DNA of 62,967 bases, the filler included, from Gonapodya sp. JEL0774 (taxonomy: Eukaryota), in NCBI GenBank assembly GCA_027604505.1. It is 13 parts of 13 records of this genome, joined end to end, with 100 filler letters (N's around TTAATTAATTAA, not from the genome) between each part and the next. Parts side by side here need not be neighbours in the genome. Positions count along the whole stretch, not along the records: positions 9,767 to 14,546 come from JADIIX010000862.1; 12 more parts are not named here. One strand, 5' to 3'. A program made the translations under genes and the position numbers. This document shows positions 1-62,967 of this stretch, in pieces; position 1 is the first letter of the stretch; the number at the start of each line of letters is the position of its first letter. Under the pieces are notes generated by a model. It saw nothing but the letters and a program-made list of their open reading frames with translations, made no database searches and was not told where the DNA came from.

Positions 1-1230
1 ATCTCACAGCAGGCGGTGATGGAGGCCCTGAAGATGTCTCCCCCCACGTCACTTCCTGCACGTGCCCCAGGGCATGGTCGCTCCGCCAGCCGAGATGTCG
101 CTGCCGAAGTTGCCGAGTTCGTGCAAGGAGTCATGACCTCAGGAGAGGGAATCGGGATGGGGAGTCCTGGGGCTACTACTGGGGAGATTGGTGTACCTGG
201 AATGATGGGGCATGGAAGGTCTCGGAGCAGGGATTTGGGGATGGATACGTTCTCATTTGGGCCATCTGATGTAGCGTCTTCCGGCGGTAGCAACGGATTG
301 TCCTTGCACGTTTCTCCGGGGCAAGGTCATGCCCGTACCAGAAGCCGAGATCTCGCCACGGATCCATTTGGTGCTCAGGGAAGCCCTCTCGTTTCACCTA
401 GTCACTCCAGAGCGCGAAGCTTTGGTGGTGAACCGTTCTCAATCGGCAGAGTGGGCTCTGGCGACTTCGCATCCCTCATTGACGGACACAGTCAAATGAG
501 ATCGCCTGCCATGGGACACTCGAGACTCAGGAGCAGAGATATGGCGTCTGAAGGTTTTTCGGCATTACCACAACTTGGTGACGAACCAGTAGCAACGATT
601 GGACACACCAGGATGAGGAGCAGGGATGTGGGTGCGGAGGTCTTTGGATTCGATCAATCGCACCGTGGCAGCCCCTTAAATAGCTCCGCTGATGGGCCGT
701 TGTTGATGACTCTGGGACACGCGAGGAGCTCCAGCAGAGACATCCGGTTCGGCTCAAGCACTGGCCATCCCACACACATGCATGTGCGTAACGGCTCCCT
801 GGGAAGTTCAAACTCGAGTGGCACCGAGCAAATTGGGGAGCACCAGATTGTCACTGGTTTAGCAGACGAACAAGTTCGCGCTCTGTTTGGGTCGTCGCCC
901 TCACTGGCCGCAGAGATGGATTCCCGGGCTGGAGCGATGCTGGGTGCTATGGGAAGCAGAGCTACTACAGTGGATGACGTAGAAATTGTCAGATCACGCT
1001 TGGTGCAGTTGCAGTTGGGTGTGGATCAGGCCGCGCCAGTCACACGTGCTGGGTCGGGCGGAAGCTTTGGCTCGGATGCCGGCAGACTCGCCGCAGCAGC
1101 AGCCGAGGGGATGAGCAAGCATGCTTACGACGAGGATGACGCAATGTTCTCGGCTGGAGTACCAAAGCTGGATGGGACTCCCGAGCGGTGGAAGATGAAT
1201 GGGTCGCAAGCCTGGGTTGGGTTGCAATGA
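1..1230 (+). CDS. 3' part of a gene: disordered Ser/Gly-rich tail with repeated GHxRxRSRD (HxRxxS) motifs
   Basis: Frame is open from base 1 to TGA 1230; motifs HGRSAS, HGRSRS, HARTRS, HSRARS, HSRLRS, HTRMRS, HARSSS, HVRNGS. 5' end is outside the contig. Confidence 0.7.
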   Translation: MSQQAVMEALKMSPPTSLPARAPGHGRSASRDVAAEVAEFVQGVMTSGEGIGMGSPGATTGEIGVPGMMGHGRSRSRDLGMDTFSFGPSDVASSGGSNGLSLHVSPGQGHARTRSRDLATDPFGAQGSPLVSPSHSRARSFGGEPFSIGRVGSGDFASLIDGHSQMRSPAMGHSRLRSRDMASEGFSALPQLGDEPVATIGHTRMRSRDVGAEVFGFDQSHRGSPLNSSADGPLLMTLGHARSSSRDIRFGSSTGHPTHMHVRNGSLGSSNSSGTEQIGEHQIVTGLADEQVRALFGSSPSLAAEMDSRAGAMLGAMGSRATTVDDVEIVRSRLVQLQLGVDQAAPVTRAGSGGSFGSDAGRLAAAAAEGMSKHAYDEDDAMFSAGVPKLDGTPERWKMNGSQAWVGLQ

Positions 1231-2099
1231 GACGGGCTTTTGTGCTTTTGTGCAGACGGGATAGATTTGAGGGTTGGGAACTCTCGTTGAACGTTCCTTT
1301 GATGTTTTGAAATGGGATATCCGTGACAGATGATCAGCGACATTCTAGGCATCAGAGGACAAACCTCGCTTCAGCCTCCCCACCTCGAAAATTGTTACGT
1401 AATACAGACCGGATCCTCGCACCGGCAGCATCGACCAACCCTACCGCACTTGCATCTCTCCATTTCACCTGCACTTACGCACAAAGAGGCCTTTTGAGTC
1501 GTTACACCTGGAGGAGCCTCGGTCTGTGAGAACATAGACAAGGTATATCATGTTATAGGAAGAGTCACATGATTTCTCTTTCTTCTTTCTGGTTTAGTTG
1601 GGCATTTGTTACCGCAACTTCGCAAATTTGGGTTTTCGGGAATAGGAGATGTGCGAGTCTTGTTTCTTATCGAGGTGGCAAATGTAAAGAATCTGAATCT
1701 TCACTTTTCACCCTGTCATGACCATTTATTTTGTGAAGAACTGTGATTCAATCATTACTACTCCAACCTGTGTGCAGTAGCGAATGCTGTTGGGTGAACG
1801 GAACAACGTTTTCATACGTGCTCCAACTGATACAGACATAAAATCATACTGTGTAGATAAAGATATTTGTGTTGTTTGTGAGGTATTCAAGAGGAGCGGA
1901 AGGCTCCGATCTCAGACTTGGTAAGCAAACAATCCTGGTCTCCGATACCACATAGAGCTGGAAAATCATAAACTTCATTCGTAACACCCCCATCTTGTAC
2001 AATATCGGATGAGTAACACTGTTCTACAGGATCTTCGTTGGACTTTCGCGCTCGTTTCGAATCGAGAGAAGAGGCGCCACAAACTCCGGAGACGGCAGC

Positions 2100-3739
2100 A
2101 TGGATCGGCGGAAGAGTGAGCAAAAAGTGGCTTCTGTACTTTTACTGAATGAATCTAAAGTCTTGAACGACTTGACTTGTCTCTGAACGAATCTGACCGA
2201 GCAAACTCAAAGTCCATCCTCGTTCTCTGACTTCACTTCTGATGATATCCCTGACCTTACTGGAAAAGTTGCCATCGTCACGGTAGAGTTCTCACTACAA
2301 ACTTACTCCAAGGTTCTTTCTTTGAAGTCACGATTGCAATACCTTCAAGGGAGCTTCGGCTGGACTTGGGCTGGAATCTGTGTATCAGCTAGCGCGCAAG
2401 AACTGTCATGTCATTTGTGTGGTCCGCAATGAGCAGAAAGGGGCCGAGGCATTAAAAGAGGTCCGGTCGAGGACAGGAAATGACAAACTCGAACTTGCTG
2501 TCGCAGATCTCGCAGACTTGAGCGCCGTCCGAAAGTTCGCAGAAACATTCATAGCAAGACAGTTACCCCTCCATATCCTCATGAACAATGCAGGTGAGAT
2601 GAGCCGGGTGACCCACTTGATGGTTCTGTTGGATTTCTACACTCGTCGGACCTTCCATGAACCAGGAATCTCTTCAGTCAAGTTCGCGCTCACCAAAGAC
2701 GGCTTCGAAAGTCAATGGCAGGTAGGTTATACGAGGTGTCCTTTGCTTGCGAAGCTCACAGTGATGAAAATCCCAAGTTGCTTGTGGTCGCGTAGACAAA
2801 TCACCTTGCACACTTTTACCTTACTCTCCTCCTCTTGCCGGTCCTAGGCAAAACTGCTACTCCAGAAACGCCGGTCGCAATACACAATGTTTCATCTCTC
2901 TCAGCATTTGCCCCGTATCCAAAAAGTCTTGGTGGTGTTCTTGATATGGATTCCATGGTCAATCCAAACGTCTACATGCCGCTGGAAGCCTATGGTCAGA
3001 GCAAAGTCAGTGAAATCTGCACAATTGATTTGCGAAACACTGCGTTGATGGAGCTTCGTTCGTTTTGGTTTTGTCTTCTTGCTTCCTTCTCAAGCTCGCA
3101 CAGATCGCGTTCACACGGGAGCTTGCGCATCGACTGGGACCAAAAGCAAACATCACGATAACCGCTTGTCACCCCGGCAGTAAGTTTTATTCTCTTCTTG
3201 ATATTAATACTTGCTTTATATTCCTGTCCGCAGCGATGATTCGGACCGAGATAGGGAAGAAGGTTAACTACAATTGGCTGGCACACCTCGTAGCCAGGGC
3301 GGTGTCATACTTATTTGGTCCGACTGTGGATGCAGGCGGTACGTTGCCACACGATCTTGTGGACGTGCTCGACAGAGCGAATGATCGGCTTCTCATCATT
3401 GTTTCCATTTTGCCTTATTCTTTCCACAATCAAATTCCAGCGCTGACCCAGCTGTATCTCTCCACCTATCCACTCTTTCCCTCTCTTATGTCTGCACATC
3501 CAATTCCTAATGGCGCCATGTACGACTTCATCTGCATTTACAAAGAAATCCGGCCCAACTCGCTTGCGGGATCCGAAGAGATCCGGAGGCGGGTATGGGA
3601 TATCAGTTTGAAGCAATTGAAGGAGAGGGGGCTTGAAGTGGAGGACGTGGCAGTTAGTGATGCGGGTGAGGGGCTCGCTAGGAAAGCTACAAACAGAACC
3701 TTCACATTATCGAGGCTAAACTCGTTGGGCATGGCGTGA
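2100..3739 (+). CDS. Short-chain dehydrogenase/reductase (retinol dehydrogenase/WWOX-like), multi-exon; start approximate
   Basis: Spliced translation DIPDLTGKVAIVT|GASAGLGLE (TGxxxGxG), LHILMNNAG, NVSS, YGQSK (YxxxK), ACHPG; GT-AG introns. Confidence 0.9.
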
Positions 3740-4261
3740 CAGAGGTTTATCTGAGAGAAATAAGCTTGTAATGTATTCTAATGCTGATAGAGATTTAATG
3801 TCGAGTGTTAATGTCGAGTTTCAATAGTGAGGAGCCTGGTTAAGCAGTTTCCGGTGCATGATGTGCACTCTGAGTCAAAGGAAACTCGGGGCACACGACC
3901 TTCTGATCTTTTGTAACGGCAACACTTCAAGCGAAGCGAGGCTCCAGAAAAATAAAGAAAATCTTCTGAATACTTCGGAACTTTTGAGACGTAAAACACC
4001 ACAAAAGCGCAAAGTCGGGAACTTGGATCAAAACCGCATAATGCATATCGGCACACCGAATGAATTCATGCACAAAATCACTACACTGGCTAGTCAGCCA
4101 CAATGGCATGTGTTAAAACTGTCCCATCATACACGTCTGTCGTGTGCAAAAAGGTCGAGAATAAGAGACCGCGCGAAACTTCGTACAAATGGTAGAATGT
4201 GCACAAACGTGATGTCAAAGAAAGCAAGATTGTAGTAAGATGATAACGCAACTGATGAGAA

Positions 4262-4783
4262 TCAAGAGTGGTACTTTTTCTCCTCAACCTGAGGCTCCGA
4301 GATCTCATCTACTTAGAGGGTTGTGTTCAGGTGACGTCTCAGAGGATCCAGCACCAAAACTTACCAAAGCCATCGGTACTTTTATTCCACCTGTACTTGA
4401 TTATGTCCACCCCGTACGGCTTTGGCTTCAAGCAATACACAGTGTGCAATGGCACATCCAACAATGTCATTTCCAACAAATCCATTCCCGTAAAGTACGC
4501 CAATAGAGTTCTCATCACCACATTGTGGGTGATTATTATAACATCGGTAGACAGCCGTTCCAACTCGATTACGAGAGGCCGCAAGCGCTCAATAACATCC
4601 ATGTAGTTCTCGCCACCAGGAAAACGGCCTATCAACTTGTTGGCTTGACGGGTGCGGAACTCCTCTGGGAACTTCAACTGAATGTCGTCCTGATGTCAGA
4701 GATTTTATGAGATTTCCAACTAAAACAGGGACCAGTGCAACAAGTTCGCGACTCACGTAAGTCATCCCTTCGCACAAACCAGA
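4262..4783 (-). CDS. 6-phosphofructo-2-kinase/fructose-2,6-bisphosphatase, C-terminal histidine-phosphatase part (5' truncated)
   Basis: CEGMTY|..KFPEEFRTRQANKLIGRFPGGENYMDVIERLRPLVIELER..IITHNVVMRTLLAYF..VPLHTVYCLKPKPYG; last exon DEISEPQVEEKKYHS*. Confidence 0.85.
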
Positions 4784-4883
4784 NNNNNNNNNNNNNNNNN
4801 NNNNNNNNNNNNNNNNNNNNNNNNNNNTTAATTAATTAANNNNNNNNNNNNNNNNNNNNNNNNNNNNNNNNNNNNNNNNNNNN
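4784..4883. other. Artificial contig linker (N-run, TTAATTAATTAA six-frame stop, N-run); recurs at 9667, 14547, 19425, 24284, 29135, 33984, 38831, 43674, 48513, 53337, 58154
   Basis: The same 100-nt spacer occurs 12 times; intervening fragments fall in length from 4783 to 4714 nt. Confidence 0.99.
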
Positions 4884-7800
4884 AGCTCGCATGACCCCCT
4901 TCACTTCTTAAAATCAAAAGAATGAAGCCCCGCTTCGCTTTCGCTCAGCGAAACTTCGTCACACATGGCAGCTAGCGGGCGTGACAGTTCTCCAGCACCT
5001 CACCGTATCAAATTAAAATTGCCAAGCCCAGACACCTTCACTGGAGCTTGCTGAGAAACAGCAGACACTTGGATTTTTCAGCTTCAGAACTATTTCGCTG
5101 CAGCACATGTCGCACCAGAAGATCAAGTCACCTATGCTATTGCCCTCCTCCATGACCGCACAGCAAACTGATGGCGTAATTACATGAACCTTGTAACGGC
5201 GTCAATGGCACCACCAATCATTTATTTGGATGACTTCGCTATGCACTTTCTAAACTACTTCAAGCCACCTAACGCAAAACAAACTGCTCGTGACTGTCTA
5301 CGCTCTCTCCGCCAGACCACCTCAGTGGCAGCTTATTCAGCAGTATTTGGCACTATACTCCTCGAGATACCTGACATGGGATTGGCAGATCAGCAGGATC
5401 CATTCACTCATGGGCTCAAGGATTTACCTCGTAGGGAGTGCTGCATTTGCCGTCCAACCACCCTCGCAGAGGCATTTCAGATTGCTGACTCCGTCAACAC
5501 TGCATCATTTGAGAGCAACTTTCGAGGCAACCAACGCCGCACTCACTGGAGTACCCCACCACAAAGTACCGCGACTGCTATGGACGTTGACACAGCAGAG
5601 ATCCCAGATCCATTGGACACCCTCGATACCAACAACGTCAACACCAACCGTCAGCAGCTTACAAAACTCACCGATACAGAACGTGAACAACTCCGTCAAA
5701 TTGGTGCATGTTTCCGTTGCCGTCAGCAGGGTCACCTTGCCCGGGATTGTCCTACATCAAAGCAACAGGGGAATGGCCAGCCTCAGTAGATAGTCACAGA
5801 GTAGCTGCTGAGGCAATAAATAATGTACCTTTGAAATCATTGACTCCGCCCCTTGAATGTCCCTTAATACCACTGAAAACACCAAACCCAGTGAAACCCA
5901 AGAACCCCGAGAACCTTGAGACACCACCGAAACTGATGAACCTCAAAGGCAACCACAGAATCCCCATGAACCCCCTGAACGTTGGAACACTTACCTTGGA
6001 TCCATTGCAATCACGTCAACGTCGCCTTATCGTCTTCCGCGGAAATTTCCTCGGACACCCTGCCAGATTCCTCCTTGATCCTGGATCCTCAGCAAACCTG
6101 GTCTCAACAAAGTTTGTAAATCGCCACAGTCTACCTGCGACAAAGATCACCAAACCATTGAAAACTGTTTCATATGATGGGACACTCGGCACCACTGACC
6201 TTGCAATGCTCCGAGCACCATACACTCTTGACAACACTATCCACTTGCAAGACGACTTCTACGCTATCCACATCGCAGAGTACAATGTGATCCTCGGAAT
6301 GCCGTGGATGGAAGATTACGAAGAAAACATTGTTCAGTACCAATGGCGCAACAAGGAACTCCTCTTCAAACAGGATGGACTCACCTATGCACTCCAAGGA
6401 ACTGGCAGTACCCTCCCAGAAACCCTTGTCTCTGCCATAGACTTCGCCAAGGAAACCCAACACTTGAACCACGGTCACGAAATTGGGTTAATATTTGTGA
6501 CCGACGTGAACACAGAACCTTCTGATCCGATCGATCCACAACTTAAAACATTGCTCACGGAATTCTCCGACGTCATTCCAGAGGACTTACCAGCAAAACT
6601 CCCTCCTCAACAATCCATCGACCATCGCATCGAGTTGATTCCTGGTGCTGTACCACCCTTTCGACCTCTCCGACAAATGACACCAGCAGAATGGGACAAG
6701 TTGAACAAACAACTGGAATACCTACTAGAACGGGGATATGTGAGACCTTCGAAATCTCCTTACGGCACACCTATCCTATTTGTACGGAAGAAAGACTGAA
6801 CCATGAGGATGTGTGTCGACTACTGCGCTTTGAACTCACTTACTATCAAAAACAAGTATCCTCTACCCCGGATTGAAGAGCTCCTTGACCAACTCCGTGG
6901 CACAGCTGCCTTTTCGAAACTTACCTTACGCATGGGCTATCACCAAATTTGTATCCCAGAAAATGACATACCTAAAACAGCATTCCGAACACCGTTTGGT
7001 CACTACAAATTCACAGTTATGACATTTGGATTCACCAACGCACCTGTGACATTCCAAACCCTCATGAACAATATATTTCGCCCACACTTATGTCAATGGG
7101 TCGTGGTATACCTGGACGACATTTTAATCTTCAGTTGCAGCACCACAGAGCACTTGACTCACCTTTGAGAAGCCCTGGAGCTCCTTCGACAAAAGAAACT
7201 CTACACCAAACTGTCCAAATGCGAGTTCCTGAAAACAGAAGTGGAATACTTGGAGCATATTGTCAGCAAATGGGAGGTGCGAATGGATCCAAGGAAAGTT
7301 GATGCGATATGTACCTGGGAACCTCGGACCAACATCTGTGGAGTCTGAGCATTCATTGGCCTGGCAAGCTACTACCAAAAATTCATCAAAAACTTTGCGA
7401 GAATAACGAATCCACTGACCTACCTCCTGCGAAACAATATCCCCCTCAATTGGACTGACAATGTAAATACCACGTTCGAGATCCTGGAAATGGCAGTCAC
7501 ATCTGCACCAGTTCTCCAACTCCCTGATCCCATACTTCCTTACACCATCTCCACAGATGCCAGCCAGTATGACATGGGAGCAGTCCTCAGCCAGACAATA
7601 AACGATGAAACTCACCCCGTAGCTTCATCTCCTGCCAAGAGCAAGTACCCTACCCACGAGCAGGAACTCCTTGCCATAGTGGATTCCCTCAAACATTGGT
7701 GGCACTATGTCCTTGGAACACCCTTAACCATTTTCACTGATCACAACTCCATCAAATGGATCAACTCGCAGCCTCACCTTTCACCACAGCAAGCCCATTG

Positions 7801-9468
7801 GTCCTTAGCCTTGCAAGAATATGACTTTGAAATCAAACATCACCCTGGGAAAGAAAACATTGTTGCTGATGCCCTGTCTCGCAAATCCAATGTTAATGCA
7901 ATCATTTCAGTGGACACCAACCAAGCTTACCTCGATTGCCTCCAGCACAATAACAGCAGGCACCCAATACCACCCAATTGTGCAATTGGCACCAACGGTC
8001 TGTTATACAAGAATGGACGGATTGTTGTTCCTGACAATCCTCAGTTACGTCAAGATATTCTCCACAACCTCCACGACTCCCCTGTTGCTGCTCACCTTGG
8101 ACGCAACAAAACCCTTGACCTCATCCAGCGCACGTATTGGTGGGAAGAGATGGCACGTGATGTTTCAGAATATGTCTCGAGATGTGATTCCTGCCAGCGA
8201 AACAATGAACAGAACCACCAGCCACTACCAATGCCTACCAAAAGATGGGAATCCTTATCCATGGACTTTATCACAGGGCTTCCGAAGACTCAGCGAGGTT
8301 TTGACGCGATCCTCGTCATCCTTTTGCTGTCTGTCAAAACGTGCGCACTTCATTCCAACACGTACCACTGTAACAGCACCTCAAGTTGCTCACCTTTTTC
8401 TTGACAACGTTGTTAAGCATCACGGACTCCCTAAAAGCATTGTTTCAGACTGCGACCCATGTTTCACAAGCAACTTCTGGACAGCACTCACCAAGTCCCT
8501 TGGCATTCAACCCCTCATGTCAACAGCGTTTCACCCTCAGACAGATGGACAAACAGAGCGTATGAATTGGACCCTGGAAGAAATGCTTTGGCATTACGTC
8601 TCTGACACCCAGAAAGATTGGGAACCTCACCTGCCTACTGTTGAGATTGCGTACAACAACGCCAAGCAAACATCCACCTCCCAAACCCCTTTCTACATTG
8701 ATACTGGCCGACATCTTCGACTCCCACACGACTTCGTGATTCAAAGGAAACGGACTTTTGTTCGCGCAACTGAACAATTTGTCACGCACCTTGCAGACAT
8801 CACGCGACAAACATAGGAAGCACTCACCAGGGCGCAGAAACGACAAGAAGACTATGCAAACCAGCAAGGACACCCTGATGAGTTCCACAAAGGCGACTAC
8901 ATCCTGTTGAAGGCAAAGAATTATTCGTCACTCTACAAACTTGGTCCTCGATTCCTCGGGCCCTTCCCCATCATCAACAAACACGCGCCTCTCATGTACA
9001 AAATTGCGCTTCCTCCAGGTACTCGATTTCATCCAGTCTTCCATATTTCTCAACTCAAACGTTACTGATGTCCCCCTCTGACTGTGGCATCAGTCCCACC
9101 CCTGGGCAGCGCAACATTACCTGAACAATTTGGACGTTGAAGCAATTCTCCGTCAACTGGTGCAAAAACGTGGCAGCTTAAATCAAGTAGAGTACTTGGT
9201 CAAATGGTGCAGAAAACCGGACTACGATGCAACTTGGGAACCATCAACGACCCTTAGAGACGCCAGTGAAGCCATTGAGCAGTTCAAATCGAGTTGATTC
9301 AAAAGGTGGGTAGAATGTAATGGTGAAACGCTTGTGAAGGGGTTGGAACATCATGGGACAAATCTTGCGTAATCAGTTACAGACTATATAAAAGCATAGA
9401 AATGTATCTGGGGGCAATCTCGATCAATAACAGAAAATCTACGCTCTTGACCCGACCTTCCTTCTACA
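4884..9468 (+). mobile_element. Degenerate Ty3/Gypsy chromovirus LTR retrotransposon (gag-CCHC, protease, RT, RNase H, integrase, chromodomain, PPT, 3' LTR)
   Basis: Gag CFRCRQQGHLARDC; protease [27 protein letters not shown]; RNase H TDASQY; integrase HLGRNKT..CDSCQ, TAFHPQTDGQTER; chromodomain VEYLVKW..DATWEP (about 9135-9297). Several stops and frameshifts. Confidence 0.95.
9316..9468 (+). repeat. Putative 3' LTR of the Gypsy element
   Basis: Follows purine tract AAAAGGTGGGTAGAA (9301-9315); begins TGTA and ends TACA; internal TATATAAAA. No 5' LTR in the contig to compare. Confidence 0.65.
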
Positions 9469-9666
9469 GTCCTTGTGGCCTAGATACCCAATTCCAAAGT
9501 TCTTTGTGCCTGCCAAATATCTCGAGAGCCATTTCAATGCAACCAAATGCTTATGGCTTGGGCTGTCTAACACCTCAGTTAAGATCTTTACAGCAGGACA
9601 TATGTCTGGTCTTGTCATCACCATAATGTGCAAAAGTATTGCAACAAGATGTCTGAATTGTGCATG
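9469..9666 (-). mobile_element. Ty1/Copia reverse transcriptase C-terminal fragment
   Basis: HIMVMTRPDICPAVKIL..PSHKHLVALKWLSRYLAGTKNFGIGY matches the Copia TRPDI..H..A.KR..RYL.GT motif. Confidence 0.8.
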
Positions 9667-9953
9667 NNNNNNNNNNNNNNNNNNNNNNNNNNNNNNNNNN
9701 NNNNNNNNNNTTAATTAATTAANNNNNNNNNNNNNNNNNNNNNNNNNNNNNNNNNNNNNNNNNNNNGAACCGTTACACCACGCTTTTGTGATTCACAGAA
9801 TTGAGTTTCTTTCCGATCACCCACCGCTATAGTCACTTATTCATGCGCTGACGGACCCCATGAGTAGAGATTCAACTGCACGTCATACATACACTGGAAC
9901 CAAGTTGAACCGAGCGCTTGTGAATAATGCACATTGGCTGGTTGACACCAAAA

Positions 9954-11441
9954 TTATGTGTACATCCTCTTCTCTTTAGCGGAAAAGGTGTAAAGGCTCT
10001 TTTCCTTGACGTAAAAGTCCTTGCCCATCTTGTTGCAGCTCTCAGCCAACTCCGACAGGACTCGGTGCACCCACCTACTCCACTCCGGCGATCGATCACC
10101 ATCACACTTGATCACGCTATAGGCGATCTCATACCTTTGTGCCGACATGCTTGAGAAAAACCATTCCCATCCCGCGAGGTGCATAGCGAATTCACGGTTC
10201 GAAGGCTCGACGTCCACTCTTGCAGCGGCGGAGGGTCCAGCTGATGCCTGAGGATCGAGTCCGGCCGCCCAAATATTAAACGTGGCAGAGTCAAATTGAA
10301 TCTCCACATCGACGGTCTCCAATGCTGGAAACAGACCCACGAACCAATCCAGCAACTGACAGAAGTGGTGACGGGCCACTGTAAAGTCATTCGCAAAGCT
10401 GCATGGTGCGATTCCGAGACGTCGAACGGACGTTATGGGTCTTTGAGATTCGGGCACGAGTCTGTTTCCGGGAAAGACGTGGGAACGATGTGGTACGAGG
10501 CCGACGAGAGGAAACCCCACGAGATGGACAACGTTCGAAAGGTAGGTGAGTACCATGAGTCCTTCATCCATAAGGTGCCATTGCTGGAATATCCCGGCAC
10601 ACGAGACACATGAGTGAATGATTTTCGGCAAGATGAGGGTGGTGATGTGTGGAAGGCGTTGATTGACTCGTACCAGGTCGGGATCATTGTCGTGAGATAG
10701 GCAAAGAGGTAGGTCTGGTGCCTCGGAAAAATCAAGGACTGTTAGATTAGGGAATAGCTTTGCCAAGTTTGTCGGTTCGGGATTCAGCATGTGCATGGCC
10801 GTCTTCAGAATCTCCACAGACGGTAAGGTCACCAAAGGGCACAAATCGATCCACGACTTGATGTCGTTGCGAAACGGGCAATTGATGCATCGGGGTAGAA
10901 GAGCGCTACATAGCAGCTGCGCTCTTTGAGGGAGTGTACACCAACTCAACGTGTCACCGTCGGACGCAGAGAGTTCGATCGTGTCCGCGACCAGCAAGAG
11001 TCTGTCACGAGATACCCCAAGAATGTTCGAAATCATCGATACAAAGTCTTTTGGCGAAAATACCTCGGCAATCCGGGCGATGTCGGCTGTGATCTCCATG
11101 TGCGCAGCAGCGTAAAACACAACCTTGGATCTCCCTTTCCCATCACCAGTCTTCCTTTCCACCCGACAAAAGCTGCTCATCACACGTTTCCGCGTGATAG
11201 TTTTGTATTTGATGACTGGCTGAAGGAAGTCCAACAAGACGGTGACTCGCCCACGATTGTGCGCGAATGCTGCGCGCCAGGCGTGATTCCATGCGCGGGA
11301 CACGGTTGGCACCGATGTGAAGAACGATGACGGAGTTAGGAGCTCGAAGATGGCAACGAGTGCTTCAGGGGGGAGCGATGGCATTGTTGTCGAGCCTTTG
11401 ACTATGGAAACATCTCTGTCAGATTGCTTTGCTGAGGACAC
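9954..11441 (-). CDS. F-box-like protein with LRR-like C-terminus (apparently intronless)
   Basis: 495-aa ORF; N-terminal PSLPPEALVAIFELL..VPTVSRAW; LFPNLTVLDFS, LPHITTLIL and FPALETVDV repeats. Confidence 0.7.
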   Translation of the reverse strand: MSSAKQSDRDVSIVKGSTTMPSLPPEALVAIFELLTPSSFFTSVPTVSRAWNHAWRAAFAHNRGRVTVLLDFLQPVIKYKTITRKRVMSSFCRVERKTGDGKGRSKVVFYAAAHMEITADIARIAEVFSPKDFVSMISNILGVSRDRLLLVADTIELSASDGDTLSWCTLPQRAQLLCSALLPRCINCPFRNDIKSWIDLCPLVTLPSVEILKTAMHMLNPEPTNLAKLFPNLTVLDFSEAPDLPLCLSHDNDPDLVRVNQRLPHITTLILPKIIHSCVSCAGIFQQWHLMDEGLMVLTYLSNVVHLVGFPLVGLVPHRSHVFPGNRLVPESQRPITSVRRLGIAPCSFANDFTVARHHFCQLLDWFVGLFPALETVDVEIQFDSATFNIWAAGLDPQASAGPSAAARVDVEPSNREFAMHLAGWEWFFSSMSAQRYEIAYSVIKCDGDRSPEWSRWVHRVLSELAESCNKMGKDFYVKEKSLYTFSAKEKRMYT

Positions 11442-11814
11442 GGCTGTCCGAATGGCAACACAGCACCTTGGACTTTCGGTCTCAAAGAAAATTGTTCTGG
11501 TAGAAACGATGTAAGAAGAAAGCTCAGTGAGGATGATATGAGTTCGTCTTGGTGTTCATTAGTCGACGGAAGGTCAACAGCCGGTAGGTAAACATTTTCC
11601 TCCACCACAGTACATACGTACAAGTGCGCTGGCAATCACTCACTTTTAAGGCATAAACGCAGGGGCTACGTGATTCGCACGACAGTATCAGATTAAATGT
11701 GATATATTGGCACTCCGACCCCAACACGCTGTCCATGACATCCATCAACCATCCCAACTCAACTCCTTCCAACAATAGTACTACAAAAAGCCAGTTTTCC
11801 AGCTCCGTTGAGTA

Positions 11815-11915
11815 CACTGCCTTCTCAGAAACCGCGTGAGCCCTCCTTGTAGAGGAGGATGCCACCGAAGAAGCGGCCGCTTTCGCACTCAATGCGGTCT
11901 CGTCATCCGTCGTAA
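11815..11915 (-). promoter_or_regulatory. SECIS element candidate in the 3'UTR of the SELENOH-like gene
   Basis: Minus strand AUGAC-GAGACCGC-AUUGAG..AAA..CUCA-C-GCGGUUUC-UGAG: AUGA (11906-11903) and UGAG (11827-11824) core flanking a complementary helix II. Confidence 0.75.
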
Positions 11916-12002
11916 GTGGTGTTGAGTAGTGCTAGCTGAGATTCCCGAGCAGAATGGCGGGGATTACCGCGCCAGGCATGGCCGATTCGAAGCGATTTGT
12001 GA

Positions 12003-13008
12003 TTAGGCGACGGCCGCAGTAATATCGGCAATGAGACTAGAGCGGTCGGGCCACTTGAGGCTACGAGGTGGGCCTTTGGTGACACCAGACCTGAATTTTT
12101 GGAGAATGGAGATTCGAGTAAGTGCAACGAGAAAGGTGAATTTCATTCTCTCTAATCAGAGAAACCAATAGCTTACCAAACGAGAGTTTCTGGATCATCA
12201 AAAGTAAAGAGGCGGTTGTATAGGCGACGTGTCATGAATTGATAATCAGATGTGGTCGTATGAGAACTTTTTGTGTAGTGGTTCATCCTCGAGCGCGGTC
12301 ATTTACCCTTGCCTCCTACTTTCACAGTGAAATCGAAAGCCCCCTTTCGAGGTTTCTCCTTGTTGACAGTTATAACAATCCCAGGGAACGAAGACTCCAG
12401 GGGCTGGCAAAAATAAAGCGAGACCCAGGGCGCCAAGGAGAGTTGTTGAAGAGTCGAGGGAAAGAACATAAAGATAAGCAGAGTAGCACGTTTATCAATG
12501 AAAACAAAAAGCCTACCTCCCGGAGCTTGTTCAACTGGGACGCATACGTGCGTCAGCTCTTGCTGTTCCATTTCACAACGGTGGAGATCAAATCAGATCG
12601 AGACGTGAGATCGGGGGACGAACGCCAGAGTCACAGCGGAGGGGAAATACACGTCAGTAATTTTTACCGATAAATGCAGTCGCTTAGTGAAAGCTGTGTT
12701 GCCGATCCCAGTGGCAACCAGTCCTGACAAGAAGGGTGCACTCACCAGATTTCAGCGTACAGCTCAAATGCCTTGTCCGAAATCACCGCCAATGACTCGC
12801 TTTCTACTTCTTCTTTCTTCACCTTCTTTGTCGCAGGTGTCTTCTTCGGAGCCTGCACCACGGTGGTTGCTGGTTCCTCCTTCACGTCTTCGTCCGCCTC
12901 GGCGGCCCGTTTGCGCCCCTTTGCGGTAGGCTGATTCGATGGTCCGTCCTGGGACTCTTGTTTAATGGCTGTTGCGGCAGCCTTAGAAGCGGCTCGCTTT
13001 GGTGGCAT
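12003..13008 (-). CDS. SELENOH: Selenoprotein H-like Rdx-family protein with in-frame Sec-UGA (exons 13008-12746, 12562-12517, 12403-12307, 12189-12177, 12090-12003; 168 aa)
   Basis: All four introns are GT-AG and phases close (507 nt). Translation: basic N-terminus ..YAEIC-KS-U-RTYASQLNKLREPLESSFPGIVITVNKEKPRKGAFDFTVKVGGKETLVWSGVTKGPPRSLKWPD.., colinear with recalled SELENOH motifs (CxxU, KPRRGSFEV, LWTGIKKGPPRKLKFP). UGA at 12555-12553. Confidence 0.9.
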
Positions 13009-13326
13009 TTTGATTGGATGGGGGATGCAGCGGATCAGTGAAACCGAGAATATCCAAACCGTTATGTCCAACCAGACAACTGTACTACATTTCCAAGTTC
13101 GTGCCCTTTTCGGCTATCTGACGAGGCGATATTGCAAAGTCTTGAGGGATGGCGGTCGATAACCTTCCCTCGCTCGCGCCTTGTATCTACGCTTATTTAC
13201 AAAGGTCGCAACAACCTTAGTACATCTGACAGTTAGTCTCCTGCTGACGAGCAAAGCTGAGTTCCTTTGGAAGTGCAGGGTTCAGGTGCACCCACCAGAC
13301 CACACGAACAACCATAGTAAAGTGAA

Positions 13327-14546
13327 ATGTCTGCGACTACCGACGTGCGAACGACCATTCCCAGAGCTGGTGGCTATTTCATGGATGAAAGAAGGCTGCT
13401 GGACGTTCACGTGAAGGAGCTGAATGGCTGTGACTCACAAGGAGTTTCCGAAACCGGTTGGGCATCAATGACGACTGCAGTTTCAGGCGGAAGTGGACAA
13501 CGGCGGCCGAAAAGTGCGAAAGGAAAGCAAAGAACGGAGAGCAGCAAGGAGCTTCCTCCGCCTGATGGCTCAGCTTTCAATGAAACTTTGACCGGCACAA
13601 GTCTGTTGGCGTCATCCGAACCAGAAGCCAAACGGCATTTGAAGAATGCTCCGGACATTAGAGGGAAGGTTCGACAACGAGACGCGAAAAGAAAATCGCC
13701 GCGACAGTCTGGACCGGAGCAGGAGACCGTTGGCGAACGGACAATGTCACCTTCTTTGACACGAAGCATTATTGAGTTAGGAACTCCTCAAATGGGACCG
13801 CCACCGCTCCGGCGATCGTCTGTTCTCCCTCAAGTGCGCCCGCCCACGCCTGCTCAGATCGTAGCCCAGGCACGGGCATCCCTCGCACACCCAACGAGAC
13901 CGTTCACCCCACAGGTTATGACATCCGTTTCTGCTTTTCCTATCTCCCAAAAAAGATCGAACTCCCGTACTTCCACTTTGCACCTACTCACTGATTCGTT
14001 GTATGATGACTCCGTGGCTACACCTTCAAATCAGAGGTCTCTACGCCCGTCCTCACCACACACACTGGTGGCTACTCGCAAGCCTGTACCCCCACCTCGA
14101 CTACAACCAATCATTCCATCCGCATCCAGACCAACAACACCTCTCCACGAGCCTCCGCTTGAGTCTTCGTCGATGTTTGTGAGGGTGCAGGATGACGTGG
14201 TTTTTGAGCCAGCAACACCAACAAACGACGACCACGTTTCAAAGGTGAGATACAAGAATAGTGTGAAGGGTTATGTCTGTCTACGAGCAATCCGGGACCA
14301 TGGATTCCCCGTTTGTCCAGACTCTGTGGTGAAACGTTCGCAATATTCCTCATAACTGACAGTTCTCACTCTCTCGATACCCTTCCCAAGCCTCAAGTAT
14401 ACCAACATTCAAATATAGTCGCTCACACTACCCTTACTAAGCTTCTCAATGAATTGCTAAGCACCTCGCCACCTTCATCCACCTGTCTCTCGGCCCTCCA
14501 GTCATACCTCGACCAAAATCCCGAAAGCGAATGGGAAAGTGTGATG
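13327..14546 (+). CDS. Armadillo-repeat protein ARMC2-like, N-terminal part (3' truncated; start uncertain)
   Basis: TPAQIVAQARASLAHPTRPFTPQ resembles the recalled ARMC2 N-terminal motif TSAEIISEAR..RPFTPQ. ARM repeats would lie beyond the contig end. Confidence 0.55.
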
Positions 14547-15339
14547 NNNNNNNNNNNNNNNNNNNNNNNNNNNNNNNNNNNNNNNNNNNNTTAATTAATT
14601 AANNNNNNNNNNNNNNNNNNNNNNNNNNNNNNNNNNNNNNNNNNNNACGACGGCGGGGAACGTCGTGGGGAGGAGGAAGGAGAGTTTGGAAGAGGTGTGG
14701 GTTGTGGAGGAGTGGGAGAAGGCTGTGAGAAGCGGGGCCGGGGGTAGGCGGTAGAAGGTGTGGTGGCGGTGTCCTGCCTGGGGTGCGCGGGGTGCGCGGG
14801 AAAGCACGCATCACCAAAGTGGAACGGGACACGGGTTTCCAGAAAGACGAAAAGTGTCATGATGGCCAAGTTGACGTTTCTTTGTTCGTGGTTCGGTCGT
14901 CGGTGGAGAACGAGAACGGGGTGGTTCAGATTTAGAATACTAGGGTTCTCGATGTCTCGACTATTCTCTCGTCTCGGGATTTTCAAATTTTTGTTTTGAA
15001 GGTTTTGAAAATTGAAGGCACAGTGAATGCGCAGTAGCTACGTCGAGGTTTATGTAGATAAAAAGAAGGTTTTCCTGGGCTTTTTCAAGTTTCGCTGGAC
15101 CAGTCCTGTACACCACGTGACGGACCTCCCCAATATGTTGCACAACTATAAGGCGACTGAATGGGGGAGGGAACCAGGGGACGTAATGTACCCCGATCGG
15201 GAGACTTTTTCCCGTTGCCGGTCAGCAGAATGGTACGCAAAATACATGAACAACAAGTCCAAAGTACAATCAAATGTGCCAAATACAATATGGTAGAGAT
15301 TTCAAGTGTGGTGGGATCTGGTTTGCCTCCTCTCGCGAT

Positions 15340-15725
15340 CAACGACTCTTGATTCCTCTTCCTGCACGTCGACGCTTAATTTACTCCAGAGGTGTTCCAC
15401 TCTCCGTCAATTGTCTGCGCACCAGCTCGCACGGTGTCCCTCAATGTCGATGTCGTTCATACGTCTGCTCTGGTCGATTTGTTGTGGAGCATGGGGCCTT
15501 TTCCGTTCATCAAAGGTTTCGTCATCGCAAACCATTTATTCGGCGGCATGGTGGAGTTTGCATCCCTTCCACTTCCCTTCTCCCGGAATTCGTCGCTGAA
15601 TTCCCCTCTGAGCAGCCACTGGCAGTTCGAGTCTTTCATACCCGATACCGTGGTTGATACTCTGCCTCCAGCTTCAGCGAACTTCCCTTCAAATCAACTC
15701 CAATTGTAAGCGGTGAACGCTGACG
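15340..15725 (-). pseudogene. Internally deleted duplicate of the neighbouring MYND gene locus
   Basis: About 15360-15460 encodes MNDIDIEGHRASWCADN*RRVE versus MDDADIEGHHSSWCADAARRVE in the intact gene; about 15520-15725 resembles about 17445-17665. Confidence 0.7.
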
Positions 15726-16188
15726 ACTATTATTGCCATCAGTGATACCCACTCAACCGTTTTTCACTGAAACTGCATAGTGCATGACGTATAGTGCATG
15801 CTGTCCGGAAAGGAAACCGGAGGAAATCATGAACTACTGAAAAGAACTATACCCCAGAACAAGCTGTTAGATTATCGCAGCTTGAGCGACTTGCTCGGTT
15901 TGTTTGGGCTCGGATGGTTTGTGCACGAACGGTTGTACATTGTTTGGACCCCAAGGGTTCCCGGCGTGTATTTTCTCTTTACGTACATCGGGACATTATG
16001 AAATAGACCGAGGGAACTAGTATATAAGGTTAGAAAAGCTCTATTGTAGTTTGGAAGCGTACATCATACAAGCTAAGCTACTAGGGACCTTCTGCCCGCC
16101 CAACCAGTGACACACTACGAAAGATTTAACACAAGCTTGCATTGAAAACAATATACTCAAGTGTCCCTCGACCTGGTTGGACCCCGGC

Positions 16189-17323
16189 TCACGATCTATG
16201 ATTTTTATCTCTATTTCCGGCACGCCATACCCGTTCCTGATCAAGGTCCATGGAAGCTTCCACTCTACGTGCTGCGTCAGCACACCAGCTTGAATGGTGC
16301 CCCTCTATGTCAGCATCGTCCATGTTTGGAGGAGTTGTGGGAGGACGACAGAACAATTTGTGAGTTTTCCAGTCTGCTTTCTGACACTCAGAAGAGCAAT
16401 ACCGAATTATCCGACAGCGCTTGCACTGTTGGATTTTGATCTCTTCCTGTAGTGACCCTGTTCTTATCATAGCCATGTTTGCGATACCACATCCTGAGTT
16501 CCCACAGGTGGTACCAGACATGACCTTGCTCAAATCCCGGGGAAGCTGGAAGTCTGGACTAGATCTAATCAGAACCCGTCGTAACTGACGCCAATGATTT
16601 AGAACGTGACCAGTAGGAACCCAAAAGCTGATGCCATACTTTTCCACTGCCGCCATGAACTTGATGTCTGTACTGAGTGATCCCTGAGCCTGCAATCTCA
16701 CCTCCTCACCGCTCGCTGCCAAGATGAAAGTCAACAGCTGCACAAGGCTCGTACAAGGTTCAACATAAACGTCCAACTTCCGAGATTCGTAATTGGTGAT
16801 GAAATTCCTCATGTCTTCGACAACGGTGGGATGGTGCAACGGAATTTGGTGTGCCAAGTAGGGTGCAGTGTTTCTGCAGAGCCAAAGTAAGAACTGGACG
16901 GTTGATTGAAAATAATCGGTGACTAGTTCCTCGTTCGAAATAGGGCACTCTATCCATCTCGCAAAGTCCTTGATGTGCAGCGCCAGTCGAAATGGGATGG
17001 ATGTAGAGGACAGGAGAGCGGGAACTCGCTGAGCCACTGGTGTTCATCCGATATCAAATGAGGAGAGCAAAGCACGGCGAGTTTGGATATAGGTACTCAC
17101 CGATCCACGACGGTGGTCCTGAGCTTCCTGCCGACGAGAGTTGGGACCAAGGAGTTTGATCCAATCTCGTGCAGATCAGATCAGCCGCCTCTTTGCAGAC
17201 AGCGCACATCCCATCCACAGCATGAGCAAAGTCTCGGACAATTTCGATGTGAGGTTGTGATCCGAATCTGGTGATTGCGTTTTCCAGATCCTCGGGATGT
17301 AAGAAGGGCCCCGTCAAATCCAT
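16189..17323 (-). CDS. MYND zinc-finger protein (intron near 17040-17098)
   Basis: C-terminal CGNSGC..QQCKRCRIIRYCSSECQKADWKTHKLFC. Confidence 0.85.
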
Positions 17324-17669
17324 TGCTGTAATAGATGGCTATCGCTCTCGCTGTTTCAAACACAGAGGAGCTCGAACGTTTTGTCTTTTCCGTTTGGAAA
17401 TGGATCAGAGCCAGTACCTGTTTGAACAAATGTGGGACAACTGGGATTCCTCATCACCATTTATCTGGCACAGTGGTGTTTGCGTCTCTTCCATTCACTT
17501 CCCTTCTCCCACAACCGCGTATCGTTCAAAATCCATAACCGTTTTCCTCTTGGAACAACCGTTCCCAGACGGAGTCTTTGCCCGGCTTCAGTTCTTTTTC
17601 CCCCTTTCTTTGCGTCGAATTTCCCTTCAAATCTCCTCTGTAATTCACTGACCGTGAACGCCGACACCG

Positions 17670-19424
17670 ATGCTGAAACAACCCATTATCGTCGTCAGTG
17701 AGTCCTGTACAGCAGTTTTTGCCGAGCTATAGTGTACATTCTGTCTTAACATGCAACTTTGGGGGCGCCGTTGGTCTTGCTTGACCTTCCCTGTCGTTGA
17801 CAACAATCCGCAGACGGCAAACACGAGCGGGAATCCGGCCGCAAGGCTCAAATCTCAAACATTCAAGCCTCCAAGGTACATAATCGAACTCCCTTCGCTA
17901 CCTTTCAGTCGATTCGACCTCATTTATCTCCTTTTCGTTGTTATCAGACTGTTGCCGATGTTATTCGAACATGTCTCGGACCTCGAGCCATGCTCAAAAT
18001 GATCCTCGACCCTATGGGTGGTATTGTCCTCACAAATGATGGAAATGCCATCCTTCGTGAAGTCGAAGTGGCACATCCTGCTGCCAAGTCCATGATTGAG
18101 CTCGCGAGGACCCAGGATGAGGAAGTTGGAGACGGAACGACCAGTGTCATCATCCTTGGTAAGTAAAACCGCTTCAGTACTGCTAAAATAGATGTAGTCC
18201 GTGGTTTGTGGTCCTCCGTTGTGGTGTTTGTCGGAGAGTCTAATGCTCAACACGGTTCCTGATATTGACAGCTGGTGAAGCCCTCGCCTCTTCCCTCCCC
18301 TTTCTCGACCGTCAAATCCACCCTGTAACCATAATCCATGCCTTCAAGCGAGCACTCGATGACGCGCTCCAAGTTATCAACGACATCTCCATCAGGGTAA
18401 ACACCGACGACAAGTCCGAGATGATGGGGCTCATTAAGAGCAGTATTGGCACAAAGTTTGTGTCGACTTGGAGCGACTTGATGTGTGGTATGGCGCTTGA
18501 TGCGGTGCGGTGTGTCGCGATTGAGGTCGACGGGAAGAGGCAAGTGGACATCAAACGGTACGCCAGGGTAGAGAAGGTGAGAGGAACCTGCAACTGACTT
18601 GACCATAGCTGTCCGCATGTTGTTTTCTTCATAATTTCTTGTCTACCTTAGATTCCGGGCGGTGAAATTGAAGAGTCTCACGTCCTGGACGGCATAATGG
18701 TCAACAAGGACGTTACGCACCCTCGCATGCGCCGCCACATTGAGAACCCCCGAATTGTCCTTCTCGATTGCCCGCTCGAGTACAAGAAGGGCGAATCGCA
18801 GACCAATGTGGAAATCGAGAAAGAGGGACAGTGGGCACGGCTGTTGGAGATTGAGGAGGAGCAGATCAAGGAGATGTGCGATCACATCATTAGAGTGAAA
18901 CCGGACTTGGTGTTTACAGAGAAGGGTGTTTCTGGTACGTCGCAAGAATTTATCGCTTCACCTCAAAGTATGTGTGCTTCAACCGGGCACTTGTTCTGTT
19001 TACACTTTTTCAGACCTTGCACAGCACTACCTCCTCAAAGCCAACATCACCGCGATCCGCCGCGTCCGCAAAACCGACAACAACCGTATCGCGCGTGCTG
19101 TAGGTGCCACCATCCTGAACCGTGTGGAAGATCTCAAGGAATCGGATGTGGGCACTCAATGCGGGTTGTTTGAGGTGCAAAAGGTTGGAGATGAGTGAGT
19201 TCCTCGAATATCTTGCGCATCAGTCCTAGTCTCTGATCACCGGGCATCGATTCCTTGGCGTGCTCCAGGTACTTCACCTACCTCACCAAGTGCAAGGACC
19301 CAAAAGCCTGCACGATTGTTCTCCGCGGTGCTTCCAAGGACATCATCAACGAAGTCGAGCGTAATCTGCAAGATGCTATGGCCGTTGCCCGGAACGTCAT
19401 CTTCGAACCCGCTCTCGCACCCGG
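17670..19424 (+). CDS. CCT3: T-complex protein 1 subunit gamma (3' truncated, multi-exon)
   Basis: MLKQPIIVV|..RESGRKAQISNIQASK|TVADVIRTCLGPRAMLKM..QDEEVGDGTTSV..RYARVEK|IPGG..DCPLEYKKGESQT..VERNLQDAM. Confidence 0.97.
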
Positions 19425-19524
19425 NNNNNNNNNNNNNNNNNNNNNNNNNNNNNNNNNNNNNNNNNNNNTTAATTAATTAANNNNNNNNNNNNNNNNNNNN
19501 NNNNNNNNNNNNNNNNNNNNNNNN

Positions 19525-19954
19525 GGAGCACGCGTGATTCTTCCAAACATCAACAGCACCGCTACTCAGCCAAGCGTCGTCGTTCACGGCATAGATGAGG
19601 TTCTCAATCCGTTCGCTGGATTGGGTCTCGCTAGTGCCGCACCAAGCGTAACATTCGTAACACGTAAGTGCTTGCACTAACGCTCAAAGCAGCGTTCACA
19701 ACATCAAGCGCTCACCGGGCTTCCCTTTACTTCCCTTGCAATTTCCAGCTGGAGCTACACCAACAGCTCCTCCCTCAACGTTACCCACCAGCGGTCCAAT
19801 AGCCGGAGAACCATCAGTCATTGTAACCACTCTTTCTCCAACGGCAACAGTTTCTCGCAGTGGAGGAGGGAGCGCTGGTACGGGAGGCGGCGGTCCTACC
19901 GTGGGAGTGGCAACATCACTACCAGTTCTCACCACAACTGTTCGAGCGCCATGA
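19525..19954 (+). CDS. 3' end of a fasciclin (FAS1)-like protein with a Pro/Thr/Ser-rich tail
   Basis: GARVILPNI..VVVHGIDEVLNP resembles the FAS1 H2 motif (VHxIDxVLxP); intron at about 19664-19749. Confidence 0.6.
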
Positions 19955-20536
19955 TAAAAAATTGTAGCAGTGAGGTATGCAACGGTAGTTGAAAAGGGGA
20001 TCTTGTTTGTTTGCTGAGAAGTGGTGCTGCCTGGTAGCGTAGTAAATCGATTTCACACAAAGAATACAATGATTTTGATTTCAAAGAGTGAAGAAAATTC
20101 AAAATGAACACAGGAGCTATCGCGAGTCCTGAGAGCGTTGCGTGGTGAGCTGGCGTAGAATAATGAAAGAAATAGGTGCATTTTGACTCTCTGATTAGGG
20201 TGATAGAAGTCGCAGACGCCTATGCGACTTATATTGCAGAGCTAGGAGTTATGAAGGGCATTTCGGTTTGGTTTCCGATACGCCGATTCAGTGGACCTTT
20301 CTCTGACTTCGCGAAAGGACGAACATGTCATTCTTTGAAAGAACAATACAGATTAGATCGCAAAGTCACGACGCCTAGACAGATGTAATAGCTATGTTCG
20401 ATGTATCTATTGTGATCTCGAAACCAGTCCATGAATGCAGATGACCCAACTGACATTACCCGAACGGACTACGTGGAGTACTCTGGACCCGCCAGCTCTC
20501 CCTGCCACCCGTTCACCCACGTTCTCCTAATCCCAA

Positions 20537-21932
20537 CTATTCATTGACTGGCTTCCATGCTTCCTTCTCTTTCCGGTACCGAGCTTTGTCCATCTCAGCG
20601 AGTTGCACAAACGGTTCCTTCTCCTCGGCAGACAAGGCACTCCACCGTTCACTAATCAACCTTGCCTTCGCACCGATACGAATACCCCGACAGCTTTCGT
20701 TGTACTGAGCTATGACACTGTTCAGGTAGTGAAGGAAGGCAGAGCGAGGATGTTTTGGTCCGTTTGGGTAACGGCGACGCCTGGATGGGCAGGGTTTCTT
20801 CGACAGTTGCGCAATGTCAGATGACGATTCTGTCATTTCAGTCCCTCCGACAGCGTCAGCAGATCGTGACCGCTTGTGGGAGCGAGAAGAGGGTACCGAG
20901 AGTGTACTAGGCCGGTCAGAGTTACGCCAAAAGGTTTTAGAGGGCTCCTGTCGTGGCTGCTGCTGTTGGGGCCCGCAAACATTGACCAGGCTGATGTGCA
21001 AAGACTCGGTACTCAGGTCATTCGGTCCACTCTTGTCGAGCAGGTTGCCAGGTACCGAGAGTTCCTCCATCGGAAGCATAGAGTCCAAATCGAGCCAATT
21101 CTGCGAAGACAGAAGGCCATCGGAAAAGCAAAAGTGGTCATCATCGAAAACCGATGGAGACGGCGATAGTGATGGCGTAGGATAGACTTCGAGCGATGGC
21201 AGATCAGGTGCAGAGAGGCTGCGGAGGACAGGAAACCCGGAGTTCGACGGGTCCAGTTGCTGCAGAGAAATCGGTGCCGGTACTGGATGTGGCTCCGCCA
21301 TACTAGGACTCACGGCGGTCAAGGCAGTGAGGATACGCTCTTGTTCGCCTTTGATGTCAAGTGCCAATGCTGATGACCTCGCCAGGTAGGTCACGCGAAT
21401 GTCGTCGCCCGCAGTCTTCCAGCTTTCCTGCACCAACCATTTGATAGCGGCTGGAGAGAGAGATGGGTTGGCGCGCTCGAAGAGAATATGGTTCTCGCCA
21501 TAGTAAAGGATATATGCGCATGCCAAAGCGTGCAAAACCTCGGTGAGGTCTTGGGCATCAGTCGTATTTTTGGATGGGGTGGACGGTTCCTAACGAAAAC
21601 AAGATATCGTGGTGAGAAGCGATACATATCGGAATACTTCTGGAGTGAGTAGTGGAAGAATCAAAACGTACCAAGCACGAGCACGAATTATCTACCGCGG
21701 AACTTGGTACGCCGTTGATCGTCAGCGAGATGGCCGAGCCAGACTGGAGACACTCCCCATTGTGTGACCAGTCTGAGATGCAACGGGTAGTCGGTCGAGA
21801 ACTCGAAGGGTATGGGGATGAGGAGGGAGCTGATGGCGATGGTACAGCTGCTCCCGCTACGGTGGGATCCGCAAACTCCTGGACCAACGGTTGTGGTGAC
21901 GGCGGCTGAAAAGAAAACTTTGGGATCGACAT
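20537..21932 (-). CDS. HMG-box protein (canonical C-terminal box plus a degenerate N-terminal box); start uncertain
   Basis: PKHPRSAFLHYL..ISERWSALSAEEKEPFVQLAEMDKARYRKEK; second box AYILYYGEN..ANPSLS..VQESWKT..TY; one intron at about 21590-21671. Confidence 0.85.
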
Positions 21933-23425
21933 CGCCGTGTTTGCACTGGAGGGCCGGGGTTCTGATAACGCTAAATGAAGGGGTTGGCGCGTGTGTTGCA
22001 CCTCATTTTACGTTTACTTGGAGTATGTCGCGGCGGCATCGAGAACTCACAAGGGTACAAAGTGAAGGGAGGATTCTCGGAGCTCCACTGCATCGATTGG
22101 TCTCCGAACAGGTTGAATTCTGACATGTGTATGGTGTATGTACTTGTGCGGCAATTGACACCAATTGGTGCGATCAGAGTATCGGATATCTTGATGAGAA
22201 CAGCGAACGCTGCAAGAGAAGACGGAATCATCGGAATCATCAGTCTTGAGCGTACCCTCACTATGGCACTCCTCGACCCGAGGAACACTCTTGTGATGTT
22301 CCGCGGATCCTGACGAACTTACCTATGTAGTACGACTATGAGGGAAACTTGGGAGTATGTAAATGAGTTCTTTTGAATTCAATTCAGAATGCTTGTTCTT
22401 GCAATTTCTCATGCGCTTAAGAACTTCTCAAGGGAAATTCGGCGGTTAAAAGCATTTTCTGATTTCTGCGTGACGTCGTCCCGTGCCGGCTTATATATTA
22501 TGCTCCCCGCGTAGTCCGGAATGACAGATATATTACATAACGAGCTCGGGTGCAACCTCAGGCAGAAAGGCCATGGTGGCGTCAAATTGATCGTCCAGGA
22601 GTATCTTTGTTCCATATCACTGACTCGAAAGAACAGGGCGGTAGGGAAAGACGAAATGACGTAGCCAGCATCCGGACAGAAGCGCAGCAGACAGATACGA
22701 AGACTTTTCCGTCGAGAATCAGCCCGCGCGCGGCAAGGAGCAAGTCCACTTTCGAAGGGTGGAACAAAGCAGAATCAGCGTGACAGCATGAAGCTATCCA
22801 AGCTCGATGTCCGCTGCCTTCGTGGAGTTCTTAGCAAGTTCCTCACCCTTCAACCCCGTCAAAGCACACCAGCCGCGATTCACGTCTATTAACAAAAGGA
22901 CACGTTGCCAGAAAATAACATTGTGATATTCTCCCCTTTAGCGCTCATGGGAAGTTCATTTCGTGGATGGGTGCTGAGCTCGCCAACCCCGCCTGATTAT
23001 CGGGCCGCCGGCATGGCAGAACCGTAAGGGCCGACTTGGCCATGATTTCACCAACCAACCCAATATAATAATTCGGCGGAATGACTCGATGTTTGGTACA
23101 TGAGCTCATCACGCTGAGTTGCTTTACTGCATCAGCTCCGGCCTCTTCGGTGATTTTCATTTCGCCATCTCACACGACGAATCAAGTATCCGTGATCACG
23201 CATTATACTTCGAGGCTCGTGACGCCCAGGCTCGTGACTGATATCGCAATACCACTGGAGACGGAGAATAATGTCAGAAATCGCCAGGCGAGTTCGTGAC
23301 TTGGTCTAGCTTCATGATAGAATTGCCACCCGCGCGCCAGGTGGATATGAAAACGCTCAAAAAGTTATGAAACACCGCAATGCATATTCAAATATACACG
23401 TAAGTATTTTCAGAAACCCCAATGA

Positions 23426-24283
23426 TCAAGCACCCAGCATCTCCGCGATCGCGTTTTCCACATTGCCATCGTACCTCACAAGCATGCTCTCTAAAGGTTC
23501 GCCGTGAGGTCCAGACGTGAAACCCATTTCTCTTAGGCGCCGAAGTGCATATCCAAAATCGCGACCTGAAGGTGACACCGTTGGAGGTGGCGGCAGCACA
23601 GCGGTACCATCGGGGGCGGGAGGAAGCACAATGTCCGTTGGCAGCAGGACTGAGGACGATGCGGTTTCTGTGATTTCAGGTGATGGCGCAGGACGGGGAG
23701 GTGGAGACAAGTCCTGTGACGAAGGGGCGGTCAAGATGAATGAAGAAGACGTTTCCGGCTGGGGCTGCAAGGAAGATGGTAAAGATGGAGCGCTGGTGTC
23801 TCCAGTGCTCCCAGGAACCGGGACACCGCCCTGTCCATAACCTGCCGCTGCGTAGGCTGCTGCGGTTTCCACCGTCTTGCGAATTTGTCCTCCCATTGCA
23901 GTCATGAGATGTCTGGCGAACTCAGCAGTCTGGGCCGGCGTTGCATTTGGAGGGAGTTGAGGTGGTGGTACGGTGGTGCTTTCTAATGCGCTCAGCGAGG
24001 AGGACATTTGGTTTGCTGCAGTGCGGAACGCATCCCCGGCGAAGGAGGCAGTGGCGAGAGCAAGAGCACGAGCCTAATGTTTGAGGTGTTGAATATGAGC
24101 TCCACGAGGGACCATGCAAGCACTTACCTGCTCGGCCATTTGCTGTCTCCTTGCTTGCTTTAGAGCTCTCCTTGTCTCCCTTGCATGTCTCCTTTCCTCT
24201 CTCGCGGCTCCCTTCATCTCCTTGCTCAAGTCTTTCTGAACTCTTTTGCTTTGCTTCTTCCACTGCCTTTCGGCTTTCCTCCA
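23426..24283 (-). CDS. 3' part of a Pro-rich protein with a C-terminal UBA domain
   Basis: ALRRLREMGF..LVRYDGNVENAIAEML* (UBA MGF motif). Confidence 0.7.
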
Positions 24284-25215
24284 NNNNNNNNNNNNNNNNN
24301 NNNNNNNNNNNNNNNNNNNNNNNNNNNTTAATTAATTAANNNNNNNNNNNNNNNNNNNNNNNNNNNNNNNNNNNNNNNNNNNNCAACCCACTCACCTTTC
24401 AAAGGATTCTGCCATGATCGAAAGCTCAGTCTGCCACTCCCGGTTTTCGGTGGGTCAGTGCTTGGACGTGACCCGTCAAACGAAGCACCGCGCACCAGAA
24501 AGCCCTACCCAGTCAACCACGAGAGCCGAATTGATTAACGTTACGAGTTTCGCAAACTCGTTTTCAGATCTCACCCCGCGAGCTCCATACTGGTCACCCA
24601 TGCTGAAGTGGAATTATGTGGACGATGTCGATTCTTCGTGTGCGATAGGCTTCAAGCACCCTTCAACAGCCCTCCGATTCGGACAAGTGGCGCAAATCAC
24701 AAGAAGAGCGTGGCCAGTCGGGTATACAAATCCGAACGTTTTCTTCACTTGCTGGAATGGCGCTCAGCTTTTGGCTATTAGAACAAGAATCGACCAAAAG
24801 TCCTTCAAACCTTTGTGAGGCACTTGTTCCGCATTTCCAAAACCGGAAAAGGGACAAAAAAAAGTTTTCATTCAATACGAAATCCCCTTTACAGGGGCAC
24901 TTATTCTGCATCTGTACATCCCAATAGCCGTTTATCAATCCTGTACTAAAGTGTGTGAGGGGGAGTCTGTACTACAATTCATTTCATTACGACCGCTCCG
25001 ATCGCAGCCCCCCGTAAAGTAAACAAACCAACGGTCAACTATCGATGTTTTGTTTTCCCGATATCACCGTCTTATGAGTTTGGGTTGGGCCGGTTCCAAA
25101 TATTGTGCCATGAGAAAGGGCAGATGTTGTGCGGCAATCAGAAAATTACGACATTGCCACCATCGGTGCTCAAGATACTTACCTCTCTAGTATAGCGTCA
25201 AAAGTACGGGGTGAT

Positions 25216-27302
25216 CTACCCAACAACCCCATCTCTGAAGAATCTCTGGATGCCTGCCTTCTTCTGCTGATGCGGTGGAGGTGACGGTGCGGTGCTTCCA
25301 TTGATGCTCGCCGCCCCCGACATCTGCGGTGAGGTGGCCGTCACGGTACTTTGCACGTCCGAGTTATCGATTGAGCCGTCCCCGGGAACACCCCAAGATC
25401 CGAGGTCGACGTGCGTGTCAATGACGGGCTGGGGACCGAGGGTGTAGGGGCCAGATGGTTGACTGTTACGGTTGAGACTAGTTTGCGAGGGGAGGGGAGG
25501 GGTGGAGCGGTTCGAAGAGGAGGTGCCGGTCTGGAAGGAGGCGATGGACGGGCGCGCCTGGAGGGATTGGAGACCACTAAGTCCGCCGGCACCACCCCCA
25601 CTGCTAGAGCTGGGGCCTGGAGTTCGCAGTCTGTAGGAGTAAAGATGGGTAGCGGTTGGAACACAGGTAACCGGGGAAGGTGTTGAGAGATTGCAATGAT
25701 TTGGGTATCCATCGTGTCAGGGACTCGTGACGGATACCATGTCATGCAAACACTCACTTTGCAAACAGTGCGGTTACAAGCGCATTCCGTGGCGCGCTTC
25801 CGTCCCTGTTGGCCTCCTCCAACTCATCGAGCGTGAGATCCTCGAGGCGTACCTTACTCCACAGATCCTCCCTCTGGGACGCGTCCAGATCCGCATTGTG
25901 ATGTATGTACGCACGGACCATCTGGTACGTTTGGTTGGCGGGCCAGGGAACAAAGAGTGGTGAAGGTGCCACGTCTGCGATATCTGCAGTGGCGTGGTCC
26001 ACGGTGGCGAAGAAGAGGTCAAACGAGGCGTTGAGCAAAGCGCTCGAGTCCGAAACGATCTTCGACGATGCGGTGTCGAGGACGAGACTGATGGGGACGT
26101 TGTTGTCCACGAAGGCGGACTCGATATCGTCGATGGTGAGGTTTTGGAAGGGGACTCGGTGCCACAGAGCCGTCGCCTGTTCGCTGGGGAGGACAAGTTG
26201 GGGTCTTGAGCGCGCGGAGATATACCGTCGGACAAGGGCAAAGTGTTTTGTGGGGTCCGTGTGGTCCATGACTGCGGCAAAGGTCTGGAAGGAGCTGATG
26301 GAGAGGGTTTCGTCGTCGGTGTCGTTGGCTGCTAGGAGTTCAACGAGACGGTCGATTGCGAGGTTCTCGATGTCACGGACGCCCCACTTCGAGGCTTCGT
26401 CGGCGATGGTGAAGATATCGTCTGGGTTTGTGGTAGGTGCTTCGATGGAAGCTTTGAGGACGCGGTCCGAGTCTAGAAGGACCACAACCAAGACAGAGTT
26501 GGTCGAGGCAGCAGAGAGAAACCTCAACAGCAGAGTGCGAGGCCCGGTTTAACTTACAGGAGTGGAGGCGAGGGAGTTCGAAGATTTCTGCAACGTGACG
26601 GACACCGACAATCTGATCCCACTTGGACTCGGGTATGGAGATCTCATTGTCCTCCATCGAATCTATTGGGAACGGACAATCGAATCGTGAGTTTCGTCGG
26701 AGGCTCGGGGAAGGAGGACGTGGTACCCTTGTTGATCAGCCTGTGATATGTCCCCCAGACGACTGAACACCCACATATCCACCACAAACTCAGACCTAGT
26801 ACTTCGTGGAGAGCTTTGTGGGACGGGAGAACAGGAAGAGGGTACATGGGGAGTCCCTTGGAGTTTGTTTCGGTGGGGAGAGTTTGGGAGAACAGGTCCT
26901 CGAAAAACGGTGAACGATAAGAGAGGAGGACCCGATGGACAGGAACGGTGTTGATCTGATTCAGAAAGATGACAAGAATTTTATATTCGATTCACGACTG
27001 ATGTTGGCACAACGTTGTTTGAAGCCACACCTTGTTGTCTGTTGTCTTGATCTTCAGCACGGCATCTGCGTACTTTGCGGCTTTCAGGTATGGCAAGAAC
27101 GCTGTCAGGGCAGGCTGTTGTACGCCGGCTTCAACATCGGGAGAAAAGGGTGAAGATGATTTGAGAATCGGGCATGACCAGGTTCACAGGGTAATGGCAA
27201 GATGGGTCAGCAACGGGAAGAGAATCGATCGCAGAGCAGAGACACACCGCTCGTCTGTATCTGGCCTTGTCCATCCGAGTTCACAGATGCGTCGCCCATC
27301 AT
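25216..27302 (-). CDS. BTB/BACK-like protein, paralog A (multi-exon; start inferred)
   Basis: YLKAAKYADAVLKIKTTDNK| followed by a BTB-like exon, then two BACK-like repeats (LVRRYI..LWHRVPFQNLT; MVRAYI..LWSKVRLEDLT) and a low-complexity last exon. Confidence 0.7.
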
Positions 27303-27889
27303 CGTTGCGGTCCCCAAGCAGCGGTTTTTACTGGGATTCTCTTTGGTCTTCCAACGGAGCCGGGGGGTGTGGCGCAACCAACAAACCCGGACTCCTATCC
27401 TTCATCACAACTTCATGCGAAAATGTTAAGAATCTAAGTTCGCTCGACTATGTCTGCTGTGCTCAAATCTCCAGAAAGTTTGGGGAACGTGATGTGAGTG
27501 TGTCGCCAGTTTGCGGTGCTCAGGTTGTGTGCGGATAAACAAGAACACATATTTGTGGAAACATTCCGACGACTTTCCGACCGATTTACGGCGTCCCACA
27601 AATGTGTGGAATGTGGACCAATCATTGAGAGGTTTGAGAGTTCAAAGTTCTGTCCTTTTTGGGATTGAATCGGAATCGGGCAGCGACGCCCTGTAACGTG
27701 GACAAACAAAGACCTACAGATACCTGCTACCTACTTTTACATTTTGACGTCTTCCACGAGGATTAGTTCGGGTATTCTTGTGTCAGGCGAAGGTTTGTCC
27801 GTGCCTGGCTGACCACTACATATGACGACGGCCCAGCAAGCCCAACTCTAACCAAAACTGGCGCAATATCAAACACCACCACCCAGGTT

Positions 27890-29134
27890 ATGATCGCAAA
27901 TGGAACCGGCGGAGATGCGGATCCAAAACCGCAGCGACGGAAGAGCAACGGAAAGGATCGCAAGCGGGACAAGGACCGGGATCGAGGGCGGGACGCTTCT
28001 CCAGCAAAGGGCAAATCCAGCAGAGAAGGACGTGGACGCTCGCCGTACGTCCGAAAAGGTGGTTTGCACGGATATCTGAAGTCGGCGAAGTTCGCGGATG
28101 CTCTCCTCAAGATCAAAACCACTGACAACAAGGTCAGTACTCGTGATTCGCGACGATATATATTGTGGCTCGAGTCATGGTTTTGGATCCACTCACGTCC
28201 GTATCGCTCGCGAATTCTCTTCCAGATGACAACAGTACCGTGCCATCGTCTCATCCTATCCCTCCGTTCCGACTTCTTTGACAATCTCTTCAGCCAAGGC
28301 CCCAAAGACACTCCCACTTCCAATGGGCTTCCCGTGTTCCAACTGCCCGTCTTACCACCACACCGCTCCCTTCACGAAGTCGTCGGCAAGATTCTTTGGG
28401 CGCTCTATGCGCTGGATGGATCCTCATTGGCAGTTCTGGACACGAAATGGTGGGTTGTTTATGCGGCGATTTCCTTCACACAATGGGGCACCACGCGAAA
28501 ACTCAAGTATTCTTCCGTCCATTTCCAAAATCACAATGTTCTTTGCTTTTTACGTGTTTCCTGGAAACGTCCACACAGGGACGAAGTGGTCGGTGTCCTT
28601 CGAGTCGCCGGAGAAATGGGCATGACCGAGTTCACCAGCGAATCCGAACGAGCCCTGAGCGAGGCAATCGAGGGGAGCAAGACCTCTCCCGAGAATCTTC
28701 GCACCATCGCAAAGGAGGCTCGCGCGTGGGGTTTACCGGACCTCGCGAGTCGGGCTCTGTCTCGCCTGGCGGAAATATTTGCCAACATCGCGGACCTCGA
28801 TGGTCCAGCGCTGTTTACCATGTCCCCACAGACGCTGGGCGAAGCGCTGGAGCTCGTAGAACCTTCCCAGCAGTACGATATCGTACGCAAGTACCTCAAC
28901 ACTCGCGCGAATTCCACCAATCCTGTTTCCCCCGACGCCGCTTCTGCCCTCTGGGGCAACGTCTCCTTCGAATCCCTCTCCCTCTCCGAGCTTGAATCGG
29001 GGTTTGAGGACCCCACCGTTCCCATTTCCTTCGTCCTCGAAGCCGCAACCTCGCTGGTATTGCAGGACGCGTCGGCACTTGAAACCGCGTCACCGGACCT
29101 CTTCAACGCCGCGCTCGAGCACGGAGCGTCGGCT
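27890..29134 (+). CDS. BTB/BACK-like protein, paralog B (3' truncated)
   Basis: YLKSAKFADALLKIKTTDNK|..VPCHRLILSLRSDFFDNLF (BTB); IVRKYL..LWGNVSFESLS. Confidence 0.8.
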
Positions 29135-29234
29135 NNNNNNNNNNNNNNNNNNNNNNNNNNNNNNNNNNNNNNNNNNNNTTAATTAATTAANNNNNNNNNN
29201 NNNNNNNNNNNNNNNNNNNNNNNNNNNNNNNNNN

Positions 29235-30300
29235 TCTTCCCAAACTCTCTCCCAAGGATCCTCGTCAAATCATTTCTCTCGCAAAATCGCTGCTGTCTCG
29301 TGGAATGATCAATGAGTTCTCGTTTCTCGTGGACACGTGCGCGTCTGAACCGGGCAACCTCAACGACAGACGCATCTTTGGCATCATCGCCGCATCTGAT
29401 GCCGTCAAGGATGTGGCCACACAAGCTATCAAAGCTGTTTCCGAGGCAGAAGCGAATGAGCATGACTACGCACACTCAGTCTCGGCTGCGTCTGCGGAGG
29501 ACTACATGTGGACTTTGGGCAGGTTGACCTGGTCCTCTTCTGCAGCGAGAAAGACCTTGTTGGACAGCCAGGCCGGTGATGCATTTCTTGATGGAATCTT
29601 GCACTCCTTCGACAATCGAATGAGGCTTCTTGAGTCCATTCTATGCACCTGCACACGCCCGGCCGGACGATCATACCTCTCTTGGTTCGAACAACTTCCA
29701 GTTCTGCAAAAGAGCCACAATCACTGGGTATTAGCCACGTTCCAGACACGTCTGCAAATCGTCTATCATCTTGCGCTCGAGAATCCCGAGAAGGTCAACG
29801 GCGCCATGACAGCTATACTCTCTGTAAATCCTAAGACAAAACCACCCATTGAAATGCGCCTTGTTCGACTCCTTCGTTTCCATGGCTTGCTTATAGATGC
29901 TCTCCCCCGTAACTCGGAGCAATACGCAGCACTGGAGTATGAGCAGTCGCCCGGCCACAGTGTGCTTGGTCACACCATCGCGCTCTGCAAGATGCAGTGC
30001 CAGATGAGGGAGTACATGGTAATAGCCCTGCAGAGGCTGGATCTTTCAAGTTTGCCGGACCCCACTTCGGCAAGACGGGTTTTGGATATCGCTCGAATCT
30101 GCGGCAACTCTCAGGGCTGTCCCTTGGATCCCATCGCTGCGCAATTCGAGTCAGATGAAAAAGCGAATCAGTATGCAAAGAGTTTGAAAACATGCAAGGC
30201 TTGCCGACGGGTGTGGTATTGTTCGCAGGACTGTCAGAAGCGTGACTGGCCGATTCATAAGACAGTCTGCAAGCTTTTAATGTTAGTTGGAGGGCAGTAG
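29235..30300 (+). CDS. MYND zinc-finger protein (start may lie beyond the contig edge)
   Basis: CGNSQGC..KTCKACRRVWYCSQDCQKRDWPIHKTVC. Confidence 0.85.
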
Positions 30301-30629
30301 CATTTAGAACTCGAGACGACATCAAGTGCATGGTACATTAGGATGGTAGGATGGTCCATTGATGGTGCGGCGTGTCAGTTGGGGAGTTGCCGGAGAGTGA
30401 TCAAACTGCCTGTAATCATCGAATACAGCGTATACGAGGCACACGCGGTTTCTACCGTAATAGCGGCGCTTGCTTGTCCATTCGCCATGATGATTTCTCC
30501 ATACATAGAGAAAACGTTACGGTTGGGTGTGGTCCTCACGTGATCCGAATCAAACGCCATAAATCCGTCTCCTCCGAAAACGTCAACGCCGACCTTGTTT
30601 TGAAGAAAGCAAACACCGAGCCATCTTCA

Positions 30630-32905
30630 ATGCATCGCATCTCTCCTTCGTCGCGAGTTCCTGTTTCTGTATCTCAGCTGCTACCACCGGGCAGCATTCG
30701 TCCTTGCCCGAAATTGACTGCTCTTGACCCTGCGATCGCACCGCGATTCACGTCTCGGTCGAAATCTTCAACATCGCCAACCACGTCATCCTCACGATGG
30801 ATTTGGATCGCCACGGGTGGTGCGGTCCTTGTCAGCGGAGGACTTTACCAGTTCTCTCGCAATCGGAGGACAGCTCCTCCTGATTTGTCGCTATCCGATC
30901 CCGAACGTCTTTCCACCGCCATCTCCTACTTCAACACGATACTCCCGGCCTCTCACATCTCTACCAACCCCGCCGACCTCACGTCTCATTCGCAGGACGT
31001 ATCTCCTTACCTTCCGACGGGACGACCTGCAATTGTGCTCTACCCTTCCACTGAAGACCAAGTGTCGAAGATACTTCAAAAGTGCAATGAACTAAAAGTG
31101 CCTATTGTGGCATATGGTGCAGGAACATCACTCGAGGGGCAGACGGTTGCTGGGCGGAGGGCAGGAGTGGTGGTGGATCTGAGCAGGATGAACGCGGTGC
31201 TGGAAGTATATCCAGAGGTATGGATCAGCGAAGCCGTTACCCCGAGGTATCTAGTTCTTCTACGGTGGTTACAATTCAGGATATGCAAGCTGTCGTCCAA
31301 CCGGGCATTTCCTGGAACGATCTCAACCACGAGCTCGAACCTCTTGGACTTTTTTTCGCACCAGATCCAGGCGAGACGTCTCTGATTCATCCATTATACG
31401 ATCCCCACCTCTCTCTCACACCCGCCTCACCCGTCGGGACTCAGGTTTGGGCGCCTCAATAGGGGGAATGTGCGCAACGAGCTGCTCGGGAACACGAGCG
31501 TACCGGTACGGTGTAATGAGGGATAACGTAATCGGGCTGCGGGTGGTGTTGCCCGATGGACGGCTTGTGAGAACCCGAAGGAGGCCCAATAAGAGCAGTG
31601 CCGGTTACGATTTGACGCGGTGAGTTACAGAGCAAAGCAACTGTGTCCATTACCTCCTTGTCGCCCGCAAGCTATGCGACCCTATTGCTGACGTTCGCGT
31701 CCCGTAGGCTTTTCATCGGCAGTGAAGGAACCCTCGGTGTCATCACCGAAGTCACAATTAAATTGCGGAACATTCCTGATAACTTAAGTGTCGCGCTCGT
31801 CACGTTCGATGATGTATCCAAGGCTGCTGCTATGGTGCAAGTAGGTAGCATAAATCTCTGCCTTTGTTGAAACGGGACGTCTGACCGGACATTGGGTAGG
31901 ATCTCTTCCGGTCCGGCATTCTCTTACACCGCCTCGAACTCATGGACAAGACTGCAATGACTGCCGCAAATGCTTACAACAAGATGGATCTTCCGAATGC
32001 GGATACATTGATCATTGAAGTAGGTCGATGGAACTGTCTCAATTCTCTTTTTAATTGTGGGATTCAATACTTTCATCATTGATACATTCTCCTTGGTGAT
32101 AAAGTTCGCCGGCTCGCAATCCACCGTTGCGGAACACTCCGCTGTGGTGTCATCCTTCGCCACCAAAAATGGAGCTCTGGTGTATCGTCTCGCCCAAGAT
32201 CAAGAGGAGTACAACGCTATCTGGGCACTTCGTCGAAATGCTCTGTGGTCCGCGATGCTCCACCGACCGGACGTAGACCCGGCAGACCTTTCGATCCTCA
32301 ACACGGACACGGTAGTACCACCGTCGCGGCTTGTTGAGGCGCTCACGCGGACACAAGAGTTGAAGAAGGAGTTTGGATTGGAGTTCCAGATTGTGGCGCA
32401 TGTTGGAGACGGGAACAATGTGAGGATACTTACGGATGTTTTGTGCCAATTCTCAACGGCCACCCTCAACATGGCTGCTTTGAAATTCGGAAAATAGCAC
32501 GTCAATATCCCTTTGAGAAAAGGAGACAAGGATGAACTTGCGCGAGCAAAGGCCTTTGCCGAAAAGATCGCAAAACTCGCAATAGATTTTGACGGATCCT
32601 GCACAGGGGAGCAGTAAGTTTCTCGCCAGTCGTAATGCTAATCACTCCGTGTGAATTCGATTGCCCTGTTCGCAATGCATGCATGTTGCAGTGGTATCGG
32701 TATAGGCAAGAGAGAGCTGTTGGAGCTAGAGGTAGGAAAGGAAGCGGTGCAGGTTATGCGTGCGGTGCGTCCAGTCTAGTTGTCGTGATTTTTAGTTCTT
32801 GCGGATACCACTCTCTCTCACATTGAACATCGTCACCAGATCAAACATCAGTTTGATCCACACAACATTATGAATCCTGACCATCTGCTCCCAGCGGAAT
32901 CATGA
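30630..32905 (+). CDS. Mitochondrial FAD-linked D-lactate dehydrogenase-like, copy 1 (multi-exon)
   Basis: [77 protein letters not shown]; basic N-terminus resembling a targeting peptide. Confidence 0.92.
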
Positions 32906-33106
32906 ATCCATCCTGACTATGATCGACCATCGCCGATACCCTGATATTTATTAGCCCTTTGAATCTCGCTACCTACTGTGTATAAGCAATGCATGAATGT
33001 GTTTGCGGGAATTTATCGGCCTGGAAGATCCTGGAGTACGTACTTGATTGGTAGCAAATCAAGTACCGATGTTCACCATTTCCAGCCAGAACCCGTTCTC
33101 CTCGCG

Positions 33107-33983
33107 ATGATGCAGAACGGCTTGCGCTTATCTTCAGCCATTCGGACGTTTACAGGCTCGGCGTATTTACCATATGTGGCATCATTCTTTTGCGGACATC
33201 CTATTCACATCACGTCGAGTTCTCGACGTGCTTCGTCTCGCACATATTCAACGCAATCAAGCCATTCATCCTCAAAAACCCACCCCACATGGACAAAGTT
33301 TGCTCTGGGTAGTACTTTTCTGGGTACTGCAGCGATTCTGTGGGGGATCCGCTCTCGATCAGGATTGAACGAAACAGCGCTTGATCGTGTCGCCCACGCT
33401 TTCAAGCAAGCATTGCCAGACTTGGAAATGTCTTTCGACCCGCAAGACATCTTGTCACATTCCACGGACGTTTCGTCCAATCTCCCTCAAAGCAAACCAC
33501 ACGTGGTCGTGTATCCCACGTCGGAAGATGAAGTGTCACAGATACTCAAGATGTGCAACAAACTGAAGGTTCCTGTTGTAGCCTACGGCGCCGGAACGTC
33601 GCTAGAGGGCCAGATTGTGCCCGGACCGAGGTCTGGTGTGGTGGTGGATCTGAGCAGAATGTCCGCGATTGTCAAAATATACCCAGAGGCGAGTGGTTTC
33701 TCAGGTTCCACAAGAGCTCTAGACAAACTTTGCCTTCGAATAAAGGACATGCAAGCAGTCGTCCAGGCAGGTATCTCTTGGAACGAGCTCAACCACGAAC
33801 TCGAACCCCACGGGCTGTTCTTCACACCTGACCCAGGCAAGTTTTCTGTTGCCAAAAAACATTCATATGACTCTACCTCATTATTACTAATGGGTATATC
33901 ACTTTCATTCATCGCGTAGGACTTGGCGCGACGGTCGGCGGCATGTGCGCCACAGGGTGTTCTGGCACACGCGCGTATCGGTA
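33107..33983 (+). CDS. D-lactate dehydrogenase-like, tandem copy 2 (3' truncated)
   Basis: Same motifs ([37 protein letters not shown]) and same intron positions as copy 1. Confidence 0.9.
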
Positions 33984-35049
33984 NNNNNNNNNNNNNNNNN
34001 NNNNNNNNNNNNNNNNNNNNNNNNNNNTTAATTAATTAANNNNNNNNNNNNNNNNNNNNNNNNNNNNNNNNNNNNNNNNNNNNTCCATCTCGGTCGCCTG
34101 CCCTTCTTTGGTCCTCTTGCAATACTTTTGGCTCGTGAGGATGGTACGGGCCGTGGGGTCCAGGTTTGGGGCGGGGGCCAAGGAAGGTGGGAAGGGAGGT
34201 GCGACGGAGAGGAAGGAGCAGAATGGGACGGCGAACGGGAACGGAGTGGGGAATGGGAAGGTGGGGCACAGGGAGACCGACCAGGGCGCAGAGCGGGGGA
34301 AGGAAGAGTGACTCGCACGGGCCACGGTGGAGGGGCGGACGCGGACCGAGTGACTTTTTCCCCATCAAGGTGGACTGCAGGGTAGGCGGATCGGCACACG
34401 GGGTCAGAGTCACCACTATGCGGCAGGTTCCAGCGGTTGAGGTTTGGAGAGGACGGACAGAGTGTGTGGGTGTGTCAGGCACCGTGACGGTTGTTGGTAC
34501 GGATGGAGACAGAGGGTGATTTGAATGTGGTAGAGTTCCATGTCGGGAGGTGGAAGGGTCAGGGGTTGGTGTGGTGTATTGTGGGTTGCGGTCCACGGCT
34601 GAGATTACTTTCTATTTTGTTGTTTACATTTACGTAATTCTTACGCGGTGGTATAACGGGTAGTGCTGTCGAAGTGCTGATTTCTTTTCTCACGCGCGTT
34701 TAGTTGTAGTGATCGGAGTGCACAGTGCCCATATTCCCAAATCAAAACCACTTTGATTTCATTTACCACGTGATCTTCTTTTGTCCTCACGTCTGCTACT
34801 GGAAAGTTTTTTCATTGCCCACGGATCCTCGTCGTGTGCACCCGGTGGGCCTTGGCAATACAGCTTTTGTTCTGTACCCGCAGGTGAAGGGTGAAGCAGA
34901 CACTCGTTTGAGGCTTTTGATTTTGCACAGTTATAGAGCCCCCTCTTGTCATTGAGGGCACTTTCTTCTCCTCCCTGCATATCTTGCTTCCATTCTGTTT
35001 TGGTCTCGGGCAGCTGTCTGGCTCGAACGTGATGTGATGTCATCGCTCC

Positions 35050-38000
35050 CACCACATTGGAACTATGAATTGTGTGATGTCGTTACATAAGGAGCTGGTG
35101 AAACATTCCACCCAGCATTGTTTATGAGGATGTAGCCGTGTCAATAACACTGGTATTATGATGTTCCACTCACAAATTACAGCAGATCACACAATCTGTG
35201 GACTTGGTTGTCACTTGTCAGCAACTCATGACACAGTCTTTCATGAATACCTCAGGTTTCAAATGGTCCTGGTCTAGATCAGCTCGGTACCTTTTTTTTT
35301 TTTTTTNNNNNNNNNNCACTATGGTTCTGGTCAGGCCCGCCAGTGAGACAGTGTGGCTGACTCATGACAGGTGCAAGAACTTTGAAAGGGTCGCCATATG
35401 ATCAGAATTGCCAAGTACAGCACTCAATAAATAAATGAGTAGTCATGAACATTGTCTCCCCTGTTTTCACTGTCTAAATGAACAGAAAACTGACCTCTTT
35501 CACACACCTTGAATGTTCCAGATATTGTCCCATGCACTCATATCTGGATCTATAACGTTTGCATTGCCATCAGGATTTGTACCAGAGAACTGTCCAGGGC
35601 TCCTTGTGGTGTGTGCTTGTTGGCTGTGGCAAGAACAGCTCCTTTTAAGAATAGTAATACTGAAGCAGAGTAAGTCGCCAATTCAGATGTACACTGAGAG
35701 CAGTGGCCCCTTGTCAGAGATTTGATTTGCATTTAAAATTTTTGCAGATTGCCTTAGAGAAGAGTTCAATCTCTGTTCTCAACAAAGCTTGTACAATTAC
35801 AATTCACCCAACTCTTTCCCACACAGCTTGATCTTCATTGGTGCTCACATCTCAAGTGGGTATGTGGATATTTGTTGTCATTGCAGAGTGTTCCTTGTCA
35901 TTACAGCCATGGGAAATGGTAATGAACAGGACACTTAGTACAATACACAGTGCTGTATCATTGTCTCATGATTGCTGACCATCTGCTGGGAGGTAGTGGA
36001 CACCTGTTCCAGGTTTGGTTTCAGAATGTTCTCAATTTGCACCTCTTATAGAGGATACTCTGTCCTAGACAATGCATGTCTGCAACCATCACAGCTCCAG
36101 CTTGGAAATGTGTTGAATATCCAGGTTATGACATTGGAACTCTCCCCATTTTGAAGCTGTTACGTAAGATGCTGGAGAGACATTTGTGCTACATCTTGAT
36201 GGGGAAATAGCGGTTTCAAATATGGTGTTGGGGCATGTCACCATTTACAAATACAAATCACCCAATCCACACAGTCAACTGCTGACAATCCATGACAACA
36301 TCTTTCACAGACCACTTGGCTTTAAAATGGCTAAAGTGCAGATGTAATACTTTGTGGTGCGCTCTGGTTCTGTCAGATTCACAGAGGGAGAACATGGAAG
36401 GCCAGAAGGTGAAATATATGTATGTCACAAAAGCCAAAATTGCTAAGTCCTTCACATGCTGGGCAATGAGGACCTATCACCAGACCTCTTTGCTCCTCAC
36501 TAATTGATGAAGTTTCTGGATTTAATACTCAAACACTACCCATATTACATCCAGCTTTTTTTGGTTTGTCCTTGTATTAATATCAGGAACTTTTGTGATG
36601 CCATCAGATTGAGCAGAGGGTTTCTCTTCATTTGTGCCTGTGTCAAGAATGGATCCAAGGATTATTGATCCATAGAGTGCACCTGCTGATAATGATCAAT
36701 ATGAGGTGCAACATCAGAGTCAGGAGTCCAAGCAGCAGTCCATGCAGCTTAGTGGTCTTAAAACAGTAGCAGAACACTATTGTGGAGGAGACTCTGCTTT
36801 GCTACTGTCAGTGGCTATTGCTTGGTTGCAACAACCTCTGTCCCACCGCATCAGAATTACTTTCACATACTGCTTGATATTTGTTTGGTGCTCAAGTCAG
36901 CATTTGGAATTTTTGTGTTTCCATCAGAACTCAGTTTCAGTCTTCCTTGTTGTCTGTGCTAGTTGGTCTCTGTGGGTGTCACACTGCATGTATGTTGCCA
37001 AACATCTACACCAGCGGTGCAGACCCCCCATCCAAGGCTTTGCAGTCTCAGGACACTATGCAATGGTGTTGTTTCCTCCCTGCAATGCATGTTGTGCCTC
37101 TGGCTTGAAGTTGTCAACTGCATGTGCCATCATTGGTCTGACTTATCAGCACTCTTGCTTTTGTGAAGGCATTTCTCAGACTCTCTTCACAGATCTCATG
37201 TGAGTTCTGAGCACCTTCAATGTTTATCAACTCTTCCCTGGTATAATGTGCTGTTGTCAGTCATGAATGTATGATCAAACTGCCATGATATATGCTCTGG
37301 TGCCTTTTTACATTTCTCTTTGTTTGCTTGCAGTAGGTTTTCACTTTTGCATGCCAAAACAGGTTGCAGAAGGATGTATATGCAGCTGTACATGTAAAGT
37401 ACCAACCACATGTCCAGCATCCAAACTCTTTCACATGTTATGGGTTGTACTGCACAGATTACTGTTCCTGTTCTTTTTACCTCATTGTTGCAGTTTGCTA
37501 GAGTTCTTTCTTCCTTGTTATCTGTGCCCATTGGTTTCTGTGGCAATAATCTTTGTTGTATCCCTCTTTGAATGAATGCTGCAGATCATCTATGCCAGGC
37601 CTGAATAGTGCCAGGGGGGGGGGGGGGGGGGGGGGCCGGGCGGGCGCCCGGGGCGCGGGGGCCGGGCGGGGGGGCGGGGGGGGGGAGTNNNNNNNNNNGC
37701 CAGGCCTGAATATTGCAATCCCCCCCCCCCCCCCCCCTCCCATCCAAGTTTTGGTCTCAGGACACTATCTAGTGGCTTTTACAAGGGGTTCTCTGCTCTC
37801 CACAATGCACATTTCACGACCTCCATCTCTTTTGTCTCTGGCTTGACCTTGTGACATGGTTAGTCCCACCACTATTATAGATTGGACCTCCCACTTTTGT
37901 CACACCTAACTTGCTGTGTGTTGGTCACAGTCACCATGCTGCAGATGGATCTATCTTTTCAATTACACAGGCATCCAAATTCCTTCATGGGTGACAGACT

Positions 38001-38760
38001 TACTGTTATGGCTTAGAATACTTCTATTTTTGTTTACAGAGTGGTTAAACAGGTAACTACAGCTGTTGTTTACTACTTGGTGAAGCGTTCTTGGATCTTG
38101 GGGTGCTGAGTGGATGGAGTTGATGGTTCATGGCAACCTGTGCTATCACTCCTGCAAACTACTTCTGCCACTTAATGCTCAACTTTTTGTTGCTCCTCAT
38201 GTCTCATATGGGTATGTTATATTTTTTTTACATTGCTAAGAGTTCCTCCTTGTATACACCTGCATGTGGGACACAGCAATGACTGGAAAGAGTTCCTTGA
38301 GTGACGTGTGAGCAACCTGATTGCTGACCATCTGCACAGGGTGTAATGGACAAATTTTCGCATTTGGCAATGTCATTGAGTTGCTCTGATATATGAGCAC
38401 CCTGTAACAATCATAAGTGCATATTCAAACTGTCAGATGTTCACACAGTGCTGACAGCTCGATAGTACATGTTTTTGGGAATTCTGACACTCAGTTCCCA
38501 ATGAATCAAAGTGGAAGGTGATCAAGATGATAGCTTCTTTGCAAAGGCTGTAGTTAGCTGGTGCAATGGGAGTTCATCTGATGTCATACAAGTGACTGAG
38601 TTTACGTTTCAGACATGTATAATTTCCCTCTACTTAGGCAATTGGTTTGGTGCCACTTTTTTCACTTTTTGGGCCTCCTAGTATCACCAGTCATTGTATG
38701 ATTACATTGTGGGAACCAAAAGTAGGACTAGCCACCAATGACTTGCTTGTCATTGTTGGA
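35050..38760 (-). mobile_element. Heavily decayed, CpG-depleted repeat region of unassigned class
   Basis: CpG is nearly absent with TG/CA excess, there are no long ORFs, and there are internal diverged duplications; sharp contrast with CpG-rich flanks. Confidence 0.5.
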
Positions 38761-38930
38761 TGTCGCAGCACTGCGACTCGGAGCACTGCGGTCGGTGCCC
38801 AATCCAACATACCGGCTGAGTGCGCAGTAGNNNNNNNNNNNNNNNNNNNNNNNNNNNNNNNNNNNNNNNNNNNNTTAATTAATTAANNNNNNNNNNNNNN
38901 NNNNNNNNNNNNNNNNNNNNNNNNNNNNNN

Positions 38931-40673
38931 GAGGAGCCGTGTCCAGATTTACCGCACATCCCAAAGTTGACCCTCGGACGGGGGAAATGTTCTTCTGTGA
39001 GTCCTCGTGTCGTCTCCTGGAGAGTTTTTAAACGCCTCTTTAACTGTGCTCCTGCGCATTCCAGTTGGATGTAAGCATTGATCTCAAATTCCTGAAATCC
39101 ACCATTGGAAGAGCACTTAATCTCATCACATCTCCACCGACCCACATTTCTATTTCAAAAGACGAAATCACAAAGGTATCTGTGGGGCTACCCTCTTGAC
39201 ACACTTTTGGAATCTGACGCTTCTATCTCAGCCGTGCATCATGTACTACTCGGTGTCTTGCTTGGGTGATCTCATGACCAGTCAAGGAATCCCTGTGCCC
39301 CTTCGAAACCCCATCATGATGCACGACTTTGTCGTGACCGAGCGGTACGCTGTAATATGGGATCATCCACTGGTGTTTAGGTCAGTCATTGCCATGCGAC
39401 GTCATTTGTGTTCTAGTGTCAACGAGATTCTCGCATTTTACAGTATTCCTGGAACCACGAAAGGTCCGCGTCCTAAACACATACTTTCATGGCGCCCGGA
39501 GCTAGGATCGCGTATTGGTGTGTTCCCAAGGGGGTTGGCAGGAGACCCAACGGATCAAGTCAAGTGGTTCAACATCGAAACCTGCGGCGTGATACACACG
39601 GGGGCTGGGTGGGAGGAAGGGGACGACGTCGTTCTGGTAAGTGGTCGGTTTTCAACCGCTGGGATTTCCGTGTAGCGATGAAGCGTAGTTTCATGTTCTC
39701 CTCTCTCCTATGTGCCTGACGTGAGACAGGTCGCACCGCGCTCGATCGATGTGGATCTCCGGGGCCTTTCGGGAATCGACCAAGAGTCCATGGGGGAAGT
39801 AGGACGTCTGCACATTTGGAGGCTGAATATGAGAACGGGTAAAGTTGAAGAGAGGTGGGTAGTTTCGGTTTTTTATTGTTGGTGTGTGTGGCTCAAAGTT
39901 GATTTGAGTAGAACCCTCGACAATACTCTCCCCGCCGATTTTCCGGTCGTCAACAACAAGTACGCATGTGGGAGAACCCGATACGTATACGAAGGATTTT
40001 TTGCCGCGGACGACCCAAAGAAGTTCGGAGGTACGTAGGAACTCTCAAATATGCGTATTCCCTGTTTGATGATGCGTAAGCCACATCGACTGATTGTTTG
40101 GAGTCCTCTCATTCGAAAGGTGTTGTCAAATACGACCTTGGTCCTGCTTCCTCGAACTCGATCTCTGCCCTACTGGCAGGTACTTCACCGGGACGAAAAC
40201 GAATCACCTTCCCTCCGAAAACATACGGTGGTGAAGCCGTGTTCGTGCCCCGTGATTCCGCCACTCCGGCCGCCGTGGGTGGTGAAGAGGCCGAAGATGA
40301 TGGGTTCTTGGTGGTCATCGTGAGGGACGAGGCCAGGGAGGTGAGCGAGCTGCATGTGTATGATGCCCGGACCATGGATCAAACCCCAATTGCAAGGTGA
40401 GCAAAACTTTGTTTCGGTCTTTTATCCAACAATGACAGAACGCGTGCACTACTGAACCTGGACGATTATGATCCCACTCTCGACAGGCTCGCCATTCCGC
40501 ACCGAGTACCTTACGGATTCCACGGCCTGTGGATAACACCGGAGCAGATCGAAGGACAGCGGGTGAAAGATGCCGCAAAAGCGAAGGAGGCGGGAACGGA
40601 CCCCATACCTGAGATTGGTTTGGTGTCTGGAGGGCTGGCGCGATTGTTGGGAACAGTGGCGAGCTTGTTGTAG
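38931..40673 (+). CDS. Carotenoid oxygenase (RPE65/CCD family), 5' truncated, multi-exon
   Basis: MMHDFVVTERY, GVIHTGAGWE, DFPVVN, GGEAVFVP, EDDGFLV, HRVPYGFHGLW. Confidence 0.93.
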
Positions 40674-41054
40674 GAGATTGAACGAGGTCCTCAAATAAGT
40701 TTTAATTAGTCTATGCAGCCGCATACGTCATGTACGTATTTCTGATATGACCTGAAATCCTCATTGGTACGGTGAAGTTGCTGTGGCGCTTTTTCATATG
40801 GCAGAACTCAACTCAGATTAACCGGCGATGGCGAATCGGCATTCATAAATCACTCAAAACGTTCATTTCGTAACAAAAGTGTTACAGATTGGGTGCATGC
40901 ATAAAGTAGGCGTTGCTAACCATCGGGCTAGTAGTAGCCCTGCTTATCACCCGACGGCCACCGAGAAAACACTTCCCATAGCTCCGGGTTATCAGGAAGG
41001 ATGCGTGAGGTTGTGGTGGTGACGAGACGTGCTATCGTTTGGGATTCGAAAGGG

Positions 41055-42253
41055 TCAACTCTGAACGTCGAGGATCAACACACCAGTTGAAGGATGTGAG
41101 GCGGCGCACCTTGTTCGTTTCGCATAGTCCATCTCCAATCCGATGTGCGACCGAACGTCAAAGAAGGGAAGTGCTGGTAGGAGTAAATCACACGTTTTTA
41201 TGCACTCTCGAGTAGTGACAGTCTGGCTGGCAGTGAAACTCACATGAACTTGCACATCCCTCCTCCTCCTGGAGACGTGCACGGCCCTTCTCTTTAGCTC
41301 CTGTTCTTTGCTAACTAAGATGACATCTTTGGGATGGAGAACGGAACCCTCTGGGTCGCCCAAGAACCTCCAGTTCATCGTTCCACTGTGCATTCCGGAA
41401 CTGAGGTACAGTGGAGTGGAATGGCAAGATGTTTAGTTGAGTTGCGAACCGACTAGGATGGTTACTTAGACTTACTTGTATGTAGTATCAACGTTAAATG
41501 TCGACCACGAAACTATGTTGTTACTGTTCTCGTTCTCGTCCACGTAAAATGATGATCGGCTGAGGGTCAGTCTCCATTCGGGACTGCATAGCTCAAAGGC
41601 TGTAATAAAGGTGCGCTTTGCATCTTGTATAGCTGATGTCAAGTATGAAGATGAGAGACAGTGGTAGAAAGCAAGGACGGCTGGAACGCTCACCCGCGGC
41701 ATAGGAGAGTTTGTGCTTCCCAGACCACAATAGTACACCACGACCGGATCGAGGTGCAGACAGCGGCGGAGCTAGCCAAGCAGGGAAAGACTTTCCAAGC
41801 AGAGCCACTAGTTCGGACCGCTCTAAATTATGTATCGATGAGAAGAAGATCGATCTGTGTCCAAAACAGGGCAGGACACGCACCGAGTGCCCCTGCAACC
41901 TCTCGTTGCGAGCAAGCTTCAGGAAGGTGCATGAACTGGCGCCGGCGGAGAATGGCTCTAATGTCCCGGATGCTGATGGACGAGAGAAGTCCGGTTTGTG
42001 CAGACCAATCGACCAGAGGATGAAGCTCCCGGGACGGCGGGATCAAATTTCCGGCTTGTTTCTGAGAGAGTAGGATTTCGTAGCATTTGCGCCAGCATGC
42101 CTCGTCGTTTGCAAGCCGCGCGCAGAGTCGAGAGACTCTCGAAAGGATTAGAAGTGTTTTTGCGTCGTGGGCGAGGTGAAGAATACAAGCGAGCGCAATC
42201 TCTCCTGGGAGTTCTGAAAGAAGTTGGAAGTCTGCGTTGACCATCGCCAGCAT
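41055..42253 (-). CDS. F-box protein (multi-exon; boundaries approximate)
   Basis: LLSELPGEIALACILHL..LSRVSRLCARLANDEACWR. Confidence 0.6.
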
Positions 42254-42925
42254 CTTCGGATTGTGGAGTGGGTGGGAAAAGCTCGCGTTTAATTTGGTTC
42301 TCCCGGCTTCTGTTCCGCCGGTTTCTCTCTCAACCCCGAGACCCCGAGATCGGCGAAAGAAAGTTTTAACTTCTATAAGGTCAGTTACTGAAATGATGGA
42401 GCTCACTCTCTTAGAAAAGGTGAGTTGCTGGAAGCTCACTGCAGGTAACGTTTGAATGAATAAATGTTGATCGAAGACCTTCGTTCTTTTGAGAAATTAC
42501 ACGGATAAACAACACAGTCAGATTCAAGCATAAGGTGTACTCTAGTATCCCAGGGAGTGAACAGCATGTTGGGGTAATAGCCACTGAATTCAAGCGTATT
42601 GGGCATCCGAACGGACAAAGCTCCCCAGAACCAAGACACTTTGAAACATAGAAACGCAGAGAAGCAAATTTCTCTAGTCCAACATTTTACCTCCACAATT
42701 GCTCCATTCGCTCTTTTGCGATGATTGGTGGTGACTCTTTTGCTGCTCAGGTTGACTAAGGGGTGCAGCTGCCTCCTGGGGAACTCTGTCACGTTGCCTG
42801 TCACCAATCCCACTCAATAAAACCAGTGAGAATCAATCAACGGCCAAATAAAGTGAATGTCAAATTCACGGGACACACTGCCACTCTCAGATTTCTCAAG
42901 CGAACCGCTCGTGAATCCAAAGACG

Positions 42926-43673
42926 ATGTCTGCGACTCCGCCTCAAGCTCTACCCTCAATGCGCATTCAGCAGAGCTTCGCGAAGAAGTTGGATCTACCC
43001 CGATCAGAGCACCCTGGCTATGAAGGTGTGTAAGGAGTTTTCCCCGGGGATGACCTTCGAGTTGAAAATGGTATTGGTGCTGACCGACTCGATCGCGCAG
43101 GTCTGCTGAACTCCTTGGGAGACTGCATCGGCACTTGTGGAGCAATTCCTGGTGTCTTCTGTTGCCCCAACCCCTACAGGTGAGTCTCCACAGATTTTCA
43201 GTCACAGGTTCACGAGTCTTCAAGGACTGACATACCACACACCCTCTGCCAACAGAACCGTCCGACAAGGCGAAGTTGGTTTGATCACTCGTTTTGGCAA
43301 ATGGTACCGCTCGGTAGACCCTGGTCTCTGGCGCGTCAACGTCGTTACCGAGAAGATAAAGACTGTCGACATCAAAATTCAAGTCGACGATATCCCCCGG
43401 CAAAATATCATGACAAAAGACAACGTTATGGTTCTCATTGACAGTGTCCTCTACTGGCAGTGAGTGTCTTTCTCGACTGAAAACGTTTAAGGGGCACTTG
43501 GGATTCTCATTTCGTTCAAACTGCACCCTTCCCAGTGTGACGGACCCTTACACAGCTGCTTTCCTTGTTTCGAACGTTCGTACTGCCTTAATCGAACGTA
43601 CTCAGACGACGTTGAGACAAATTCTTGGTCAGAGAGTTCTCCAAGACTGCATCGGTGAGGGCGATCGTGGTGG
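42926..43673 (+). CDS. Stomatin/band-7 (SPFH) protein, 3' truncated
   Basis: CCPNPY|RTVRQGEVGLITRFGK..VDPGL..QNIMTKDNV..DSVLYW|..ERTQTTLRQILG. Confidence 0.92.
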
Positions 43674-43773
43674 NNNNNNNNNNNNNNNNNNNNNNNNNNN
43701 NNNNNNNNNNNNNNNNNTTAATTAATTAANNNNNNNNNNNNNNNNNNNNNNNNNNNNNNNNNNNNNNNNNNNN

Positions 43774-44716
43774 GTTCCTTTCTGTGGACAGCCCTGCGAG
43801 CACCGCATTTCACAAGCTTGTCGAGTTTGTCCGCGCTTGGCGGGTCTCTCACTTCACGCTTGGTCATCGCGCCTTCCATTTTCTGAACAATCTTCCCGAC
43901 TCAGCGGTCATGGGCTCAGTCACATCTGTCGCGGCTGTTCGGAATGCACTCTCAGGATCGCGCTATTTGGTGCAGAACAATGAGGAATTGGAGCACTACG
44001 AATACCTGGCAAAGCACATACTCGAACGATTTCCGAACGCCACAAGATTGGAAGGCAGCCTACTCTGTCCGCACATGACCGATTTTGGACCTGAATCCCT
44101 CACCGGGTGGATTTCTGAACACCGCCGGCACTCCATTCTCACGCCCTCTGACTCACTTACCTGGTCACAACAACCTCCTGTTGAATCTCTGAAACTCATC
44201 AATGCACTTGATGTCTTCCCGAACATTCGAGATCTCGGTACTCTGAACCTCGCAACTCCAACGAATGTGTTTCCTTATATCCTCGCTCACGGTCAGACCT
44301 CACCGCCTGTTCTGCGGCCACATGTTCGTGTTCTCCGATTCCGTTATCGCACACGAGCAGCATTTCATCCATGCAAGCAGTCAAAAGTGGTGGAGGAGAC
44401 CCTATGGCTCTTGGACCAGTTCCCCGCACTCGACTGTCTAACGGTTGAGGTCGCACTCTTCCGTCACGGACGCAGCGCCTCGCTTGCCCCTGGATTGTTT
44501 CTGACAACCCTCATCAAGAAAATGACCACGACTGCCGCACGAATCGAGGTTCATATTGAGAACGCGCACGGTCACCCGTTGGAAGAACATCTGGAGTACA
44601 ACCAGTGGAAATTTGACATTGTGCGGGGATTGTCATCGTGGCCAAAGGTGCTCAAGGAGTGGGACGGGACAGGGAAGGCGGTGGTGGTAGCTGGGAAGGT
44701 GCGGATCTTGAGGTGA
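43774..44716 (+). CDS. 3' part of an LRR-like hypothetical protein, similar in style to the 9954-11441 F-box family
   Basis: 310-aa open frame; RFPNATRL, VFPNIRDL, QFPALDCLTVEV. Confidence 0.5.
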
Positions 44717-45237
44717 TATGTTCAACTACGCTGGACAATAAATGGGATCGGGGGAACTTGCGGTGGCTCTCGCGGCTCGACATGGCGCTGCCGATTTTTG
44801 ACATCGGAAGTGGGAACCGGAGACACCGGGTCTGAGGAGTGAGCGGACCGTCGGGGTGGGGTGTCGTGAAGCATCATGGATGCGAGGTTGCTGTACCACT
44901 CACGACACTGGTGGAATCGGGTCTGAACCTCGCGTGCTTGGGGCACCCGATTCTGCCCTGGCATGTAAAGGAGACATGGTTGATGTTGTCCAGAGACAGC
45001 TGTCCTCGACTGGACTGTAATATTGGATGTCTGTGGGATCAAGGGCGTTATATAAGCGATGGCAATTCGAACTCTATAATGGTGTTACTCTCAATTCTTG
45101 TGTTGTGTGATGTACAATGTATTGGCCCTGATGTCGTGACCGACAAATTCCAGGACATGCTAAGGGATCCAAATCATCGATGGATCTCGATTGAAGTGCG
45201 GATCCAAGCAACCAACTAAATCTCCCTCCAAACAGTG

Positions 45238-46690
45238 TTACCTCGCCACTTCAACACAGACTGATGCACCATCACGCACATTACTCTTCTCCGTTCTGTC
45301 CGGCTGCCGCAACACATTCCCCCACCACACCGACGGTATTAAAACCACCCACTGGCGCACGGACCAACATCGGATCACGTGGAGGAACCGGGCCAAGGTC
45401 GATAACCCCTCCGCCGCTACTGCAGTTTGCCCCGTTGTCTCAGAAACCGGCGGCGCGACGCAGGTGACTTTGTGGACGGGCCAATGGCTTCTTTGGCAAG
45501 ACGGGGAGCTGGAACGTACGTGAGTGAGGTGGTGGTGTGCAGCATATTGCATGAGCGCCGGTCGGCCACAGTGATTGTCGGATTGCGAGTTTGATGATTT
45601 GGTCTCTGTGAGTTTGGAAAGTTTGGGACACAATGGATGGAACTCAACTCGTCACTCACTCACCAGTATTTGGTTTTGTTGCAGCGAGCATAGCGCTTGT
45701 GGACCTGGTGGGATACGAAAGGTGTTGAGAAACGTCAGTGCAGGATCGGCATGCAAGGGTCACGCAAGTGACGGCAAAGACCAAGGTCCAAGCGATCCAA
45801 AGCACCCAAATCTGAACCATTTCTGCTCTTTCATGAAGAGAATGAAGGTTGCGGTTGGTCGGCATGTGTGTGTACTCACAAAGGACGGTTAGCCGCAACT
45901 GGCACAGTTAAATTCCCCGCTACCAATGAGAGCGTAGTTTCTCCATTTTTTCCGCCTCTCCATACTCGATGTCGTCCGCTTTATCCCGCATCGCCTGCCC
46001 GTACGCTTGCACACAGTGACCAGCGAAGGTGGCTGGATCGATTTTCCTCCACCGCGAAGTGGACGTTGGTTTACCACGAGAGAAGGTAGCAGCGCCGGCT
46101 TTGATGTCATTGACGAGCGATGCGATCTCAAGAGTGCAGGTTGGTCATGGTGGAGACGACCTCAAGAATGTTCCAGATGTCGTTGCGGGGAGGGTGGGAT
46201 AATCCTGGAAGACAATTGTGGCGGCGAGATAAGTGTATTCGAAGTAGATGATCTCTAAAGCGGATCAGAAATAACGTCAAGTGTGGTCACTGAGTGAGCG
46301 ATCAAAGGAGTCGTAATGGCTCGCCAGAGATGGGTGTGATATTCACTTCAAGGGCCGTGATAAAAGCTTTGAGGGAAGGATAGGTGACTAAGGTGTGGAT
46401 ATCCTAGGTCGGCGTACAGTCCAGCGCGAGAATCAGAACAACGTGATGCAGATTGTCAGTTCACCGCGATGTCCAGAAGCACCTGATAAACACGCGTGGC
46501 TCTCTCGATCTCCCCTTGAGTGAGCTTCGATCTTGGAATGACCGTACGTGAGATCGACTTCAAGGGAACCGAAACTGCCGGCCTGAACTGGGAGGCGGAG
46601 AGCGTCTGTAGGGCATCGTCCTGGCTTGGGGTGAGATTTCCGGCACGATTGAGTTTGTGGAGCTTTTCAACCTCAGTTCGGGGGTGCATT
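45238..46690 (-). CDS. Multi-exon MYND-like zinc-finger gene, possibly degenerate
   Basis: Exons KRYARCNKTKY| and SSPSCQRSHWPVHKVTC; the first Cys ligands look altered; exon chain unresolved. Confidence 0.45.
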
Positions 46691-47002
46691 GATGGGTGAT
46701 GGCGGACCGGTGATTGTGAGGACCGCGAATGCAGTTGGAGAACGCTCATTGAACCCGGCAGCGCGGGGATATAACAAGCACCACAACCAAACCCATTGGA
46801 TTGTTCGGACAAAAAAAATGATTCAGTGAGATATTGAGAACGGGCTACATTGGCGGGAGTATGTGGGTTTATCGAGAATTGAATGCTAAAGAGGAACTGT
46901 ACAGGACTAGATACACAAGAAAAGTGGCAAGTGGACTGAGCACAGTGGAGCGTGGACACATTCCGCAAAGCATATCCATCCATCGACCCCACACACGCTG
47001 CA

Positions 47003-48507
47003 ATGGTGGGTTGATGCCCATTCCACTCTCAGTGTGCTGTTACTCACCCGCACTCGTCTTTGACCCAAATGGCATCATAATGGATTTGTGTTCCCGTCTT
47101 CCTATTCAACAACTCCAATGAAAACTTGGCGCATTTTCTGGACTCGCGCAACTGGACGGAATGTGGACGCTCTCTGAATGGATTCCTACTCTTCTTGTTG
47201 CTCTGGTCGTCTTCTCCTTCTTCTCCCCTCTCTTCTCCGGGTCTCCACGCCCTTCTCCGGTCCTTGGTTGTGCCTTGAACACACCTCCTGCCCTTACTCC
47301 CTCTTATGCACACCCCCAGGCAAAGCACACAAAGAAACAGGGCATTTGCGGCAAATACGGAACCCGTTACGGCGCATCACTCCGGAAACAGGTCAAGAAG
47401 ATGGAAATCACACAGCACGCAAAGTACACCTGCACGTTCTGTGGAAAGGTGCGCATATACCACATACGCAGAGGGTCAGGAAAACGGAGACGTTTGTTTG
47501 TGGAGATGCTGATTGGGATAGGTGGTCCAGAGACCAGTGATGGAGTAACAGGCTGTGGGAATTGCAGCAAGTGATTGTCACAGCTTCAGAGACACACGCA
47601 GTTCATTGGAGCGCATCCCGCCGTCGTGGACACTAGTACAGTGGCAGAGGTGAAGGCAAAGTCACGACAGGAGGTCACGGAGCTGCAGGACCTCCCAGAA
47701 CCCCAGACCCTCGTCGTTTGCCTCTCCTTTCTCGTCACCGCCTCATCTCATTCCCATCTCACCATTTTTCTCCCTTAACACACTTTCCAGGACTCCGTCA
47801 AACGCGGCGCCGTCGGCATCTGGACCTGCAAAGGCTGCAAACGCACTCTGGCCGGTGGTGCATGGACCGTGAGGTGCGTAGTGTGAGGTTGTGATTGTGA
47901 TCTCTACAAGTTGTATGTGTGTGTGTGTGTATGAGGAGGAGGAAATGGGAGGTCAGGTATTGGGGCAGCCGTGTGCCGTCAGTCAGGGTGTTTTGGCGTA
48001 GTCCTGTGACGGGCGACGCTGGACCGCACCAAACCGTCAGTGCACCTTGGACTCGTTGGTCGTGAGAGTGGTCGGTCTGGAAATCGCGCCCGTGCAACTG
48101 GCACTGGCACAGGGATATCCACACTGCGAGCACAGGGGAGGGTTCCTTGTCCCAATTGGGAACGACCACCGCTGGACGTTTGTATGTCCCCCTGTTTGTC
48201 TCTCGCGGCTCTGTGCCGTGGGTACTGGACACGGTGGTGCTTCCCTCGGATCGGTTGTCAGGGTGGCCTCGATGGTATCAAATTTACATCCGTCTGACCA
48301 TTCTTCTCTTACCTCTTCCCCCTCCAACACCCACCAAATGTCCTGCCCTCCACCCTACTCTCCACCACCATCCTTCCGCCCTTCCTACCTCAAACTCACC
48401 TCTCCGCCCCCTCTCCCTCCACCCACCTCCTTTATCCCACCAGCACCACCGCCGGGGTCACCGTCCGCTCCACCGTCCGTCGGTTGAGAGAACTGGTGGA
48501 GGCGTAG
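47003..48507 (+). CDS. RPL43: 60S ribosomal protein eL43 (L37a); exons 47003-47005, 47320-47448, 47791-47873, 48444-48507
   Basis: [92 protein letters not shown]. The ATG-only first exon is inferred. Confidence 0.95.
47965..48291 (+). ncRNA. Candidate structured intronic ncRNA (snoRNA-like) in rpl43 intron 3
   Basis: Nested stems GGCACAGGG/CTCTGTGCC, CTGCGAG/CTCGCGG, ACAGGGG/CCCCTGT, GTTCCT/GGGAAC; terminal hairpin followed by ACA. Confidence 0.45.
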
Positions 48508-48612
48508 ACGGGNNNNNNNNNNNNNNNNNNNNNNNNNNNNNNNNNNNNNNNNNNNNTTAATTAATTAANNNNNNNNNNNNNNNNNNNNNNNNNNNNNNNN
48601 NNNNNNNNNNNN

Positions 48613-51600
48613 CGCTGCAGAAAAGGTATGCTCAAACCCACAGAGTTTGGACAGAGCAATCATGACTTTGCTGGTGAAGTTGCTACCACGATCCGTGTGC
48701 AGGCGCATGAAAACACCATGACGGCAGATCCAATGGCGGAAGATGGCCTCTGCAATAATCGTTGCTGATTGATCTGGTATGGGGACACCTTCAAGCCACC
48801 AATTGGCATGGTCGATCATGGTCAAAGCATAGACATTCTTTCGGGCTGTCATGGGGAATGGCCCAATGATGTCTGCTGAAACAACTTCTCCAGGCAAACA
48901 TTCATCAGTGGCAAATGCCTGTTGTTGGCCCTGGTTAGAAGGTTTGGACAGCTTGCGGCTCTGGCAAGTCACACAAGCTGCCACCCAGCGACGAACATCA
49001 CGTGACATGCCTGGCCAAAAGAAACGCTCGCGAAGAGATTCCCACATCCTTGGAGTGCCAGCATGCGCAGCTAGAGAGTCCTCATGGTAAGCTCTCAGGA
49101 ATTCCTCTCTTTGTGAGGAACACAAATGAGGTCCACTTTGATCCAGGTGTTACCACGAAAGATCTCACTGTGCTGGACTAAGATACCAGAAGGGTTGATT
49201 GAATGCAGGGCAGCTTGCAAAAGGAGCCTTTTGGAAGCACCTGTTGGAGGTGTACCTGCCGACAAATACTTAATAAGGGGCCCATAGGCAGGATCTGCCT
49301 GTTGGCCAGCAACAAACTGGAGCAGGAACTCGTGTGTGTCCAAGCTCACAGTAAGGAGTTCAATCTGGCTTGGAGAGGGTGCAGCATAAGAACTGGTGAG
49401 GACTTCAATGCTGCTTGGTGAGAATGTGGCATAAGGAACTCAGTGGTTGGTCCATTATGTCATGATTGTCTGTAATAGCCAGCGAGGCCAAGGAACGAGT
49501 ATACTCCATCAAGACTAGTAGGGACAGGGAAGGTGCGAATAGCCCCTGTCTTTGCAGGGTCCATCTTGATTTTGCCTGTGTTTGTGACAACATGCCCGAG
49601 GTAGGCAGTCTCGTGTTGGCACAGAGTGCACTTCTTTGCACGAAGGCGAAGCCCAGCATTCCGAATGCACACCATCATCTCAGTGATGTCCTGTATGTGC
49701 TTCTCAAAGGATGGTGGAAAGACGATGATGTCGTCCATGTAAACAATGTAGGAGATCCATTTAATGCCAGCAAGAACGGCATCCATGAGATGTTGGAAGG
49801 TTGCAGGTGCATTTTTTAATCCGAATGGCATACGGATAAATTCCTACAGGCCCTTGGGGGTAATAAACGCTGTCTTTGGGATGTGGTCTTCATGTATCTT
49901 GATGTTCCAATATCCCCATGTAACGTCAAAGGAAGAGATGTAGGATGCATTCTGCAGTGAGTTCAGGGCATCATCAATACGGGGAAGGGGGTACTGGTCT
50001 TTCTTCGTGATCTTGTTCAGCTTGCGATAATCAATGCAGAAGCGGAAATTGCCATCTTTCTTTGGTACCAGGACCACAGGTGCAGCCCAAGGGCTATTAG
50101 AAGATCGGATCACTTCTTGATCCAGCATTTCCTTCACAGCTGCCGACATCTCAGGTCGTTCCCTGAAAGCAGCTTGGTGTGGTGGGACCGCAATAGGGGG
50201 GTGATCACCAGTATCAATACGGTGAGTGACACCAGGAACGGTACCTGTTTTCTCTTTGTCAGAGAAGACATCTGAAAAGTGCTCATGAAGTGTACGTGAG
50301 AGGAAACTTTGTTCTTGCACTGTCAGGTTGGCAGTTTTTGACAAATCAAGATCAGGTGTGGGCTTGGCTGGTTGATATCACACATTGGGTCCTCCTTTTC
50401 AATGAGTTTCCTGATTTCAGCAGGATCTTTGGGAACAGGATTACCCTTTGGTGGTAGGTTCTTTTCAGTGTCAGCCGATTGCTTAGTTGCAGGCTTCTCA
50501 GATAAATCAAGGGTCATGAGATTGAAATCGGAATTTGTGTGGGGTTCACAAGTAGCAATTGGAGTTCCCTTAAGGAGGTGTAGAGGTGCCCCTGTCATGT
50601 TGGCGACAAATACTTTGGACTTCCCCAGGGTCATTTCTGGTGTTCCATGTGCAGCGAGGGCACCAAGCTTAATGGATGTAATAGGATGGGGCTTCACAAA
50701 AACTGTGCCTGTCCACCTTCTTCTGGTGTTGATGTCACGGACATTGCACATTACGCCATGATAGCAGTCAATGGTAATATCTTCGTCAAGGATGAGATCA
50801 ATGTCTCTTCGACGGACTTTGCCTGTCTCAATGCGGACTCGGGTCTTTGTGCCAAGTTTGTCGTTATCACCTTTGCAGGCAATCCAACCCTCATCATAGT
50901 CAATTATGGCACGCCATAGGCGGAGAAAGTCAACACCAAGTAGAATAGGATGAGGCAGGTGCTCAATAACAGTGAGTCGAATGGGTCTTCTGACACCAGC
51001 GACTGTCACTGGGAGCAGGACCCAACCAAGTGGGGCAGTGATAGCACCATCACCAACAGTGATGGGTTGCATATTCCATGGCTCTAGGGGCATCATGGAG
51101 AAGTGTTGACGGTAGAAGTCACCACTTATGGCCGATAGGCCAGCACCTGAATCTTGGATGATATCCATTTCAGGGAGGGTACCAATAGAACCACGCATTG
51201 TTGCAGCAATCCACACAGCAGCATAATCTGGTGCCTTGCCAGAGGCGTGAAGCTATACTAACATTCTGGTAATCTCTTTGTATGACTGTGAGTAATCGAC
51301 CCGACGCTTTCTTGGAGGAACAGGGAATGCCGCATGCGGTATATTGTCATTAGCAAGGACAATAAGCTTAGGTGACAGGACTGGAGAGACAAAGTAGAAC
51401 AGCGTGTGTGAGCTTGCTGTGAAAAGAGCCACATTGGAAAAGGAACCATTGCAGCCACAGTCCAGTGGAGGGTTAATTACGCCCTGCACCAGGCAGTGAC
51501 TGCCTCAAGGCAATTCCCACAACAACATGTGCACTGATGTTGAGCCAAGGGTGTGAACCACTTAACAGTCATACAACCCAAGGGCTACTGACCAGTAAAG

Positions 51601-53336
51601 CTCTCGAACGAGGTGTAGTTCTGCGCCTACAGCACTCGGCAGGCGAGCGTTGCCGCCAGGGCCATGTCATTGGATTCTTGCCATCACATTCTCTGTAACG
51701 CAAGTATGAGCCCGGAGGCGGTGCCACTGACTCCAGGGTGATCCTACACACCCTAGCCGGGTCTTTGGGCCAGCCAACCATCAGGCAATAGGGGACTCCC
51801 TCCACCCAATATTGCGCACGACAAGCATCTTGGCGGTTTCACTCCACAACCAAAGGCTGCACCAACGTGAGCCAACCGTCAGGCAATAGGGGACTCCCTC
51901 GACCCAACATTGCACACAAGAGCATCTCGGCGGTTTCACTCCGCAGTCGAAGGCCGACCAATCCTGACTCTACGCATGGGTGAGCGTTGCCACCGCAGAG
52001 GTTGGACTCCATACTGACGTTATTCTGTTTTCCGGTTTATTTCCAATGTGTTACAGGTTAGCTAGTCAGTTCTCTAATTCTCATCATCGTAATTGTCATT
52101 AACAAAGGCATCGTTGTCATCGTAATCATCGTCGTTCCACATCTCATCACCAAAAGCTTCGTCTGGTGTTTCTCCCATTGTAAGTACGTTTGCACATCCG
52201 CAATACGCTGGACCACCACGCCCGCCATCACGGTTTGTGTCTTGGAAAGTGACATGGCGGCTGGGACGACTGGAAGGTGGTTGAGAGTTTCGGCGTTGAA
52301 CCTCGTTCTCAACAGCAATGCGTGCATTCTCTGGCAGGACATAGTTGTGTCCAGCAACAAAGTTAGGTGGCAATTGATTGAAGTAGCGGACAAACAGGTG
52401 CACGTTTGCCACTGTCACCACAGGGGCTTTTGAGCATATTCTTGCCCAGTGGCCTTGCTCAAAACGATTGGAGCAGACTTGGTTTGGTACAATGGAGTTG
52501 GTTTCTCCTAATGGTGGCACAGCAGCAGGTGCTGTCATGGCCAAAAGCGGCTGCTGCTGTGGGGCTGGCTGCCTCTCAGTAGACCGCTGTGGGTATGGAC
52601 GGTACATCTGGGCTGGGTGGAACATTGTGCCTTGGTAAGCACGAGATGCACTAACTGGGTTCCACCTCCCGCCAGAATACATGCCAGCTGGGGCTGCTGC
52701 AGCTGCTTGCTGTGGTGTCACTACTATAGCCGGTGCCTGCGCAACATTCAGTGATGTGCCAGTGGAGGTGTTCGCAAACTGCCAGTTACCCCAAGTAACT
52801 TTGCGAGTCTGGAAGTCAATTGTGGCCTGGTATAGGGCTTTCAAGGGTGCCTCTTTGGAGTCCAGCTTACCGAGCTCAGTAAAGAGTTCTGGGATTGAAA
52901 GTTGAAAGCCACGGACATAGTGCTGTCTCAATTTCCGGACAACAGTGCATTGGTTGTTGCTCTCCTGGAGCTCTCTATTGATTTGCAGATCAACAGAGTA
53001 CAGTTTGTGTATGAGGCTTTTAAAACGGTTTATGACAGCAGTCGCCCCTTCTTCAGCCTGGGCTGAGAATCCCTCAATCTTGGACCAGCACATGGAGAGA
53101 TTTTGCTGATCATTGCCAGCGGCAGAGAGGATGGCTTGGCGGATGTCAACCCATGACGTCATGGAAGTGAGAAGTCTCTCAATGGCTAAGGCAATTTGTT
53201 GACCTCGAAGGCCAGATCCACGAAGTGCCTCAGCGGCACGCAGGGCGGCAACTTGTGGCGTCTCTTGGTTTGCATGGTAAACATTCTCAGCATGCTGAAC
53301 CCAGGAAGCAACTGGCTCATTCTCCCCCAAGGAGCG
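48613..53336 (-). mobile_element. Second degenerate Ty3/Gypsy retrotransposon (gag, protease, RT, integrase; RNase H apparently deleted)
   Basis: Gag-like 53330-52074; protease IQDSGAG; RT SPWAAPVVLVPKKDG..YPLPRIDD..MPFGLKNAPATF..YMDDII; integrase HAGTPR..CVTCQ, DIIGP, TDRGSNF. Confidence 0.93.
51772..51962. repeat. Tandem duplication of about 98 bp (2 diverged copies) between gag and protease
   Basis: AGCCAACCRTCAGGCAATAGGGGACTCCCTC..AGCATCTYGGCGGTTTCACTCC occurs at about 51772 and 51870. Confidence 0.9.
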
Positions 53337-53436
53337 NNNNNNNNNNNNNNNNNNNNNNNNNNNNNNNNNNNNNNNNNNNNTTAATTAATTAANNNNNNNN
53401 NNNNNNNNNNNNNNNNNNNNNNNNNNNNNNNNNNNN

Positions 53437-55754
53437 ATGCACAAAACGGTCATCATTGACATCATCTTCTCAGCACGACCGACTTCATTGTCCCACTCAC
53501 CGGTCAAGATCAAAATCACCAGGAGCATTGGTGATGACGTCGTTCGCGACAGTGTATGCAAGAGTCCCACACCGACCGACCAGAGTACAAATCCCACTGC
53601 TATGGAGGGCTTGTATCTACAAGCGCGAACGTTGGGATCTTTGTGGTCTTTATCGCCCTTAATGGCTCCACTCAAGGCGTTTTACTCACCTCCCCGACCA
53701 ACTGACCAGAAGCCCACTTATCCAGCTCGATATGGTCTGAGCCAAGAGGAGCGGCACCAGCTGCAATCCAGATTTCGCGCCTGAATCTTGTCTGACGATC
53801 TGGAAATATTGGGGTATGTAGTAGAGTTGGCCGTAATAGACAATCCCGGAAAGAAACTGAGTGACGAAGACAACGCAAGCGGTTCGGTTGGAGAAGAGAC
53901 GCACTGAGTGAAAGCGAGAAGAGTTTGTGACAGGTGGATGGACCTTCCATTTTCAATTTGTGATTCATGGTGGGTAGGGGCCACTCACTGGGAATGATGG
54001 GCAACCTCCCCCTCCTCTCGATCCACAACTCGACCCCGACCAGAACGCTCACAAACACTCCAGCAAGGCAAAACATAACTACAATTATGGGGGAGGACCA
54101 CGAGTATGTGGTGCCGCCCCAGTTCATGGGAAGCTACAGTGAATGAGGGGGACGTTGGATAAGTCACGTGATGGGTGAGATTGGGAGGAGAACAGTGGAG
54201 TCAATCACTCACGAGAAGAAGAAGGGTAGATACCAAGATGAGAACAGTGCCGATGTAATCCACCTGGAGCATCTTGGCCTTGAACGACCCTGTGACGGGT
54301 TTGAGAGGGAGGAGGAAATAGATCATCAAGAACGCCACGACACCTATCGGGGCACTTTCATATTTTAGAAAAATGCAGTCACCCATCAATATGTGATGTT
54401 TTCGGAGATGGGGAACTTTGAATACACGATGTGGGCGGCAAGGAGCAAGTTCGATTGCTCACGCAATGTAGAAGCACCATCGCCATCCAATAGAAGGCGT
54501 GTCAGCAAAGAGTCCACCTAGGTAAGGTCCGAGGACACTGGAGATGGCAATGTTGACTCCAATGAGGCCCTAAGCAAGGAGAGTATGCAGAAGAGTGACA
54601 AAGCGTGGTCGGCTTTATGATGTCTATTATCTGAACAGTTGCACCTAATCGACACACACTACCCACCTGATACTTTCCCCTGTCCCTCAAGCTGACCACA
54701 TCCGAAATGACCACCATGACGAGTGTCAGAATCCCGCCGCCACCGACACCTGCGAGGGCCCGGAACACGACGAGCTGAGAGATGGAGTGTGCGAAGCCGC
54801 AAAGAATGTTGCCGATGAGGAAGATGACGAGGGAGACGAGAAGGCAGATTTTGCGGCCCCTGTTTTGATGCGGGTTTGGAGCACAACACAAGACAAATGG
54901 GACCAGCGAACACCATGTTCAGGACTGTATGAACAAGACTTGTACAAAGTTCACTCGGTTTCTTCATACCAGATATCGCTGAACCTCCCCCAGAGAGTTT
55001 GAAATGCTGTACTTGTGAGGAGGTAGGCTGTGCCGACCCAGGATGCTTCATCCGCCGCATTGAGGTCGGTGGAGATACGGGGCAAGGCGGTGGAAACAAC
55101 TGTGTGCAAAGTCGGTTGCGGAAGTGTGGGATGTTGCGGTGCGGTAGTAGATCAAAAATGTAAAGATTAGATTTCCGTCAGGTTGTCGAAACCAGACGTG
55201 GTATCTGGGAACCCACTTGTTTGGTCGAGAAATGAGAGCATGATCGCAAGAGAACATCCCACAAAGACAGTGATGAGCTGCTTAAAGGGCAGTCGGACCG
55301 TCTGGTCCTGGAGATTGAAGGTGTTAGGCTCGAGGTCTGATGACTGGTCATTCCCAGATTCGATAAGGGAAGGTTTAGCAGGATCCACTGGCGATTCAGA
55401 GCTTGATTTAAGAGGTTGGTCAATCTCTGACAGGCACTCTTCATCGTGGACCGACTCCAGCGTTGTTATAGTGGAAGCATTTTGAGGGAGTGTGGATGTG
55501 GGTGGTTGCGAGGGCGAGGAAGCCACTGAATACAGAGCCACGATCCCATGTTGATCTGACATCGGTGGTGCTGACGATGCATTTGGCGACTTCCACTCCG
55601 CAGATTCTTCGGTTTTGTTTAAAGCTACCTGAACCTCGAGCGATAGGAACGACGCCTGGTCCGACAGATGAATGACATCATGAGTGTCAGGCGCCCGTGT
55701 TCGATTTTCGTTTAAACCGATGAGTATTTCTTCTTCTGCTCGCTCTGATGGCAT
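53437..55754 (-). CDS. MFS drug:H+ antiporter (DHA2-like), 3' truncated, multi-exon
   Basis: LSFLDQT, GRKICLL..FRALAGVGGGG..ISDVVSLRDRGKYQ, WGGTTYSWSS, YIPQYFQIV. Confidence 0.9.
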
Positions 55755-56899
55755 CTCAAAGTCAATGAATTTGATGCTTTGGGGTTAAAAACTTTCAGAT
55801 TTGGTTCCGATGGACTGAGGACACCAGTCAGGACCCACAAGGCCCCACTTTTCGTTTTCTTGGCGTTCGGACGTTCAGAGCATCTCGCACTAAGAAATGT
55901 GTTCTAAAGAAACAATTTTATTTTCAGGTCATGGCATTTTATGTTCAGGGCTTCAGTAGTGCACGAAACCAGAGCACCCGGACGTCCACACGAAAGCCGC
56001 GAGGTCATGTGGTCATCAAATCGTTCAGTTTAATCTTGTTAGTGCAATAACGCACCTTTTTAGAGCTTCCAATGACGTCCTCCACTCAAGTCATGCCATG
56101 ACAGCACCGGCTCTCTTTCTCGCATGCACAACCAACTCTCGTGCCCAAACACTGGGTATACGTTAAGGCAAAAAGCACAAGAAAAATGTATCACGGCATG
56201 GAACATATTCGCTTGCGTTTAACATAAGTGTGAGTCTTACAGTGACTCACCTCACAACCTTCGTCATGTACACTCTAAAACAAACAGAAAGTATCAGGAA
56301 GTGAAGGGTTGTGTATCTCGCCACTCTCCAATGCTGACCTTCTCGTATCCGTGCTGCTCCGTGGGCTTGCTCTGCTGGATCACGTCTTCCGCAAACCCCA
56401 CACATCCTGGGCACGCACAAACCTGCAAGCACGCCTCTGCCTATCCCCATCAATACAGCATGCACATCCGAGTTTCACGCACAGGGCGGATGGGTTGATG
56501 TGTGAAGCAACTTCTTGGCACGAAGGACGGTGGGGCAGGCCGGCAAATGGAGCCTGGGTTTGTTTGCTCAGCTAACGAATTCAAGAGTTGCGACATGCAG
56601 GGTTGTGGGGCGGAGAAGATCACGTGTGGTATATACATTGACGTACCATGAGAAGTTTCTTTCATTGCCTTGTCTGCACACATCGTGTAGTCTGTGATCA
56701 CATCTGGGTCGCAAGAGAATAAGTGTGATGACGTCATCATGGAATCGTCCGTTTCATTGGTGGGCAACACATTACTTCATTCAAAGCGCAATGACGTATA
56801 TGCAAATCATCATGCAAGCAAATTACACAGTCAGAATAACAATTTAAATGTATCCAAACAACTACGACCGAGCCACATCCCACTATGACGGTGTCCACA

Positions 56900-58153
56900 T
56901 CACTCACTGTCCCCATCCGACCCGTCAGACTCATCCCGACCCGCCATCCTTACGGCCGCGACCCTTCTGTCCCGTTCCAGTTTCGCTGACACGGATGCCG
57001 TACTTGATCGATCATTTGAAGAGGCGGCGGCGACGGGGGAGGTGGTAGAGATTGAAATGGAGCGGGGAAGGGTGCCGTAGAGAGAAGCAATGGTGGTTTG
57101 TAGGCGAGTGAGGGCAGGTGTATCGAGTGTCGCCTGAACAAAATACCAGAAGACGGTGTTAAGGTGGACGGGAATCAATCATGCAGTATCGAACATCATT
57201 GGCCGGACTATCTCACCTGAAGCACCTCGACCCCCGTCGCGTCATCCATCTTGGCACGCACATGCACAAACGGCCATCCTGCAGTGACCGCAGCTTGGAG
57301 TGGCTGTGGGACCCAGGCGAGATATTCCCTGAGGAGGAACGTGGGGTTGGACCGCCTTGAGATACGATCGACAGCACAATCGAGTGGTAGATGAGAGTAA
57401 AGTCCAAATGTGAGCTGCAGGCGACATCCACGTACCACATGGCAATCAAACCCTTCCTCGACGCTCCGGCCTTATCGCACGCCCCGACAATATCCACGAC
57501 GCGCGAAAGGGTTTTCGCCCATTGTTTGTTGATGGATGATGGCTTGGCCACCAGGTGAGGTAGCACGAGCGAAAAGATACCATTGTCGATCGATGTGGTC
57601 CCATCACCTCCAATGGTCTTCTTCCCTTTGTTCTTTCCGTTCCCCGTTTTACCACCTGGTGCCAAACTGTTAGCCGTCACAACCTTTCCTTCCAGCAGCA
57701 ATCTCGCGAACTGCTTTGCTCCATCCGCCCGGGTCGCACCAGGCACAACCGCCTCCAAACCTCTTTGATCGTCCTCCTTATGTCCTGCAAACTGATGCTC
57801 CACCACCCCCACCTCCCACCCTTTCTCACCATACCTACATCCAACAAGCCCAACCACCGCATCCTTCTCGGCATCGTACCACGGCTCAGGTTGCTCTGCC
57901 ACCTTCCCTAACTTTCTCAACGTCCGTGGCCCCATCCTCCCCAGCCACTCCTCCTCCACCACCGTCACACCCCTCACCGACATGCGTTCAGCGTCGTCTT
58001 TGGTCGGGTCTTTCAACTCCCCGCGTGCGGTCGTCACGGTTTCCCCGTCAGCGGTGGTGAGCTCGTCTCGGCCAGACAGTTCCGTGTACACAATGTACTT
58101 GGCTGCGGGGGATAGTTGGTACAGCGAAGACGATCGATGGATGGCAGCGTAGT
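56900..58153 (-). CDS. DHX37: DEAH-box RNA helicase DHX37/Dhr1, C-terminal part (last exon inferred)
   Basis: AIHRSSSL..YIVYTEL (OB fold), EPWYD, FARLLLEGKV, PSSINKQWA, FLLREYLAWV. Confidence 0.75.
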
Positions 58154-58497
58154 NNNNNNNNNNNNNNNNNNNNNNNNNNNNNNNNNNNNNNNNNNNNTTA
58201 ATTAATTAANNNNNNNNNNNNNNNNNNNNNNNNNNNNNNNNNNNNNNNNNNNNGTGCGCACAGGTAATTCGTAAGGACCAATCGGAGCTTCCGATTCAAC
58301 AACTGTTTCTTAGATTATAAGACCATCATTAGTGATACATATTAGTGATACATTAATTGATTCGTATAATTAATCTCTACGCCTCTATTGATTCCTCGTG
58401 CGGTGAATTAAATAATCCAGCGTGGTGGGGTGTTCAATTATCCTCCAATTTCCAATGCTACGATGGAACAGCGACAGGAGACCGGCCTACAAAACCA

Positions 58498-60827
58498 TTA
58501 CGCTGCGACCATCCCTCCCAGCTCCACCGATCCTTCCGTGTTTCCATTCTGTGGTTGCTCCTTCCACGGTGACCGGCTCATCCGGTACTTGCCTCCCGCA
58601 ATCGCAACCCAGACAACGCCCGCGGCCGCAAGCACGTGGAACACGGCGTAGAGGAAAAACACTTTGGCCGGTCCCTCACGGTCCACGGATGTTGTGATGA
58701 AAAGGGGAGTCATGGCGGCTGAAGAGGGGGAGCGAGGTGTTTGCTATTCAGCGAGGTATCTTCATAGGACTATGCATGAGAAAGCTGCTCAATAAAAACC
58801 TACCGATAAGGAATCGCCAGAACAAAGCAATACTAATTACGGATGCGGTTTCATCTGAGCACGAGGAAACGTATAACCAGTATCAGTTGTTTTGCATCGG
58901 GATAGTGCGGCGCACCTTGATGGCGCAGAACTCACGTGGCCACAGCTCCACCAGATAAGCGTTTTCACTTGTAACAATCCAAAGGGTGCCAAATGCGAGC
59001 AGGCATTGGCCCAGCAGAGGGACGAGTGGAGGAAGCTGCCTCTGAAAACCGACACCGCTGAATAGAGCAGATATCAAAGTCGTTACGTAAGAACACCATA
59101 CGCGATTCCAAATGAGGCCCACAATTAGAATCCAGTGTGATTACTTCAACTCACAACATGATCAATCCAATTGGCACTGCTACGGCACCGACCCATGTGG
59201 ACCTCAATCGATCTTCGGACACGTAGAACCCCATTTGGAATGTCGACCTGCGAGCCAACCGGTCACTATGCCATCCACTAAAAATTCCACCAATGAGTGT
59301 GCCGATGCCCGGAGCTAGCGGGATGAGACTGACCGGTAAAGCATGGAAGTCTGAGACATTGGCGAGAACGCAAGTCGGTTTGAGACGCAAAGAATCGTCA
59401 CATACCCGAGCTGCCGGTCAGTAAAGCGGTACACGGCTGTGTATTGTCTGGACGCTTGAGTTATAACAGCGGCATTCGCAGAGAATAATATGGCCATCCA
59501 TATTACCACGAGCGTTACGAAAGGGAATCGAAGCTTGACCATCGAGCGCAATGCATCTACGAAAAGTAAACCGGTGCAAGGGAGTATTGCTGAGTACTAC
59601 GGAGAATGTCCCACAAAGACACCATCGTCATTGTGCTACCAACTGGGCTTGTTTTGGTCCATTGAATCTTCATCTCTCGTCTCTGGGAACCAGGCAAGGA
59701 AACAAAATAACAGCAGGGCACCTGAACCCGCCATGATCGCAAATATGTATCGCCACCCGAGGTTCGCTGACACATTCCCGCCGACGGGACCACCTTCAAA
59801 CAAAGGGGGCACACCGACATATCAGGTATGTAGTAAGACGGGTTGACAGGAAAGAAGGCAGTAAACACACCAAGAAAAGGGCCGAGCAGCGCACCGAGGT
59901 AGAACATGGCCACTATTACCGTCGTGAATGAGTTGACCAGATGAATATGGGTACAATGAAACGCTTCGATCTCAGGACTCACAAACTCTGCCCCTTCTCT
60001 CCTTTGGGAAAACATCTGAGATAGCTGCAACACCATTTGCTATAGCAGCTGATATTCCGAAACCCTGTGAGCACAAAATGAAGAGGACGTGGCGTTAAGT
60101 GGGATGTCGCGCGAGGATCAAAAGAGGTCCTACAGACTCACCGCAAGCATCATCCCGACAAGAAGCATCCAAAAATTTGTGCTGCAATGGGGAAGAATCG
60201 GATAAACGATAATCAATCAGGAGATCGTACTACTAGCACGACAATGATATCAAGCTTCCCGCACACATACGCAAAGAACGAGAAGCCACAGGAGATGATG
60301 TAAATTCCTAACCCAATCAAGTAAACGGGTCTCCGACCTGACGCAAACAGAGCTTTAATATTCAGTTGACAGAACGTGAATCGAATCCGGGTCATGAACT
60401 CACCGTACGTGTCACCCATCGGGCCCCAAAGGAACAGTGGTGCAAATCCCTCCATAAGTACATAAATGGTGAGGGTCGCATTAATCTGCAAATCGGTGCA
60501 CTGGAGAGAGGACTGTATCGTCGCCAGTAGCGGGGTATACATGGCCTGACTGAAGGTGCCGATGAACCCTCCCAAAGCGGCTAAGAGAACTACCGCTCGC
60601 CTTTGCCATGCCGTGAAAGTGGGAGGGTCTATCGCGACCGATCGTGTTTCTGTCAAAGTTCGCTCGGTTCGATCGGTGCGAGCAATTGAGGTAACCTGTG
60701 AAAATCGGGTGAGAAGGGTGGAGGAGCTAACCGGGCGGGGCGAACGCTTGGAGATGGTAGCTTTCTCTGGTTCCGAAATTATTGTTGTGGGGGCTTCCAA
60801 AAATGTGGGGAAACGTTGTGTCGACAT
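58498..60827 (-). CDS. MFS transporter (DHA1-like), multi-exon
   Basis: FSQAMYTPLL..INATLTIY..PLFLWGPMGDTY|GRRPVYL; last exon ends at TAA 58498. Confidence 0.88.
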
Positions 60828-61491
60828 ATGCGTGCATTTTCCCCCAATCGGGACGGTCGACAGGGACCGAATACTTACAGATAAGTGTCGATGCAGGCCG
60901 TATCAGAGTCCCATCTGTCGCATCTAGGTACCCTTCTCTCTGGAATTGCAGATTCGTCGGCTCCTCCAATGAAGCGTGCGTTATGTCCAGAGGATCAACG
61001 AGCGCCGCTTGAGAGGTTTCGCTCATTGAGCTCTTGTATGGATCAACTTCTTGGTTCCACGTTCGTTTTTACCAGTTATATGACGTTGGCTGACAGATTG
61101 AGGTTGACAGATGGTCCCAGTGCCGGATGTGTGGATTTTCTCCGTGCTGGTGTTGAGAGTGATAGGTGTCCAGAGTTTTGCCGCACTGTTTGCCCGTGTT
61201 TTGTCCTTGCCACAAAGGACGCAAAACGCGGATGAGGAGATGCAAATGCCCTTCCCAAAGTAGATATCGTGATACGTTTCCTTCACCCTTGTGATCCAGG
61301 ACTGCCGCTCAAATCTTTGAAACTAAATGTATTATACGGGCAATTAATCTCATACCAATTCGTCCAAGTCCCGTGTTTATTAGAGATGTGTCTGAATGCG
61401 GAAACGGCAAGTGCGCACCAATCTGCAATGAAGCTCAACGTACGGAATGAAAATATTATTGTTCTTCCAAACACACACAAGTCACATGTCA

Positions 61492-62963
61492 TCAAGCAGC
61501 TTTCACAGCAAGTTTTCTGACCCCTTTGTACCACTCTAAAATAGTGCGCTCCACCTCATCACTTTTCACAGTGGTCTGGGCGCTGCTTTTGAGGACCGTC
61601 CCGTGGGAGTCTTCTGGATCCCCAGCTTGCCAAGTGCATTTCTTGTCACCTCCAGATTCCATTGAGGTCAAAACGTCAGCGAGACCGCCAAGGTGAAGAC
61701 GTGGCGGAAGCGCAGCAGTAACGTAGTCGACGTTCATCTCGTATCTGTAACATGAGATAACCAAAGGAGGTCCAAGCTTCCACGTTACCATTGACCAAAA
61801 GTCACTCACCTGTACCTTCCCTCCCATACTCCGTTTTTCTCGGTGACGACAAAAACGCAATCACCATCTGTACCGTGATATGCGAGATAACTGTACAGAG
61901 CAAACCTTGATGGCTCAAACTTGAGACTTGAATCCAATCGGACGATAGCCAGTGAGAGTTCTGGATGCTTCGAGATTCGAATCAGGCCACTCTCAATGGC
62001 AGCAACTGTCAGCTAGGAGGAACGTGTTCGTTGAAGATGAGATTCATCCCCCTTGAGCGCAAACTTCTTGTTTCGGACGAAACCCTGTGCCGGGATCACC
62101 TCTCACCTCCCACTCCTTCTCAGACGTCTTCCAATATTCTTGCATCCCGCCTGACTCAACTTCTTCGACAATAGTCTTGAATCTTGGTACCATTTCTGTG
62201 TATAGCTTGTCAAAGAGTTCAGGGAAGTCCTTGAACTTGAAAGTGTCCTCTGGGAGTGGAGATTTGATGCCGTCCACGCGCCCGGAGAATGCATCAATAA
62301 CCCAAACGATACGAGCGGCTGTTCTGCTCGCCGGCGAGAGCCGTTGACGTAAGCTCGGGTTTCCACTCGCATGAGGTGGTTGGTTCGCGCAGCAACGCAC
62401 CTGTTACGGAACTTGAAAAAATCACCCGAAGTAGCAACGGCAATCAAGAGATCCCTTTTGCTTTTTGCCCACTCCGAATCCAATAAGACCGTTACACCTG
62501 TCAACCCATCGTGGTCGAAGTGGTCATTGGAGACAATGACCTCCCGGCCCTTGATGCCCAAAGAATCTTCCCTGGAGGGATCGTCAATGAAATTGAATGC
62601 CACTTGAGTGCTCGTATCAGCCTGAAAGAATGTGGGTGGGTGTAATGGTGAAAAACTGGTCTTCACAAAGCACGTGTGCTTCAAACCATCAACTGATCGC
62701 TATTTCCTGGAATGATCCGCCCTCACGCGTTCACCATCCCAAAACAACTCTTGGAAACTCACCCTGTACTTGTGAATCGCCCCAACTTCTCTTGAGTGCG
62801 TCAGTGCGTGCAGTTCCTTTGGTCTGAGTGGTCCACTCATGAACTTTACCGTTTCGGGGTCGAAGTTCGAGACATCAACGAGGATGGTCGGGTTCCCTGC
62901 CTTGGAAGCTTCCAAAGCCTCTGGGTAGATGCGAAAAGTGTAGGTTGTTGCTGTACCGGACAT
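61492..62963 (-). CDS. DUF6687-like (bacterial-type, possibly DHH-related) protein, multi-exon
   Basis: ADTSTQVAFN, VSNDHFDHDGL, LLIAVATSGDF, YRYEMNV..PRLHLGGLA; family assignment is from memory. Confidence 0.55.
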
Positions 62964-62967
62964 TGCG

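Follow-up and report, generated by a model that had tools for sequence, protein, structure and literature searches.

The window analyzed here, a stretch of 62,967 nt from Gonapodya sp. JEL0774, is composed of 13 separate contigs of ~4.7 kb ordered by length. They are joined by spacers consisting of N44, a 12-nt linker with stops in all frames and another N44, and the parts flanking a spacer are not linked neighbours. The contig at positions 9767-14546 (4,780 bp) carries, on its minus strand, a locus that by its sequence is an intact five-exon gene for SELENOH, of the Rdx family (Table 1). Its exons total 507 nt, i.e., 168 codons followed by TAA, and are separated by four introns of 183, 113, 117 and 86 nt, each starting with GT and ending with CAG. 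The first-pass annotation had drawn the locus as five GT-AG-bounded exons that splice in phase to 168 codons, and re-deriving the coordinates gave the same structure. It had also claimed that a TGA in the sequence C-K-S-U is the only interruption of the frame, which was borne out by translation of the spliced model: codon 91, immediately after Cys88-Lys-Ser, is TGA, and there is no other internal stop. Intron 1 splits the Cys88 codon after its second base (TG/C), and the product of exon 1 has the same sequence as the N-terminal part of the public protein P0003.

Table 1. Positions of the SELENOH gene and of the predicted RNA structures, counted along the whole window.
Feature	Position	Strand	Size	Description
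Exon 1	13008-12746	-	263 nt	ATG; N-terminal arm rich in Lys/Ala/Glu; first beta strand; bases 1-2 of the Cys88 codon
Exon 2	12562-12517	-	46 nt	remainder of C-K-S-U; Rdx-domain helix 1; absent from public model
In-frame TGA, codon 91	12555-12553	-		Sec column of SELENOH
Predicted hairpin, 5' arm	12539-12519	-		in exon 2, +16 to +36; pair probabilities 0.83-1.0
Exon 3	12403-12307	-	97 nt	middle of the Rdx domain with KPR-x-GAF; absent from public model
Predicted hairpin, 3' arm	12401-12380	-		in exon 3, +41 to +62
Exon 4	12189-12177	-	13 nt	micro-exon; brings exons 3 and 5 back in frame
Exon 5	12090-12003	-	88 nt	C-terminal KGPPR-x-LK-W-P motif of SELENOH; TAA at 12005-12003
Candidate non-canonical SECIS	11824-11906	-		AUGAC (11906-11902) and UGAG (11827-11824) around a helix of 8 bp + 5 bp

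Translation of other splice forms revealed that stops or a frameshift arise if exon 2 is skipped or intron 1 is retained. On paper, 22 alternative open splice forms lacking the UGA can be constructed, but these were discarded, as the CxxU site is lost in all of them. A sequencing error at the TGA was rejected because homologues have the same TGA.

To place the product in a family, the spliced model was compared with a profile of 40 named SELENOH proteins, which gave 77.6 bits (E 6e-26 for one comparison). Together with the presence of the C-terminal motif, this score upholds the earlier description of the product as SELENOH-like. On the same profile, a product terminating at the UGA scored 3.8 bits. 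When the 52 codons that are hidden in the public gene model (see below) were shuffled 200 times, the maximum was 36.1 bits, as compared with the full score for the real order. The SELENOH C-terminal motif is W-x-G-x-x-KGPPR-x-LK-F-P, and it is present in the gene with Trp replacing Phe; it was then confirmed in 36 of the 44 metagenome loci described below, and its pattern matched the window once against an expectation of 0. The pieces from the individual exons fall side by side, in the right order, on the SELENOH alignment, and identity to homologues is up to 43% across 74 columns, the nearest being the metagenome locus L003 (43%).

Searches with individual exons yielded little. Exon 3 alone, a piece of 32 aa, matched TIGR02174 (CXXU_selWTH) with E 0.0016 and 18.7 bits, under the cut-off of 34.2, and Pfam Rdx (PF10262) did not match when the exons were scanned singly; in the homologue alignment, 8 of the 13 rows scanned matched PF10262. 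No match to exon 3 alone was found in a word-indexed search, among 1.84 billion representatives or in the PDB. Single exons were unproductive in such large searches because they are too short. The Atlas returned only Rdx leads at 0.79 (bar 0.9) and none for the C-terminal part, and no solved structures were found with the SELENOH profile. The homologue alignment with the exon pieces retrieved 475 proteins and, among the 120 listed, most of the named ones are labelled selenoprotein H. The SELENOH proteins of G. prolifera, Smittium, Zancudomyces and Bifiguratus were not among these 120 of the 475 matches, and therefore there was no close relative for covariation analysis. In a tree of 51 rows, which has poor resolution, with 14 of its 48 branches starred, and was not taken as proof of descent, the protein lies on a long branch (1.21) with L003, L030, L007 and one named fungal homologue, at a support of 83/83 that is not firm.

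The predicted protein shares with animal SELENOH (PF10262; TIGR02174) the CxxU site, the KPR-x-x-F and KGPPR-x-LK motifs and a basic N-terminal arm. It differs from it in having a longer arm (168 vs about 122 aa for the whole protein), Trp for Phe in the last motif and an extra intron in the Trp codon, and in lacking a clear AT-hook and a canonical SECIS. The arm contains a basic, NLS-like patch at residues 30-37, with K-G-R-K-R-A at 30-35, and a second basic stretch, K-K-V-K-K, at residues 61-65. These patches resemble, without being identical to, the N-terminal RKRK nuclear localisation motif described for SELENOH in the available part of PMC13437758, where an AT-hook is also described for mammalian SELENOH. 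The P-R-G-R core of an AT-hook was not found in the spliced model; P0025 has one. Several of the SELENOH homologues in the profile comparison are also without an AT-hook, which was not taken as family-defining.

Among the homologues, P0110 (KAL1924714.1, Calcarisporiella thermophila) is a fungal protein scoring 67 bits on the SELENOH profile and annotated with C-S-S-C, i.e., with Cys in the Sec column. No conversion of Sec to Cys was seen in fungi in the 2018 preprint (10.1101/314781), and P0110 would be a counter-example if its codon is really TGY.

We then scanned metagenome contigs using only the C-terminal motif, which lies about 50 codons from the UGA, and permitted any stop codon; this gave 44 loci. 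The SELENOH Trp is present five codons upstream of the motif in 36 of them. In 29 of these 36 loci, a site of the form [ST]-stop-x-[VT]-[YF]-[GKRS] was found upstream, and the stop is TGA in 29/29, many of these loci being redundant, so that they do not represent 29 independent events. A script alignment with 12 contiguous homologues placed the UGA of the window gene in the Sec column (22-31 identical residues over the 70-78 columns starting at the UGA), as did a tool alignment of the separate exon pieces. The earlier claim that the UGA belongs to a CxxU motif is therefore confirmed by its alignment with the homologues and by the TGA in all 29 loci.

The metagenome loci also bear on the gene structure, as three of the four intron positions (introns 1-3) recur in homologues. 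The acceptor of intron 1, located 7 nt before the TGA within the Cys codon, is common to 16 of the 29 loci, and in 12 of the other 13 the Cys codon is unbroken. The donor of intron 2, 12 codons past the UGA, is shared by 5 of the 29 loci (3 distinct genes), in which the frame reopens at the matching residue, and the acceptor of intron 3, 11 nt before the Trp codon, by 12 of the 18 intron-bearing loci. The position of intron 4 was found in none of the homologous loci; exon 4 matches homologous residues and is required for the frame. L003/L009/L015, L030, L039 and L001 are unannotated metagenome Sec-SELENOH genes with intron positions of the window gene, L030 having three of them, and possibly belong to further Sec-using fungi or protists. 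A separate homologue, at L033:417-419, has T-N-S-U in place of C-x-x-U together with a small insertion, and it lacks the resolving Cys.

The public model of the locus is HDU93_009540 (KAJ3331731.1, Gonapodya sp. JEL0774, 116 aa), the single protein retrieved with exon 1 out of 24 candidates. In this model, exon 1 is joined in frame to exon 5 over one 655-nt intron, using two of the splice sites of the five-exon model, and 52 codons including the UGA are removed. It scores lower on the SELENOH profile (33.4 vs 77.6 bits) because the exon 1-exon 5 join hides the UGA. The public gene model is a mis-annotation that deletes the active site, and the five-exon structure corrects it. The first-pass annotation had anticipated that standard annotation would probably truncate the gene. 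It was right about the mis-annotation and wrong about its form: the product does not end at the UGA, which is bridged by the intron instead.

Next, we analyzed the region 3' of the gene for the presence of a SECIS. A candidate element was identified 96 nt past the stop codon, within the range of about 40-420 nt given in the preprint (10.1101/314781). Directly on top of its AUGA:GA core stands a helix of about 11-13 bp, and predicted pair probabilities are 0.91-1.0 at 12 of the first 14 positions. The AUGA:GA core is the SBP2-binding feature of SECIS elements according to the available part of PMC8704476. With eukaryotic SECIS elements as described there and in Rfam SECIS_1, the candidate shares the AUGA..GA core, the non-pairing flanks and a 12-13-bp helix above them. 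Unlike SECIS_1, it has an interior of 74 nt between the cores with three predicted hairpins atop the helix, a weak lower helix, and AA only at +20/21. The unpaired AA(R) 11-14 nt past the core and the short top that define a canonical SECIS were not found in the candidate. The AhpC SECIS of G. prolifera is likewise without apical adenines (10.1101/314781). Hence, the 3' element keeps the AUGA:GA core yet is not a canonical SECIS.

The homologous loci were used for comparison. Of 31 distinct homologous 3' regions, 21 contain an element with an interior of 32-43 nt, as opposed to 74 nt in the candidate, one has a weak 101-nt match and nine have none. For the 17 of those 21 elements that were carried forward, AA is present at +12 to +14 in 17/17. 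The first three base pairs of the canonical SECIS of L003 are identical to those of the window element. Rfam detected no SECIS at the candidate element, and SECIS_1 was found in only 2/20 homologous loci. A covariance model (R1) built from the 17 elements, which is AU-rich and has only 7 pairs, found 22 sites in 27 loci and none at the candidate up to E 10.

The rarity of the candidate was estimated by dinucleotide shuffling of the 618 nt that precede the next gene. Of 2000 shuffles, 23 had a core of this kind with 8 uninterrupted pairs, a single one had identical core letters and none reached an equal folding energy per base. In a scan for SECIS-like cores whose limits were chosen after the element had been seen, the candidate was the most stable of 6 loose matches in 126 kb (both strands of the window). 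We consider it somewhat more probable than not that the 3' element is a working SECIS.

A second RNA structure is predicted within the coding sequence. In the spliced mRNA, a 19-pair hairpin extends from +16 to +62, counted from the U of the UGA, and its 4-nt loop is the exon 2/3 junction. The folding energy of the 63 nt starting at the UGA is -31.4 kcal/mol for the spliced form vs -17.0 for the unspliced stretch. For these 63 nt, z is -4.7 relative to dinucleotide shuffles (1/2000) and -5.6 relative to synonymous recoding (0/2000), and the hairpin stretch has the lowest z (-5.1) among 32 windows along the mRNA. The predicted hairpin, whose loop joins the two exons, independently supports the exon 2/3 junction.

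Among 23 SELENOH homologues, 4 show z <= -2 in the matching stretch, and the window gene ties for the lowest value in that test, at -3.95. The individual pairs of the window hairpin are conserved at chance level in 10 distant homologues (37.9% of cells paired vs 37.2 for shuffled). The register found in L005, offset by 3-4 nt, is shared in part, at 63.5% paired vs 54.9 +/- 2.5, a figure that is inflated by kin sequences and by drawing the structure from one member. In alignment A4 (L005, L012, L014, L026 and others), a coding hairpin with partly shared pairs spans +16 to +57, and it is possible that this partly shared hairpin is a family-wide SRE. The window hairpin is like the SREs of SELENON and other selenoprotein mRNAs in being a stable coding stem-loop soon after the Sec UGA, although it is a prediction here; it is unlike them in being split between two exons, with one arm in each, and in having a register 3-4 nt off the partly shared one of the homologues.

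Taken together, the in-frame UGA in C-K-S-U is very probably decoded as selenocysteine (Sec). This reading of UGA91 is supported because TGA is found at 29/29 homologous sites even though any stop was permitted. No tRNA genes were found within the window. In the mechanism that we propose, UGA91 would be met by the ribosome after splicing, and the AUGA/GA kink-turn core in the 3' region would likely be bound by fungal SBP2 despite a top that is larger than that of a textbook SECIS. As in the established eukaryotic pathway, SBP2 at this core would recruit eEFSec with Sec-tRNA to UGA91. The hairpin 16-62 nt past the UGA, which takes this form only after removal of intron 2, would likely slow termination in an SRE-like manner. 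Such decoding would yield a thioredoxin-like oxidoreductase of 168 residues with a CxxU site. Judging from animal SELENOH as treated in the available part of PMC13437758, it would probably be directed to the nucleus or nucleolus by its basic N-terminal arm and act as a peroxide/redox enzyme that reduces peroxides or protein disulfides. The three junctions 3' of the UGA would leave the mRNA open to decay at low selenium.

More tentatively, and at somewhat below an even chance in our estimate, Gonapodya may have a new form of SECIS, which retains the kink-turn core and helix II but in which the AA-bearing short top has given way to a four-way junction of ~45 nt that acts together with the splice-dependent hairpin behind the UGA. 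If so, long-top elements would exceed the size limits of SECIS finders, which would explain part of the 'missing' fungal SECIS (11/16 genes in the preprint).

Other readings of the locus have to be weighed against Sec insertion. One is a Sec-independent readthrough, driven by the hairpin and inserting a standard residue, with a 3' structure that is not a working SECIS. The very strong hairpin beside the UGA and the lack of a canonical SECIS would agree with it, and a precedent is provided by the strong SRE/HRE structures in the SECIS-less hymenopteran SPS1-UGA genes (available part of PMC4561486). We regard it as very unlikely, given the Sec machinery in the congener G. prolifera (10.1101/314781), the position of the UGA in the catalytic CxxU column and the presence of a kink-turn-type core with a helix at the place expected for a SECIS. 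The same degenerate SECIS top could instead be that of a decaying element in a gene freshly inactivated in a Sec-losing lineage, where the UGA would now be a stop. Many Sec losses have occurred in fungi (10.1101/314781; available part of PMC9457484), and the branch of the protein in the tree is long. However, all eight splice sites, the 13-nt micro-exon and the frame are intact, and both predicted RNA structures are far more stable than the nulls, and recent inactivation appears just as unlikely as such readthrough.

The origin of the contig has also been considered: the gene could be a real selenoprotein gene from another eukaryote present in a fragmented assembly. The contig is short and is assigned to Gonapodya sp. 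JEL0774 through two proteins, KAJ3305129.1 and KAJ3331731.1; both of these taxon labels derive from one assembly, and the placement of the SELENOH protein in the tree is not firm. The tetranucleotide profile of the contig, however, is in line with that of the remaining ones (r=0.87; two of the 13 score higher), the protein groups, if weakly, with the only named fungal homologue, and a SELENOH fragment has been reported in G. prolifera (10.1101/314781), which makes a foreign source highly improbable. Least credible is the view that the gene really encodes the public 116-aa form, with the middle exons left as relics; the in-frame join of that form at two of the splice sites of the five-exon model is set against the deletion of CxxU and most of the Rdx domain, the loss of 44 bits and the homologous intron positions that the skipped exons retain. 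Decoding of UGA91 as Sec is thus the reading that we prefer.

Sec machinery has been reported in G. prolifera, where it is eukaryotic, and in four other fungi (10.1101/314781, 2018 preprint), in agreement with the first-pass statement that Gonapodya is among the lineages for which Sec use has been reported. SelenoH was described in all these Sec-using fungi except G. prolifera, for which only a C-terminal fragment was found, and SECIS elements were detected in 5/16 fungal selenoprotein genes and in none of the remaining 11/16 (10.1101/314781). Reviews, in their available parts, credit nine species to the journal version of this work (Mariotti et al. 2019), and the available part of PMC9457484 gives Sec in 11 early-diverging genomes. 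Like the Sec-SelenoH genes of Bifiguratus, Capniomyces, Zancudomyces and Smittium (10.1101/314781; Mariotti et al. 2019), with which it was compared by description only, the window gene has TGA in the Sec column, and standard models find no SECIS for it; unlike them, it comes from the monoblepharid branch, for which only the C-terminal fragment of G. prolifera had been described, whereas the gene is whole here. It thus closes the gap in SELENOH that had been reported for this branch.

Sec in early-branching fungi and fungal SELENOH are already known; what is new is the element with a SECIS-like core and the hairpin after the UGA. The abstract of the 2019 journal paper on fungal Sec is said to mention other RNA structures in fungal selenoprotein genes, and parts of the RNA-structure findings may already be in print. 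Our literature search, which covered few subscription journals, found no paper on selenoproteins of the JEL0774 isolate or on long-top SECIS elements. The preprint names as an open question by what means UGA is recoded in Sec-using fungi, given that a SECIS cannot be recognised in most of their genes (10.1101/314781), and the locus offers two exact, mutable RNA candidates for this process. It also suggests a search rule for other fungal selenoprotein genes, i.e., the core and helix with a top no longer than about 110 nt. For making selenoproteins in yeast, a recoding cassette native to fungi has been described as attractive (10.1101/314781; also reviews, in their available parts).

Directly downstream of the SELENOH gene, at 9957-11384 on the minus strand, lies a single-exon gene for a 476-aa F-box-like protein (Pfam F-box-like, E 1.4e-4, below the cut-off). 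A near-copy of 209 aa is present on another contig of JEL0774, and the F-box-like protein shares a 90% cluster with KAJ3305129.1 of this isolate. Elsewhere in the window, ORFs at 5172-8813 (plus strand) and 48613-53336 (minus strand) resemble, by eye, gag/pol pieces of LTR retrotransposons, and, of all the contigs, the one at 34084-38830 is the least typical in its tetranucleotide profile (r 0.49 vs the rest).
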